Shown here: positions 1 to 64,000 of the stretch, piece by piece | How positions within the stretch are numbered: the stretch's first letter is position 1 | How the letters are laid out: each line of letters opens with the position of its first letter | NCBI RefSeq assembly: GCF_963921235.1 | Contig: NC_086108.1 | Span: forward strand, 23,002,001 to 23,066,000 | DNA length: 64,000 bases | Reading direction: 5' to 3' | Source of the DNA: Mobula hypostoma | Taxonomy: Eukaryota | Program-made: the position numbers and the translations under genes | Notes under the pieces: generated by a model | What the model saw: only the letters and a program-made list of their open reading frames with translations | Database searches by the model: none | Told to the model about the DNA's origin: nothing

Positions 1-169
1 ACCTCAATGCACTGTGTAATGATCTGATCTATATGAACAGTATTTAAGACAAATCTTTCATTGCATCTAGTTACATGTGACAATGATAAACCAATTCCAA
101 TTCCAATTCTAATATGGTTTAATTGCTGAGAAATTGACTTCATGGATATCATCCACTGTATGTAAAATC

Positions 170-805
170 CATGTCAACTTCTATAGATGTGTAGTGGACA
201 ATATATTGACTGGCTGTATCACAGCGTGGTATGAAAACACCAATATCCTCGAATGGAAAACCCTACAAAACTGGTAGATACAGCCCAGCCCATCTCAGGT
301 GAAACCCTCTCCATCATTAAGCATATCTACATGGAGCGTCGTCACCAGAAAGCAGCATCAACCATCAGGGATCCCCACCACCCGGGTCATGCTCTCTTCT
401 TGCTGCTGCCATCAGGGATGTGATACAGGAGCCTCAGCACTCATACCACTAGGTTCAGGAACAGTTACTACCTCTAAAATCTCTTTGGCACTTTAACCGA
501 GGGGGATAACTTCACTCAACTTCACTTGCCCCGTAACGCACTGTTCCCAATACTGATGGACTCGTTTTCAAGGACTTTTCATCTCACGTTCTTGATAATT
601 GTTGCTTGTTTGTTTGTTTATTTATTTATTTATCTTTTGTATTTGCAGAGTTTGTTGTCTTTTGCACACTGGCTGTCTGTCCTGTTGGATTCTATTATTA
701 TTAATAGATTTATTGAGTATGACCACAAGAAAATGAATCTCAGGGTTGTACATGGTGTCGAAAATGTACTTTGATAAAAAGTTGCATTGAACTTTGAACT
801 TTGAA
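170..805 (+). mobile_element. Rex1/Babar-like LINE, 3' fragment
   Basis: Translates NFYRCVVDNILTGCITAWY, the same motif as [19 protein letters not shown] in the LINE at 20610-23205; ends in a (actttga)n-type tail. Confidence 0.7.
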
Positions 806-1103
806 ATTCTTCAAAGCATCCAATGGATCAAATCCTCCAGTACACAGAATAGTAGAGATACAGCAGCTCAGTAATGCAAACGTAATCAGGCTTAAAGGAG
901 AGAATGGACGATGAAGGAAACTAAAGGAATTAAAATGAAAGCAATAAACATTATTGAGTTACATGTATCAGGGCTGAGACAGGAAAACTGTGATAAAGAA
1001 AATGCAAACAACAGGAATTCTGCAGATGCTGGAAATTCAAGCAACATACATCAAAGTTGCTGGTGAACGCAGCAGGCCAAACAGCATCTATAGGAAGAGG
1101 CGC

Positions 1104-1139
1104 AGTCGACGTTTCAGGCCGAGACCCTTCGTCAGGACT
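1104..1139 (-). ncRNA. Minimal type I hammerhead ribozyme
   Basis: Minus strand reads agtc CTGACGA agg-gtctcgg-cct GAAA c GTC gact: core boxes, stem I agtc/gact, stem II agg/cct, palindromic ACGT in place of stem III. Confidence 0.75.
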
Positions 1140-1174
1140 GTCCTGACGAAGGGTCTCGGCCTGAAACGTCGACT
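1140..1174 (+). ncRNA. Minimal type I hammerhead ribozyme (mirror copy)
   Basis: gtc CTGACGA agggtctcggcct GAAA c GTC gact. Confidence 0.7.
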
Positions 1175-1645
1175 GCGCCTCTTCCTATAGATGCTGCTTG
1201 GCCTGCTGCGTTCACCAGCAACTTTGATGTATATAAAGAAAATGCTACTGATTGTAAAAGTGAACCTTTCTCAACAGATTGAACATAACCAAAATTATAA
1301 AAATCTGAAGTAAAAGTGGAAAATTTTGAAAACATTCAGCTGCTCAGGCAGCAGAAGTGGAAGAGAACTGGAGTGAATGTTTCAGGGAACTCTACACTCT
1401 AATTGTGTTACTTGGACAATGGATTTTACTGAAAGGGAACTAATTTATGAGCCTATTTTTTGCCCCCTATATGAAGTGTCTTGGGATGTGTTTTAATGTT
1501 AAACGCTCGGTCAGATTCTGTTCGCATTGTGGTTAAATGATTGGTCAGATACATTCATTTGGTTTATCTCAATGCCCAGTGCTTTAAACCCCACGAGACT
1601 TTATTTTGTTCTTATGCAATTCATTTGGTTCAAAACAGTTAATAC

Positions 1646-1697
1646 CTTGGAGTAGTGGTTCTTCCCGCTCTGCTTCCTCCAGACCTTTAGCATTGGG
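1646..1697 (-). other. Candidate 52-bp exon of unidentified gene
   Basis: Pyrimidine-rich acceptor ctgtttcatcctgtctcacaccAG, donor aag|GTatta; open frames e.g. PMLKVWRKQSGKNHYSK. Confidence 0.25.
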
Positions 1698-1759
1698 CTG
1701 GTGTGAGACAGGATGAAACAGACTGGAAATGATAGAAGATAATAATCCTCCCAACAGTA

Positions 1760-4239
1760 GATGGGATGTGGACCACAGGAAATGGAAAGGGCGTGTCAAA
1801 AGGGCAATGTTATGAGAGTCATGGGAGATTTCAACTTGCAGATTAATTAGGAAAATCAGTTTGTTGAATGCTTATGAGATGGTTTTTAGAGCAGTTTGTT
1901 GATGAGTCTACTAGGGGATCAGCTATACTGGACTGGGTGTAAACCAGAGGTGATTAGGGAGTTTAAGGCAAAAGAACTCTTAGGAGACAGTGATCACAAT
2001 ATAATTGAGTTCCACATGAAATTTGACGGGGAGAAAGTAAAGTCTGATGTAGCAATACTTCAGTGGAATAAAAGAAATTACAGTGGTATGAGAGAGGAGT
2101 TGGCCAAAGTAAATTGGAAGGAGATGCTGGCAGGGATGTCAGCAGAGCAGCAATAGCGTGATTTTCTGGGGAAAAAAGAGGAAGGTGCAAGATAGGTCTA
2201 TTCCAAAAACAAAGAAGTCCTCAAATGGAAAAATAGAACAACCGTGGCTAACAAAGCTAACGTAAAAGCAAAAGATAGGGCATACAACAAAACAAAAATT
2301 AGTGGGAAGGAAGAGGACTAGGAACTTTAAAAACCTACAGAGAGCAACTAAAATAATCATTTAGGAGATAAAAGATGAAATATGAAAGGAAGCTAGTAAA
2401 CAATATCGAAGTGCATATTAAAAGCTTTTTCAAGTAAGTAAAAAATAAAAGAGAGATGAGATATAGAACCGTTAGAAAATGAGGCTGGAGAAATAATAGC
2501 AGGGGACAAGGAGATGGAAGATGAACTAAATGAGTATTTTGCATCAGCCTTCACTATGGAAGACACTAGCAGTGTGCCAGATGCTGAAGGGTGTGAGGGA
2601 AGAGAAGTGAGTGCAGTTACTATTACAAGGGAGAAGATGTTCAATAAGTTGAAAGACCTAAGGGTACATAAGTCACCTGGACCGGATGACCTGCACCCTA
2701 GGATTCTGAAAGAAGTAGTGGTAGAAATTCTGGAGCATTAATCTTTCAAAAATCATTGGACTCTGGCATGGCCTGGAATGCAAATGTCACTCCACTCTTT
2801 AAGAAAGGAGGAAGGCAACAGAAAGGAAATTATGAACCAGTTAGCCTGACCTCAGTGGTTGGGAAGATGTTGGAGTCAATTGTTAAGGATGAGGTTATGG
2901 AGTACTTTGTGACACAGGACAAGATAGGACAAAGTCAGCATGGTTTCCTTAAGGGAAAATCTTGTCTGACAAACCTTTTGGAAGTTTGTGAAGAGGTTAC
3001 AAGTAGGATAGATAAAGGGGATGTAGTAGATGTTGTATATTTGGACTTTCAGAAGGCCTTTGACAAAGTGTCACACATGAGGCTGCTTACCAAGTTAAGA
3101 GCACATGGTATTACAAGAAGGTTACTGGCATGGTTAGAGCATTGGCTGATTGGTGGGAGGCAGTGAGTGGGAATAAAAGGATCTTTTTCTGGTTTGGGCT
3201 GCCAGTGACTAGTGATGTTCCACAGGGGTCGGTGTTGGGACCACTTCTTTTTATGCTGTATATCAATGATTTAGATGATGGAATAAATGGCTTTATTGTC
3301 AAGTTTACAGATGATACGAAGATTGATGGAGGGGCAGGTAGCGTTGAGGAACCAGGTAGGATGCAGAAGGACTTAGACAGATTAGGAGAGTGGGCAAGAA
3401 AGTGGAAAATCAAAATGCAATATTGGAAAATGCATGGCCATGCACCTTGGTAGTAGAAATAAATGTGCGGACTATTTTCTAAATGGGGAGAAAATCCAAA
3501 AATCTGAGATGCCAAGGGACTTGAGAGTCCTTGTGCAGAACTTCCTGAAGGTTAACTTGTAGGTTGTGTTGGTGGTGAGGAAGGCAAATGCAATGTTAGT
3601 ATGCATTTCAAGAGGTCTAGAATACAAAAGCAGGAATGTGTTGCTGAGGCTTTATAAGGCACTGGTGAGGCCTCACCTTGAATATTCTGAACAGTTTTTG
3701 GCTCCTCATCTAAGAAAAAGATGTTCTGGGATGGGAGAGGATTCAGCGGGGGTTCACAACGATGATTCAAGAAATTAAAGGGTTACCTAATGAGGAATGT
3801 TTGATGGCTCTGGGTCTGTATTTCCTGAAATTTAGAAGAATGAGGGGGGACTTCATTGAAATCTTTCGAATGTTGAAAGGCCTACACAGAGTAGATGTGG
3901 AAAGGATGTTTCCCATGTTGGGGGGTCTAGGACAAGAGAGCACAGCGTCAGGATAGAGGGGCATCCATTTAAAACAGAGGTGCGGAGAAATTTCTTTAGT
4001 CAGAGGGTGGTGACTTTGTGGAATTTGTTACCACAAGCAGCTGTGGAGGTCCAGTCGTGGGGTGTATTTAAGGCAGAACTTGATAGGTTCTTGTTTGGCC
4101 ACGGCATTAAAAGTTACAGGGAGAAGGCCATGGAGTGGGGCTGAGGAGGGCAAAAAAGGATCAGCCATGATTGAATGGCGGAGCAGACTCGATGGGCCAA
4201 ATGGCCTAATTCTGCTCCTATGTCTTATGGTCCTATGGC
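1760..4239 (+). mobile_element. CR1 LINE, 5'-truncated, decayed ORF2
   Basis: GDSDHN (APE end), KSPGPD, QSQHGFLKGKSCLTNLL, YLDFQKAFDKV, VPQGSVLGPLLF, FTDDTK, LYKALVRPHLEY; 3' tail tcttatggtcctatgg. Confidence 0.92.
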
Positions 4240-4299
4240 CCAATAATGGGGTTAACAAGATATCAATAAAACCTACTGAGCTGCACCAATGGTATTAAG

Positions 4300-4577
4300 A
4301 CAGAATTGGATTCGCGTCATCTCTAGCATGGTTTTTCAGGCCGTCACTTTCAACAAGGCAAAACCTAACTTCATAAGTGGCTGTGAAGCTTCACTCCCAG
4401 ATGAGCCCAATACCTACCGTGCACACTTTGAAAGGGAGAATGAAACTTCTCCTGTGCAAATCCCTGCAACAACCATCGAACCAGTAATATCTGTCTCAGA
4501 TGCCAGCATCAGAACATATTTCAAGAAGGTGAACCTTTGCAAGGCGTCAGAGCCCAGTTATGTACCTGGCAAGGCTG
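4300..4577 (+). mobile_element. Rex1/Babar-like LINE internal fragment
   Basis: SLPDEPNTYRAHFE...KVNLCKASEP matches SLPDELNAFYARFE...RVNPRKAEGPDG of the 20.7-kb copy. Confidence 0.7.
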
Positions 4578-4732
4578 CCAATGTTAATGAGCAATTGGAG
4601 TCACATAAAGATATCCCTAAAACACATTGGGAGTTACCTGGGGTTTTATGTGATAATCTAATTGTTTTTACTAATTCCAAGTTATTATCACTAAATGCTT
4701 GCATTACTGAAGTGTAATTTGAGCTCATCTTT

Positions 4733-4930
4733 GGGTGGTGTGTTGGTGTAGCAGGAGGAGCTGCTGACTCACAGCTCCAGTGACTGGATTTCAGTCCTGA
4801 CCACTGGTGTCATCTGTGTGGAGTTTAACAATTTTCCTTGACTGTGTGGTTGTCCTCTGTGTTCTCAGGTTTACGTCCACATTTCTGGCTTGTAGGTCAA
4901 AAGCCTGGTGTAAAATGCCCTCTTCTGGGT
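4733..4930 (+). mobile_element. V-SINE (HE1-like), degenerate
   Basis: tRNA-like head followed by ctgtgtggagttt...ctgtgtggttgtcctc...ggtttacgtccaca, a degenerate V-domain. Confidence 0.6.
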
Positions 4931-4955
4931 GGAAGGTAGAATAATCAAGGGGGAG

Positions 4956-5150
4956 TTGATGGGGATGTGATAGGTGAGGTGATGGGGGCCTGATAGGTGA
5001 GGTGATGGGTGTGTGATAGGATAGGTGATGGGGATAGGTGAGGTGATGGGCGTGTGATAGGTGATGGGGATGTGATAGGTGAGGGGGATGTGATAGGTGA
5101 GGTGATGGGCGTGTGATAGGTGAGGTGATAGGGATGTGATAGGTGAGAGG
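4956..5150. repeat. Low-complexity tandem repeat of gtgatag/gtgagg/gtgatggg units
   Basis: Directly visible. Confidence 0.85.
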
Positions 5151-5177
5151 GACGAGCAGAAATATTTGAAGGTATGT

Positions 5178-5264
5178 GAAAAATGCTGGAGGAACTCAGC
5201 AGATCAGGCAGCATCTACAGAAATGAGTAAACAGTCGATGTTTCGGGCCGAGACCCTTCTTCAA
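5178..5264 (-). mobile_element. PLE pLTR fragment with degenerate hammerhead
   Basis: tgctggaggaactcagc...cagtcgatgtttcgggccgagacccttc, same family as 1006-1232. Confidence 0.65.
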
Positions 5265-5696
5265 TGATCATATGGAAGTACGAATTTCCCTGGACTAATG
5301 TCCAAGTTGATCCATGAACCTGAACCCTAAATTATCGTCCCCTGAGTTTAAAATGTCCGCTGCACTCCATCACTCAATTAACTAACCGAACTTGCGATGG
5401 ATTCAAGTGAGACAAATGTTTAAGAGTTACGAAACCTAGCGCTTTTACTGCAGTCCGCCACTCCAATTAGGCAGCAATGAATTGTCAAAGCTCTGGTACA
5501 GCAGGGCATTAGTATGGCTCCCTTTAATAGTGCATGTCTTAATTTTATGCCTCATTATTTTCCCCTGTAAATCAAGACATTAGGCTTAGTACCTGTCCAG
5601 TACACAGTTCAGTTCTGGGAAAGCTCTGTCCATTGTGAAGCCACTGAACCGCTGCATTACCTCAGATCATGAAACGTGGCCCATCTTTAGAGTTTG

Positions 5697-6436
5697 CTAA
5701 TTAGAGACCAAGTGGTTTCCTGGCTCACTGTCTGTTGTCTCTGTAACGGATTTACTGCTAATGTGAAAACTGATGTGCCAGGAAACCTCGTTTAATTTTC
5801 TGGCTCCCATTGTCCAGATTAATTCCAATGGATGCTCGTTAATCAAGGAGCCCGTGGCATTGCGTATGACGTACTGATACCGCAGCGCTTCGTGCACTGA
5901 ACTGGGTCCTGGATCTGTCACAGTGACAATGGCAAAGCCACTAAATTTGCAGGGATGACTCGGTGAAACTGACAGCATCTAACAGGAAGCTGGCAGTCCT
6001 GCATAGACGTTGGTTAACACAGAAATGGTGAAGCTGCTCTCAGTTGCAAGATGCACCTTTGCAGCCTTTCCAGCAGAATCCAGCAGGAATCACCTGAACA
6101 GGTGTGCATTTCGGGTATTGCTGAAGATGTCCACCATGAAATACCTTGAAAAGGTTGTCCTCTTCCGCATGGTGTCTAAGTGTGACTTTAAAGCCATAAG
6201 CAGAGCTCAGCAAATTATCTGACCTCCCCCCAAATAATATTATTCATTGGGCTATGTGCTTCTCCCCCACAAACATTTCAAAATGCAGTGCGCTTCTATA
6301 CACCAGCTGCTCATCAGCTAGTTTTTAGGTTAACTCTCTGAAGCTTTAAAGCCCATATTCAGGTTAAAAGGTCTGTGCTTCCAGGCTTGAAGTAAACCAG
6401 TAAAAGTACAGTTAGACTTCAACGATGGTGTACTAG
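5697..6436 (-). pseudogene. Decayed coding-like exon of unidentified gene
   Basis: Acceptor ttccttcctgtAG at 6437; one frame reads ALLMALKSHLDTMRKRTTFSRYFMVDIFSNTRNAHLFR*FLLDSAGKAAKVHLATESSFTISVLTNVYAGLPASC*MLSVSPSHPCKFSGFAIVTVTDPGP... with isolated stops; no TE motifs recognised. Confidence 0.4.
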
Positions 6437-6741
6437 CTACAGGAAGGAACGCACACAACTCACTAACAGTGTTAGACTGTGACAATAGTCCGTCAGATCC
6501 AGTGTGACTCTACACAATACAGTAAGGGGACAGTAATAATGTGGATTGAATGCAAAAATAGTCCAGCAAAGACAGGAGGAATACACTGAAAGAGTTTTGT
6601 CTTCTACTGCACAATGTACAACAATACAATGAGTACAGTGAGCACATATTAACCAGAAAACGGGTAATAGTACAGTTACTAGAGTACAGAAACTGATTAA
6701 ACTTTCAAACTTATTGAAACTTATTTAGAGAGTCATCTCAC

Positions 6742-6830
6742 AAGCAAGAAAGTCACTCTGTGCTTGGTCGTGAAGCCCAGAATCTTGTAGCCTTGACCTT
6801 CAGTAGTTCCAGAGTAAAATATCTCTGAAG
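6742..6830 (-). other. Candidate 89-bp exon
   Basis: Acceptor atcattttAG, donor |GTgaga; one frame open (SEIFYSGTTEGQGYKILGFTTKHRVTFLL). Confidence 0.3.
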
Positions 6831-7219
6831 CTAAAATGATAATAATTAGCAAACTATAAATTAACTAGGAGTCATTCAACATGTTTGATCCCTTCTAATA
6901 AACCATGCATTATTCTTGGCATTAACTGTATTTTTACATTAAATTTGAAGGTGATCTTCATTTCTCTGGATAATTGAGAGGTGGCAATACAATGCATTAT
7001 AATCATATATATTTACAATATGTATTTTCAATCTTTGGTTAATGTGGCGCATGAATTAAAAATGATGGGAAGCTGCTTCAAATTCCTTTCACCAACCTGA
7101 CCATATCGATTGTCAGAATTGACTAGTCCTGATGAAAGGTCATCAAACATTAAATGAAAGTTAAAAATCATGCAGATGCTGGGAGTGCCTGACCACTGAT
7201 TATTTCCAGAATACCCCCC

Positions 7220-7802
7220 CCATTCATTCCCACTCAATTAGTCTGTCAACCCATCCATCTCTCACTGCTACTTCACTAATTCCTCATTGCCTCAATGAAT
7301 CCCCTTCTTTCCACTCAGTTCCTCCTCACTCCCCCATTGATAGTCCTTTCATGCCCCCCACACTGATCCACTCACTCCCATTCCACTCCCCATCTCTCCC
7401 CCAATCCTCCATTCACTACCCCTCAATCCACCTCACACCCTCCACTGATCCTTTCACTGTTCCCTCCCACAGAACTAATCACTCCCTTCCACTGCTACTC
7501 ATTCCCCTCACTCTCCCTCACTTGCCCCTCGCACCCAACACTGCCCCATTCACTGCCTTCACTACTCTTTTCATTACTCCAGTCAATCCTGCCTTACTCA
7601 GCTCGCCCACCCTTCACTGCCCCTCACTCACCGTTCACTGCCCTTCACTCTCCCTTCACTGCCCCTCACTCACCGTTCACTGCCCTTCACTCTCCCTTCA
7701 CTTCCCCTCTCTCACCCACTCACTCTCCCTCACTCACCATTCACTGCCCCTCACTCACCCTTCACTTCCCCTCACTCTCCCACTCGCTCCCTCACTCGCC
7801 CC
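7220..7802. repeat. C/T/A-rich low-complexity tract that continues at 16787-16950 across the LTR insertion
   Basis: cactc/ccctc-type units on both sides of the 7803-16786 element. Confidence 0.8.
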
Positions 7803-7995
7803 TGTTATGTTACTTCTGTTTAAATGTACTGTGGGTTAACAGTAAAGAATCATATTCTGGAAGAATTAGAGAACTTTTATTTACAGTAATAAACAAACAT
7901 GTCTTAACCCAGCCACGTGCTGGAACATTCTGCAATCCCTCACATGCTCAGTGCTCTGTCCAATCATGTACATCATTGCACGTGATATTACCATA
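7803..7995 (-). repeat. 3' LTR of outer element
   Basis: Aligns end to end with 16595-16786; PPT adjacent at 7996-8008. Confidence 0.92.
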
Positions 7996-8032
7996 TCTTC
8001 CTTTCCTTAAAAAGAAAAACAATTAACGTTAA

Positions 8033-8191
8033 TCAAAACACATCCATATCAGACAACTGAAACTCTGAAGTCGGCTCTTTCTTGAAGTTTTTGCAATTCT
8101 TTCTTAACACTGCTCCCTCCTCTGTTTGGCCCATGTATGATCTGGTCTGTGTCCATGTGTTCCTTTTATCTTGTGTCCTCACTTTGTCTCC
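8033..8191 (-). pseudogene. Gypsy integrase C-terminal tail (outer element)
   Basis: GDKVRTQDKRNTW...RSYMGQTEEGAVLRKN resembles the GDxVR...W...PRSYxVxTExGxxxRRN tail of Gypsy integrases. Confidence 0.7.
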
Positions 8192-8239
8192 TTGTCTTTC
8201 AGACAAACGTTTCCTTCGATCAGTCAATTCATGTTCCAT
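8192..8239 (-). pseudogene. RABEP1: Captured RABEP1-like fragment 2
   Basis: MEHELTDRRKRLSERQ versus recalled rabaptin-5 AEREIADLRRRLSEGQ, which directly follows the region matched by fragment 1. Confidence 0.6.
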
Positions 8240-8367
8240 TTGTAATGAAATACGAATCTTCTTTTCTTCATCTATTCATTCATTAACTGTGTAATCTCTT
8301 TTTTATGCTGAGACTTCATCATTTCAATAATTCTTCTCAATTCCTTCACCTGTGCTTTCAGTTCTTC
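8234..8367 (-). pseudogene. SH3KBP1: Captured SH3KBP1 (CIN85)-like C-terminal coiled coil
   Basis: EELKAQVKELRRIIEMMKSQHKKEITQLMNE[1-nt frameshift]DEEKKIRISLQME versus recalled CIN85 [45 protein letters not shown]. Confidence 0.85.
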
Positions 8368-8643
8368 CTTATACTGTGCCCACTGTGAGCGTTCTTGCTC
8401 TAGACGGTGATGAAACTGAATCTCATATTCTCTCAGTGTCTCTTTCATTATCGCTTGCATTGAAGCAACCTCCTCCTGCCATTGCTTTTTCACATCATCA
8501 GTTGCCTCCTGTTTGGTCGTCCCAGACACTGCAGCTACTGCTTTTATATTCCCCATGTCAGCATTTGCCTCCATGAGCTGGAGCTACAGTCGAGTGACAT
8601 CACCTTCTGCCGACTGTGATGCAACATTCTGTCACTTCAGCTC
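8365..8643 (-). pseudogene. RABEP1: Captured RABEP1 (rabaptin-5)-like N-terminal coiled coil, fragment 1
   Basis: ELK*QNVASQSAEGDVTRL*LQLMEANADMGNIKAVAAVSGTTKQEATDDVKKQWQEEVASMQAIMKETLREYEIQFHHRLEQERSQWAQYKE versus recalled human DLKRQNAVLQAAQDDLGHLRTQLWEAQAEMENIKAIATVSENTKQEAIDEVKRQWREEVASLQAVMKETVRDYEHQFHLRLEQERTQWAQYRE. Confidence 0.9.
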
Positions 8644-8948
8644 TGTGTCACTATCCAGGACAAAAATTCTTTTCACCAAATTAAGTCTTTCACAGGCAGA
8701 TAAACCCAGAATTGACTGTACATTTTTTGGCACAACCACAAATGAAGGTGTATGCACAACATTTTTGTGTGATACCTTTACCACATATTTTCCTTTAACT
8801 GGAATGTCTGCACCTGAATACCCAGTCACTTTTGTATTTGTCTGATGTAACTTTGGTCTTGGCTTTAAAGAATTAAACTCAAATTCTGCAAGAACATTTA
8901 CACCACTATCAAGTTTAAACAGAATATTGTTTTGATTCACTTTCAATG
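8644..8948 (-). pseudogene. Retrotransposon aspartic protease (outer element)
   Basis: FKLDSG...TGYSG...SILGLSACERLNLVKRI; joins in frame to gag DWTIPL|KVNQ once the nested element and one TSD copy are removed. Confidence 0.85.
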
Positions 8949-10048
8949 TGTCACATGTCCAGTAACAATGAAAATAGAATTGAGTCAGGTTTTATAAACA
9001 AACATAAACATTTATTAAACTCTGCTCAACAATAGCGAAAAGTATTCAAACGACTAACTTAACTGGAAGTTAACTGCTGCACAGCAACTCTGGAACAGTT
9101 CTTAAAGTGGTAAATTCGCACACAGTCTTAAAGTGGTAAATTTGAAAGTCCAAGTGATGTATACAGTCAGTAAGGAGTGACTTCTCTGGAAATAGATTTC
9201 TTTGAAGACATGACATTACTGCTGGTCCTGTCCAGAGGATTCATGATGAAGGAAATAAAATGGCTTAAAGCAAATGACCTTTGTCCTGGATGGTGAACAT
9301 TGCACAAACCTTCCTGATCTTGCAGGAGTTATCTCAGACGCAGGCCACTATTCCTGAAAGAAGATTCAATAAGGTCGATCCTTTATGAAACCACTGAACA
9401 ACACCAACTTTACTCAATCCTTCGGGTTCCCGTACGTTGGTAAGGTCTTCACTCTCCAATACTAGACTGTAAAGGTAAATCAAAGGTACACCAAACAAAA
9501 AGTGGCAGCGATTGGCGAAACTGCTGGTACAACGTTTGTACCTTACAATAGAAAGTAAAAACTCCACTTTAAAATGAAACTGCGTTATGAAATGAATATG
9601 CAGCAAAACTAGCTAATGAATTGACTGATGAACTAACTGCGTAACAACAGGCGTTTACCGTTATATACCTGTTGGGAACACGGCATCCCGTGTCCTTACA
9701 CCAGAGGGAAAAGTACATCATGTGACCTCACACCAGCAGGAAAATTACATCACCCCACCATCACAAGACAATTACATCATGCTCACAAGATACTCAATTA
9801 TATCATGGTCATAAGACAGTCACGAGATACCCACGAGGTATGTAACACCTCCCTCCAAAAAGGGAAAATTTTGGTCTTTTATGAGCAAAATGTTAACAAC
9901 TAACTATTTACAAAAAAAATTACAGATGTATAAAATCTACAACATACACAATATACACAGTATTATCATACAGCACTTTACAAACTAATACCCAGTAGCA
10001 GTGTTACAAATATTAAAATACCACTCCAAAAAAAATTACATTGTACAT

Positions 10049-11300
10049 TCAACATCTAGATAGACAGTCAGCAAACACATTATCTTTACCTTTAATATGA
10101 GTTATCAAAATATTACCCTCCTGTAACATCAAACTCGAATTCAGTAACCTTCTATTTTTGTTTTTCATCTTACTCAAAAACACTAATGGATTATGATCAG
10201 TGTAAACTATGAGTGGTTTCTGAGTTGTACCAACATACACATCAAAATGTTGTAACGCCAAAACAAGGGATAATAATTCCTTTTCTATAGTTGAATAATT
10301 TCTTTGATGCAATTTAAATTTCTTAGAAAAGTAAGCTACTGGATGATCAGCCTCATCACCCTCATCCCTTTGGAGTAACACTGCTCCTGTGGCCTCATCA
10401 CTAGCATCTACAGCTAATGAAAATGGTTTTTCAAAGTCAGGTGACCTGAGCACAGGTTGATGACATAGCATAGTTTTCAATTTATCAAATGCCTCCCGAC
10501 AAGGCTCTGTCCAAACAAACTTTTCATTTTTCTTCAAGAGGTTAGTTAACGGAAGGGCAAAGTCAGCAAAATTCTTACAAAATTTGTGGTAATATCCTAC
10601 CATTCCCACGAATCTTCTAAGAATCTTTTTACCAGTTGGAGTGGGTACCTCTAAAATTGCCCGAACTTTTGCCTGAACAGGAGCTAACTTACCTTAACCC
10701 ACAATATAACCAAGGTAGGTCACAGTGGCATGCCCAAATTCACTTTTAGCTAAGTTAATAGTTAAGTTAGCTTTTGAAAGCCTTTCAAATAGTTTCTCCA
10801 CTGCAGTAATATGTGCTTCCCAAATATAATTTCCTGTAACTAAATCATCAATATAGGCATCTGTATCTTTTAACCCATGAATCACAGAATTAATCATCCA
10901 CTGGAAAGTACCTGGTGCATTCTTCATCCCAAAGGGAAGAACATTATATTCCTATAACCCAGATGGGGTTACAAATGCAGAAATATCTCTAACCTCTATC
11001 CGTCAATGGAACACACCAATAACCTTTTAACAGATCAATCTTTGTAAGGAACTTTGCTTTTTCAACTTTGTCCACACAATCATCCACTCTAGGGATAGGA
11101 TATGCATCAGTTGTTGTCACAGCATTCACCTTCCTGTAATCAGTACAAAACCGAATACTACTGTCTGGCTTAGGCACCATAACGCACCTGAACTCCAATT
11201 CGAATTAAAAGATCTAATAATATTATTCTCTAACATATACTTAATTTCTTGTTCAGCAAGTTCACATTTTTCCATGTTCATCCGATATGGATGTTGCTTT
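10049..11300 (-). pseudogene. RT and RNase H of Gmr1-like element (frameshifted)
   Basis: RFCTDYRKVN, KIDLLKGYW, MKNAPGTFQ, AYIDDL, AVDASD, YTDHNPL, DNVFADCLSR. Confidence 0.93.
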
Positions 11301-11337
11301 ATGGGTTTGGCATCTCCAACATCTAAATCATGTGAAG

Positions 11338-12889
11338 CTACTGTGGTTCTTTTAGGAATGTCTGGAAATATATGCCTATATTTAAAAATAATTGCTTCAT
11401 CTGCTGCCTCTGCTCTAGCTGTAAATGAGCTAATTTCTCATCAATATTTTCCAGAATTGTTGAGTTTGGTAACCCGGCAGAAATAATGTTGGGTTTAGTA
11501 TGAGTTTCAGATGAATCATCCATCAAGTTCCTAGTGGGATCAGACTCATTATTGTTGACCACAGCAGTCATAGTAGCGGACTGTTTCTCACAATATGGTT
11601 TTATCATATTTATTTGACAAAGCTGTGCTGTCCTTCTTCGATCTGGTGTTTTTATCACATAATCCACATCATTAACTTTAGATATAACCTCATAAGGACC
11701 ATGAAATTTAGCTTGAAAAGGGTTTGTTTGCGGCGGGAAAAGAACCAACATCTTATCTCCAGGCTTAAATGACCTCATTTTAGCTTCCTTATCATATCAA
11801 GTTTTCATTTTCTTCTGAGCCGATTTTAAATTTTCCCTGGCTAAGCTGCAAGCTTTATGTAATCTTTCTTTAAATTTTAAAACATAATCCAGCAAGTTAG
11901 TATGTACCTCTTTATTAATCCACTGTTCTTTTAACAAGGCCAAAGGTCCTCTAACTCTATGCCCAAACACAAGTTTAAAAGGACTAAAACCTAAAGATTC
12001 CTGCACTGACTCCCATACTGCAATCAGAAGTAAATGTACGCCCTCATCCCAATCGTTTTCATTTTCCACGCAATACGTCCTAATCATGATTTTGAGGGTA
12101 GAATGGAACCTCTCCAAGGCTCCTTGCGATTCTGGGTGGTATGCAGATGAGGTAATCTGTTTGGCTCCCAGTTTATAAACTATCTGCTGGAACAATCCAG
12201 ACATAAAATTGCTACCTTGACCAGATTGTACTTCCTTAGGCAATCCAAAATAAGTAAAGAATTCTATAAGAGCCTTTATTACAGTTTTAGCCATTATATT
12301 CCTGAGTGGCATTGCCTCTGGAAACCTAGAAGCTGTGCACATGATGGTCAGCAAATATTGATAGCGCGCTTTAATTTTTGGCAAAGGGCCCACACAATCT
12401 ACAATAATTTTGGAAAACGGTTCACCAAATGTAGGAATAGGTTGCAGTGGGGCCACTGGAGTAACTTGATTAGGTTTACCCACAATTTGACAAGTATGAC
12501 ACGTTCTGCAAAATGTCGCCACATCTTTTCTTAAACCAGGCCAGTGAAAATGTTTAAAAACCTTGTTCACAGTTTTCTTCACACCTCGATGGCCACTCAA
12601 TGGCATACTATGAGCCAAAGTTAAAATCTCATTCTGATAAACTTTAGGAACTACTACCTGGCGAACAACCTCCCGTTCCTCACTTGCACTTCCTTGCACT
12701 TGATCTCCACTTCCTCGTTAATACTCCCTTCCCAAAACAATATCCTACTGGCACCTTGTCAATTTCACTATCCAGAAGAGCTTGTTCCTTTAATTTGTTA
12801 ATCTCAGGGTCTCTACTCTGCTCTCCTATCATCCTTCTGAAATAGAGACAAATCTTCATGGTCAGACTTACTACAATAATCTTGATCAA
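11338..12889 (-). pseudogene. Integrase of Gmr1-like element
   Basis: HHCC finger (AHSMPLSGHRG...CRTCHTC), IVDCVGPLP, QSGQGSNF (second D mutated), ALERFH, C-terminal FHGPYEV. Confidence 0.93.
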
Positions 12890-13085
12890 ACAATGAAGGT
12901 AAGAAAGTTTCTGTCACATCCTCAAGATTCGAGTCCCGAGTTGAACAGTCATGGGTAGCAGACCCATCCTGCAGATCAATCTTTTTAGCCATAGCTCAGG
13001 TTATAACACAGGAGAAATCCATGTTAGAATCCATCTTTGGTTCCTCAGAGGTGGGCTTTATTGTCAAATGCACTTCAGGAAAAAC

Positions 13086-14625
13086 TTATCCATCTGCTAA
13101 GTCATTTCCTAACAATAGAGAAACATCATTCACGGGTAAACTGGGTTGTAGTCCTACTTTAACAAGTCCTATAACTAACCCTGACCTTAAATTTACCTTA
13201 TGCAAATGTACAGACATAAGGGCACTCCCAACACCTCGTATATAGTTTACCTCACCAATGTCAGACTCATCACTAAACTTTAGAACACTGTCTAACATTA
13301 GTGACTGAGAAGCTCCAGTATCCCTAAGGATTTTTATTGGCACCGGAGTGGATCCCTCTTTCAAGGATACAAATCCTTCGGTTATAAAATGATCATATCC
13401 CCTCTTAACTTGGTCAGACTCTAACAAAGCTTCATTCGAATTTTTCGAACCCTGTGGATTTACAGGTGTTTCAATATGTTGCACACAAGCATCTGGGACT
13501 GCCTCCTTCTCCTTCTCCTTCAATCGGAAACAGTTAGCTATTACGTGACCAGGTTTCTTACAATAATTACAACTAGGGCCAAAATGTCTTTCCTTCACAA
13601 GTTTCCCTTCATCCTTACCTTTTACACTAACTTCTGATTTAATTTCTGGTTTACCTTGACTCTCTGTGCTATTTTTCCTTTTAAAAGTTCTACCTGGAGG
13701 AAATTCACTCTTACAGATTAAAGCATTCTCACCTGCTAATATAGTAAACTCCTTCAATGTAGCAGTGTCCCTCTCATTTAAATATATCCTTCAACAGGGA
13801 TGCTCCTTTTAAATTCCTCCATTAAAATCTTTTAATTTATTATTCTCCCCATTCACAATTTTAGAGGAAACCCGTCGCTCAAAACACACAGATTTATCGT
13901 AGGCAAATTCCACGTAAGTTTTTTCTATGGATTTCTTCAAATTTCTGAATCTTTCTCTATAAGCTTCCAGAACCGGTTCATACGCTTTCAGTATCTGCTG
14001 CTTCACAATATCATAATCAAGTGCTTGCTCAGCAGTTAAATCTGTGTAAGCTTGTTGTGCCTTACCTTTATTTACACTTTATAACATTACTGGCCATTTA
14101 TTTTTTGGCCACCCTGAAATCAGAGCAGTAGTTTTGAAATGCTGGAAATATTTATCCACTTCTGTCTCATTAAATGGAGGAGCCAATATAACTTCCTGAC
14201 TAGCAACAAACGGTTTCCTAAAACCAGAGGACTGATTCTCGTACTTTAATTTCTCCAGCGCTAGCTCAAACTCCCTCTTTTTATCTGCTTCTCTAGCTTC
14301 AAATTCCCTTATCCTATCGGCTTCTCTTTCGGCCACCTCCGCTTTAAATAATTCCAACTTTATCTGATCAATATGTAATTGCATCTTTAGATTACCCATT
14401 GGAAACAGATCTAACATTTCTTTATCAAAATCACCCGAATTTATAATATTCTGCTATTTTCTTCTGAATTACTGGCTTTGTTGTAACCTTCAAAATTCCT
14501 TTATGGTCCAACCTTCTAGCAATCTCAGATACATCATTCTTTTTCGCCTTTGCTAATACCTCCGGGTTTGGCGTTGCCATAAACTCGTCAATATTCATTG
14601 CTGCCGAATACCACCCACGGACCAA
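13086..14625 (-). pseudogene. gag (SCAN-like, CCHC) and protease of Gmr1-like element
   Basis: ILKAYEPVLEAYRERFRNL, CNYCKKPGHVIANC, ILRDTGASQS, LLLGNDLA. Confidence 0.88.
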
Positions 14626-15621
14626 TCAAACAAAAGAATCAGGTATTTCCCTTTTTCAAATCAGATTGATAATTAAACATGCACTTAAGCTCAAAATTGG
14701 AACAACCAGACGAGCCCACAATTTTGTTATGTGGTCAGCAACAGTGAAATATATAATTGAGTCAGATTTTACAAACAAACATAAACATTTATTAAACTCT
14801 GCTGAACAATAGCGAAAAGTATTCAAACAACAAACTTAACCGGAAATTAACTGCTATACGGCAACTCTGGAACAGTTCTTTCAGTGGTAAATTTGCACAT
14901 AGTCTCAAAGTGGTAAAATTGAAAGTCCAAGTGATTTATACAGTCAGTAAGGAGAGACTTCTCTGGAAATGGATTTCTTCGAAGACGTGACGTTACTGCT
15001 GGTCCTGTTCAAAGGATTCACGACGAAAGAAATAGAACGGCTTAAAGAAACTGATCTTTTTCCTGGATGGTGAACACTGCACAAACCTTCCTGATCTTGC
15101 AGGAGTTATCTCAGACGCAGGCCACTATTCCTGAACAAAGATTCAATAAGGTTGGCCCTTTATGAAACTGCCGAATGACAGCAACTTTACTCAATCCTTT
15201 GGGTTCCTGTACTTTGGTAAGGTCTTCACTCTCCAATAGTAGACTGTAAAGGTAAATCAAAGGTACACCAAACAAAAACTGGCAGCGATTGGCGAAACTG
15301 CCGATACAACGTTTGTACCTTACAATAGAAAGTAAAAACTCCACTTTAAAATGAAACTGCGTCCTGAAACGAATACGCAGCAAAACAACTAACGAATTGA
15401 CTGATGAACTAACTGCGTAACAACAGGGGTTTCCTGTTATATACCTGTTGGGAGCATGCCATCATGTGACCTTACACTGGCGGCAAAGTACGTCATGTAA
15501 CCTCACACCGGCAGGAAAATTACATCACCCCACCATCACAAGAGAATTACATCATGCTCACAAGATACTCAATAACATCATGTCATAAGACAGTCACAAG
15601 ATACCCACGAGGTATGTAACA

Positions 15622-16563
15622 CAACGGAATAGTCCAGTCATTCTTACTTTGTTTATTTTCACAAAGCACATCTATATAAAATTCCTCACGTTCATCTTCA
15701 AACACAGCATTTACTTGTTTCATTTTATTTTCCTTCTTTCTACTTTTACAACAGCGTGAAAAATGAGTAATCTTACTGCAGATATTGCAAATTTTGCCAT
15801 ATGCGGGACCTTGATTTGGACAATGTTCCCGCGCACAGCAATCATATAACCTTTTTCCTTCCAATGTCGTCTTGCTCTCTGTTGGTTTCATCGACTTATT
15901 ATTATATTTCTTGATGTATTCGTGCTTTTTTACAGTGTTTACATTGCAGTTTTCGATAAAAAGCTCTTCAGTCTGCAACGTCACAGTCTCAGAAGCTTTG
16001 CAAAGTGCCATATCTTTTGCAAAATTTAAATCTTGCTCTCTCAACAGTCTTTCTCTCAGAGCATTATCTCAATGCCACAGACAAGTCTATCTTTAATGAG
16101 AGAGTCCGTGAGCAATCCAAACTCGCATGTTCTACTACACTTTCTTAACTCAGTAACATACTGATCAATTGTTTCAGCAACTCTCTGCGCACATGTGAAG
16201 AATTTATATCGCTCATACGTTAAATTACGCTTAGGTATACAAAACACTTCAAATCTGTCCATTATCAACTTTAAATTAAAATTATCTCCATCTTCAAAGA
16301 CAAAATTATTATATACCTCTACTGCGTCATTCCCAATTACATAGAGCAAAAGCGCAGGTTTGTTTTTTTTCCGATTTTTCTTCATAATCGATCACCGATA
16401 AGTACAGTTCAAACTGTGGCTTGAATATCCTTCAATTCTCGGCTACATTGCCAGTCAGCTGCAATTTTGGTGGGAGTTGTAAACTTTCGATTTTACCGTT
16501 TACAGTTCGAACTGTTTTTTTCTTCTTTCTTTTTTTGATTATCTTCGATACTCGATTCTCCCA
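15622..16563 (-). pseudogene. gag of outer LTR element (frameshifted)
   Basis: LQLTGNVAEN*RIFKPQFELYL, PKRNLTYERYKFF, LIKDRLVCGI, PAYGKICNICSKITHFSRCC. Confidence 0.88.
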
Positions 16564-16579
16564 TATTATTCTTCCAGAA

Positions 16580-16594
16580 CCACTTCTGACACCA
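16580..16594 (-). promoter_or_regulatory. Primer-binding site complementary to tRNA-Leu 3' end
   Basis: tggtgtcagaagtgg directly after the 5' LTR; complementary to recalled ...CCACUUCUGACACCA. Confidence 0.8.
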
Positions 16595-16786
16595 TGTTAT
16601 GTTACTTCTGTTTAAACGTACCGTGGGTTAACAGTAAAGAATCATATTCTGGAAGAATTAGAGAACTTTTATTTGCAGTAATAAACAAACACGTCTTAAC
16701 CCAGCCACGTGCTGGACATTCTGCAATCTCGCGTATGCTCAGTGCTCTGTCCAATCATGTACTGGCATATCATTGATATCACCACA
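16595..16786 (-). repeat. 5' LTR of outer element
   Basis: TG...CA termini; matches 7803-7995. Confidence 0.92.
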
Positions 16787-16967
16787 GCCCCCTCACCGTT
16801 CTCTTGTACCTTTAATTGCCCTAGTCACACTCTCCTCTCTGGTCTCTACTCCTCACATTATACACTACTCCCTCAACCTTCCTCCTCTCAGCTCACTCCC
16901 CTCATTCTCCCCACTCCCCATGCGCTGCACCACTTGTTGCCTCATTCACTGTTGCTGCACCAAGTCA

Positions 16968-17233
16968 GCAGTCACAAGGTAGTGTAGCGGTCAGCGAGAC
17001 ACCATTACAGCCCGGAGTCGCTGGAGTTCGGAGTTCAGTTCCGGCATCCCCTGTAACCATGTGGGTTTCCTCCAGGTGCTCCGGTTTCCTCCCACAGTCC
17101 AAAGATGTACCATTTGATAGGTTAACAGGTCATTGTAAATTGTCCCATGATTAGGCTAGGGTTAAATTAGTGGGTTGCTGGGCAGCACAGCTCAATGGGC
17201 CAAAAAGGCTGGATCGCTAAATAAAATAAAAAT
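16968..17233 (+). mobile_element. V-SINE
   Basis: A-box-like tagtgtagcgg; V-domain tgggtttcctccaggtgctccggtttcctcccacagtccaaaga; (aaaat)n tail. Confidence 0.8.
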
Positions 17234-17540
17234 GAAATATCACCTGACCTGCTGAGCTGCTCCAGAAGTTTGCTGGGTTTTTTTGTGAATTGCTTCAGAA
17301 ATTCAGACCTTTGGTTTGGATTTGGTGTATTATTGTAATATGTACTGAGATATAGTGAAAAACTTAGTTCTGTGCACTATCCATCAGTGCACTGAGAGAA
17401 AATCAATAAGAGAATGCAGAATATAGTGTTGTAGTTTCAGAGAGAGTGCTGTACAATTCTGTCTATTACATTGCAGGCTGTACTATGCACATAATGGGCA
17501 GAATGCACAGTCTATATCAATTTGCACTGACAAATTTCAG

Positions 17541-17719
17541 GCAACTGTAGGACAGGACACAAGAGACATTTTTCTTCTCAAGGTGACTCTGGAATACAGA
17601 GCTGCAGAGGCTGTGCTAACATTTAGTAGCTTCCAGAGGGAAATTAACGCTGTGGGAAATGTCCAGCCACAGGGGACAAGACAATTGCTTGAGGAGGGTA
17701 AACACCAGTTTCAAGAAAG
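17541..17719 (+). CDS. Candidate internal coding exon of unidentified gene
   Basis: Branch-like cactgac, acceptor tttcAG, donor aag|GTgaga; 179 bp open only in phase 0: ATVGQDTRDIFLLKVTLEYRAAEAVLTFSSFQREINAVGNVQPQGTRQLLEEGKHQFQE. Confidence 0.4.
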
Positions 17720-18116
17720 GTGAGAGACAAAGAAGCAAAGACTTTTTCCTTTCATTCATGCCTTTTACTCAGACATTGGTCCCTGAGAGAATATTGTTGG
17801 GCTTTGGATTAGTCCCATTCTCCCACAGTGCTACATGATGGGAATTGCTAGGAGCTTTTTCCAGCCACGTTCTTGTAGCACTGATAGATTTCTGAGTGGA
17901 GGTTGGTGTAATACAGCAGCACGTTCAGTGCATTTGACCATGTTCAGTGTGCACTCCACAAGGTAGTTGCTGCACACTGTAACAAAGAGAGCGGACCCTA
18001 CAGTACTGATAATGCATTCTGCAGTACATTTGGCATACATTCCAACTGTGCAGTGTAGATGACATGTACTGCACATGAACTACGGTGAAAATGGTGCACA
18101 CAGTGTGCATTTGTTG

Positions 18117-18409
18117 TAATGCAGCGTGGTTAATACGTAGTGCGCACATAATACATAACGCAGTGTGGTTAATACGTAGTGCGCACATAACACATAACGC
18201 AGCGTGGTTAATACGTAGTGCGCACATAATACATAACGCAGCGTGGTTAATACGTAGTGCGCACATAACCCATAACGCAGCGTGGTTAATACGTAGTGCG
18301 CACATAACCCATAACGCAGCGTGGTTAATACGTAGTGCGCACATAACGCATAACGCAGCGTGGTTAATACGTAGTGCGCACATAACACATAACGCAGTGT
18401 GGTTAATAC
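18117..18409. repeat. 39-bp minisatellite, about 7.5 copies
   Basis: Unit taacgcagcgtggttaatacgtagtgcgcacataacaca, near-identical copies. Confidence 0.95.
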
Positions 18410-18804
18410 TATAATGGAGACGGTGAGCTCAGCAACCTTAGTACACCGGAGAGGGGACAGCAGTGGGGGTGGGGGGAACTAACCGAAGGAGAGCTAACCA
18501 GACAAGCTGCTTTGTCCTGGATCCTGCCAATCTTCTGTTGTGAGAGGTGCTCACTCAGCTGAGTTGAGGGAGGGATTTCCTCTCACACTCAAAGACTGAG
18601 AATAAGAAGTCCTGACATTAATGATTGTACCTCATTAATAAATCAGCCACCAGACTAATCATGTCAAATACATCAGGCTGTTCCCAAAGGTTGCATTAAT
18701 ATTTGTTCTTCTGAGTGTAACAAACTGCCAAATGGAAACCATGTCCAGAGGCATTATTGCTATATGGATATTTACTAGTTAAATTTTAATTATTTTTATA
18801 CTTT

Positions 18805-19025
18805 TAGAGATACAGTATGCTAACAGGCCCTTCCAGCCCAATGAGCCTGCACTGCCCAATTACACCAATTAACTTACTAATTCTTAACTTACTTACTTTG
18901 GACTGCGGAGGAAACCAGGGAGAGACGCATGGGATCAAAGAGAAAACGTACAGGCAGCCGCAGGAATTGGCCCAGGTTGCTGGAGCTGTAATGGCGTGAT
19001 GGTAACTGCTATGCTACTGCGCTGC
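18805..19025 (-). mobile_element. V-SINE-like element, degenerate
   Basis: acaggcccttccagccca...tttggactgcggaggaaacc is the reverse complement of the V-SINE body and tail. Confidence 0.6.
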
Positions 19026-19139
19026 TCACAGACATGCATTTATAGGTGTACAGTCATTAATAAAATTATGCTCCAAACTACAGCTTCTGTGCAATTCTGA
19101 TAATTCAATTAACAAATATAAAAAATTATCATCTGTCAA

Positions 19140-19800
19140 AATTATCGAAATAATAAATTCTAAATAATAATGAACAGCATTGACAAGGTGCTGCAACCAA
19201 AGGAAAAGATGTGATAGTGAGATGCCTCGAAACTACTAATTTGATTGAGTCGTGCTAGGAGTGAACAAGAGAAGTTTGACTCGTTTATTGAAGATCGTTG
19301 AAGGTGAGTCTGGTGGAGATGAAGAACGAATGCAGAGTATTTGGATTTCGAGAAGGTCCCACACAGTAAGCTGGTGAATATTGTTAGGGTCACATATGAC
19401 ACACATTGGCGTGAACTGAGTGTTGGTTAATAAATAGGAAAGAAAGCAAAGGAATAAATATATCCTCAGCTCAGCAGCCTGTCAGTAGTTTGGTACCACA
19501 GGGATTAATCCATTGGTATCAACTATTCACACAATCTGTTTGAAGCGGAAAAAAAACTAATATTTCCATGTTTATTGATTTCATGAAACTAAGTGCAAAC
19601 ATGAGTAGTTGTGAGCATGCAAGGGATCTATACGGATCACAGAGTGGGCAATGGCACACAGATGGAATACCACATGGAAAAGCTGGAGGTTGTCCACTTC
19701 AGCAGAGAAGGTGTTGTATATTTTTGGCTGGAGAATTTTCGACGTTCTATGTGACCTAAGTCTCTTTGTATAGGTGACTGAAGAGCAAGTGCTTAGACAT
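19140..19800 (+). mobile_element. Old CR1-like RT fragment
   Basis: tatttggatttcgagaaggtcccacac and ggtaccacaggga resemble the YLDF..KVPH and GVPQG motifs. Confidence 0.55.
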
Positions 19801-21360
19801 GGACAGTGACTGTTTAACACTGACTGTACAGCTGGGTCCTCTGTACAGAAACTGACTAAGTGTGGCCCTGTTTGAAAATATGTGTTGCAGCTTGATCAGC
19901 ACCAGTATTTGAGACATGTTTAACATGCTTTATGTTAAACCTTCCACCATGCACTCCCCTAACCCCACATCTTGGTGAATAAAACCAGGCAGCTAAATTA
20001 GCCAGAATCCACTTGTGAAGGTAAATTTGTCCATTATATTTCCAAGCAAATTGTCAGCATAGTGACATTAACAGCAAGAGGTCAGTGCAGCAACATGGTG
20101 AAATGAAATGAAAATACAAATGAGAACACAGAGGATTTGCAGGAAGCTCTTGTGTGAACCATCTTCTTTCTAGTACCTTGTATTCTGCACTGTTTGATGG
20201 GGTGGTAATGCTTCTGACATTTGGCAAATTATTCCTTATAGGAGTTCTTTTTGCACAAAATGACTTCCAATGTTGTTGCTATTACAGCTCACAAAGACAT
20301 TTGGATGGGTACATGGATAGGAAAAGATCACAGATGTTGGATTCTGACGTATTTAATCTAAGGCTCCTTCAGATGTCAACTGGTAATCCATTGTCATTCT
20401 CCTTTAATAGGTTCTATCTTCAGTCCTGCGTGTTTTCACTCCCCTGGCCTTTATTGGAGGAAGCTGTGATATATAGTAGCTGTCAATCCTATTGTTTCAT
20501 CACTATCATCTTTATTTGAGTCAATAGAGGGCGCTGTAGATTCCACGCCATGTCCATCCTGTAGTTCCTTAGAGTTAAGATGCTGGTGCTGTCCCTGAGG
20601 ACTGTCCAACGTGGGCTGAAATTTCTCAGAGTTCGGATATGGGGCTATCTTGGAGCCATGGATGAATCAGGAGGTACATCGTCTGCTAAAGGCTAGATCT
20701 GTGGCATTCAAGTCTGGCAACCCAGGCCTGTACCAGAAAAACAGGTATGATTTGCAGAGGGCTATTTCAAGGGCAAAAGACAATTTCAAATGAGGTTGGA
20801 GGCGACATTGGATGCACGGCATCTTTGGCAGGGTCTGCAAGACATTACTTTCTACAAAGCAAACCCAATAGCATGAATGGCAGCAATGCTTCACTACCAG
20901 ATGAACTCAATGCCTTCTATGCACGCTTTGAAAACACAACTACAGATGTGAAGATCCCTGCTGCACCTGATGACCCTGGTATTTCTGTCTCAGAGGCCAA
21001 TGTTAGATTGTCTTTAAAGAGAGTGAACCCTCGCAAGGCGGAAGGTCCTGATGGAGTACCTGGTAAGGCTGTGAAAATCTGTGCCACAACTAGCGGGAGT
21101 ATTCAAGAACATTTTCAACCTCTCACTGCTATGGGCAGAAGTTCCCACTTGCTTCAAAAAGGCAACAGTTATACCAGTACCTGAGAAGAATAATGTGGGC
21201 TGCCTTAATGAATATCGCCCGGTAGTACTCACATCAACAGTGATGAAATGCTTTGAGAGGTTGGTCATGACTATACCGAACTCCTGCCTCAGCAAGGACC
21301 TGGGCCCATTGCAATTTACCTATCGCCACAATAGGTCAATGGCAGACGCAATCTCAATGG

Positions 21361-21953
21361 TGTCATGGTCCCGGCTGCCCCTCCCATTTATTCCTTATGT
21401 TCTCCTAATTCCCTTTCCCCCATGTTTCTCCTGCCCCCGGGTTTCCTGATTGCGGCGCACCTGAATCTCATCTAACCTGCAGCATAATTACCCCAGCTTT
21501 CCATCCACTCATCGCCAGATCGTTGCTTCAACCCGTGTGGCAGTTCACATTCTAGGCCGCTAAGAATTGTGCATTCTAAGTTTTGTTTCTGTGCTGTTGT
21601 TTGCCTGTGTTAACTCTGTCTCTCCGTGTTAACAGCAGCATGGCATGCTGACTGCCTTCCCGTTCATCCTCCTGCCTGCCATTCTCCTCCAGCCACGCTC
21701 GCACCCTTGTCTGCATCCCTGCTCTGCCTCGTCCTGCCACCCACCTACACTCTCCGCTGGTTCAGTGGTTAAACACCACGCTGTCACCACGGTGACCCGG
21801 GTTCGACCCCTGGTCAAGCCTCGCCCTCCCCTCTGCTTTCTGCGGCCTAATCCTCACTCCCCTGCCTTCCCTGCAGCCATTGATAAACACTCTTCAGAAA
21901 ACTCTACCTCTGGGTCAGTGTCCTGTGTTTGGATTCACCCGTTCATCGCAACA
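21361..21953 (+). mobile_element. Solo LTR (593 bp) inserted in the Rex1 LINE
   Basis: tgtca...aaca termini; 5-bp TSD aatgg at 21356-21360 and 21954-21958; LINE frame ADAISM|ALHMAL restored on removal; strand inferred from the internal tRNA-like segment. Confidence 0.85.
21751..21820 (+). promoter_or_regulatory. tRNA(Glu/Asp)-derived segment with Pol III A and B boxes inside the LTR
   Basis: A box TGGTTCAGTGG, B box GGTTCGACCCC, anticodon-loop-like ctgtcac; colinear with recalled tRNA-Glu. Confidence 0.7.
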
Positions 21954-23916
21954 AATGGCTCTCCACATGGCTTTAAGCCACCTGGACAACACAAACACCT
22001 ATGTCAGGATGCTGTTCATTGACTATAGCTCAGCATTTAATACCATCATTCCCACAATCCTGATTGAGAAGTTGCAGAACCTGGGCCTTTGTACCTCCCT
22101 CTGCAATTGGATCCTCGATTTCCTAACCCGAAGACCACAGTCTGTGTGGATTGGTGATAACATATCCTCTTCGCTGACGATCAACAGTGGTGCACCTCAG
22201 GGCTGTGTGTTTAGCCCACTGCTCTACTCTCTGTATACACATGACTATGTGGCTAGGCATAGCTCAAATACCATCTATAAATTTGCCGATGATATAGCCA
22301 TTGTTGGTAGAATTTCAGATGGTGACAAGAGGGCATACAGGAGTGAGATATGGCTACTAATGGAGTGGTGTCACAGCAACAGCCTGGCACTCAATGTCAG
22401 TAAGATGAAAAAGCTGTTTGTGGTCTTCGGGAAGGGTAAGACGAAGGAACACATACCAATCCTCATAGAGGGATCAGAAGTGGAGAGAGTGAACAGTTTC
22501 AAGTTCTTGGGTGTCAGGATCACTGAGGATCTAACCTCGTCCCAACATATCGATGCAGTTATAAAGAAGGCAAGACAGCCACTATACTTCATTAGGAGTT
22601 TGAAGAGATTTGACATGTCAACAAATACACTCAAAAACTTCTATAGTTGTGCGGTGGAGAGCATTCTGACAGACTGCATCACTGTCTGGTATGGAGGGGC
22701 TACTGCACAGGACTGAAAGAAGCTGCAGAGGGTTGTAAATTTAGTCAGCTCCATCTTGGGAACTAGCCTACAAAGTACCCAGGACATCTATAGGGAGTGG
22801 TGTCTCAGAAAGGCAGCATCTATTATTAAGGACCTCCAGCACCCAGGGCATGCCCTTTTCTCACTGTTACCATCAGGTAGGAGGTACAGAAGCCTGAAGG
22901 CACACACTCAGCGATTCAGGAACAGCTTCTTCCCCTCTGACATTCGATTCCTAAATGGACATGGAATCTTTGGACACTACCTCACTTTTTTTTTAATATA
23001 CAGTATTTCTGTTTTTGCATGTTTTTTAAACTATTCAATATATGTAATTGATTTACTTGTTTATTTATTATGTTTTATTTTATATATTATTGTTATTATA
23101 TTTTTCTCTCTGCTAGATTATGTATTGCATTGAACTGCTGCTGCTAAGTTAACAAATTTCACGTTACATGCCGGTGATAATAAACCTGATTCTGATTGTG
23201 ATTCTGACTGTCCGATAAAGGAGGTGTTTCCCAAGGAGAAGTGTCAGAAAAAGCATCACTGGCAGGGACACCTACTTGAAGTCCTTGTAAAGCAGTCTCA
23301 TATTGCTTAATTTGATCTCTAAACTCCATACAATGAACTTCAATTTGGTTACACATATCATGTTTTTTTTCAGTGAATCAGCTAATGCAGAAATGTGCTC
23401 TTTGGACATTCTACTATCACTATCATACAGTTTTTGAAGTTTATTGCACGTTTCACTTTTCTTTCCCAACCAATTAGTAAAATTTTAATCGCTGAAACAT
23501 TCGTTCAAACTGACCACGTGGGTCTTATCTTTAACTCACACATCCCAGTATTTGACTTTTCCTCAGCCATTCTCTGGATCTTATCACATGAATGGTGTAT
23601 TTCCCCCAGATTTTTTCATTATTCTTATCAAACTGAGATGCTTTATTCAGGTAAGAGCTTGGTTTGGCCATTGTTTTAATTCAATGTCGTGTAACACTTG
23701 ATTTGTACACACTTTATATCACTTTGATTATGATCAGAAATGTTATTAGATTTTTGCTTTGCAAACTTCTGTCACTAGATCACAGTCCAGATGGTTTTTA
23801 ACACTAGATTACAATTGAAACATTCCTCCAAATTCCACTAGCTTCCAATATCATAGAACACAATATTAAATGGAGTGCCTGGAGAAACCCACACCATCAT
23901 GGGGAGAATGTACAAA

Positions 23917-24135
23917 GGGTGCCATGGTAGTTAGTGGTTAGCACATTATAACCCCAGAGTTCGGAGCTCAATTCCAGGGCCGTTCTCCTGTACATCTTCC
24001 CCGTGGAAAGTGTGGGCATTCTGGTAGATCAATTCACCATTATAAATTGTCCTGTGGTTAGGTTAGAGTTAATTTGTCTTGTCAGGGGTTGCTGGGGTGG
24101 CGTGGGTCTACTCTATGCTGTATCACTAAATTAAT
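23917..24135 (+). mobile_element. V-SINE, degenerate
   Basis: Similar to 16968-17233 (ggtagttagtggttagc...gagttcggag...taaattgtcc). Confidence 0.6.
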
Positions 24136-24291
24136 TACTTATTAATCAATGCCAGTGCTTATCTGTTCTTTTATGGATAAGCTTTTTTTCAAAATGGCAA
24201 AGTAGTGGTTTCCTCACTCCTACACTTCCAACAGTCTGTCTATTGAAGCGATTCTGTCAGACAATTTGGAATTTATTGAGGAAGCTCTTAC

Positions 24292-24479
24292 CTTCTTTTA
24301 CATTTGGGCGCTGACGATTTCCACTTGGTCTGGGATGCTTCTGAGTCTGAGCCCTTAAATCTTTACAGCAATTCTGCTGACTACACCAAATTGTTGGATT
24401 CTGATGTTTTTGATCCAAGGTTTCTCAGAAGTCAAGAAAGAGGCATAACACTTGTTCCTTCCAAGCATTTTATTAAGTG
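24292..24479 (-). other. Exon-like segment, no frame fully open
   Basis: Acceptor ttttctttgctctattAG, donor aag|GTaaga. Confidence 0.3.
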
Positions 24480-24909
24480 CTAATAGAGCAAAGAAAATTG
24501 TAAACGTGGAAGAGAAAGAGGTTAGCAGGGGAAGAACAAGAAGAAGCAAAGAACAAAAAAAAAGATGGTGGGCCTATGTGCTCAGCCCTTCTTATACTAA
24601 AAATAAGAGAAAATCCATTCAAATTTGTCGATAAGAATTAACCAATCAAATAGCCTCTATTCAAACAATGTGATACCAAAGAAGTTTCCAGAATAATACA
24701 AAAAAAAGTACGCACTAGGGGGCACACTGAACAATTGCAGATACATACTGTGACTACTAGGGAACATACTGAACAAATACATGTATATACTATAGGTAGT
24801 TATGTAAAATAAAAGCAGGCATAAATTGGCAAACTGCAAGAAAGTAACAACTATACAATCTAATCCAACAGAGGGATATGGGACAAATGCAGGCATATGG
24901 GATTGGCTT

Positions 24910-24941
24910 GTTTTCTTTCCAATATTTTTTATTGATTTCTG
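24910..24941 (-). mobile_element. 32-bp extreme 3' end of a non-LTR element with 14-bp TSD
   Basis: TSD tatgggattggctt at 24896-24909 and 24942-24955; insert has AATAAA and an A-rich end on the minus strand. Confidence 0.65.
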
Positions 24942-25019
24942 TATGGGATTGGCTTTGAGGGGCAGCTTAGTTGGCATGGATGTGGTGTGCTGAAGGACCT
25001 GACCTGTGCTCTATGACAT

Positions 25020-25720
25020 CTGACATCCAGGTGCAGGAGGCTGTGAGGAAGGCTAATGTTATTAGGAAGGCTTTTATTGCTGGAGGATCTGGGAGCAAGA
25101 ATAAAGATGTCTGCTGGAATCACATAGGTTGCTGGTGGAAAGACTCCAAGAGTATCGTGAACAACGGCACGCCTTAACACGGAGAAAGTCCTTATTCTGT
25201 CAAATTTGAAAGAATCAGGTTCAGTGGAAAATAAAAATTTTTAGAGCGCTCACCAGGGCAGTTGCAGTTCATACTGGCTGAAGAGTCTAGACCTCGGGTT
25301 CCCAAACTTCTTAATGCCATGGGCCTCAACCATTAACCAAGGTGTTGGGTGTCTGTGGACTCCAGGTGGGGAACTCCTGGTCTAGAATCAGGGATCACTG
25401 TCTCAAAATGAGGGAGAAGGCATTTAGGACTGGGGTGAGGAGAAATACCTTCACTGAGAGGGACACATGCAAAATGCTGGAGGAACTCAGCAGGATGTGG
25501 ATCTTTGAAATTCTCTACCCCGTCTGATGGCTGAGTCATCGATCGTGTTCAGTGCAGAGGTGGAAAGAGTTCCGGATGTCAAAGGAATCAAGGGATGAGG
25601 GGACATACTGTAGGGAAATGGTTCTGACATAAGAGATCAGCCGTGATCTTAATGAACAGTGGGGAATGACTTGAGGGATTGAGTGTCTCCTGTGCCTATC
25701 ACTTAATTTCTATGAAAATG
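25020..25720 (+). mobile_element. Old CR1 3' fragment
   Basis: QVQEAVRKANVI..FI; gaggagaaataccttcactgagaggg resembles the CR1 ORF2 end at 3980-4010. Confidence 0.6.
25293..25379. mobile_element. hAT-Charlie-like MITE
   Basis: Imperfect TIRs ctcgggttccc/gggaactcctg; 8-bp TSD gtctagac/gtctagaa. Confidence 0.7.
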
Positions 25721-27170
25721 CCACCACTGTCCAAAAATAGTGTGTGACAAAAATCTCAAGGCTATGTGGTACCAAGATGTGTCAACCACAACCGCATGCC
25801 TGTTCTCTAATCTGCTCTATTGTTTATCTGGTTTCTGATTGACAATACTTCTCAAAAAAAGGCAGGTCCAAAATGCAACAAGCCAGCATGGGCACAATTG
25901 ACAGAAACACAGAACAGTGATAGCACCGCACTGGGCTGTTTCTGGCCTTGTGGCAGGGGGGGATGTCGGGACATTCAAACCTAAGCTGTTAGACTATGTG
26001 CAGTCAACCACGGTAAAGGGAATGGGTTTAGTGAAGTGCATGAACAAAGACCCCCGATGCTCAGCTCTGCAACACAACGGCCAGTGGCTCCCATGACCCT
26101 TCCAGCACCCTACCCTGCAGACTCACTGCAGCCGTAAACTCAGGTGCCCTGGCATGGCTGGTGAGTGAGACGTTGGCCTTTCAACTCGCAGTGACCCGAC
26201 GCCACAAAGTGTCCAGAAACTCAATATCATTAAAAATTTACTGGAAATTTAAATGTGAGGAATTGGCAGCTTTGATTCTGAGGCACACTGTGTCGTGAAA
26301 CACACCAAAAAAAAATTAGCAGAATTCAGCCATGGCACTTGTCTGAGAAAAGGAAGTGAACATACTGGTTTCAAATTAACATGACCTAAAGGGCAACCAC
26401 CAACAATTGGAAAGGAAGCAAACAACAGTTATAAAAAAGTCAGGAATGCATATAGCCCAGCGACAGGAAATTGCCCTTTGAGGAAATTGCCAATCTATTG
26501 GGTGAAACAAAAGCTCACTGAGATGAGGAGCGGAAGAAAGTGCACGGAATTATTTCCTCTTTCCAAAGGTCACAGAGCAGAGCATGTGGCTCTGGAGGCA
26601 AGCTGTAATTGCCAATTCAATCCATTTTGTCACAACGTGCATGGTCGCAAGCCCAATATCCTATCAAAAAAAAACAAAATAAGCAGCTGGCTGTCATTTG
26701 GTTACTGCATTTGTAGTGTGCAACTATGAATCTTTCTGATGCTGCTTTACACTAGTCCTGCTTTTGGTTACTTAGTTTCTCTGATCAATCCACCATTTTC
26801 CAGCATCTGCAGAATTCCTGTTGTTTTTATTTAAAACCCATTGCCTCTCTGAGTCAGTCAGAAGTTCCTTTCCCTACAACTCTGGGAGTGCCGTGATGGT
26901 GAGAGAGTCATGGACTGAGTGAGTGAGAGAGAGAGAGAGGCACTAGGGCAGGAGAGATTCTGGCCCAGACCGGGAGGGAGACATTGACTCCTACAGTAAA
27001 TCTGCATACACATATCTCCTGCACGCCTTCAGCCTTCCAAGGTCTCCTGACCTTGCTAGTCAAAGCAAACATCTGCTCCTTTCTCCCAGCTTTCTGTACC
27101 CTATTGCTGGCTTCAACTGATTGGTCGCCGGCCCTGGAATTTTTCCTTTAAATCTTACTACGTCCTCTAT

Positions 27171-27366
27171 GGCTGCCTGGTGGTGTAGTGACATCAGTAC
27201 TGGACTTGGAGGCAAGTGATCTCAGATCTGAACCTGGCCGGCTCCTTGCACGCTTTCCATCCCTGCTGGGTTGAGCGTCAAGCTAGCAACTCGGCCTCGT
27301 AAAAAACAAAGTCCTAAAGAAACAGCAACGTTGCCACCCAATGTGCCACAAGACACGGAGAGGAAT
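27171..27366 (+). mobile_element. tRNA-headed SINE with RTE-like body
   Basis: A-box-like tggtgtagtg; gggttgagcgtcaagctagcaactcggcctcgtaaaa resembles RTE 5' UTR motifs. Confidence 0.5.
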
Positions 27367-28079
27367 AACTTCCCCTATTAAGACATTCCCTGAATTCCAC
27401 TCCTCTGGCCAGTTAATTGTCCCTCAATCCCAATACCCTCTTGTCCCAACTTCTCTTGGAACTCTGTGAAGTGAGATAGAAATGCAATATTCACATTACA
27501 TAGTATAGATAAAAATATGCTCAACTGTAAATGTGCCTGTATGTAAAGTATGGTTAGAGAGCATAGAGTCATACACAAGGAAGCAGTCTATTCAGCCCCC
27601 CACTGACCAGTGGGCACCCATTATTTATTAATTATATAATTATTATATTAATCCCATCTTCCAGTACTTGGCTCTCAGCTTTCCATGTGCTCATTTGGAC
27701 ACTTCTTAAATGTTGTCAGTGACTCTGCTTCCACCACTCTCTCGGGCATTTCATTTAAATCTTTTCAATAACCTTGTCCTGTATATGTAAATCAATAACT
27801 CTCTGCCTTTAATCCACACACACTGATGATGCTGGTGAAAGATTCTACATAAGGAAGGTATTTATTCTGAAGTTGCTGGACTGTTATACGTCAAACACAT
27901 TAAGCTCCCAGTGTACACCAAACCCTGTGTGTCCTGTGGCTAGTGATCCACCTCCCATCCAATTTCCAGCCCTGGACAGATTAGCTGCACCTTCTTGCCC
28001 AGGAGCTCAATTCTGCCACGGAGTGAAAGCACAGAGAGACAGTAGCACTGAAGACAGTTGTAGGTTGTGAAATTGCTGA

Positions 28080-28600
28080 CCAATAATCAAGGTCCTTTCC
28101 CCTTACTATTCCTCCAGCTATTCCTCAGCCCCTCACCTTATACCCCTTATACTCACCCCCACCATCCCTCTCTGCCTCCAATGTACCCTAAAACTCACTA
28201 TCCACTCCTCTCCCCTCCCTCCCACTCCCCATCACTTTCCTTATCCCCCTCATTCTATCACTGACACTGTTTCAATCTGCCTCCATCTTTATCCCAATCC
28301 ACCCTCTCCAGCACACTATCTATGCTTCTCCTTTCTTATCCTTTCCCTCTCCTCCCTCCCCCATCCCTCTCCCACCTTGTCCCATTCCATATCCCACTCC
28401 CTGCCTTGCTCCATACCTGCCTTCCTCTCCCCTATCTGCCCTGATCTACCCCGCATTCTCACCCCTCCTCCCCACTCCTCCTCCCCCAACTCTCCTTTAT
28501 CTCTGATGTTCCCCCCACAATCCCCATCCCACTCTCTCTTTTTATATCTGGGTACACCTGTACAGCCCCCACTACACACACACACACACACACACACACA
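28080..28600. repeat. Pyrimidine-rich low-complexity tract and (CA)n microsatellite
   Basis: Directly visible; (CA)n at about 28574-28600. Confidence 0.85.
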
Positions 28601-28872
28601 GGAAGTGTTCAGTTTGCTGACACTCAAAGTGAAGAGACTTGAGTGGGACAGTGCCTTGCAGAAACATAACCAATGCTGCAGTGATTTTTTTCCTGCACTG
28701 AGGCTGTAGTTCCCCACTGCACTGCTCCCTGCTGCCCTGCCTGTGCCAACACTCTGGAACCCACGGGGTGCGTTTCTCAGAGTTTACTGAAGCTCACTGC
28801 TGCCCCCCTGTGGCTGCTCCACCTCACTTCATCCAAAGCTTCACATGGCCAGTCACTGTCGCTCGTTCATAC

Positions 28873-28923
28873 CGGATTCAAATCAGTTCAATCAATTCCT
28901 CTTGTTGAAATACTTTAAGTGCC
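28873..28923 (-). other. Candidate 51-bp exon with an in-frame TGA
   Basis: Acceptor ctgttgtttAG, donor ccg|GTatga; reads ALKVFQQEELIELI*IR. Confidence 0.3.
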
Positions 28924-30317
28924 CTAAACAACAGGCCAGTGTCAGGTATTAAATAACTCCCTACAATTAAACATTGATGATTGGATTTAGAAGTTTTCAG
29001 TGTTATGTCTGTATTGATATTTTGTAGCAATAACATCAGGGATAAAGTAAACAGAAACATATTGATACATAGATTGGATTGTCTGCTCCAAGACTTTATC
29101 TAATTATAGTTGTTAGCAAGGCCAACCTTTAATGCTAATCTGAAACATTAACAGAAACTGCTGAAGAGGTCAAGCTGCATTGCAGGAATAGAAATAGTCA
29201 ACATCTCTGGTCAAAGACCCCTCCTCAGAGCTGGGGAGGAGATGTAACGCTCTCATTAAGCTGCAGGGAGGGGGCAGAGAAGGGATGCCTCTGATAGGGT
29301 GAAACCAGGCTGATCATGGGAATTGGCTGTAGACAAGATTATCTGGTCAAGGGGTGAATGGGAGCAGTTAGATAGGAAGGGAAGGCCATAGACAAGAGAA
29401 TGTGGGAGCTGTGAAATGCAGAGCAGGGGAACATACCTGACAAGTCAAACTTGTTATATTTTTCTCTCCTTCCTTTTTACCTCTCTGCCGACAAAAGCAT
29501 TGAAGTTACTGGCCATTCAACTTATCGGTTCCCAGTGGTCCCATTCCCCCCCCCCCACACACATACATAGACTTGTAACTGACTCTCTCATTAACGTCCC
29601 TTTGCTACTTACCTTCACAGCAACAAGTTAACCTCCCAAACCATACTCTTCGGGATGTAGAAGGAACCTGGGGCACCACCCAGCAGTCACACAGAGAATA
29701 GCATGTAGATTATTTAATATACAAACTTACAAACAAGAGATGACCCCTTTGCCTTTGGGAAGGTGGTAATTTTTGTAAAATGCATGTGCGCGTGTGTGGG
29801 TGTTATTGTGGATGTGCGCTTGTGCGCACATACAAATACAGACAATCAGTCTATGAACAGTGGCGTATCTAAGGTATGGCAGGTATGCCACGTGCCCTGG
29901 GCGCCACTTGAAGGCGGGGGGGGGGTGCCACTGAGCAGTTTCTATTAAAGTCAGACAAGCCGTCCTCGGATAGTGAAAAAAGAATTTTCTTCAGATGCAT
30001 GATCTGTCTTTGATTATCATGGGTGAGAAGCGCTAGGATGGCCTTATTTCAGAGCATTGTGTAAGACCACCATGAAATGTTTCTTCACGAAGAAGAAGGA
30101 AAGTGGAGCTGAAGGACGGAAGAGACGAAAGTTGGATGCGGAGGAAGCCAAGAAGTTGAGCAAGATTTTCATGCCCTTCTTTGAAAAGCCTGGAACAAGT
30201 AGTTCGACACGTTCCATGGAGTCGCCTGCACCTGCTACAAGTTTGTTAGAATCCAAAGGTGGATCAAGTACAAATGCGTCACCAGCCAAGGAGGAAGTCA
30301 AGTCAGATAGATCCGAG

Positions 30318-30624
30318 CAACACACATAAAAATTGCTAGTGAACGCAGCAGGCCAGGCAGCATCTATAGGAAGAGGTACAGCCGACGTTTCAGGCCGAGA
30401 ACCCTTCGTCAGGACTAACTGAAAGAAGAGATAATAAGAGATTTGAAAGTGGGGGGGAGGGGGAAGAGGAGATCTGAAATGATAGAAGACAGGAGGGGAA
30501 GGGATGGAGCTAAGAGCTGGAAAGTTGATTGGCAAAAGGGGATATGAGAGGATCATGGGACGGGAGGCCTAGGGAAGCGCAGAGGATGGGCAAGGAGTAT
30601 AGTGAGAGGGACAGGGGGAGAAAA

Positions 30625-30689
<65 letters not shown>

Positions 30690-30878
30690 AATAAATAAAT
30701 AAATAAAATAAATAACGGTTGGGGTACGAAGGGGCGGAGGGGCATTAACGAAAGTTAGAGAAGTCAATGTTCTCACCATCAGGTTGGAGGCTACCCAGAC
30801 AGAATATAAGTCCATTCACCAGCAATTTTTATGTGTGTTGCTTGAAATTCCAGTATCTGCAGATTTCCTCGTGTTTGC
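30318..30878. mobile_element. PLE insertion with inverted arms inside the transposase
   Basis: 16-bp TSD gtcagata(g/a)atccgag at 30302-30317 and 30879-30894; long minus pLTR with hammerhead 30380-30416 and (GA)n; short plus arm 30815-30840 and 38-bp tail. Confidence 0.88.
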
Positions 30879-31646
30879 GTCAGATAAATCCGAGTATGAT
30901 GAGATTAAGAGTGAGGCTGCCACAGAGAACGTGGACATGACAGGAGGGGAAGACGATGGTGGTGGGGGTGATGTTGAGTTTATTAATGACGTTGAACCTG
31001 ATGACACTGAACCTAGTGAACTGGATGGTGTCAAAGAGCCTGGAACTGTCATACCAGAAGTAATTGAACAGCATGACATTGGACTTCTGAAGTTCGACAA
31101 GGATACTGGAAAAGCAATTCTGCCTGACGAGTTGAGAACAGAAATAATAAAGCTGGATTCGAAGTATTTCCAGAACAGTGAGGGGCCTTTCCTACCAACA
31201 AATAACCGCTCAATGAACAAAACTTGGTTCAAGAGGAAATTGGGAAATGGTCGTGGTGAGGAAGTGACTCGCTCAGGGCTGGTCTATTCGCCTTCTAAAA
31301 AGTCTGCATTTTGTATCTGTTGTCTTCTCTATTCCCGGTCAGACCATCAATCCTCATTGGAGCAGGAAAGTGGATTCAACCTGTGGAAAGCACCTGAAAG
31401 GATTAGTGTTCATGAGAATGCCAAGAATCATCGGGAATGCTTCACACAGTGGAAAGAAATGGAAAGAAATTTAGCTGGAGTTATTAACACCATATTTCAG
31501 TCACAGATTGAGAAGGAAAAGCAGAAGTGGTGTGATATCTTGATGAGAATCCTTTACTGCATAAAATTCCTTGCGACTCAGAACGTGGTTTTGCGAGGAC
31601 ACAGGGAGTCACTTCAGCTAGACGATGACTCCAATGTGAGAAATTT

Positions 31647-32280
31647 TTTTTCAGATTATGAGGACATGCAGTCCTCTTTTATTGTCATTTAGTAATGCAT
31701 GCATTAAGAAATGATAAAATGTTTTTTCAGAATGATGTCACAGAAACACATGACAAACCAACTTAAAAACTGACCAAACCACATAATTATAACATATAGT
31801 TACAACAGTGCAAAGCAACAGGATTATTTGTTAAGAACAGACCATGGGCATGGTAAAAGTCTCAAAGTCTCTTGGAAGTCCCATCACCTCACGCAGACAG
31901 TGAACCTCCAGCGCCGCAAACTTTCTGATGCAGCATCCTGGAAGCATCCGACCACAGTCCGACTCCGAGTCCGTCCGAAAACTCCGAGCCTCCGACCAGC
32001 TCTTTGACACTGAGCACCGAGCACCATCTCCGCCGAGCGCTTCGACCCCAGCCCCGGCAACAGGCAATAGGCAAAGCCGAGGATTTGGGGCCTTCCTCTC
32101 TGGAGATTCTCGATCGCACAGTAGCAGCGGCAGCAAAGTGGGCATTTCAGACGTTTCTCCAGGTGTTCCTCCGTGCTTCTCATGGCTGTCTCCATCAAAT
32201 CAGGATTGTGCGCGGCCCCCTAGTTAACACATAATTGATATCATTCGGAATGGTCACGCGTGCTGCATCGCTATACCATC
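31647..32280 (-). mobile_element. Non-coding non-LTR (SINE-like) element, same family as 40990-41662
   Basis: TSD aaattt; shares agattatgag...gtcctcttttattgtcatttag and gcaaagccgaggattt...cacagtagcagcggcagc with the 41-kb copy. Confidence 0.75.
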
Positions 32281-34149
32281 AAATTTCCTTGGCTTACTGA
32301 AATTACTGGCCATCTTTGACCCTGTCATAAAAGATCACCTCCCTTATTTGGAAAGTCATCCTGCATCCACGCCTTATCTTTCACCGGGTGTCCAGAACGA
32401 ATTCATCCACATGATGGCATCCACTGTTCACCAGAGTTTACTGAGAAGCATTCGTAAAGCCAAGTACTATGGTCTCATGTTCGACTCAACTCCTGATCAG
32501 GCACACCGTGAGCAGATGTCAGAAGTAGTGAGGTATGTGGAAGTTGATTTTGAGGAAAACAGTCCGTGTTAGAGAGTCCTTCCTTGGTTTTATACAGGTA
32601 AGCCAGAAGGATGCTGAGAGCTTGGTTGAAGACATCTTGAAACAGCTGGAGAAAGACGAAATAGAGCTACAAGATTGTTGGTCATAGTGCTATGACAACA
32701 CTGCTGTGATGGCTGGACACAGAAGTGGTGTTCATCAAAGAATAAGTGAGAAAAACAACCTGGCAGTGTTTGTGAATTGCTACAGTCACTCACTCAACTT
32801 GGTGGGTGTTCATGCAGCCAAGCAGGATACAACAATGGTCACGTTTTTTGGAACCATCGAAGCTCTCTACGTGTTTTTCTCTTGTTCAACACAGTGCTGG
32901 GAAGAACTCAAAAACGCCGTGCCTGTGGTTGTCAAGTCGGAGTCCAAAACCAGGTGGAGTGCAAGGACAGAAGCAGTGAAGCCCGTCAACAAGTACCTTG
33001 AGGAGATACTTCAAGTTCTCCAGGACATGATAAACAATGAAAACGACATTAGTAAAACAAGAAATGACACAAGGCAGCTGTACAACTGCATGTTGAGTTA
33101 TGATTTTCTGATTTTGCTAGGATTTTGGAACAAAGTACTCATTCGCATTGACCGTATTCAAAAGAGGCTGCAAGATGCTAGCATGAACTTCCATGATGCT
33201 GCCCTGGATTTGAAAGCCCTCCGAGATCATTTTTATGATGAAAGAGAAGTGTTGGTCAGTGAGTCACTCAAAGAAGGAGTTAGTCTCTGTCAAGAATGGA
33301 ATATTGAAGTTGAAAGATGTCAGAGACGAAAGAAACGAATGGCTGATGAGAACTCGAGACACACTGGGTTAACAGCTAAGGAGGAAATGGAAAGAGTCAT
33401 GAAGGGAACACTCGACCATCTTCACAGAGAAATGGATGAAAGGTTTGCTCGTTTGCATGACACTGACGCCAAGTTTGGGTTCCTTCTCGATGTCGAGGGA
33501 CTGTGTTATGGCGCCAACAGTAACGACCTAAAGAAGAAGTCCGAAAATTTGGGCGAATTGTACAGCTCTGATATTGGTGGACAGCAGCTATATGAAGAAA
33601 TTTTGGATTGCAGAATGTTGCTATCAAGGCGGGGCAACATGAAAATATCAAGACCTGAAGAGCTTCTTGAATTTATTGTTCAGTGTGGAGATGAGAGTGT
33701 CTTCCCCAATCTTCGCATTGCTATTCAGATAATACTAACCATCGCCCTTTCCATTGCCAGCTGTGAGAGATCATTAAGCAAGTTAAAGCTAATACTTTCA
33801 TATTTGATAGCCTCCATGGGTCAAGGCAGACTTTGTGATCTTGCTCTGCCGAGTGTAGAAAGAGAAGAAACTGAAAAAACTGTCTTTGATCACATCATAG
33901 ATCAATTTGCATCAGTGAAAGCAAGGAAGGTGCAGTTATAATTTTCATGTAGTGCCACAATTTGTTAATTAAATGATTAACGAGCTTGACTTGTATTTTT
34001 GAGCTGGTATTAAGGTAAAGTTATCTAAAAGTTGGGTGTCAGATGATTGGACAGGTACACAATTTCAGTGCTTGCCATAGGCGCTATTTTCCGTAGATAA
34101 GCCCCTGTCTATGAATCTCAGGTAAACTGACCAAACATTTCTACCCAGG

Positions 34150-34875
34150 ATCAAAACTATGGTCTCCTTACCAGGAGGTCACCATCTGTGATGATTGGAA
34201 ATAATATCTCCTCCTCACTTACAATCAACACAGGCACACCTCAAGGATGCATGCTTAACCCACAGCTCTGTTCTCTCTACACTCATGACCGTGTGGCTAG
34301 GCACAGCTCAAATGTTACCTATAAGTTGCCTGATGACACAACTATTGTTGGCAGACAAATGGTGATGAAAAGGCATACAGGAGTGAGATAGATCAGCTGG
34401 TTGAGCAGTATCACAACAACCTTGCACTCAATGTCAGCAAAGCCAAGGAATTCATTGTGAAATTGATTGTAATGGGGAAGTCGAGGGAACACACACCAGT
34501 CCTCATCAAGGGATCAGCAGTGGAGAAGGTGAGCAGTTTCAAGTTCCTGGATATCAACATCTCTGAGATCTATCCTGGGCCCAATATATTGATTCAATTA
34601 CAAAAAAGGCATGACAGCAGCTATATTTCTTTAGGGTTTGAGGAGACTTGGTATGTCATCAAAGACTCACAAATTTCTATAGATCTATGGTGAACAGCTT
34701 TCTAACTGGTTTTAGCACCGTCTGGTATGGAGGGGCCACTGTGCAGAACCAGAAAAAGCTGCAGAAAGTTATAAACTCAGCCGCCTCCGTCGTGGGCACT
34801 AGCCTCCCCACCAACAAGAAGCATTTCACAACAAATTTCACAACATACACCAGTGATATTAAACCTGATTCTGAT
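34150..34875 (+). mobile_element. Rex1/Babar 3' fragment
   Basis: NTGTPQGCMLNPQLCSLYT, KLPDD, NFYRS..FLTGFSTVWYGG; tail aaacctgattctga. Confidence 0.8.
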
Positions 34876-35479
34876 GCTGATCTTTGCAGCTTCCCCTTTC
34901 TTTTCTGTCAGTGACCTAGCCTCCACAGCCGTTTGTGGCAACAAATTCCACAGATTCCCTACCCTTTGGCTGAAGACATGTGGCCTCAGATCCTAGATTC
35001 TTCTACTAATGGAAACATCCTCTGGACAATTACTCTATCGAGTGTTTGAGTATTTGGTAAGTTTCAATGAGATCTCCCCTCTTCTTTCTGAAATCCATTG
35101 AGTAGAGGACTAGAATTCACATGTTTGCCTATTAACAGCCTAGTTGTCACCAGTAGCAATAGTGTAGAGATAAAGAGGATTAATGAGCACAATATCAAAA
35201 TCACTAATACTGCTGACTGATGATGGTCAGAGAAATATGCCTCAAGTATCAACAATGTACCGTAGAAAGATGTTTAGATGTTGAAAACCTAGTCTGCCAG
35301 ACTTGGGAAGTACCGGGTAGTCAGTTGTTTCTGATGCAAAGGTTGGGTAGATGAATGTGGAGAGGGTATTTTCATTGGCTGGAGGGACTAGGATCTGAGA
35401 GTGTAACAGTTTCCCATTATGGTCAGAGAGTGAAGCTGCCGATTAGAATACCCAAATAGCTACAAAAAGTACAATCCTG

Positions 35480-36520
35480 TTTTGGGAAGGTCAGACAAAA
35501 GAATCAAAAGTGGATTGGATGCACCCCATTACCTAAGGCTTCTGGAGCAAAGGCAGATGTGTTTGAAAATAAGTACACCGATGTTAAGGGTTATAAAGCC
35601 TGCACATGCATTAAGCCAAATGCCAAGCCAATTTACTGTAAGCCTGGTCTAATAACATTAGAGGCTGAAGCAAAGGAGGAGTTGTATGCACTTGAATGAT
35701 ACAATTGTAACACCCTGGAAAGGTTTCACTGGTAACGTAATGGTTTTTCTGTAGCAGCAGTGTTTGGGTTATGACTAGAGATAACAGGGGCTTTGGATTG
35801 TGCGCCTTCCAATGAAGGGAGTGGTTTCTTTCTTGTTGTGTGCCTGAGACCCAGGTGATCTGGGTCTTTGGTTCAGCGGAAGATGGGAAGAGAAGATGCC
35901 CGAAAGGAGCGGTCGTAGACACCAGAAAGGAGTGAACTTGGAGTGGGGCCGGGAGTCGACGAAGCCTGGGGAAATCGATGGAGGACCAGCGGAAGGGAAA
36001 CCGTGAGCTCCAACTTGTGAACATTAGACTGTCTCAGTAAAATGGGCCCTTTTCTTTTTGTTTTTCTTTTTTAACCCTTTAGTCAAATTAAGAATTATAA
36101 AACTAAATTGTTTAATTACATACGATGTACTGTCAGTTATTTTGTGGTACTGATATGTAATGGGGGAACCGATCACACAGCATCCACACAAACAGGAGGC
36201 TTTACACCTCAATCTCACACGTTTGGTGGGGCCAGAGGTTGTCTTCCCTAGACTTACGCAGCCGAAAGAGCCTGAGGTTTACACAACGTATCAGTCAATC
36301 CTTCTTCGAGGAATTGGGTGATGTTATTGTTTTGATGTGCACCATTGTCAAAACTGTTCAGCTTTGCAGGGACTATGTGGTAATTCTTAATTAAGTCACA
36401 GACTAATAACAATATAAACATATAATTAAGTGAGGGTAAGGAAAGCACCACAATTTAACAATTGACACCCATACCAGGTTTCATTCACTTACTAAGCTGC
36501 CTTGGCCTCAACTGACCAAA
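35480..36520 (+). mobile_element. Very decayed Gypsy pol fragment
   Basis: VKGYKA...KPNAKPIYCKP and TVQLCRDYVVILN resemble the RT N-terminus. Confidence 0.45.
35706..36283. mobile_element. Probable solo LTR
   Basis: tgtaac...tttaca termini; 4-bp flanks caat/caac. Confidence 0.6.
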
Positions 36521-36569
36521 ATATTTCGGGCCACTATGGAAAGGGAGTTTAATACTGTTAACATAACTA

Positions 36570-37070
36570 GCTCAAGTACCAAAGACACTGTAGAAAGTTA
36601 ATCTCAGGGAGAGGAGAAGTAGCCTTATGCAGAAAGAATTCCCGTTAGTTTGATAGATCCATTCTGCTCCCACGGGAAGCAGATGAAGGTAAATTTGTCC
36701 TGCTCTTGAATGTAAAGTAGGTGGTCCAGGTGTGTTTCTTCTGAGTGAAAACATGGCCCCAGTACTAATCATATTGGTGTTGGATGTTTGCTCTCTGGCT
36801 TATTGAAAGTGGTTCTAACAAGGCAGTTGTATGGCTTTAATGTCTCTTAATTCATGTGGACAGGGGTTGCTTCATAATCCAAGGTTTGTGCACGGGTTTG
36901 AACATAGTACCATCATCAGAATACATCTCCTCTTTAGATCTTATCTTGGATGGAAGGTCATAGAAGAAGCAGCTGAAGATGTTCTGTGGAATTCTGGTAG
37001 TAAGTCTCTGTGTTGAAATAAGTAACCTTCTAAAATTACAAGCATTTCCTTTGCTGGGGTACGACTCCAA
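36570..37070 (-). mobile_element. Old CR1/L2-group RT fragment
   Basis: RIPQNIFSCFFYDLPSKIRSKEEMYSDD. Confidence 0.55.
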
Positions 37071-38407
37071 CCAAATTTTTGCCCAGCTTTCTTCTTAATT
37101 TCACTATATATATACTTCTTACTGTAATTTACAGTTTTTAATATTATGTATTGCAATGTACCATGTAACAACAAATTTTGCAACATTTGCCAGTGATACT
37201 AAACCCGAATCTGATTTTGTTTCAGTTCTCCCTCGCATTTGGACAGAGGTTATGACGGGGTCTGGAGCAGTGCACCCTGCCAAAACACGGAATGATTACC
37301 CCTGCCCGCTGGTTATTGATAAAAGCTCGATGTCACCTTCCCCCCTTTTACAGGTGGTAGTGAGCGGGGGTTACTTGGATTGTATTTGCCCTTTTTGTGA
37401 AGGGGACAGCTCTCCACATTGTTCCCAGATCCCATGGATAGCTGGCCGGAGGTGTGGCTCTGTTACAGCTTCATCTTAGGGAATTGTGGCCAGAGTGCCA
37501 TTGGAACCAAGAGTCCAGTGTGCTCAGCAACGTTGATGTGCTATGCAGTGAAATGAATTGTGGGGTCCTCAGAGAGGATACAAACATTCTAAAGTCTAGC
37601 CTCTCGTCATTTCTCTTTCTCTTTCCACTATCTTCTGTGACTAAGCAGGAGTGCAGAGATTTGGTTGTAACTTTGCTTCACTTAGCTTACGCCATGCAGT
37701 GTCTGCCATTGAGCACACATGTTGTGGCTTCTAGCTGCCTCTGGTATTGTGGTAAATTGGAAAATAGGTTTATTATTGCCACATGTGCAGAGCGAAAAGA
37801 ATTATTCTGCATGATGTCCATGCACATCATTTCATCGCATTGAGGTAATCCAAGGGAAAGCAATAACAGAATGTAGGGTTAGAGCTACAGCTACAGAGAA
37901 CATGCAGTGCATGCAGGCAATAATGTGCAAGGACATGACGAGGTAGACTGTGAGGTCAAGAATCCATCTTGTCATACAAGAGGTCTGTCTGTTCAATAGT
38001 TTTGTACCAGTGGGATAGAAGCTGGCCTTTAGCCAGGTTCTCTCACCTTATTGCACCAGAGTCAGAGTAAAGATACAGTAGGGGGTGTGTTAAGCCATCC
38101 ATCAGGCTGCAATTCAATTCTGCTGATGGCCACACTCTCCTATGGATGTTGGCTTTAAGCTGCTAGAGCTACCCTGAGTCAATCCCCTTCAGCTTGGTGG
38201 CTGTGCCATGCAGCACCTGTGTAGCACACAACAACCTACTTCACAACACAAAGTTTGTAAAATTATGAGAAACGTTGCTAGAGTAGTCAGTCAAAACTCT
38301 TTTCCCCTGATGGGGGGATCAAAAAGAAGAGGACAGAGGTTTAAGAAATTTTAAAGGAGGATGTGAAAGGAATGTTTTTTATACATGAAACTGTGACATC
38401 TGGAACA

Positions 38408-40445
38408 TAAGGCATAAGATACAGCAGAAGAATTAGGCCATTTGGCCCATCGGATCTTGTCTGCCATTCCGTCATGGCAGATTTATTATTCCTCTCAAAG
38501 CCATTCTCCCATCTTCTCCCCGTAACCTTTGATGCCCTTAGTAATCCAGAACCTATCAACCCCTGATTCAAATATGCCCAATGACTTGGCCTCTAAGTCA
38601 ATAAATTCCAAAAATTCACCGCCCTGTGGATAAAGAAATTCCTCCTCATCTTTGTTCTAAAGGCACATCTTTATATTCCAAGGCTGTGCACTCTGGCCCT
38701 AGACTCCCCTGCAATAGGAAACATTTTCACCAAGTCTACTCTATCTAGGCTTTCAATATTCATTAGGTTTCAATGAGATCCCGTCATTCTTCAAAGCTCC
38801 ACCGAGTACAGGCCTAGAACCATCAAATGCCCCTTATATGTTAATCCTTTCATTTCCAGGACTATTTTTGTGTACCTCCTCTAGACCCTCTCCAGTGCCA
38901 TCCTTTCTTAGATAAGGGGGCCAAAATTGCTCATAATACTCCCTGCAGTCTGACCAATGCCTTATAAAGGCTCAGTATTACATCTCAGCTTTTGTATTCT
39001 AGTTCTCTTGAAATGAATTCGAAAGGAGAATTTGCCTTCCATACCACCAACTCACCATGCCGGTTTACCTTTAGGGAATCCTGCACAAGCATTCCCAAGC
39101 TCCTTTTACACCTCTGATTTTTGAGTTTTCTCCTCATTTAGAAAATACACCTTTATTCCTTCCACTGAAGTGTGTCACCATACATTTCCTTGCATCATAT
39201 TCCATCTGCCACTTCTTTGCCCATTGTTGTAATCCGTCCAAGTCCTTCTGTAGACTCCCTGCTTCCTCAACACTACCTGCCCTTCCACCTATCTTTATAC
39301 CATCTTCAAAGTGAGCCACAAAGCCATCAATGACATTTAATGTGAAAGGAAGAGGTCCCAATGTTGACCCTTGCGGAACACTACTAGTCAGCGGCAGTCA
39401 AACAGAAAAGACCTCCTTTATTCCCACTCTCTGCCTCCTGTCAGTTTGCCAATCTTCTATCCATGTTAGTATCTCTCCTATAACATGGGTTGTTATCTTG
39501 CTTAGCAGCCTCGTGAGTGGCACTTGGTCAAAGGCCTGAAAATCCAAGTAAACATCCACTGGCTCTCCTTTGCCTATCTTACCTGTTAGTTCCTCTACAA
39601 ATTCCAGTAGAGCAGTATAGCACAGGACCAGCCCCTTCGGACCACAACATTCTGCAGAACCCAAAATCAAAACCCCCCAAAACTAATCCCTCCTATCTAT
39701 CTAATGTCCATATCCCGCCATCTTCCTCATATTCATGTACCTATCTAAATTTCTCTTAAAAGCTTCTAACGTATGTGTCTCTACCACCATACCAGATAGT
39801 GCATTCCAGACAGCCATCACTGGGTAAAAAACCTGCCCCCTGTCACCTTCAATGCATGCCCTGTGGTATTAGACATTTCTTCCTTGGGGAAAAGATACTT
39901 CCTGCCTACTCTATCTATGCCTCTTATAATCTTATAAATCTCCATCCAGATCTCCCCTCCACCTCTGCCACTCCAGAGAAAATAACTCAAGTTCCTTTGG
40001 CCTCTTATGATAGCACATGCCCTCTAAACCAGCCGGCATCCTGGTAAACCTCTTCTGCACCCTCTAGAGAGTCTCTACATCCTTCCTATTTGTCGGGCAA
40101 GATTTCCTCTTAAGAAAGCCATGCTGACTTCAATAGGTTTCTGTAGGTACATTTAATGTCAGAGAAATGTATACAGTATTCATCCTGAAATTCTTTTTCT
40201 TCACAAACGTCCATGAAAACAAGGAGTGTCCCAAAGAATGAATGACAGTTAAATGTTAGAACCCCAAAGCCCCCCCTAGTTCCCCCTCTCATGCATAGCA
40301 GCAGCAAATCAATGACCCCCCACTAGCAAAAAAAGCATTGGCACCCTCCACTGAGCACTCAGGCGTGCAGCAAAACATCAATAAAGACACAGACTTGCAG
40401 TACCCCAAAGACCACTCAATCACCCAGTAATTCGACATACTACAG

Positions 40446-40480
<35 letters not shown>

Positions 40481-41712
40481 AATAAGGGAAAAAGAGGTGT
40501 TCCTCGTTTCTCAGTAAGAGGGGAGACATAACAAAACAATTTGCCAATTTATGGTGTTAAAAGTCTGTTGTGTCACTTTTTCCGAGCTCAGTGCCCAAAG
40601 AAGTCGCATCTTCAGACACACAGCCAGCAGCCAGCACGCTGCTTTTAATATTCCATGTACTCCCACGACACATCAGGTGGCGGCACTGGCCTCGATTCCA
40701 CCCGTCTCCAGAACCACAAAAATCCAGCACCTTGAAGCTGCACTAGTCTCCCAGGCTGCGTCCTTGGCATATCAGAAAGCGGCTGGTCGTGAGGCCCTGA
40801 CAGTGGGTCCCATTTCCACAAAGAACCAAAGTCAGCATGTAACTCCAGGTCAGGGTCTTCAAAAGAACCTTGAAAACCAAAAAAGTAGATATCAAAGATT
40901 GAAATAGAGCTGCTTCTGAAGATGTAAGCAAAAGAGTTGACGATAGGTGCCATCATCCTAAGCTCCGTCCCCTCCAACCTTGGCTTATTTAGATTTAGAT
41001 TATGAGAACACTCAGTCCTCTTTTTATTGTCATTTAGAAATGCATACATGTATTAAGAAATGATACAATGTTTTCCGGAGTGATATCACAGAAAACAGGC
41101 TAACACTGACAGAACCACGTAATTATAACATGTAGTTACAGCAGTGCAAAGTAATACCATAATTTGATGAAGAACAAACCATGGGCATGGTAAATAAAGT
41201 CTCAAAAGTCCCCAAGTCGATCAACTCCCAAGTCCCCGATAGCAGGCGGCAAAAGTGAGAATCCCTGCCATAAACCTCCAGGCACTGTCGACTTGCTATT
41301 GCCTTGGAAGCAGCCGACCACAGCCAACACTGAGTCCATCCGTCTGAAAACTTCGAGCTTCCGACCAGCCTCTCCGATACAGCCTCCCAAGTGCCATCCT
41401 CTGCCGGGCGCCTTCGACCTCACCCCGGCCGCTGAAACACGCAAAGCCGAGGATTTTGGGGCCTTCTGCTCCAGAGATTCCGGTTACCACACAGTAGCAG
41501 CGGCAGCGAAGTGGGCATTTCAGAAGTTTCTCCAGATGTTCCTCTGTACTCTCACATCTGTCTCCATCAAATCAGAATTGTGCACAGTCCCATAACAGAC
41601 ATCACCACCAAAGTGGCCGCATGTGTGGCCGTCGCGTCGCCATCCTCTCCTCCTCCTCCTCCTAAAGTAGTAATTTATCATGTGCTTTTATCATTTATAA
41701 TGTGCTTCTAAA
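38408..41712 (-). mobile_element. CR1 LINE 3' part with three nested insertions (about 39607-40090, 40132-40975, 40990-41662)
   Basis: VYLDFQAFDQVP, GPLPF, GGRAGSVEEAGSLQKDLD; (cttatg)n tail near 38408. Confidence 0.8.
40990..41662 (-). mobile_element. Non-coding non-LTR element, family of 31647-32280
   Basis: Colinear similarity; 5' end gaggagaggatggcg; 3' (aatcta)n tail. Confidence 0.75.
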
Positions 41713-43096
41713 CATGTGAGATCCCCAGAGCAGATAACATGTCTCAGAGAGAGACGGCAGCCCCAAGCAAGGACAGGAGACACGGCAATGTGTGGGAATC
41801 ATGTCAGGAGGTCCCGAGGGTAGGGGTCTGACACAGTGAAGAAATGTTAAAAGCTGCCTGCAGGGGTAGCAGCAATTAAAGTAAAGGCACACGAGAAGGG
41901 GAAGACTGAGGAGTAGAAAGGGAACGTGTGTGTGGTTCATGAAACAAAGAGAGTAACAGAAAAACATGCCACAATAGAAATTGAAAGTGTACAGGAAGAA
42001 ACCACTAGAGCCAATTTAGTAAGATTATATGGGAGTGTGAAGGACCATTGTAACCATGTTACCATTATGAGGGACAGTGCAAAGTAGCAGCAACATATTG
42101 CTGATTGGAGAGACACAAGGTAGTCCCCTCACTGCCCACTGAAAAGTCATAATAAGGGAGCCACTTGAAAAGGCAGGGCTCGATCCCAACTGGATGGACC
42201 ACAGGTGATACTTCCGAAAAAAAAGACACCCGTGTTTGTATACAAATGCGGCAAGGAAGCCAACGGAAACACTCAGTTCAGGTTAAACCGTGTGACTTAC
42301 CTTCAGAGCAAGGTGCCAGACAGAGCAAAGAATCAATTTACTCAATAACATTGTCATTACAGAGAACTTACCCAATAAAAATAAGCCTGCTGCTTCACAT
42401 CTGACCACCTGATGGAAGTAGACCCACAGATGAAAGAGAACGGATGCACGAATGCAGAAGACAGAGAGAGAGCGTGTCAGTGAATCGCGATTGAAGTTTG
42501 AAGTGTAACGGTAACTTTGTAATGAGTGCTGGTTCTTGAAGGTAGATGATTAGTTGTGTGGATCAGAATAGAAAGATTCTGGGAAACAGGTAGGAAAGGA
42601 TCCAAGTTAAGGCAGAAACATCAAGTTCCGCAACCTCGATGGCAAGGCAGGCCGAGAGAGAGAGAAGAAATCGCACACAGCATCAGAAGGCAGACACCCC
42701 AGCTGAACACAAGAAAGCTCGGTCCTTTCAGTGGTTGAGCCAGTGATCAAAAGCACAGGCCTGGAGGGGTTGTCACCGACAAGGTGCTTGCAGCTATTCG
42801 AATAGCGACCAGCCAAAGCTCTCCTGTAGATCGATCAAAAAGACTGATTGTCAAGATCACTCTGATAATCTTCTGTCATGGCATGGAATGTGATATGTTG
42901 TCCATGAATCTGAAATGAAGTCACCTTGCTGTGACCGTGCTCACAGACAGCCACTACTTAGTTTCAGCCATCGAAAACTGAAGGGGCCAAGCTGATATCG
43001 TAACATTTCTGGAACTTTTTATTGCCATACTGCTCTGTTGTGTAGATAGCCAATTAGCAAAGTCAGGTATTGTCATCTGTGTGGCAAGACCTCACC

Positions 43097-44670
43097 CCCC
43101 TCACCGATGACCCCTTCTCCAGTCTTCAACCTTTCTCCTCTCCCTGGACACACCGTCCTGGTCTTCTGCCTGCTCTGGACTCTTTCATTGCCAGCTGCTG
43201 ATGGGACATTAACTGTCTAGAATTTAACACTCCTCTCTCCTATTCCAACCTCACTCCTTCCGAACGCTTGGCTCTCCACTCCCTCCGCACCAATCCTAAC
43301 CTCATCAAATAATGGAGTTGCTGTAGTAGTCTGGTGTACTGATCTCTATCTTGCTGAGGCCCAACGCCAACTCTCAGACACATCCTCTTACTTACCCCTA
43401 GAAAAGCACCTCACGAAGAGACACCAGGCCATTGTCTCCCACACCACCACCAACCTTATTAACTCTGGGATCTTCCATCCACTGCCAGCAACCTCATAGT
43501 TCCAGCACCCCACACCTCCCATTTCTACCACCTACCCAAGATCCACAAACCCACTTGTCCTGGTAGACCCTTTGTTTCAGCTTGTTCCTGCCCCACTGAA
43601 CTCGTATCAGCATTTTATCCCCCCCCCGGTTCAGTCCCTTCCTACCCGCATCCGTGACACCTGACATGCTGTTGATCTTTTCAAGGATTTTAAGTTCCCT
43701 AGCCCCATCATCTCATTTTTACCATGGATGACCAGTCTCTATACACCTCCATCCTCCACCAGGAAGGCCTCAGAGCTCTCGGGTTTTTTTTCTGGACACC
43801 AGATCCAACCAGTCCCCCATTACCACTACTCTCCTCTGCCTAGCGGAATCACTCTCACTCTCAATAATTTCTTGTTTGGCTCCTCCCACTCCCTTCAGAC
43901 AAAAGGAGTAGCCATGGGCACTCACGTGGGTCCTAGCTATGGCTGCCTATTTGTCGGCTACATGGAACAGTCTATGTTCCAAGCCTACATTGGTGACTAT
44001 CCCACACTTTTCCTATGCTACATCGACGACTGCATTGGTGCTGCTTCCTGCACCCATGCTGAACTCATCGACTTCATCCACTTTGCCTCCAACTTCCACC
44101 CTGCCCTCAGATTCACCTGGTCCATTTCCAACACATCCCTCCCCTTTCTTGATCTCACTGTCTCTAATTCTGGAGAAAGCTTATCCTCCACACTCTATTA
44201 CAAACCTATGGACTCTCACAGCTACCTAGACTATACCTCGTCCCACCCTGCTACTTGTAAAAATGCCATTCCATTCTCTCAGTTCCATTGTCTCTGCCAC
44301 ATCTGCTCTCAGGGTGAGGCTTTTCACTCTAGAATGAAGGAAATACTCTTCTTTTTCCTCCACCATCAACACTGCCCTCAACCACATCTCTTCCATTTCA
44401 TGCACGTCTGCTCTTACCCCAGCCACCAGCCACCCCATTAATGATAGGGTTCCTCTTGCTCTCACCTACCACCACACCAGCCTCCACATCCAGCACATAA
44501 TTCTCCGTAACTTCCGCCACCTCCAACGGAATCCCACCACCTCCAACGGAATCCCACCACCAAGCACATGTAACACACTACACACATCAAAGCAGGCCAG
44601 GCGGCATCTCTAGAAAGAGGTACAGTCGACATTTCGGGCCGAGACCCTTCATCAGGACTAACTGAAAGAA
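43097..44670 (+). mobile_element. Penelope-like element RT fragment followed by an inverted pLTR piece
   Basis: YHLPKIHKP, LTLNNF, QTKGVAMGT, CYIDDC, LPFLDL, YYKPMDSHSYLDYTSSHP; hammerhead on minus strand at 44624-44659. Confidence 0.88.
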
Positions 44671-47600
44671 GCTTCTCAGGGTTGCATATGGTGACATACT
44701 TGTGCTTCAATAATAAATTTGCTTTGAACTTTGAACTGTGGAGCTGTTGCAAAGCCAGCTAATTGTAGTTGCACACACCCAGTGCTGGATTACTGGGATC
44801 AACAGCGGGAAGCTCTACCTCCAATGATCTGTGATGGTCCTGTAATCAGCCGTAACTCAGCTGTAGCCCAATGCAGGCACAGGTGTTGCTCCTAACCAAA
44901 TGTATTCGAAGTGTGCACAATATGTATGCAGTAATACAGGCCCAGAGAGAAGCAGGTTCAACATTAAAAATGAAATCAGTTTGAATGCATTGCACTAAAG
45001 TACTGCAGAGGGCCTGACTGGAGCTTCCAACACAGCAGCTGATTGCCAGAATAATACATCAGCCAAGCCACTGTCCCAGGTCTGTGCTGCAGTAGTTCCT
45101 GCCAGCTGTGGTTGCTGGTTAATTTGCTGAGAAGCAACATATGGAGGACTTTTCATTTCACGCCAGGTTGATGCTTAGTATCGTTGGAAGGTGACAGATT
45201 AGGTTCCAACACTCAGCCAACCAGCCAGGTTTGGCGTTGTGTGTGAGTTTATAAAGCTACAACTCACCCCTTCCAACCCCCACATTGTCAGGAGGCTGTC
45301 ATCCCCTTGTATTACACTTGACTTTAATCACAAGTTTTGTAACTATAGATTAGCAGAGGCAGGCTTGCCTACCTCTGGATACAAAATACACTGGAGGTTA
45401 CTGCCAGCAGTGATCCCTGTTGCATCCAACACTTCATAATAACCATGGGAGCTGGTTTCTATTCAGAGAGCAATGTGTTAGTCAAATCCAGCAACATTAG
45501 TGAAGAGCAGCCCATTAAATGTTCAGTGTAATGGAACAAATTTCTCCTGGCCTGCTTCCTTTTTAAAATGGAATAGAGCAATTAATTATGAAAGGAGTTT
45601 CCTACAAAGTTGTCCTTTGTACACGACCACATAGGGATTTGGCATCCATTTCCTTCCTTGCCTCATCACAACCTTCCCTGAGTATACCTCTTCAATTGCC
45701 TGAAGGTTACAAACTGGTCAGGCAACGAGAGGACAAGGGCAAGGCTGAGGTCGGGATGGAGACAGAATGTGGGCAATCAGGGTAGACTGCAGCGGGGGCA
45801 AGCTTAGAAGAAATGCCGATACCAAGAGCAAGGGGAAATTGACCAAGGGAGGAGACTGAATCATGGATGGATGGCTGTAGACAGGGAGGGGAGGAAACCA
45901 CTAGCCAGAAACTTTGAGCGATGAGAGCCTGGGGAAAGGAGGACATGACTGTTAATAGTGATGGAATGGGAAGAAACATCATCAAACTCATTGTCACTTC
46001 CCTCCATGTGGTTGCTGGGACTCACGCTTCATGTGCCGTTTGACCAGGGCACTAAGCCATTTCGTTACATCTTCTCTGCTTTTAATCCAACTGATCTGTT
46101 CCAATTCAAGTTCAAGTTCAAGTTTATTGTCACTCAGCCATAGACAAGTATACCATCAAATGAAGCCACATTCCTCTGGACCAAGGTGCACAACACATAA
46201 AGTGATATTACCACAACTAAATGAACAAACAAGATACTGGAGGAACTCAGCAGGCCACTGTAAAGGTCTTACTCTGACTTCTTAACTTTTTTTTCTCCAG
46301 TCCTGATGAAGTGTTTTGGCCCAAAATGTCAACTGCTTACTCTTTTCCATGGCCTGCTGAGTTCCTCCAGCATCCTGTGTGTGTTGCTTGGATTTCCAGA
46401 ATCTGCAGATTTTCTCTTGTCTGTAATGAATTCATTTACAACTCGAGTTACAAAGTAAACAGTATAATGCTACTGGTGCTTCATAGTGATGAGACCTGGG
46501 TGTTGGCAAAGAGTTCAGTAGTCTCACAGTTTGGGTGGGGTGAAGCTGTTTTCCATCCTACCAGTGCTTGTCCTATTGCTGTGGCCCTTCCTCCTGATGG
46601 TAGGGGATCAGAGAGATTGTTGGAAGGGTGGGAGGCATTACTGACAATGTTAAGGGCCCTGAGTACACAGCATTCCCAATAAATATCTCTGATGGGTGGA
46701 AGAGAGACCCTGATGAACCTCTCAACAGTCCTGCAATCCTTTGTAGGAACTTGTAATCAGATGCCTTTCAATTCCCATACCAGACAGTGATGCAGTTGGT
46801 CAGGACATTAGCAGTGGTGCTCCTGTAACAATTGGTTAGAGTGATGGGAGGGAGCCTCACTTTCTTCGGCCTTCTCAGGAAGTGGAGATGCAGCAGTGCT
46901 TTCTTGACCAAAGAGATGGTGTTGAGGAACCAGGTGCTCTCCCAGAAATTTGGTACTGCTTACAGTCTCCACAAAAAAGTGATGAGTAGTCAACCTGCAC
47001 CTTCCTAGAGTCCACAATCATCTCTTTGGTCTTCTTCACATTGATATTGAAGTTGTTGTGCTCACACCATTCTACCAGCCATTCTAACTGCTCTCTGTAC
47101 ACCGTCTCAGTGGCATTGTTAATGAGCCCAGCCACTGTTGTGTCATCAGTGAACTTGACGATTTGGTTTGAAATGGATCTGGCAATGCACCAGCATCAGG
47201 CTGAGCACAGAGCCCTGGGAAGATGATGGAGGTGGAGGTGTTTCTGCCAACATGGACTGACGTCAAGAGGTCCAAATTTCAGTTACAAAGAGAGGTGTTG
47301 AGACCCAAAGAGGACAGTTTACCCTTCAACTTCTGATCATATTAAATGCTAAGCTGAAGTTGATAAGCAGTATCCTGGTTCACAAGGGGCCACTTTCCAC
47401 GTGGGGCAGGATGGAGTGGAGTACAAAGGCCCTATCATCAACAGTGGACCGACTTGAGTGATAAGCAAATTAGAAAGTGTCCATTGTAGCAGAAAGATGG
47501 GATTTAATGTGATCCATGACCAACCACTCAAAGCACTTTATTATCGTTGAGGTCAGTACCACTGGACAGTGGTCATGTCGCTCTCTTTGGAACTGGGATG

Positions 47601-47855
47601 GTGGCGACCACCTTGAAGTATGCAGCAACAGTGGACTGTTCCAGGGACGTGGTGAAGGTGTCTATTGAACCTCTGTTATCTGGGCTGCACAGTCCTCAGC
47701 ACCTGACCAGATATGTTATCAGGTCCTGCAGCTTTACATAGGTTCAAAATCAGAATCAATTTTGATATCTCTGGCATATGTCATGAAATTTGTTGTTTTG
47801 CAGCAGCAGTACAATGCAATGTAGAATAATAAAAAATTATAAATTACATTAAGTA

Positions 47856-48019
47856 CGAGGGTGATGGATAAGTTTGTGGCCTAAGGTAGAAGGAGATGAG
47901 TTATACAGCTCTCGTTACATTCACATGCAGTTCAACTCTTTGAGTGATTATGCAGAAAGTTTGATGTTAATAACTCATCTCCTTCTACCTTAGGCCACAA
48001 ACTTATCAATCACCCCTTG
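47856..48019. mobile_element. Tc1/mariner-type MITE
   Basis: ~47-bp TIRs (cgagggtgatggataagtttgtggcctaaggtagaaggagatgagtta / taactcatctccttctaccttaggccacaaacttatcaatcaccccttg); TA on both sides. Confidence 0.88.
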
Positions 48020-49025
48020 TATATTTAAAAACGTAATTGAATAGGTAGTGCAAAAAGAGAGGAGAAAAGAAGCGAGGTAGTGTTCATGGGTTCATTGTCC
48101 ATTCAGAAATCTGACGACATAGGGGAAGAAGCTGTTTGTGAAACATTCAGTGTGTGTTTTCAGGCCTGCTCCTCAGGGGGAAGGGGAGCCTTCTTTGCCG
48201 GCACATTGCTTTATGCATCAACCCATGCATGAAAGACATTCAGTCTATTAGGAAGAAAGGCATTGATGCACAGGGTGAACTTGTAGTCCATTGTGGCCAT
48301 AATGCCCTGCCATATGTGCCTCATGTCTCTGGTGTCGCAGAAATGGCTGTACATTCTCTGTGAATAATTCTGTTTTGCCTTCCTGATGAATGGGAAAGCA
48401 CAGCTCTTGTTGACCTGAGAGCCATCTTATCCTCTGATCAGAATCTTGACCTCCCAGCGGTGCCCAGACCTCTGTTGTCAGCCATGGCTTCTCATTTACC
48501 CTCACAGAGATGTGTTTAATAACAGTGATGGCCTCAGTGCACTGCTCTGTATCACCAGTCACACATCCCACATATTCATCCGTTAATCTGATGGTCATAG
48601 GTAGCTGCCTCCACGAACATGTTCCAATCTCTGTTATCAAAGCAGTCCTGCAATACAGAGGTTGTTCCTTCTGGCCAGGTCTTTATCTCCCTTTGAACTG
48701 ATTTAACTCATTTAATCAGTGGTTGGTGTAAGAATTAGCATAACAAGTAAGTAGTCAGATAATCAGATAGCCAGAAATTAGGCAGGACTGATTTAAATTA
48801 GCATAATTGAAGTCCCCAGCAACAATAAGAAACTATTGGGGTGAGTGACTTGGGGGTCGAGGCGATTCCCAATACTCGGCCAGTTGGGAGCGGGAGTGGC
48901 TGAGTTGGCTCGACTGGAAGCTGGCTGTGTTTTGCTTGATGCGTGAGTGTGTTTTGGAACCTGTTGAGGGAAAGAGAGTGGGGAAGGAACGGAAATTGCT
49001 GGGAGGGGGTCGTGTGGGTCCAGTA

Positions 49026-50260
49026 ATGGCGGACAAGATAAGAGGTGGGGTTGAGGGAAAGAAAGTGGAGAAGGAGAGGGATAGAGACTTGGGATCAGAG
49101 GTAGGCAGCTGGGGAGAGGTGGATTATTGTGAAGGGAGAAATAAAGGGAATGAGGAGGTAGTGAGGGGTTGGATGAATAAAAACCAAGACAAAGGGAATA
49201 AAAGAATAAGAAATGATAGTGGAGAAAGCTCTGAAAGTGAGGAAGATGAACAAGCTCAGAGAGGAGGTGTTGTCATAACTAGGTTTAATGGGAAGGCTCA
49301 GGGACATATGAAGAAAATTAACCCGTTTGTGCTAACAACAACTCTGACAAATAAGATAGGGGAAATAGTATTTGCAAAAGTCCTTAATGATGGCAACTTA
49401 TTGGTAAGATGTGTGAATGAGGAACAACTTGAGAAAGCATTCAAGCTAAAAGAGATAGGAAAATGCAAGGTGGAATACACTGGGAGGGTGGGAGCACAAA
49501 ATAATGGTTGTAAAGGAGTGATCACGGGGATACCAATGAGTATAAATATGGAGGAGATAAAGAGGAATATCAAAGGAGGGAAAGTAATGAATGTTCAAAG
49601 ACTGAAAACAACAAAGGAGGGAGTGAAAAAGGAAAGTGAATCAGTATTGATTGAATTTGAAGAAGCAAGAGTGCCAAGGAAGGTGTTCCTGGGTTTCACG
49701 AGTTACCCAGTAAGGGTGTATGTGCCAAAGCCACTGAGGTGCTATAGTTGTCAAAGGTTTGGACACGTGGCTAAAAACTGTAAAAGGCAGAGGAGATGTG
49801 CTAGATGTGGGGGTGATCATGAATATGGAAAGTGTGGAACAGGAGTTCAACCAAAATGCTGCAATTGTGGAGGAGCTCATAACGTGGCATATAGTGGGTG
49901 TGAGGTTATGAGACGGGAGAATAAAATTCAAGAAATAAGAGTGAAAAGAAAGATCACTTATGCAGAAGCTGTAAGAATGTCAAGAGAACAGAATAATGCT
50001 CCTAATGAACAGGGAGCAATAGGGATACGAGAGATGCAACAAAGAACAAATGACAGGATTTATGTAGACAAAAAGGCTCTAGTAACATTCATTGCAGGAG
50101 TGATTAATAGTATGGCTGAGGTAAAGTCAAAAAGTGACAAAATTCAGCTGGTGGTAAAAGAGCAGTAAACCATTTAGGGTTAGTAGGACTGACATGGGAG
50201 GAAGTGAGGGAGAACCTCAGTAATCAGTCAAGCCAGGAAGTGTCATGTGTTGGTTAATAC
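49026..50260 (+). pseudogene. LINE ORF1 (gag-like nucleic-acid-binding protein), frameshift near C-terminus
   Basis: PKPLRCYSCQRFGHVAKNC, CARCGGDH..C, CCNCGGAH..YSGC, ITYAEAV. Confidence 0.88.
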
Positions 50261-50265
50261 TAATT

Positions 50266-53200
50266 ATGGTGATTCTTTTACAATGGAATGCAAGGAGCTT
50301 ACTGGCCAATAGCCAGGAATTCAAGCACTTTATTAAAGAAGTGGTTATAAAACCGGATGTAGTGTGTATTCAGGAAACTTGGTTGAAACCAACTTTAGAC
50401 TTTGTGGTATATTCCTTTGTGATAAGGAAAGATAGAAATCTAGGGGGAGGAGGGGGTTGTGCTATGTTAATCAAGCAAGGTATACCATATAGGGTACTGG
50501 AAAAAGGAAATGATCAGGAATACATAGTGGTGGAAGTGTGGGAGAGAGGGGAGAGAGTGGTTATAATTAACTACTACAATCCATGTAAAAGGTTGGATTT
50601 GGACAGCCTATTAAAGATACAAGGACAAAACAGACATAAAGTAGTGTGGTGAGCAGATTTCAATGCTCATAGCACAATATGGGGGGATCAGATTACAGAT
50701 CCAAATGGAAAGGTAATTGAAGATTTGATGGAAGAAAGGGATTTGGTGTGTATGAATGATGGTAGAGGCAGAAGGATAGACATAACAACAGGAACTGAGT
50801 CAGTGTTAGATATTACATTAGTGTCTAATACCTTGGCTGGTGTAAGTAACTGGGGTGTTTGGACTGCTTCAACAGTAGGCAGTGATTACTACCCAGTTTT
50901 ATGTTCAGTGGGCGAAAGAGTTGAAGTAAGACCAGGGGGCGGAACCCAAAGTGGGTGTTTGAAAAAGCTGATTGGGGTAAGTTCCAGAAATTGAGTGAAG
51001 AAGGGTTGACAAAGATTGATATTTCTGGAAATGTAGATGAATTAAACAGTCAGGTGACTTCAGCAATTATCATGGCAGCAGAAGGATCTATACCTAGGAG
51101 TAAAAATAGGATGAATAGAAAACTGGTACCATGGTGGACAGAGGAATGTTGTCAGGCTGTAAAAAACAGAAATAGAGCATTCAGGCTTGTTAAAAGGACC
51201 CATAATATGCAGCATTTGGTTCAATATAAGAAAGCACAGGCAGTGGTGAGAAGAACTATATGTCAAGCTAAAAGGGCAAGTTGGAGGAGTATTTGCGACA
51301 AGGTAGGAAGAACAACACCTGTGGGAGAGATATGGGGAATGATTCAGAGGATGGGAGGAGATAGAAGGGAATGGGAATATCCAGTAATGATATCTGAGGA
51401 GGAAACTGCAGTCTCCAGTAGGGATAAGGCTGAGGTCATGGCCAACTCATTTGTACTGATACACAGTTCAGAAAATTTGTCTGAAGAAGGGAGAAGAAGA
51501 AGGGAAAGGATAATGAGCCAACACCCAGGTGTGTTAAGCAGGAGGGAAGGAACAGATGATATAATTGATAATCCATTTACAGTAGCAGAAATGGTGAGAG
51601 CAATAAAGAGATCGAGACCAACCTCCCCAGGGAAAGATCTGATATGCTCTGTGATGCTAAAAAATCTAGGAGAAGGAGCGCTCTTGAAGTTGCTGCATTT
51701 TTATAACAGAGTGTGGGAGGAGGGAAGATTACCAAGTGCATGGAAAGAAGCAGTAGTAATTCCAATAAGGAAGCCTGGCAAGGATCTGTCAAAACCCACT
51801 AGCTACAGACCAATTGCATTAACATCCAGTATATGTAAGATAATGGAAGGGATGATAACAGAAAGGTTATCATATGAGCTTGAGAAAAGGGGAATGCTGG
51901 CAAGTTATCAGAGTGGTTTTAGAAAGGGAAGGAATTCCATGGACTCAGTGATTATGTTAGAGACTGAAATAAGGAAGGCCCAGGCAAATAAAGAGTCAGT
52001 AGTGGCAGTGTTCTTTGACATTGAAAAAGCCTATGATATGATGTGGAAGGAAGGATTATTAATTAAACTGCACAAGATGGGGGTTGGTGGGAGAGTTTTT
52101 AATTGGATTAAAGATTTTTTGTTTGGTAGAAAAATTCAAGTTCGGATTGGATCAGAATTATCAAAACAGTACATAGTGGAAAATGGCACACCTCAAGGTA
52201 GTGTGATTATCCCATTACTTTTCATCATTATGATCAATGATGTCTTCACAAAGGTACCAGTGGATATAGGTAGGTCACTGTTTGCGGATGATAGGGCCTT
52301 GTGGAAAAGAGGCAGGAACATGGACCATATAATCAGGAAACTACAAGAAGCAATTGATGAAGTGGTGGAGTGGGGTTTTTTCAGTAGATAAAACTCAAAC
52401 TGTATTTTTTACCAGGAAAAGGGTTGAGGTAGGGAAGAAGTTAAGGATGTATGGGGTTGAATTAGAAAGGGTTGCATCATTTAAATTTCTGGGAGTTATA
52501 TTTGATTCACGATTAACATGGGCAGACCATATCAGGAAAGTTGAGGAGAAATGTAAAAAAGTAATAAATGTGATGAGATGTTTGACTGGTAGGGAATGGG
52601 GAGCAAGTTGTTCAGCTTTGAAGAGAATGTATGTGGCTTTAGTAAGATCTGTATTGGATTATGGAAATATAGTATATGGATCAGCAGCTAGGTCTCTTAT
52701 AAGGAAACTGGATGTGATTCAGGCTCAGGCCTTGAGAGTGTGCAGTGGGGCTTTTAAAACGTCACCAGTGTCAGCACTACAGGTAGAAATGGGAATAATG
52801 CCTTTGGAACTAAGAAGGATGCAACTGATGGCAAACTACTGGGCTAACTTGCAGGGGCACAATGATTCTCACCCTACTAAAGGAGTGTTGCAGGAGTGCT
52901 GGGAAAATGGGCGGTTTCAGAGGGATACCTTTAGTCGGGCAGGGAATGATATCGCGAAAGAATGTGGCATGTTTGATCTGAGGATAAGTCCTTCAGTAGT
53001 TTATCTGGTTGTAGCTCCATGGAAGCTTGTATGGCCTGACATAGGCTGGCATTTGTTAGAGGTAAAAAGGAAAGGAAGATATAAAACAGATTTGGTAAAT
53101 GCATTTAGCTGTCATGTGATGGAAAAGTATAGTGATTACACTCACGTTTATACGGATGGTGCGAAGGAACCTGAAACAGGAGTGACAGGGTTTGGGGTGG

Positions 53201-54003
53201 TAATACCAGCAAAAGAAATTGGAATCAGCAGAAGAACATCTAATAAATTAGGGGTGTTTACAGTGGAGATGCTGGCAGCGTTGGTTGCGTTGCAATGGGT
53301 GCAGAAAGCCAGACAAGCCAAAGCATTGATATGTTCAGATTCATCCTCAGTTCTAGCAAGTTTAAGGTCTTTTCACACAAACAGTCGGCAAGATGTACTT
53401 TATGAAGTCCTTCAGTTAGTTACAAGAATTGCAAATCAGGGAGGTCAGGTAAAATTTCTATGGGTTCCAGCACATGTGGGGGTGAAGGGGAACGAGAGGG
53501 TGGATGAGTTGGCAAAGAGGGCGTTAAAGAAAGAAAATGTGGAAATGCACATTAGTATCAGTAAAGCAGAGGTTAAGTGTGTAATCTGGGAAAAAGTCAA
53601 CCGAATGTGGCAAGAAAGATGGGACAGGGAGGGGAAAGGGAGGCATTTATATCAAATACAAAAGAGTGTTGCCGTTACTAGGGTAGGTAATGGAAACAGA
53701 AGAGAGGAAATTGTGTGGACTAGGTTAAGGCTTGGGCATTGTGCATTAAACAAAACATTGAAAATGATAGGGAAACACCAGACAGGATTGTGTGAGGAAT
53801 GTCAGGAAGAGGAGTCAGTAGAACATGTAGTTCTGAGTTGTTCTGAGAAGTATGGGATACAGAGAGAGATGATGAGAAATAAATCAAGGGAGTTGGGGAT
53901 GCAGGAATTCACATTAAAAGGGTTGCTGGGCATGGGTGAGAGAGCACAAGTCCGGGTATTTTTAGCGTTTTTAAGGGGTACAGGGGTTTTTTATAGAATA
54001 TGA
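50266..54003 (+). pseudogene. LINE ORF2 (APE, RT, RNase H), few frameshifts and stops
   Basis: LQWNARSL, IQETWL, GSDYYP, SYRPIALTS, FFDIEKAYD, GTPQGS, FADD, VYTDGAK, WVPAHVGVKGNERVD, CEEC...HVVLSC. Confidence 0.93.
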
Positions 54004-55211
54004 TGAATAAACAGGAATAGGATACTAGGATGGTCAAAGATGGGAGGGTGAAGTGTAGGTTTGTATATATGTGTGTGTGTGTATGTGTGTGTGTGTGCGC
54101 GCGCGCGATTGGGTGAAGGGATTTAGAATGTATGTCTAGTGCACATTCTGGAGCAGAGGGTGGTGGTAATGCACCATTAAGCTGGATGCCAACCGCCGTA
54201 AAACAAGATACAGACAGACTTGGAGGTCACTAAGCTCACGTTGTGCTTCCCCAACATTAGCAGAAGTGGGTGGGTGGGTGGGTGGGAGAGGGATGTATAT
54301 AGCCACAATCATCAAAGCAGTGAACTCCCTTTGTAAATTGTCTGCACCTCACCATTAAGGACTGTACTGGGCTGAACAGTTGACCATCACTACTGAAGCA
54401 TTTACATACTAGTTTTTATTAATGTAGAGACATGCACCTCCACCTTGGGGTTTGCCAGAGATCGTGGGAATTCCGTCAGCCCAAAAAAAGAGATGAACCC
54501 TTCTGGCTGGATGCCCACATCAGGGGTGGTATCCTGGAGCCACATTTCCTTTAGGATGAGTGCGCAGCTGTCCTTTGTCTCAAGATGATTCAGTCCCAGG
54601 TGCAGATAATCTAGTTTACTTTCTTGTGAGTGAACATCTGAAAGCAGAATCAACAGGAGAGCTGGCCTGCAGTTTTTTGACTTTAGTATTGCATGAATAT
54701 CAGCTTGCTTTTCTGCTTCTATTTCCTTGCACACTACCTCTGAAGCTGTCTTTCCTGGGTGACTATAGCAGATGACAACACGGTACACAATAAGTGGAAC
54801 TCTGGGCTGCGGAGTCAATTTTCTATCCAACAATTCACCAGTGAGGTAGACTTGGTGTTCTTAATGTCCAACAGTATCTTGTAATCATTAGAAATACGTG
54901 AATGATGAACAACTACACCATTAGTTGGAGCCACAGTGGCTGCTGCAACTGGATGTTCACCCATCTTGATCATGAAGATGGAGGTGCATCGGTTGAGGGC
55001 AACATCTCCCTTGTTTGGTGTGTGCTGTCTGGCTATCTTCTGAATCAATGCTCCAAAGTAAGAGAGGTTGTATTCAATTGTCTCAGAAATCTTGCATTTC
55101 AATCCATCAACTCTCCAGACACAGGTCATCCCCAGCTTACCAACACCAGGCTTATGTGCAACTTATACGTATGAGCGAGCATTTGGCAGTTCAGCGGGAT
55201 GGATTTGCTGG

Positions 55212-55340
55212 AGTCCTGCCAAAGGGTCTCAGCCTGAAATGTCCACTGTACTCTTTTCCATAGATGCTGCCTGGCTTGCTGTGTTCCTCCAGCATTTTGT
55301 TTGTGCTGCTTGGATTTGCTGGCTGCTGCTGGCATCTTTT
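55212..55340 (+). mobile_element. PLE pLTR fragment, hammerhead core mutated
   Basis: agtcctgccaaagggtctcagcctgaaatgtccact...tagatgctgcctgg. Confidence 0.65.
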
Positions 55341-55552
55341 GCTGTGGGACCTCATTTCTGATTTGTGAACTGTCCGGGTTCCTGTGAACGAAATCTGCCA
55401 TAACCTGGAGAGCACCTGTGTTTCACTTCCAAGCTTCCCGTCTTTGGCTCCTCAGATTCTCTCAGTCCCATTTCTCACTATGAAAAAGTGGCACTCCGTT
55501 GTTTTTGATAAGAGTCTATCGAATCAACCTGGACTCTGCTTTTCCCTCGACA

Positions 55553-56280
55553 GTCAAAGTCAAAACTGAATTTACTGTCCTGTGCACAAGTATGTGTATG
55601 CACTGGTACAATGAAAAATTTCCTTTTCAGTAGCATCACAGACACATAGCATCAAATGCATAACATTCAGAAGAAAAACATAAATTAGCAACATAAATTA
55701 TACAAGAACGAACACAATAACACAAAACAACCGAAGTCCATTGTAGTCCAAAGTGATCAAAGTGTTATTGTACTGAGGTGGTGATTAGAGCTATGCAGAT
55801 TGGTTCGATGACCGAGTTGTTCAAAGGAAATAGCTGTTCTTGAACATGGTGATGTTAGACTTCAGGCCTCTGTATCTCCAAACTGACGGTAGATGCAAGA
55901 AGGTGGCATGGCCCAGACGGTGAGGACCTTTGATGATGTCTTCCTGAGGAAGTGCCTCCAGTAGATACTACTGATGTTGGAAAGCGATGTGCCTGTGATA
56001 TGTTGGGTTGAGTTCATAACTCTTTGCAACTTCTATTCCTGACCATTTGAATTGCTGTACCAGACACTGACGCAACCAGTCAGGATACTTTCAACAGTAC
56101 ATCTGTAGAAGCTTGAGAAAACACATGCCAAATCTTGACAAATTTCTAAGCAAGTAAAGATGCTGACCTGCCTTCCTTGTGATTGGATCTATGTGCTGGG
56201 CCCAGGCATTTAGAGATACAGTCTCTCTCCAACTCTGATCCACCAATGCAGACTGGTGCATGTTTGCCCTCCTTACCCTT
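55553..56280 (-). mobile_element. Rex1/Babar-like 3' fragment
   Basis: (gtcaaa)n tail; body resembles the reverse complement of 22600-23200. Confidence 0.55.
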
Positions 56281-56373
56281 CCTAAAGACTCAGCAGGTGC
56301 TACCTGACCTGTTGAGTGTTTTTAGCACTGCCCCTTTTTCAGTTCTGCTCTAGAGCTTTGCTGAACAGTCAGC

Positions 56374-56616
56374 CTGGTTCAGTCAGTAGCTCTCTCACCC
56401 CTGACTCTTCAGGGAAAGATTTCAAATCCCACTCCATGCTCCTGAGCACAACATCCAGGCTGAGGTTTGAATGTGAGATTTGCACTGCTAAGGAGTGTTG
56501 TGTTTGGATGCGGTGTTAAACTGTCGCTCTTCCCAAGTGGGTGCTAAATAAATTCCTGCTTTACTTCAGTGAAGAACTGGGGGGTTCTCCTGGTGTTAAC
56601 ACTTATCCCTTAATCA
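56374..56616 (+). mobile_element. Deu-core SINE (SacSINE1-like), old
   Basis: tRNA-like head then gcactgc...tttggatgcggtgttaaact...gaagaactgggggttctcctggtgt...ttatccct. Confidence 0.6.
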
Positions 56617-57525
56617 GTAAAAACGTAGAGACTGCTGGGAAAAAAACTCAGCTGGTCAGGTGGCATCTGTCAATAGGAAGGACCAGCCTGAATATGCGAC
56701 CTTCCTCTCACATGAGTCAGTCAATCAACTACTCTCATTAAAATAGACACCCTTCAATTGTTTCACCAGTAATGAGGAGCATCTTGGGACATCCAAAGAA
56801 CTAGGTGCAATGAGAAATCAAGTTCTTTTTGAAAATTTTAATAATTTGTTTTACAATTTGAGAAACCCTGAGCATTGCTTTGAGATCTGCTGTCAGGATA
56901 AGGCTTTTCATTCCAGGACGAGGGAGATGTCCTCCTTTTTTAAAGAAAGGGGCTTCCCTTCCTCTACCATCAACTCTGCTCTCAAACACATCTCTCCCAT
57001 TTCACGCACATCTGCTCTCACCCCATCCTCCCGCCCCCACCCCCCCACTAGGGATAGGGTTCCCCTGGTCCTCACCTACCACCCCATCAACCTCCAGGTC
57101 CAACATATTATTCTCCGTAACTTCCGCCACCTCCAACGGGATCCCACCAATAAGCACATCTTTCCCTCCCCCGCCTTTCAGTTTCGACAGGGATCGCTCC
57201 CTGCATGACTCCCTTGTCCATTCATCCCCCCATCCCTCCCCACTGATCTCCCTCCTGGCACTTATCCTTGTAGCAGAACAAATGCTACACATGCCCTTAC
57301 ACTTCTTCCCTCACCACCATTCAGGGCCCCAGACAGTCCTTCCAGGTGAGGTGACACTTCCCCTGTGAGTCGGCTGGGGTGGTATACTGCGTCTGGTGCT
57401 CTCGATGCGGCCTTCTATATATTGGCAAGACCCGATGCAGACTGGGAGACTGTTTCACTGAACACCTACGCTCTGTCCGCCAGAGGAAGCAGGATCTCCC
57501 AGTGGCCACACATTTTAATTCCATG

Positions 57526-57824
57526 CAAACAACAGGAATTCTGCAGATGCTGGAAATTCAAGCAACACACATCAAAGTTGCTGGTGAACGCAGCAGGCCA
57601 AGCAGCATCTATAGGAAGAGGCGCGGTCGACGTTTCAGGCCGAGACCCTTCGTCAGGACTAACTGAAGGAAGAGTGAGTAAGGGATTTGAAAGCTTTCAA
57701 ATCCCTTACTCACTCTTCCTTCAGTTAGTCCTGACGAAGGGTCTCGGCCTGAAACGTCGACTGCGCCTCTTCCTATAGATGCTGCTTGGCCTGCTGCGTT
57801 CACCAGCAACTTTGATGTGTGTTG
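57526..57824. mobile_element. PLE pLTR fold-back insertion nested in the GIY-YIG region
   Basis: 131-bp inverted arms 57563-57693/57694-57824 with no spacer (1 mismatch seen); 37-bp tail; 13-bp TSD ttttaattccatg at 57513-57525 and 57825-57837. Confidence 0.92.
57727..57762 (+). ncRNA. Minimal type I hammerhead ribozyme (mirror copy on minus strand 57625-57660)
   Basis: agtc CTGACGA agg-gtctcgg-cct GAAA c GTC gact. Confidence 0.75.
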
Positions 57825-58478
57825 TTTTAATTCCATGTCCCATTCCCATTCTGATATGTCAATCCCTGGCCTCCTCTACTGTCAAGGTGAAGCCACACTC
57901 AGGTTGGAGGAACAACACCTGCTATTCCGTCTGGGTAGCCTCCAACCTGATGGCATGAACATTGACTTCTCTACCTTCCGTTAATGCCCCTCCTCCCCTT
58001 CTTATCCCATCTCTTATTTATTTATTCATTCCCACCTACTTTTTCTCTCTCTCTCTTTTCTCTCTCTGTCCCTCTCACAATCACTCCTTGCCTGCTCTCC
58101 ATCTTCCTCTGGGCTCCCCTCCCTCTTTCTTTCTCCCTAGGCCTCCCGTCCCATGATCCTCCCCCTTCTCCAGCTCTGTATCCCTTTTGCCAATCAACTT
58201 TCCAGCTCTTAGCTTCATCCATCCCCCTCCTGTCTTCTCCTATCATTTCTGATCTCCCCCTCCCTCTCCCACTTTCAAATCTCTTACTATCTCTTCTTTC
58301 AGTTAGTCCTGACGAAGGGTCTCAGCACGAAACGTTGACTGTACCTCTTCCTATAGATGCTGCCTGACCTGCTGTGTTCTCCAGCATTTTTTGTGTGTTG
58401 CATGTTCTTTGGGTTAGCACTGTTTTTCCACTCCAAGGTTTAAATCATTGAATTTAATGAGCCTCTTTTCGTCCTTAG

Positions 58479-58581
58479 TTACAGGCAGGTTTCCTCTCAG
58501 ACAAACAGCGGTGAAGGCCGACTTTGCAATTGCTGCATTAAACACTTTAAAGCCCATGATTCCTCCTCCAGGAGAAATCAG
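58479..58581 (+). CDS. Candidate coding exon of unidentified gene
   Basis: Acceptor ctcttttcgtccttAG, weaker donor cag|GTtaac; open frame TGRFPLRQTAVKADFAIAALNTLKPMIPPPGEIR. Confidence 0.3.
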
Positions 58582-60539
58582 GTTAACAAGTTTATTGCAA
58601 TTCAGTTTCACTGACAGTTTCCCTAATTCCAATTGGCACCTTTTTCCAACTTCAGTTGTACTTCAGTCGTGCAGAATCCGATGCCAAACTTCATGACATC
58701 ATGGTCCCTGATTCCAAGGACTTCCTCAGCTGGCTGAGTCAGCTGTGGTGCAGCCCAAATCCAGACCCTGGCCACCTCTCCTGCATCCCTGCTCAGCCAT
58801 CCATCTGAGTCAAAAGGCATCTGCTGCATATCTCCACATCCCCAATTTTCCCCTCCCAGCAATTCCACTGTCCCAACCTCCCCTCTTAACTAGGTCTATT
58901 CTCACTCTAACCTGACTCTAAGATCTATGTTTTGATCGTGCATGGTTGGTGGTTGAATTCAGTGTGGTCTTGTTTCTGATCCCACCTCATGGTGCACTGG
59001 CTTAAGCCTCCTCTACTTCTTCGTAACTGTGTGTTACAGCAAAGTCTGGCGAGAGTCATGCTCAAGAAAAGGCCTTTCAATCCATGGCAGACAGTGCAAT
59101 AGTTCAGTGCCAAAACCATAGTGCAGTCTCCTGTCTTGGTTCCACAATGTGGCTGAATTATAAGCAAAGATTCTCTTAAAACAGAAGCAAAATCCACTTC
59201 AGATCTTGTACAGTTTTTTTTTGTATCCCAAGCTTCTGCTTAGTATTAAATATAGATGAAGTGATTTTGTGGGATTTAAATATTTATTCACACTGAAGTG
59301 GGGAGAGATATTCTTGCACACTTACTGAGTGTTCTGTCAGATGTGTGGTCATAGGGTTAATGTCTAGCACCGTTGTGGAGTTCAGTTCGAGTTCACCTAC
59401 ATAAAGACATTGGATGAGACACAGCCTGAGCCATGTCAAATTTCAGTGTCCAAATCTCCCTGGCTACAGTGGTGCTTCTGCAATGATAGCCTCTTGGCCA
59501 GTGTCTTGTTTACTGTACCATGGGGACTGCAGGTCATCTCCTCCATTTCTGCATGCTAAGGGACAGGCAGAGCTGCAACAAAGACATGATCAGTCGTGGC
59601 ATACAACACAGAAACAGAAACTTCAGCCCAGCCTGTTCATGTCAACTTTCAACTTCAGTTCAAGTTTAGTTGTCATTCAACCATACATGAATACCCTTGA
59701 ATACAGTCAAATGAGACAGCGTTACTCCGGTGGTCAAGGTGCAAAACACAGTAGCAACAGTCACACAGCACAAAGCACACAGAGCACATACAAGACAACA
59801 AGCACGTAAAAATGTCGGTAAGATACAGCCACATAAAAAAAAATAGTTCCAGGTCTGGGCCATGAATGCTGTAGAAATCTACATTCGACCATAATGCAGC
59901 TTGGCTTCTGCGGAGTGAACACTGGGGTGCAGCACCGACTCCAGCTTGGACGCTGTGCCATACTGCCCCCAGTGGAGGGTCCCGGCTCTGACGCCTCTCT
60001 CCTGGCGGCTGTAAACGGGTAGCTCCACAGATATAGGCCTATTGCAAGATAGCTAGCACATAAAAGATATCAGTCAAGTACAACCACACAAAAAGGGTAG
60101 TCCAGACCCTGAGTCCATGAATGCCACAGGAATCTGCAGTCGAGCACGATACAGCTTGTCTTCTGCTGAGCAACCAGTGGGAGGCAGCACCGAGTGCAGC
60201 CTGGACGCTGTGCCACATCATCCCCGGTTCCGATGCCTCGCTCCTGACATCTGTAAACAAATGACACCACAATTTGAAGCCTATCTATACTAACCCCATT
60301 TAGCAGCACTCAGACTGCAGTGAATTAAAGGGTTGATGGCAATATAGGGTCATACTTCAGCCCACCATTCATGCTCACTATGAAGTACCTGTCTACACTG
60401 ACAATAATTTCCATTAATCAAACAGTAGCTTTCAATGTCCTCATCTAAATATTTGTTCAATGTTATGGGAATTCCTGCCTCCACCTGCCTCAGGCAATGA
60501 AGCGCAGATTCAACCACTTTCTAGATAAAATACAATTCT

Positions 60540-62476
60540 TAGGGATACAAGAACCTGCGGAGTCTGGAATGCAGAACACAAAAGGTGCTGCGGGAACTCA
60601 GCAGGTCAGGCAGTATCTATGGAAAGAAGACCCTTTCTCACTGCTCCCCCTCTGTGAGCTCTGCTGCTTTCCAGCCCTTTGACCACACTCTGACCCAGAC
60701 CTGCTTCCACACTTATCTCTGCTGTCATCTTGTTCAACATGGCTCCATTTTAGCACCAGCAAGGATCCTCAGTACCTGTATTCCGTGGACTGCTTCTCCC
60801 TGCATTTCTCCCACTGGATTTTATGTGCCACCTTCACCACCGTTGGAGAAGATGCATGCTGTCCCTGCCTCTTTCTTTCCACACAGCTCTGGACCTCACT
60901 CTCCACCACCCATCTCTGACCTCTTCAGTACTTGCATCCAGGAAGAATTGGAAGCTTGCCCACCTCCAGACCACAGCCCCTGCCTCCTCTGGCTCTGACC
61001 TCTAACAATCTCCAGGCTAAGACCTCTCATGCTGCTGCTAGGACTTACTGGTTCCCTGCTTCTTCCCACCCACCACAGGTCTCTCAGATCTCACCCTGCT
61101 CCTCATCCCCCTCCCCTTCACTCCTATGACACCCCCTTCCTCCCTCCCCATTTCCTTGGACCCACCCAACCTCCTTTCAACTCTGATCCCTCAAACTCTC
61201 TACCCTCCCCTGCACCCCACCTCCAGCCCCTGCCATGACTCCAGCATCCCCTCCAAACTTCCCCTCCGAGGTGGAAGATTCTGTCCCAGCAAGGGCCTCC
61301 CTTTGCCTTCCTGCACCCACACCTCAGTGAATTCTGCACCTGCCATGACTCAACTTCTCTTCCATTGCCTCAGTCTCTGAGCCTAGTTCTTTGGCAAGGG
61401 TTCCTCTCCCCACACTGATGACCCCCTTCTCCCATCTCCAACTCGCTTCCTCTTCTTGGATACCTCACTTTAGCCTTCTGTCCACTCTGGATCTTTTCAT
61501 CTCTAACTGCCAATGAACATTAACCATCTCAACTTCACCACTCTTCTCACCTGTTACAACAACCCCTCTGGGCACACTGCTCTTTACTTTCGCTGTACTG
61601 ATTCCAAACTCAGCAACAAACCCACAGACAAGAGTGGTGCTGTGATAGGGGGGACCAACCTACCTTGCTGAGGCCAGACAGCAACTCTCGGACACCCTCT
61701 CTTACTTACCCCTGAGCCAGAACCCCACAGCGAAGCCTCAAGCCACCTGCCTCTTGCACCATCACCAATCTCATCGCTTCCAGAGATGCCCCTCTACAGC
61801 CTCCAGCCACATAGTCCCCCAACTCCACACTGTTCGTTTCTACTCCTATCCAAGATCCACAAACATAGCAGCCCTGGAAGGGCTTTGTGTCTGCCTGCTC
61901 CTGACCCACTGAACGTGTCTTTGTATCTCAACTCCACTTTCTCCTTACATCTGTGACACTTTGCATGCTCTCCACCATTTCAACAGCCTTGAGTTCCATG
62001 GCGTGACGGCCTCATTTTCAGCATGGCATCCAGTCCATCCCCATCAGGTTTTCTACTTCTTAACAGCATACCCAACCAGTTTCCCTCCACCACCACCCTC
62101 CTCCATCTAGCAGAACTGGTTTCCACCCTTAGCAACTTCTCTTTTGGCTGCTCTCACTTTCTTCGGACCAAAGGTGTAGCCATGGACATTCACATGGGCC
62201 ACAGCAATGCCTGCTTTTTTTCCGTCAGCTCTGTGGAACAGTCCATGTTACAAGCCTACACTGTTAACACTCCCAATCCCTTACTGCACTACACTGATGA
62301 CTGCACTGGTGCTGTTCCCTACACCCATGTAGAGTTCAAGTATTTCATCAACTTCGCCTTCAACTTCCATCCTGCTCTCAAATTCACTCAGTCCATCTCT
62401 GACACCTTCCTCCCCTCTCTTTCTCTATCTCTCACAGACAGATCATCCACCGACAACTTTTACAGGACCACTTACT
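60540..62476 (+). mobile_element. Old decayed Penelope-like element (N-terminus and RT)
   Basis: gacaagagtggtgctgtg (DKxGAV), LAELVSTLSNFSF, RTKGVAMD, HYTDDC, NFHPALKFT. Confidence 0.75.
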
Positions 62477-62477
62477 C

Positions 62478-64000
62478 TGGTGGTCACCAACCTTTTTAAG
62501 CCCAAGATCACCCACCTCGACCTTAGTGAAAGGCAAGATCTACCTACTAAATCGTTTAGAGAAAAAAACAGCTCAGATTGTACTTCCAATTTGAGGCCTT
62601 TTATTTGGGCAAATTGTATTTGAATTACACAAAATATTTTTGTCAAACTTTCAAATTAATTCAAACAGGAAAACACTGTAACTAGCATATCAAACAGGCC
62701 ATAGCTGTCTTTCTTTAAGAATATTACAATACTTCACACCTTTAATTCTGTTTCATTATTTAATTTTATTTCAACACGAAAAATAAATGAATAAAAATTG
62801 ACTGTTACACTCAGTGTGATGACTGGGGCTTAATACTTTCTGCTAGTTCCCTGAAATTTGGCTCATAACTACAGACAGCCAGTCTGAGACAATGTGAGGT
62901 GTAGGGTTACCAACTGTCCCATATTCCCCCCGCTAAGGTACAGCGTTCCTATGAAACCTTTCGTGCCGAAATGCTTTACGCCGAAGAAGCAATTACCATT
63001 AATTTATATGGAAAAAAATTTTGAGCGTTCCCAGACCCAAAAAAGTAACCTACCAAATCATACCAAACAACACATAAAACCTAAAATAACACTAACATAT
63101 AGTAAAAGCAGGAATAATATGATAAATACATAGTCTATATAAAGCAGAAATAATGAAAATTAAGCCAAAACTGATTCGTGGTGTTAAAAAATTGGCACGC
63201 ATGCGCACACAGGTGCCCGCGCAAGGCTTCATGGTCATGGCAGTCTTTCTCGGGGTGAACACAAATGTCCCGGGATCTGACTGCTACTTTTGTCCGTTAT
63301 TTGGGAGTGAAAAGGTTGGCAACCCTGTCAGTAAGTCAGCTCCTGTACTTAGATTTAATAATTTTCATCTGTGAAAATGCAATTTCACATAGTAGTGACC
63401 CGAAGTAGACACTGACTTTCAGTGCTATAACCGCGCATTGCTCGGCCCCATCAGTAGTAATTGCCACCAGTTTATGAATGGGGATGTCATTTTCACGGAC
63501 ATATTTTTTAAACTCATTGTAAATATCCTCACCTCTCGTTCTTTCCTTTAATTGCAAAAGAGTGAGGAAGCCCTCCTTTGTTGTAAAATCCTGGAAAGCC
63601 ATTCTGACAAATACAACAAGCTGAGCTGTTTGCATTACATCCAGGGATTCATCGAACTATAGTGAAAAATGTTCACGTCCTCTGACCTCCTTGTCACTGT
63701 TGCAGGGCCAAGCGGTTGTGATGTCGTTTTTGTTTTTAAAGTCATTAAAAACAGTCTCTGCGGTAATGGCCATTGCTTCCTTGAATAAATCGCCATCTGT
63801 AAAAGGCTCCTTGTGTTTAGCCAAAAGGTGACTTACACGAAATGATGCTTCAATAGCAGCCTTATTTTGAGCGGCATGTTTTGTGAAAAACGATTGCTGG
63901 GCCTTCAACCCCTATTTCAGCTCAACTTTCCAGACACGAATTATGCTTTTTGTGGGGTAGGTGTCTTTAAGTTCCTGGTGTCTGGTGTGGTGGTGCCACT
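62478..64000 (-). mobile_element. hAT Charlie/SPIN-group (GTF2IRD2-like) transposon, internally deleted, runs off window
   Basis: ASFRVSHLLAKHKEPFTDG, DESLD..QTAQLVVFVR, TRGEDIY, ITTDGA joined directly to FGSLLCEIAFSQMKIIKSKYRS; terminus gtggtcaccaaccttttt. Confidence 0.88.
62903..63326. mobile_element. Non-autonomous TIR element nested in the hAT transposase 3' end
   Basis: 12-bp TIRs agggttaccaac / gttggcaaccct; flanked only by gt/gt. Confidence 0.65.

What the first reader, a model, noticed from the sequence alone, without database searches (positions are those of the whole stretch)
8033..8948. LTR retrotransposon whose pol core is replaced by a RABEP1-SH3KBP1-RABEP1 chimera in the gag-protease frame
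Seen: after the protease (RIFVLDSDT) the same frame continues into about 93 codons like the rabaptin-5 N-terminal coiled coil. It then switches to about 45 codons like the CIN85 C-terminal coiled coil, returns to the next rabaptin-5 residues (MEHELTD.RKRLSE.Q), and ends in the element's own integrase tail, PPT and LTR. RT, RNaseH and the DDE core are gone. Only two stops (8632-8634, a TGA where R is expected, and 8584-8586) and one 1-nt frameshift (~8273) break the frame. Established: LTR elements and retroviruses capture co-packaged mRNA by template switching; both host proteins are endocytic/endosomal adaptors whose coiled coils mediate oligomerisation. Inference: at least four switches from two host mRNAs produced a Gag-PR-coiled-coil fusion ORF, possibly once functional (e.g. 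linking particles to endosomes or acting as a decoy).
Basis: partly seen in the sequence, partly recalled or inferred. Interest (0 to 1): 0.92.

Follow-up and report, generated by a model that had tools for sequence, protein, structure and literature searches.

The report
Retrotransposon family carrying RABEP1–CIN85 mosaic
A dead jumping-gene family in a ray genome lost its copying enzymes and instead carries spliced pieces of two host endosome-adaptor genes, fused in frame to its own coat-protein and protease genes; the capture mechanism is known, but the stepwise shuffling between sister families and the spread to dozens of copies are unusual for an animal.

Summary
On the minus strand the protease frame runs into host RABEP1 (aa 62-153), then the SH3KBP1/CIN85 coiled coil (aa ~617-661), RABEP1 again (aa 156-171) and an integrase tail, PPT and a 191-bp LTR.

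The finding covers only the 3' half. The whole element is 7803-16786, has a 5-bp target duplication, and is split by an unrelated nested LTR element (8948-15621).

The cargo is intron-free: two RABEP1 exons and three SH3KBP1 exons. Every junction examined has 4-7 nt of microhomology.

The RABEP1-to-CIN85 junction occurs at 126 places in the genome. Annotated stingray proteins hold the same chimera.

The history is stepwise, not four switches at once:
- A precursor family (24 loci) has RABEP1 uninterrupted.
- A sister family (146 loci) carries SH3KBP1 aa ~525-667.
- Hybrids show that the two families recombined, so the CIN85 piece may have come from the sister family.

No disabling lesion is shared by more than 9 of the 30 copies, which argues that the roughly 597-codon fusion frame was once open. 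Eleven of 12 rearrangements are in frame. Cargo dN/dS is 0.88, and every copy seen is broken.

Verdict: a known mechanism (LTR-mediated retroposition) in an unusually prolific, recombining form. The function of the cargo is unproven.

The parts
7798..7802 (.). Target-site duplication GGGGC, 3' side. Its partner lies at 16787-16791.
   Evidence: The same 5 letters flank both LTRs.
7803..7993 (-). 3' LTR, 191 bp, TG...CA ends.
   Evidence: 160 of 169 aligned bases equal the 5' LTR. Ends printed. Homology to the other copies stops at this boundary.
7994..8008 (-). Polypurine tract abutting the 3' LTR.
   Evidence: Sister-family copies have the same tract.
8033..8191 (-). The element's own integrase C-terminal tail (52 codons plus the stop at 8033-8035). 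Compared with the autonomous relative it has a 10-codon internal deletion and a shortened end.
   Evidence: Aligned with the tails of L046 and P0136.
8192..8233 (-). RABEP1 piece b (host aa 156-171; 14 codons here, because this copy lacks 2 codons at the junction).
   Evidence: Matches host exon B at L031:1200-1144, 94.8% in copy L002. Junction shown.
8234..8370 (-). SH3KBP1/CIN85 C-terminal coiled-coil piece (host aa ~617-661), spliced from three host exons. One base is lost at about 8273.
   Evidence: PDB 2n64/5abs matches, P0123 alignment, host exons in L042. Contigs that diverge at 8234 and 8367 continue as sister family B or as host SH3KBP1 (table 7).
8371..8644 (-). RABEP1 piece a (host aa 62-153), spanning the junction of two host exons with no intron. 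Stops at 8632-8634 and 8584-8586. Bases 8641-8644 are microhomology shared with the element.
   Evidence: Pfam PF03528. Spliced host positions 2-287 are contiguous in the copies. Junction printed.
8645..8947 (-). Aspartic protease (DSG motif), the part downstream of the nested insertion.
   Evidence: Pfam Asp_protease_2 is weak (E 0.0081, below its cut-off). 83% identical to the protease of copy L008.
8948..15621 (-). Nested, unrelated LTR retrotransposon (LTRs of about 840-870 bp, RT/RNase H frame at 10049-10693). It is not part of the family.
   Evidence: Repeat pairs D4, D6 and D7, frames, no similarity to this family's Gag or protease, ends read.
15622..16490 (-). Gag (CCHC zinc knuckle) and the start of the protease. 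Decayed: start codon lost, 1 stop and 3 frameshifts.
   Evidence: tblastn of L008 Gag, piece W5, translation.
16575..16594 (-). Primer-binding-site-like stretch starting TGG, directly after the 5' LTR.
   Evidence: The matching tRNA was not tested.
16595..16786 (-). 5' LTR, 192 bp.

Best explanation
This is one decayed copy of a non-autonomous Ty3/gypsy-type LTR retrotransposon family, called A1 here, in a devil-ray-type genome. The family kept LTRs, PBS, gag, protease, the last ~50 codons of integrase and the PPT. In place of RT, RNase H and the integrase core it carries a host-derived coiled-coil mosaic.

Shown:
- The cargo comes from spliced mRNA.
- Every junction examined has 4-7 nt of microhomology, the signature of reverse transcriptase switching templates between co-packaged RNAs.
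- The build-up was stepwise. An autonomous element captured RABEP1 aa 62-171 between the start of RT and the integrase tail, giving family A0. An in-frame deletion then removed the leftover RT codons. A 45-codon CIN85 piece entered and left at one RABEP1 site (GAAGCAGTGGAA) that resembles both ends of the piece. The tail was trimmed.
- A sister family, B, carries SH3KBP1 aa ~525-667, and A/B hybrids exist.

Inferred:
- Copies were mobilised in trans by the RT and integrase of autonomous relatives still visible in the genome.
- The CIN85 piece came from co-packaged family B RNA rather than from host mRNA (about 65:35).
- An unbroken Gag-protease-cargo-tail frame was favoured among the rearranged forms that spread. 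This could be for RNA stability, for the integrase tail, or because a parallel dimeric coiled coil behind the protease helps it pair.
- The family is now extinct here and decays neutrally.
For: Element anatomy and 5-bp duplication.

Dispersed insertions: homology between copies ends at the LTR edges.

Junction-specific 29-mers, allowing up to 3 mismatches, with 0 hits for every reversed control:
- RABEP1-to-CIN85: 126 places.
- CIN85-to-RABEP1: 58 places.
- Uninterrupted RABEP1 site: 25 places, of which 1 is the host gene.
- Family B 3' junction: 146 places.
- Backbone integrase-tail motif: 470 places.

Spliced origin: spliced host RABEP1 positions 2-287 and 284-340 are contiguous in the copies although about 9 kb of intron lies between the exons. 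The CIN85 piece spans three SH3KBP1 exons.

Microhomologies: AGAGCTG, GAAG(+AGTG), AGTGGAA, GGAGA, AGAAAGC.

Precursor A0 (L047, L050) and its deletion form (L048, L049). Their states at two synonymous sites place them before A1.

Family B. A/B hybrids L051 and L052.

Autonomous relative L046 (87% nt identity to B and 79% to A1 in gag-protease) and the Gag-Pol protein P0136.

The founder frame was probably open. Across the 30 copies no stop is shared by more than 9 and no frameshift by more than 7. One copy (L008) has a single stop in 592 aligned codons.

Eleven of 12 rearrangement junctions are in frame.

The cargo is modelled as one helix across both junctions, with pLDDT 94-98 over residues 81-140.

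The two-copy model supports, but does not show, a parallel in-register dimer. The score was 0.43 against a best of 3 controls of 0.00. That mark was reached by 21 of 30 proteins solved as pairs of one chain and by 0 of 23 solved as single chains. On eukaryotes it was reached by 17 of 29, but by only 1 of the 7 with no older solved relative. The runs agree in at least 95% of contacts and the partner's pLDDT is at least 84.

The same chimera appears in annotated stingray proteins P0192 and P0193.
Against: - No helper was shown to act on this family. The nearest autonomous copy fetched is only 79% identical to A1 in gag-protease.
- The donor of the CIN85 piece is unresolved. Within the shared 147 nt, families A1 and B share no derived site; A1 differs from the host at one site and B at none.
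- There is no sign of purifying selection on the cargo. Pairwise dN/dS is 0.88, against 0.48 for gag and 0.57 for protease. Variants shared by 3 or more copies are 21 non-synonymous to 3 synonymous in the cargo.
- One derivative (L048, L049) has an out-of-frame junction and still occurs at least twice.
- Microhomology between two coding sequences may favour the same frame somewhat, so the 1-in-3 null expectation is too strict.
- Every one of the 30 copies examined has at least one stop or frameshift. None of the 126 candidates scored has an open frame longer than 502 residues around an A1-type match.
- The dimer is a model only.
Confidence: 0.85

Rival explanations
1. One reading: the CIN85 piece was copied directly from host SH3KBP1 mRNA by two template switches. 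The A/B hybrids arose later, by homologous switching inside the shared CIN85 stretch.
For: At founder level the A1 piece differs from today's host gene at only 1 of 147 sites. Stingray copies still have the host residue there. Both junctions have microhomology to the host sequence. One J2-variant subgroup includes both an A1 copy and hybrids.
Against: Family B RNA carries the identical stretch, shares gag, LTR and therefore probably packaging signals, and is proven to have recombined with A-type RNA. A random host mRNA would have to be co-packaged a second time.
Confidence: 0.35
2. The coiled-coil cargo was itself useful to the element. A parallel dimer placed directly behind the protease would stand in for the lost Pol in bringing two protease halves or Gag molecules together. 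That would explain why the cargo-bearing forms outnumber the autonomous ones.
For: The model supports a parallel in-register dimer through both junctions (0.43 against a best control of 0.00, with the counts and cautions given under the best explanation). The single-chain model gives one continuous helix. By junction counts, cargo-bearing forms could account for up to 296 of the 470 backbone tail loci. Published work describes trimerisation of the CIN85 coiled coil (PMC10786037, passages read). It also describes Rabaptin-5 as a scaffold of coiled-coil domains whose N-terminal region binds Rab4 (PMC4102244, passages read).
Against: Cargo dN/dS is 0.88 and shared cargo variants are mostly non-synonymous. 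A cargo-less in-frame protease-to-integrase deletion form also exists (L057). No experiment has been done.
Confidence: 0.2
3. The cargo is a neutral passenger and the frame continuity is luck plus ascertainment.
For: Copies decay neutrally. An out-of-frame derivative exists. The finding was flagged because it was in frame.
Against: Eleven of 12 independent rearrangements in this lineage keep the frame. Under a 1-in-3 null the probability is about 5e-5.
Confidence: 0.15
4. It is a genuine host gene, a RABEP1-like paralogue, as public annotation names one stingray copy.
For: XP_072880776.1 is named 'rab GTPase-binding effector protein 1-like'.
Against: The structure has LTRs, a target duplication, gag and protease on the same frame, and dozens of dispersed decayed copies. 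The annotated proteins begin inside gag.
Confidence: 0.02

Closest known systems
LTR-mediated retroposition / chimeric retrocopies of animals (Tan et al. 2016, Genome Res 26:1663, PMC5131818; abstract and passages read)
   Same: Intron-free host mRNA pieces lie between discontinuous parts of an LTR retrotransposon. The fusion points show microsimilarity. Some retrocopies combine two or more parental genes. Such loci can be retroposed again as non-autonomous elements, and in-frame products occur.
   Different: That paper describes young retrocopies with one or a few insertion sites. Here the chimera sits in the element's own Gag-protease reading frame and spread to 126 junction-bearing loci. 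It also diversified into a set of recombining sister families (A0, A1, B, hybrids) and occurs in annotated proteins of two stingray species as well.
Replication-defective transducing retroviruses with Gag-X fusion genes (recalled knowledge, no call)
   Same: Pol is replaced by spliced cellular sequence fused in frame to gag. The element depends on a helper. The sequence is acquired through recombination during reverse transcription of co-packaged RNAs.
   Different: This is a germline retrotransposon with no env seen. The cargo consists of two short coiled-coil fragments with no catalytic or signalling domain. Its success is measured as genomic copy number.
Host gene fragments incorporated into transposable-element sequences (Abrusan et al. 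2013, NAR 41:3190, PMC3597677; abstract read)
   Same: A host protein fragment becomes part of a TE coding sequence. The donors are interaction-rich adaptor proteins.
   Different: That survey used homologues of yeast and fly proteins. It reported selection in 37% of cases, whereas none was detectable here.
Plant LTR retrotransposons carrying captured gene fragments, such as maize Bs1 (recalled; Tan et al. cite Elrouby and Bureau)
   Same: A non-autonomous LTR element has pieces of several host genes in place of pol.
   Different: This is a vertebrate host. The copy number is higher, the cargo is in frame with gag-protease, and the precursor and sister families are documented in the same genome.

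Membership tests
Ty3/gypsy (Metaviridae) LTR retrotransposon | Direct LTRs with TG...CA ends, flanked by a short target-site duplication | tested here: met
   LTRs of 192 and 191 bp, 160 of 169 aligned bases identical, 5-bp duplication GGGGC.
Ty3/gypsy (Metaviridae) LTR retrotransposon | PBS after the 5' LTR and PPT before the 3' LTR | tested here: inconclusive
   A purine run abuts the 3' LTR and a TGG-initial stretch follows the 5' LTR. Complementarity to a tRNA was not tested.
Ty3/gypsy (Metaviridae) LTR retrotransposon | Gag with a CCHC knuckle followed by an aspartic protease | tested here: met
   CCHC motifs and DSG/DTG appear in copies L005, L006 and L008. The Pfam protease models match only weakly, below their cut-offs.
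Ty3/gypsy (Metaviridae) LTR retrotransposon | RT, RNase H and integrase, in that order (needed for an autonomous member) | tested here: not met
   They are absent from this element. They are present in that order in the relatives L046 and P0136. This is therefore a non-autonomous derivative.
LTR-mediated chimeric retrocopy (Tan et al. 2016) | Intron-free copy of a multi-exon parental gene | tested here: met
   Two RABEP1 exons about 9 kb apart and three SH3KBP1 exons are joined exactly.
LTR-mediated chimeric retrocopy (Tan et al. 2016) | Microsimilarity at the fusion points between mRNA and element | tested here: met
   4-7 shared bases at each junction examined.
LTR-mediated chimeric retrocopy (Tan et al. 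2016) | Flanked on both sides by parts of one LTR retrotransposon | tested here: met
   Protease upstream; integrase tail, PPT and LTR downstream.
Rabaptin / RABEP1 (functional protein) | Rabaptin coiled-coil domain (PF03528) | tested here: met
   E 5.6e-36 on the window copy and 1.6e-41 on P0135, but only profile positions 43-154 of 486 are covered.
Rabaptin / RABEP1 (functional protein) | C-terminal Rab5-binding domain (PF09311) and the Rabex-5-binding region | tested here: not met
   Only host aa 62-171 are present. True RABEP1 proteins carry PF09311.
SH3KBP1 / CIN85 | Three SH3 domains plus the C-terminal coiled coil | tested here: not met
   Only coiled-coil aa ~617-661 are present. True SH3KBP1 proteins carry SH3 Pfam domains.

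The most novel reading that the evidence does not exclude
In this Gypsy lineage, derivatives that lost Pol spread only if an unbroken frame put a self-pairing coiled coil directly behind the protease. Host coiled coils (RABEP1, CIN85 and, from earlier unchecked notes on this genome, a myosin rod and SUDS3) would then have been repeatedly recruited as stand-ins for Pol-driven dimerisation of Gag-protease. That would be a selectable cargo rule for non-autonomous retrotransposons.
Probability: 0.15. Interest if true: 0.8.

Novelty: new variant of a known kind. Interest (0 to 1): 0.55.

Why it matters
- It gives an unusually complete natural record of how a retrotransposon assembles a mosaic gene from host mRNAs. 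Parent, precursor, sister family, hybrids and final product all sit in one genome, and every junction is readable.
- The 11-of-12 frame preservation makes one question directly testable: does a defective LTR element need a continuous Gag-protease-X frame, or a dimerising X?
- In practice, these copies are already annotated in public ray genomes as 'RABEP1-like' or uncharacterised genes. They will contaminate gene-family and orthology analyses.
- I found no description of this family, or of such captures in cartilaginous fishes, in four full-text searches.

Tried and rejected
- **Copy number from the first search.** The 1188 first-look candidates also hit protease and tail sequence of sister and autonomous elements. 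I replaced that figure with junction-specific counts.
- **Nested element as the parent.** Rejected: it has no similarity to this family's Gag or protease. Its target duplication could not be resolved.
- **Donor of the CIN85 piece.** I looked for derived sites shared by families A1 and B and found none, so the question stays open.
- **Expression.** No RNA holder was listed. In two runs guessed to be RNA (X16, X17), the contigs diverging at the RABEP1 edge continue into the upstream host RABEP1 exon. Those diverging at the CIN85 edge continue into SH3KBP1 sequence (host or family B). No contig bridged an A1 junction with 31 or more bases on both sides.
- **Selection.** Pairwise dN/dS and a singleton-versus-shared comparison gave no signal on the cargo. 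The lower gag value (0.48) is not matched by the site-frequency comparison. It may reflect multiple hits or copy choice, since the copies were picked by likeness in the protease-cargo part.
- **Earlier scan notes.** A search by sequence and one word search returned nothing.
- **Cargo diversity on this backbone.** Eight were read instead, too few for an enrichment test.
- **Heptad phase.** The CIN85 piece adds a net 43 residues (6 heptads plus 1). I make no claim from this.
Full report
**1. What is at the coordinates**

The feature lies on the minus strand. Reading down from 8947, one frame gives an aspartic protease (…LFKLDSGVNV…RIFVLDSDTE). It then gives 92 codons that Pfam assigns to Rabaptin (PF03528, E 5.6e-36, profile 69-154 of 486).

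After a one-base loss near 8273 the reading continues in the next frame. It runs IDEEKKIRISLQME, then HELTDRRKRLSERQ, then 52 codons ending in a stop at 8033-8035.

An open copy from elsewhere in the genome (P0001, 203 residues) was used for the identity tests:
- Its middle part matches the solved CIN85 coiled coil (2n64_A E 4.6e-11, 5abs_A E 5.1e-11).
- Its best protein matches are RABEP1 of cartilaginous fishes (857 proteins at E≤0.001 among 2229 candidates).
- Against a ray RABEP1 (P0004), 104 of 108 aligned residues are identical. The single 43-residue gap lies exactly where the CIN85 piece sits.
- The CIN85 piece is 89-91% identical to ray SH3KBP1 (13 proteins).

In host numbering the cargo is RABEP1 62-153, SH3KBP1 ~617-661, then RABEP1 156-171. 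This copy also lacks two codons at the CIN85-to-RABEP1 junction.

**2. The whole element**

Repeat finding shows two nested LTR pairs.
- The outer element runs from 16786 to 7803 on the minus strand.
- Its LTRs are 192 and 191 bp, with 160 of 169 aligned bases identical.
- They have TG…CA ends and a 5-bp duplication GGGGC on both sides.
- A TGG-initial PBS-like stretch follows the 5' LTR and a purine tract abuts the 3' LTR.
- An unrelated LTR element of about 6.7 kb (8948-15621) sits inside the protease.
- Gag, with its CCHC knuckle, lies at 15622-16490 and is decayed: the start codon is lost, with one stop and three frameshifts.

The finding's 8033-8948 is therefore the 3' half of an element of about 2.3 kb.

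**3. It is a family**

Thirty loci fetched by likeness (40 of 1188 first-look candidates scored) show the full form. That form is LTR, gag, protease, RABEP1, CIN85, RABEP1, integrase tail, LTR, about 2.33 kb long. Homology between copies ends at the LTR edges.

The 1188 is not a copy number. Junction-specific 29-mers, allowing up to 3 mismatches and with 0 hits for every reversed control, give these counts:

| Motif | Places |
|---|---|
| RABEP1-to-CIN85 junction | 126 |
| CIN85-to-RABEP1 junction (contains a CpG, so it decays faster) | 58 |
| Uninterrupted RABEP1 site (1 is the host gene) | 25 |
| Family B 3' junction | 146 |
| Backbone integrase-tail motif | 470 |

Age indicators:
- LTR pairs of 17 copies are 85.4-94.5% identical, median 90.5%. 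These are the 17 of 29 examined that gave an alignment of 140 nt or more.
- The window copy is about 95%.
- Copies differ from each other by about 6-8% in the cargo and 9-11% in gag.

Presence elsewhere:
- Two annotated stingray proteins hold the same chimera: P0192, named 'rab GTPase-binding effector protein 1-like', and P0193, 'uncharacterized'.
- DNA contigs of runs filed under other organism codes bridge the junctions (X7 records 25-27 and 29, X5 record 21).

The window's assembly appears to be a devil-ray species. Contigs C71 and C18 have exactly the lengths listed for the contigs of P0004 and P0123.

**4. The cargo comes from spliced mRNA**

The host RABEP1 gene lies on C71. The element's RABEP1 matches spliced positions 2-287 across the junction of two exons that are about 9 kb apart in the gene, and then positions 284-340.

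The last three coding exons of host SH3KBP1 lie in L042. The CIN85 piece takes the end of the first, all of the second and four codons of the third.

At the level of what most copies share, the cargo differs from today's host genes in only a few places:
- four synonymous RABEP1 sites;
- one CIN85 site (F to I in 28 of 30 copies). Family B and the stingray copies keep the host residue there.

**5. How it was built**

The genome holds autonomous relatives.
- L046 has gag, protease, RT, RNase H and integrase. Its gag-protease is 87% identical to family B and 79% to this family.
- P0136 is a 1285-residue Gag-Pol relative with the Pfam order protease, RVT_1, RNase H, integrase.

Their sequences show what is the element's own. 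'SEYSDLMEEYEDLF…' after DSDTE is the start of RT. 'GDEVRIQVKMNTWTQKATVLEEVQPRSYMVQTEEG…' is the integrase tail.

*Precursor A0.* Twenty-four dispersed loci besides the host gene carry the RABEP1 site uninterrupted. Four were read.
- L047 and L050 have protease, about 55 RT codons up to …KTEL, then RABEP1 62-171 in one piece, then the full integrase tail.
- The true capture junctions are therefore RT …ACAGAGCTG | RABEP1 (7 shared bases) and RABEP1 …GGAGA | integrase (5 or more shared bases).
- L048 and L049 are a derivative that lacks the protease.

*From A0 to A1.* The window's 'DSDTE|LKRQ' is a later in-frame deletion between two ACAGAG repeats.

States at two synonymous sites order the forms:
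- L050-like A0 is host-like at both sites.
- L047-like A0 is derived at one site.
- The protease-less form (one site readable) and A1 carry the derived state at the other.

*The CIN85 insertion.* The piece enters and leaves RABEP1 at a single site.
- RABEP1 reads GAAGCAGTGGAA there.
- The SH3KBP1 piece starts GAAGAAGTGAAA and ends GGAAGTGGAA.
- The two junctions share 4 (plus 4 after one mismatch) and 7 bases respectively.
- Only two RABEP1 residues are replaced.

*Sister family B.* Searching with the SH3KBP1 region upstream of the coiled coil unexpectedly gave 161 matches (150 of 286 candidates scored). These belong to family B.
- It has the same backbone and carries spliced SH3KBP1 ~525-667 in frame.
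- That cargo is joined to the tail at …AGAAAGC | TACAG (7 shared bases).
- One copy has a 563-residue open frame.

*Hybrids.* L051 and L052 carry the A-type RABEP1-to-CIN85 junction followed by the B-type 3' junction (the coordinates agree). A-type and B-type RNAs therefore recombined.

Whether the CIN85 piece first came from B RNA or from host mRNA cannot be told from sequence. I favour B, about 65:35, because it shares the backbone and hence probably the packaging signals.

**6. Was the fusion frame real, and did it matter?**

*Decay of the copies.* The 30 copies (29 other loci plus the window's two halves) were aligned to the natural copy L008.
- Every copy has at least one stop or frameshift.
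- Most carry 2-5 stops and 2-8 frameshifts.
- No stop is shared by more than 9 copies; that codon is the one hit at 8632-8634.
- No frameshift is shared by more than 7 copies.
- L008 has one stop in 592 aligned codons. It also has a lost start and one more stop just upstream.

This pattern argues that the founder had an open frame of about 597 codons encoding Gag, protease, cargo and tail.

No intact copy was seen. Of the 126 candidates scored, none has an open frame longer than 502 residues around an A1-type match.

*Frame preservation.* Of 12 rearrangement junctions seen in this lineage, 11 keep the frame.

The in-frame ones are:
- the two A0 junctions;
- the two CIN85 junctions;
- the RT-remnant deletion;
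- the 30-nt tail deletion;
- the two 5' junctions and the 3' junction of family B;
- the gag-to-RABEP1 junction of the hybrids;
- the cargo-less protease-to-integrase deletion (L057).

The exception is the L048/L049 type.

Under a 1-in-3 null this has a probability of about 5e-5. The events are not all independent, and same-frame microhomology may be somewhat favoured.

*Selection among copies.* The copies give no sign of selection on the cargo.
- Pairwise dN/dS: 0.88 for the cargo, 0.93 for the tail, 0.48 for gag and 0.57 for protease.
- These values come from 23 of the 30 copies. Six with rearranged 5' parts and the window's two pieces were left out.
- The singleton non-synonymous to synonymous ratio is 2.7-2.9 in gag, protease and cargo, and 3.6 in the tail.
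- Variants shared by three or more copies are 21 non-synonymous to 3 synonymous in the cargo.

*Structure models.*
- A single-sequence model makes residues 41-173 of P0001 one helix across both junctions, with pLDDT 94-98 over residues 81-140.
- A two-copy model supports, but does not show, a parallel in-register dimer along residues 3-147.
- Its score was 0.43 against a best of 3 controls of 0.00.
- That mark was reached by 21 of 30 proteins solved as pairs of one chain and by 0 of 23 solved as single chains.
- On eukaryotes it was reached by 17 of 29, but by only 1 of the 7 with no older solved relative.
- The runs agree in at least 95% of contacts and pLDDT is at least 84.

*Published context.*
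- The CIN85 coiled coil has a high propensity to trimerise (PMC10786037, passages).
- Rabaptin-5 is described as a scaffold of four coiled-coil domains whose N-terminal region binds Rab4 (PMC4102244, passages).

**7. Reading**

The best-supported account is a non-autonomous Gypsy derivative made by microhomology-guided template switching. It was mobilised in trans, reshaped in steps and by recombination with a sister family, and is now extinct.

A continuous frame seems to have been favoured, for one of three reasons:
- RNA stability, because the stop stays near the PPT as in the parent;
- a role for the integrase tail;
- dimerisation by the cargo.

I cannot separate these. The endosome-linking or decoy idea has no support.

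**8. Comparison and novelty**

The mechanism was described for animals by Tan et al. 2016 (PMC5131818; abstract and passages). That includes microsimilarity at the fusion points, two-gene chimeras and re-mobilisation of the chimera as a non-autonomous element. Abrusan et al. 2013 (PMC3597677; abstract) surveyed the incorporation of host fragments into TE coding sequence.

What differs here:
- the cargo lies in frame with the element's own Gag-protease;
- the scale is larger (126 junction-bearing loci, plus 146 for the sister family, out of 470 backbone tail loci);
- the complete series from parent to product is preserved;
- the cargo-bearing families recombined with each other.

Four full-text searches found no description of this family or of such captures in cartilaginous fishes.

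Earlier notes of this scan report other cargo-bearing LTR families in the same genome. I did not test them. They led me to the Tan paper.

Noticed in passing
G000 loci L037-L041, L044, L045 (e.g. L037:4819-6507): Sister non-autonomous family B has the same gag-protease backbone carrying spliced SH3KBP1 aa ~525-667 in frame, then the integrase tail. One copy has a 563-residue open frame. Its 3' junction occurs at 146 places. At least two different 5' junctions exist (L041 type and P0230/L037 type).
   Followed up: partly
L047-L050 (G000:C82:11405000-11407600 and others): The precursor family A0 has uninterrupted RABEP1, about 55 leftover RT codons and the full integrase tail. A derivative lacks the protease and has an out-of-frame gag-to-RABEP1 junction.
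   Followed up: partly
L057 (G000:C2:174612345-174612675): A cargo-less derivative in which the protease is joined in frame to the integrase C-terminal region at a shared V-K-R motif.
   Followed up: no
proteins P0192, P0193, P0230; P0010: Public annotation of two stingray genomes calls copies of these elements 'rab GTPase-binding effector protein 1-like' or 'uncharacterized protein'. One electric-ray RABEP1 isoform model (P0010) carries an RVT_1 domain, which suggests transposon sequence inside the gene model.
   Followed up: partly
window 8948-15621: An unrelated LTR retrotransposon of about 6.7 kb is nested in the protease of the outer element. Its LTR pair is 84-93% identical, it has RT/RNase H frames on the minus strand, and its target duplication is unclear.
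   Followed up: partly
window 7165-7802: A C/T-rich tandem array of about 21-nt units (CACTGCCCCTCACTCACC-like) into which the element inserted. It gives long spurious open frames on the plus strand.
   Followed up: no
window 1046-1232: A near-perfect inverted repeat: 93-nt arms, 99% complementary, 1 nt apart.
   Followed up: no
window 18039-18448 and 4931-5166: Tandem arrays with 39-nt units (8 registers) and about 23-nt G-rich units.
   Followed up: no
G000 (notes): Earlier, unchecked scan notes report other LTR families of this genome with captured MYH16-like rod, RBM25 and SUDS3 sequence. I did not test whether they share this backbone.
   Followed up: no

Follow-up and report, generated by a model that had tools for sequence, protein, structure and literature searches.

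How did parts of the host genes RABEP1 and SH3KBP1 (CIN85) come to lie in frame inside a retrotransposon of Mobula hypostoma, and was their reading frame kept by selection? The sequence belongs to a minus-strand element in a 64,000-nt stretch of DNA (the window), for which an initial annotation had proposed capture of spliced RNA by template switching at short microhomologies.

Layout and state of the outer element

Two LTR elements are nested at this locus, and the host-derived pieces belong to the outer one:

7803-16786, minus strand: outer element, a dead non-autonomous Gypsy LTR element (Pfam, protein and contig comparison)
16595..16786, minus strand: 5' LTR of the outer element, 192 nt, TG...CA (LTR alignment)
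7803..7995, minus strand: 3' LTR of the outer element, 193 nt (LTR alignment)
7798-7802 and 16787-16791: target duplication of the outer element, identical 5 bp flanking both LTRs
16577..16594, minus strand: primer binding site, starting TGG right behind the 5' LTR
7996..8008, minus strand: polypurine tract, adjoining the 3' LTR
15627..16482, minus strand: gag with frameshifts, extending into the first protease residues (tblastn with P0140 and P0002)
8641..8948, minus strand: outer-element aspartyl protease, reaching the beginning of the protease-RT linker
8033..8188, minus strand: integrase C-terminal tail (GDKV...RSY...GAVLR), stop at 8035-8033 (compared with the tails of P0140, P0282 and P0171)
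8949..15621, minus strand: nested, unrelated Gypsy element with RT-RNase H and integrase, inserted at the start of the outer protease
14725-15621 and 8949-9847, minus strand: LTRs of the nested element, about 898 nt, 9.6% apart

The outer element reads gag-protease, RABEP1 piece, SH3KBP1 piece, RABEP1 piece and integrase tail, in that order. RT, RNase H and the integrase core are missing, and 460 nt of host-derived sequence plus the short integrase tail stand in their place. Pfam matched the protease to Asp_protease_2 at E 0.008, which is below the cut-off. Its identity was 83% to the Hemitrygon protein P0136 and only 52% to the best full polyprotein, which ranked after three chimeras; this protein, P0140, is a single ORF of the order protease-RT-RNase H-integrase and matches the outer gag and protease. 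None of 216 candidates passed as a longer relative of the protease region (0/216), weak evidence on whether a close autonomous parent protein exists. The LTRs, the primer site (which we take to be of the tRNA-Leu type), the polypurine tract and the short target duplication are all Ty3/Gypsy marks. Judged from these marks and from the domain order of P0140, the RT itself being absent here, the outer element most likely derives from a single-ORF Ty3/Gypsy-type retrotransposon.

The copy has decayed. Its LTRs differ by 15 mismatches over 191 aligned bases (7.9%), and the 3' LTR begins with TA, not TG. Frameshifts in gag, the nested insertion, and two stops and one frameshift in the cargo set it apart from a functional chimeric gene. 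Compared with the sister family described below, the integrase tail has also suffered an apparent in-frame internal loss near 8147, as seen from contig loose ends at 8145 and from P0136. The nested element is flanked by a 5-bp target duplication with one mismatch. The divergence of the two LTR pairs (outer, 0.079 ± 0.019; inner, 0.096 ± 0.010) does not distinguish the order of insertion. The LTRs of the nested element are unusually long and no more alike than the outer pair, and both insertions look close in time.

The surroundings are rich in other repeats. A minisatellite of 21-nt units (7593-7804) abuts the 3' end of the outer element, and further minisatellites lie at 18039-18448 (39-nt units) and 4931-5166 (23-nt units). 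SINE-like repeats form head-to-head or tail-to-tail palindromes at 1002-1232 and 57523-57832, with arms of 93 and 139 nt that are 98-99% complementary and spaced by 0-1 nt.

Captured pieces, missing introns and junction overlaps

Three host-derived pieces were delimited, all in sense orientation relative to the outer element and surrounded by neither a poly(A) tail nor a separate target duplication:

8364..8644, minus strand: RABEP1 piece a, exon 3 almost complete plus the beginning of exon 4, coiled coil
8234..8367, minus strand: SH3KBP1 (CIN85) C-terminal coiled-coil piece (PDB 5abs/2n64 and ray proteins)
8189..8233, minus strand: RABEP1 piece b, resuming at the end of piece a with one host base lost

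The RABEP1 sequence was identified by Pfam (PF03528, E 5.6e-36). Of its 93 residues, 86 are identical in Mobula RABEP1, 85 in Hemitrygon, 83 in Pristis, 82 in Narcine, 81 in the white shark, 77 in the skate and 67 in the chimaera. The SH3KBP1 piece matched a 2,195-nt contig of run X16 over 94 nt with 4 differences.

The joins are protease to RABEP1 (J1), RABEP1 to SH3KBP1 (J2), SH3KBP1 to RABEP1 (J3) and RABEP1 to integrase tail (J4). A single minus-strand frame spans the protease, piece a of RABEP1 and the opening 31 residues of SH3KBP1; a one-base frameshift follows near 8274-8273, and beyond it the remaining SH3KBP1, piece b of RABEP1 and the tail of the integrase are read in one frame to the stop at 8035-8033. 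All four joins of the outer element thus preserve the frame once this lesion is repaired, as the initial annotation had stated. The copy is in frame without being open: RABEP1 piece a is interrupted at 8634-8632 and 8586-8584 by stop codons that, like the gag frameshifts, the initial annotation does not mention.

Both pieces cross exon junctions of their host genes. In SH3KBP1 the LQ/ME junction falls at 8240/8239, where X16 and X18 contigs depart right behind the Q codon into a GT donor; the element has no intron here and continues into the next exon for 6 nt in the outer copy, 12 nt in sibling copies and further in the sister family. No sign of a second SH3KBP1 intron, expected near H-K/K, was seen among the contig rows listed. 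In RABEP1 the MK/E junction falls at 8442/8441, again without an intron in the window. Here the intron is supported by conservation, from the genomic locus of another vertebrate rather than a ray: L001, 1 locus from at least 599 pattern matches in a metagenome collection, holds a 204-nt RABEP1 exon 3 that runs from an AG acceptor to M-K-G and then GT, and it aligns to 8645-8442 without gaps at 139 of 204 identical bases. A 460-nt X18 contig likewise crosses 8442/8441 without an intron and runs into RABEP1 exon 2. The upstream boundary of exon 3 varies among 118 RABEP1 proteins: exon 2 is skipped in 6 of them, one further protein carries an insertion and another is short of one E. Literature listings yielded nothing useful on the exon structure of RABEP1 and SH3KBP1.

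The two intron positions given in the initial annotation are therefore borne out, by the M-K-G/gt exon end of L001 and by the GT donor in X16 and X18. Contigs, the L001 exon alignment and the Mobula RABEP1 comparison agree that the element contains no intron, and neither piece is confined to one exon; single-exon pieces with flanking intronic similarity had been named as the sign of DNA-level capture. Because both introns are absent, the templates of both captured pieces are supported as spliced RNA, in agreement with the earlier suggestion of mRNA templates.

Junction overlaps were read from public contigs aligned to 8020-8800, using 4 of the 24 listed runs (X1, X5, X16 and X18), which represent three organisms. 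The run types are tool guesses (X1 and X5, DNA; X16 and X18, RNA). The contig evidence comprises, among the matches listed, 24 loose ends out of 136, 12 indels out of 23 and 32 pieces out of 1,145. At the junctions the host-side letters come from contigs of other rays, usually a single one in each run.

8641..8644, minus strand: J1 overlap, 4 nt AGAG, shared by the element linker and RABEP1, starting one base inside RABEP1 exon 3
8364..8367, minus strand: J2 overlap, 4 nt GAAG (contigs)
8233..8239, minus strand: J3 overlap, 7 nt AGTGGAA, the V-E codons plus the preceding base in both host genes
8187..8191, minus strand: J4, putative overlap of 2-5 nt, RABEP1 G-E against integrase-tail G-D (proteins only)

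At J1, contigs that continue the linker (E-S-E-Y-S-D-L-M-K, as in P0136) match to 8641 (11 in X1, 4 in X18), and those continuing RABEP1 (A-K-E-E) match up to 8644 (1 each in X16 and X18); the initial annotation had named no shared word at this join. At J2, SH3KBP1 contigs (K-N-Q-D-P-I) join from 8367 (1 in X16, 7 in X1), and RABEP1 contigs (A-V-E-R-E-L) depart at 8364 (1 in X18, 2 in X1, and one X5 joint). The overlap sits in a 12-nt stretch that by eye has 10 matches, where RABEP1 codons for E-A-V-E face SH3KBP1 codons for E-E-V-K. An overlap at J2 had been predicted as the word gaa; it is real, and measures 4 nt rather than 3.

The overlap at J3 is visible only in sibling copies, because the outer copy lost 6 nt (two codons) at this point. 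Siblings carry 6 extra bases behind 8233 (one contig each in X5 and X18), record 4 of X1 exceeds the window sequence by 7 letters, and the Hemitrygon chimera P0001 reads LQMEVEHEL across the join. Ray SH3KBP1 has L-Q-M-E-V-E-G-I here; RABEP1 has K-E-A-V-E-R in Mobula, Hemitrygon, Hypanus and Pristis (Y-K-E-A-V-E-R in myliobatiforms), and A-M-E in Narcine and skates. The word atggaa, earlier taken for the J3 overlap, is consequently an artefact of the later 6-nt loss, since myliobatiform RABEP1 reads A-V-E and the siblings M-E-V-E. On the SH3KBP1 side of J3 the letters may derive from sister elements rather than from mRNA, and they encode the host residues regardless. At J4 the putative overlap is suggested by RABEP1 EGQG-EN (G-E-N) facing the G-D-x-V motif of relatives' integrase tails; no contig row near 8189 was found among the 24 of 136 loose ends listed. 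The claim of microhomology at every junction thus holds by measurement at J1, J2 and J3 and is inferred at J4.

Random joins of these sequences produced overlaps of at least 4 nt in 2.1-2.3% of cases and of at least 7 nt in 0.07-0.08%, giving a joint chance of about 3.5e-7 for the three measured overlaps (4, 4 and 7 nt). Both J1 and J3 fall shortly downstream of a host exon junction, by one base and by 6-12 bases respectively, which may be chance. Later deletions in the outer copy, such as the 6 nt at J3, are located on short repeats.

Related chimeras in other rays

The same chimera was present in 2 of the 120 listed homologues (of 238). P0001 (Hemitrygon) is open across all four joins; P0002 (Hypanus) reads gag-protease-RABEP1-SH3KBP1 and is broken by a frameshift of its own. 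A metagenome scan with P0001 confirmed none of 146 stretches. The best protease match, P0136 (Hemitrygon, 83%), represents a sister family with different cargo: protease, the start of RT, SH3KBP1 and integrase tail, without RABEP1. Its RT start ends in E-V-I-K-K, its SH3KBP1 part is about 125 residues long (E-V-I-K-K to G-I-K-K-A), and its integrase tail enters at a later point (K-A-T-V-L-E-E-V-Q). The sister layout is also found in contigs, as a joint at 8311-8641 (X16), joints at 8146-8234 and 8150-8234 (X5), and 7 X1 contigs with upstream SH3KBP1. The window's class retains more of the integrase tail than the sister class and so needs its own RABEP1-to-integrase join. No class with RABEP1 alone was found among the contigs listed; a single contig that skips SH3KBP1 (X5, joint 8238-8364) may be host exon.

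Further variants were seen. In one sibling layout (8093-8274, X5 and X18 joints), SH3KBP1 near M-N-E is joined to the late integrase tail with 13 letters between. Contigs leave the integrase tail at 8079, 8055 and 8048, which could reflect a longer tail of the parent or another captured piece. The gene model P0011 (Narcine RABEP1 isoform X9) runs from RABEP1 into a LINE-type reverse transcriptase fragment (PF00078).

Three copies of the capture family (P0001, P0002 and P0136, the last with three isoform accessions) are annotated as protein-coding in RefSeq for Hemitrygon and Hypanus, and the family explains the mis-annotated 'RABEP1-like' or 'uncharacterized' stingray genes XP_072880776.1, XP_059819315.1 and XP_072897951.1. 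In a family of large size, chance may be enough to preserve open frames of such length. Summed contig depth reached thousands against 3-25 per contig, with 607 (X1) and 436 (X5) contigs aligned; this hints at many copies, depth being no copy number. The element has W-A, as in myliobatiform RABEP1, where Pristis, Narcine, skates and sharks have W-G; it also has R-E, as do the dasyatid copies, where dasyatid RABEP1 genes have R-D. Capture of RABEP1 in the myliobatiform stem would fit these residues, single sites being weak evidence.

Mechanism, reading frame and known precedents

The structure of the element, the overlaps at J1-J3, the loss of introns, the sister family and the dispersed insertion with its target duplication are observed directly. 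They are best explained, and with considerable confidence, by a reverse transcriptase that switched templates onto spliced host RNA in a Gypsy particle, the product then spreading in trans. Copying element RNA from its 3' end, RT would have switched in the integrase tail to spliced RABEP1 mRNA (J4), copied about 330 nt of it and returned where the protease ends (J1), so that RT, RNase H and the integrase core were lost. In the same or a later round it would have departed RABEP1 at the V-E codons, taken up some 135 nt of SH3KBP1 from a spliced template and re-entered RABEP1 at its point of departure (J3 and J2), at the cost of one RABEP1 base. The SH3KBP1 donor could be host mRNA or, more likely, co-packaged RNA of the sister family that already held SH3KBP1. 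With LTRs, primer site and polypurine tract kept, an autonomous partner could mobilise the product in trans. J2 and J3 are best read as one excursion and return, as both flank a single RABEP1 word (E-A-V-E) from which one base was removed, and RABEP1 capture followed by the SH3KBP1 excursion is the simplest order. The order of events, the donor, the overlap at J4 and the trans-mobilisation are in this sense inferred.

Two rivals dispute the route of capture. Retroviral-type transduction, in which an element donor was spliced to the RABEP1 exon 3 acceptor at J1 and only the 3' join arose by template switching, would account for the position of J1 one base inside exon 3, and the skate model P0015 has a tandem acceptor isoform there. 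However, the linker E-S-E-Y continues past J1 without a GT donor (11 X1 and 4 X18 contigs, and P0136), and it shares 4 nt with RABEP1 at this join. A splice origin of J1 was rejected for want of a donor in the element, leaving this reading hardly credible. DNA-level capture, in which single exons or processed pseudogenes were joined by microhomology-mediated repair, is very unlikely. DNA repair also leaves overlaps of 2-7 nt, so the junction lengths are compatible with it, as is the later 6-nt deletion on short repeats at J3. But capture of single exons is excluded by the exon junctions in both pieces, and a pseudogene donor requires two extra, unobserved loci and leaves the sense orientation, the codon-aligned joins and the exact replacement of the pol core unexplained.

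The preferred template-switching model also bears on why the joins are in frame. At each join the codons of the two parents specify identical or similar residues, and joins keep the frame mainly because shared words are shared codons. Words shared between the parents were in frame in 0.385-0.45 of cases at 4 nt and 0.41-0.47 at 5 nt, against an expected 33%. At 7 nt the share was 0.5-0.7 for RABEP1 pairs and 0.35-0.42 for element against SH3KBP1, values that rest on small counts (for example, 5 words for RABEP1 against SH3KBP1). Four in-frame joins out of four have P 0.040 with this bias, 0.012 without it and 0.09 if J2 and J3 are one event. Of the two causes of frame retention put forward at the outset, the codon-phase bias of microhomology is measured (38-60% against 33%), and selection is at most suggested, at P about 0.04-0.09. 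The bias may perhaps not be the whole cause, as sister joins are in frame too.

The third rival accepts the same capture and adds selection of the lineage for an open Gag-protease-coiled-coil protein. A host oligomerisation domain replacing the RT-integrase part could benefit assembly, protease activation or cis packaging, or the open frame could shield the RNA from decay. The CIN85 coiled coil is a trimer, and both captured pieces are coiled coils. In keeping with such selection, the frame is kept at all four joins (P 0.04 with the bias taken into account) and apparently also through the deletion in the integrase tail; it is kept at both joins of the sister P0136 as well, and at the SH3KBP1-integrase join in one of two X5 contigs, the other having lost one base. 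Against it, J2 and J3 use one RABEP1 word, which raises P to 0.09; P0136 came from a protein search and is in frame by ascertainment; the frame at J4 matters little with a stop within about 50 codons; and the window copy and P0002 are broken. Nor does the SH3KBP1 insertion, which adds a net 43 residues, not a multiple of seven, keep the heptad register; a heptad-preserving insertion was rejected on this ground. The case for selection on an open ORF is suggestive at most, and we regard this rival as doubtful.

A broader scenario, which we consider improbable, is that a ray Gypsy lineage repeatedly swapped its pol core for in-frame host coiled coils because the fusion aided assembly or maturation, with siblings exchanging cargo modules through template switches among co-packaged RNAs. 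Defective gag-onc viruses are helper-dependent and carry host sequence fused to gag. If true, the scenario would be the germ-line analogue of how gag-onc viruses evolve, with selection acting on the element itself. Given many natural copies, the family could show directly whether element-level selection or only codon-phase bias favours the fusion of gag to host sequence in frame.

The mechanism of capture is already known, and the chimera clearly exemplifies this type of copying accident, with no proof of a useful fusion protein. It offers a base-level record of at least six RT switches in a vertebrate germ line, involving a retrotransposon, the mRNAs of two host genes and probably RNAs of sibling elements, and it includes a clean leave-and-return event. 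No description of the ray capture family was found among the titles and abstract openings of the freely accessible literature.

The closest parallel is LTR-mediated retroposition (Tan 2016, Genome Res 26:1663, PMC5131818), described there as the replacement of part of the element ORFs by partial spliced mRNA. Its Drosophila junctions showed microsimilarity in 25 of 29 cases (median 6 bp), one Drosophila family had switches near exon junctions, and chimeras of two or more genes occurred; both LTRs were kept, and secondary spread as non-autonomous elements was described. The ray element shares the discontinuous flanking element parts, intron loss, microsimilarity and both LTRs. In contrast to the young, low-copy cases described there, the ray chimera is old (LTRs 7.9% apart) and occurs in at least three ray genera; it further differs in its A-B-A layout, its frame shared with gag-protease and integrase tail, and its sister family with different cargo. 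Its species set includes no cartilaginous fish (PMC5131818). In the rays, contigs that span a junction are present in runs tentatively classed as RNA, which by itself does not establish co-transcription from the LTR. Among plant elements, maize Bs1, as summarised in PMC13317346, is likewise an LTR element with pieces of several host genes replacing pol; unlike Bs1, which is reported to be transcribed, translated and possibly functional, the ray copy is dead. The non-homologous switching between co-packaged RNAs reported for BARE-2 and Veju in the same source is also comparable. The excursion into SH3KBP1 resembles the retroviral 'deletion with insertion' outlined in PMC3187697, where RT departs its template, copies another RNA and returns. 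In contrast to the retroviral cases, the ray element is a germ-line Gypsy without env and without evidence of a host phenotype.
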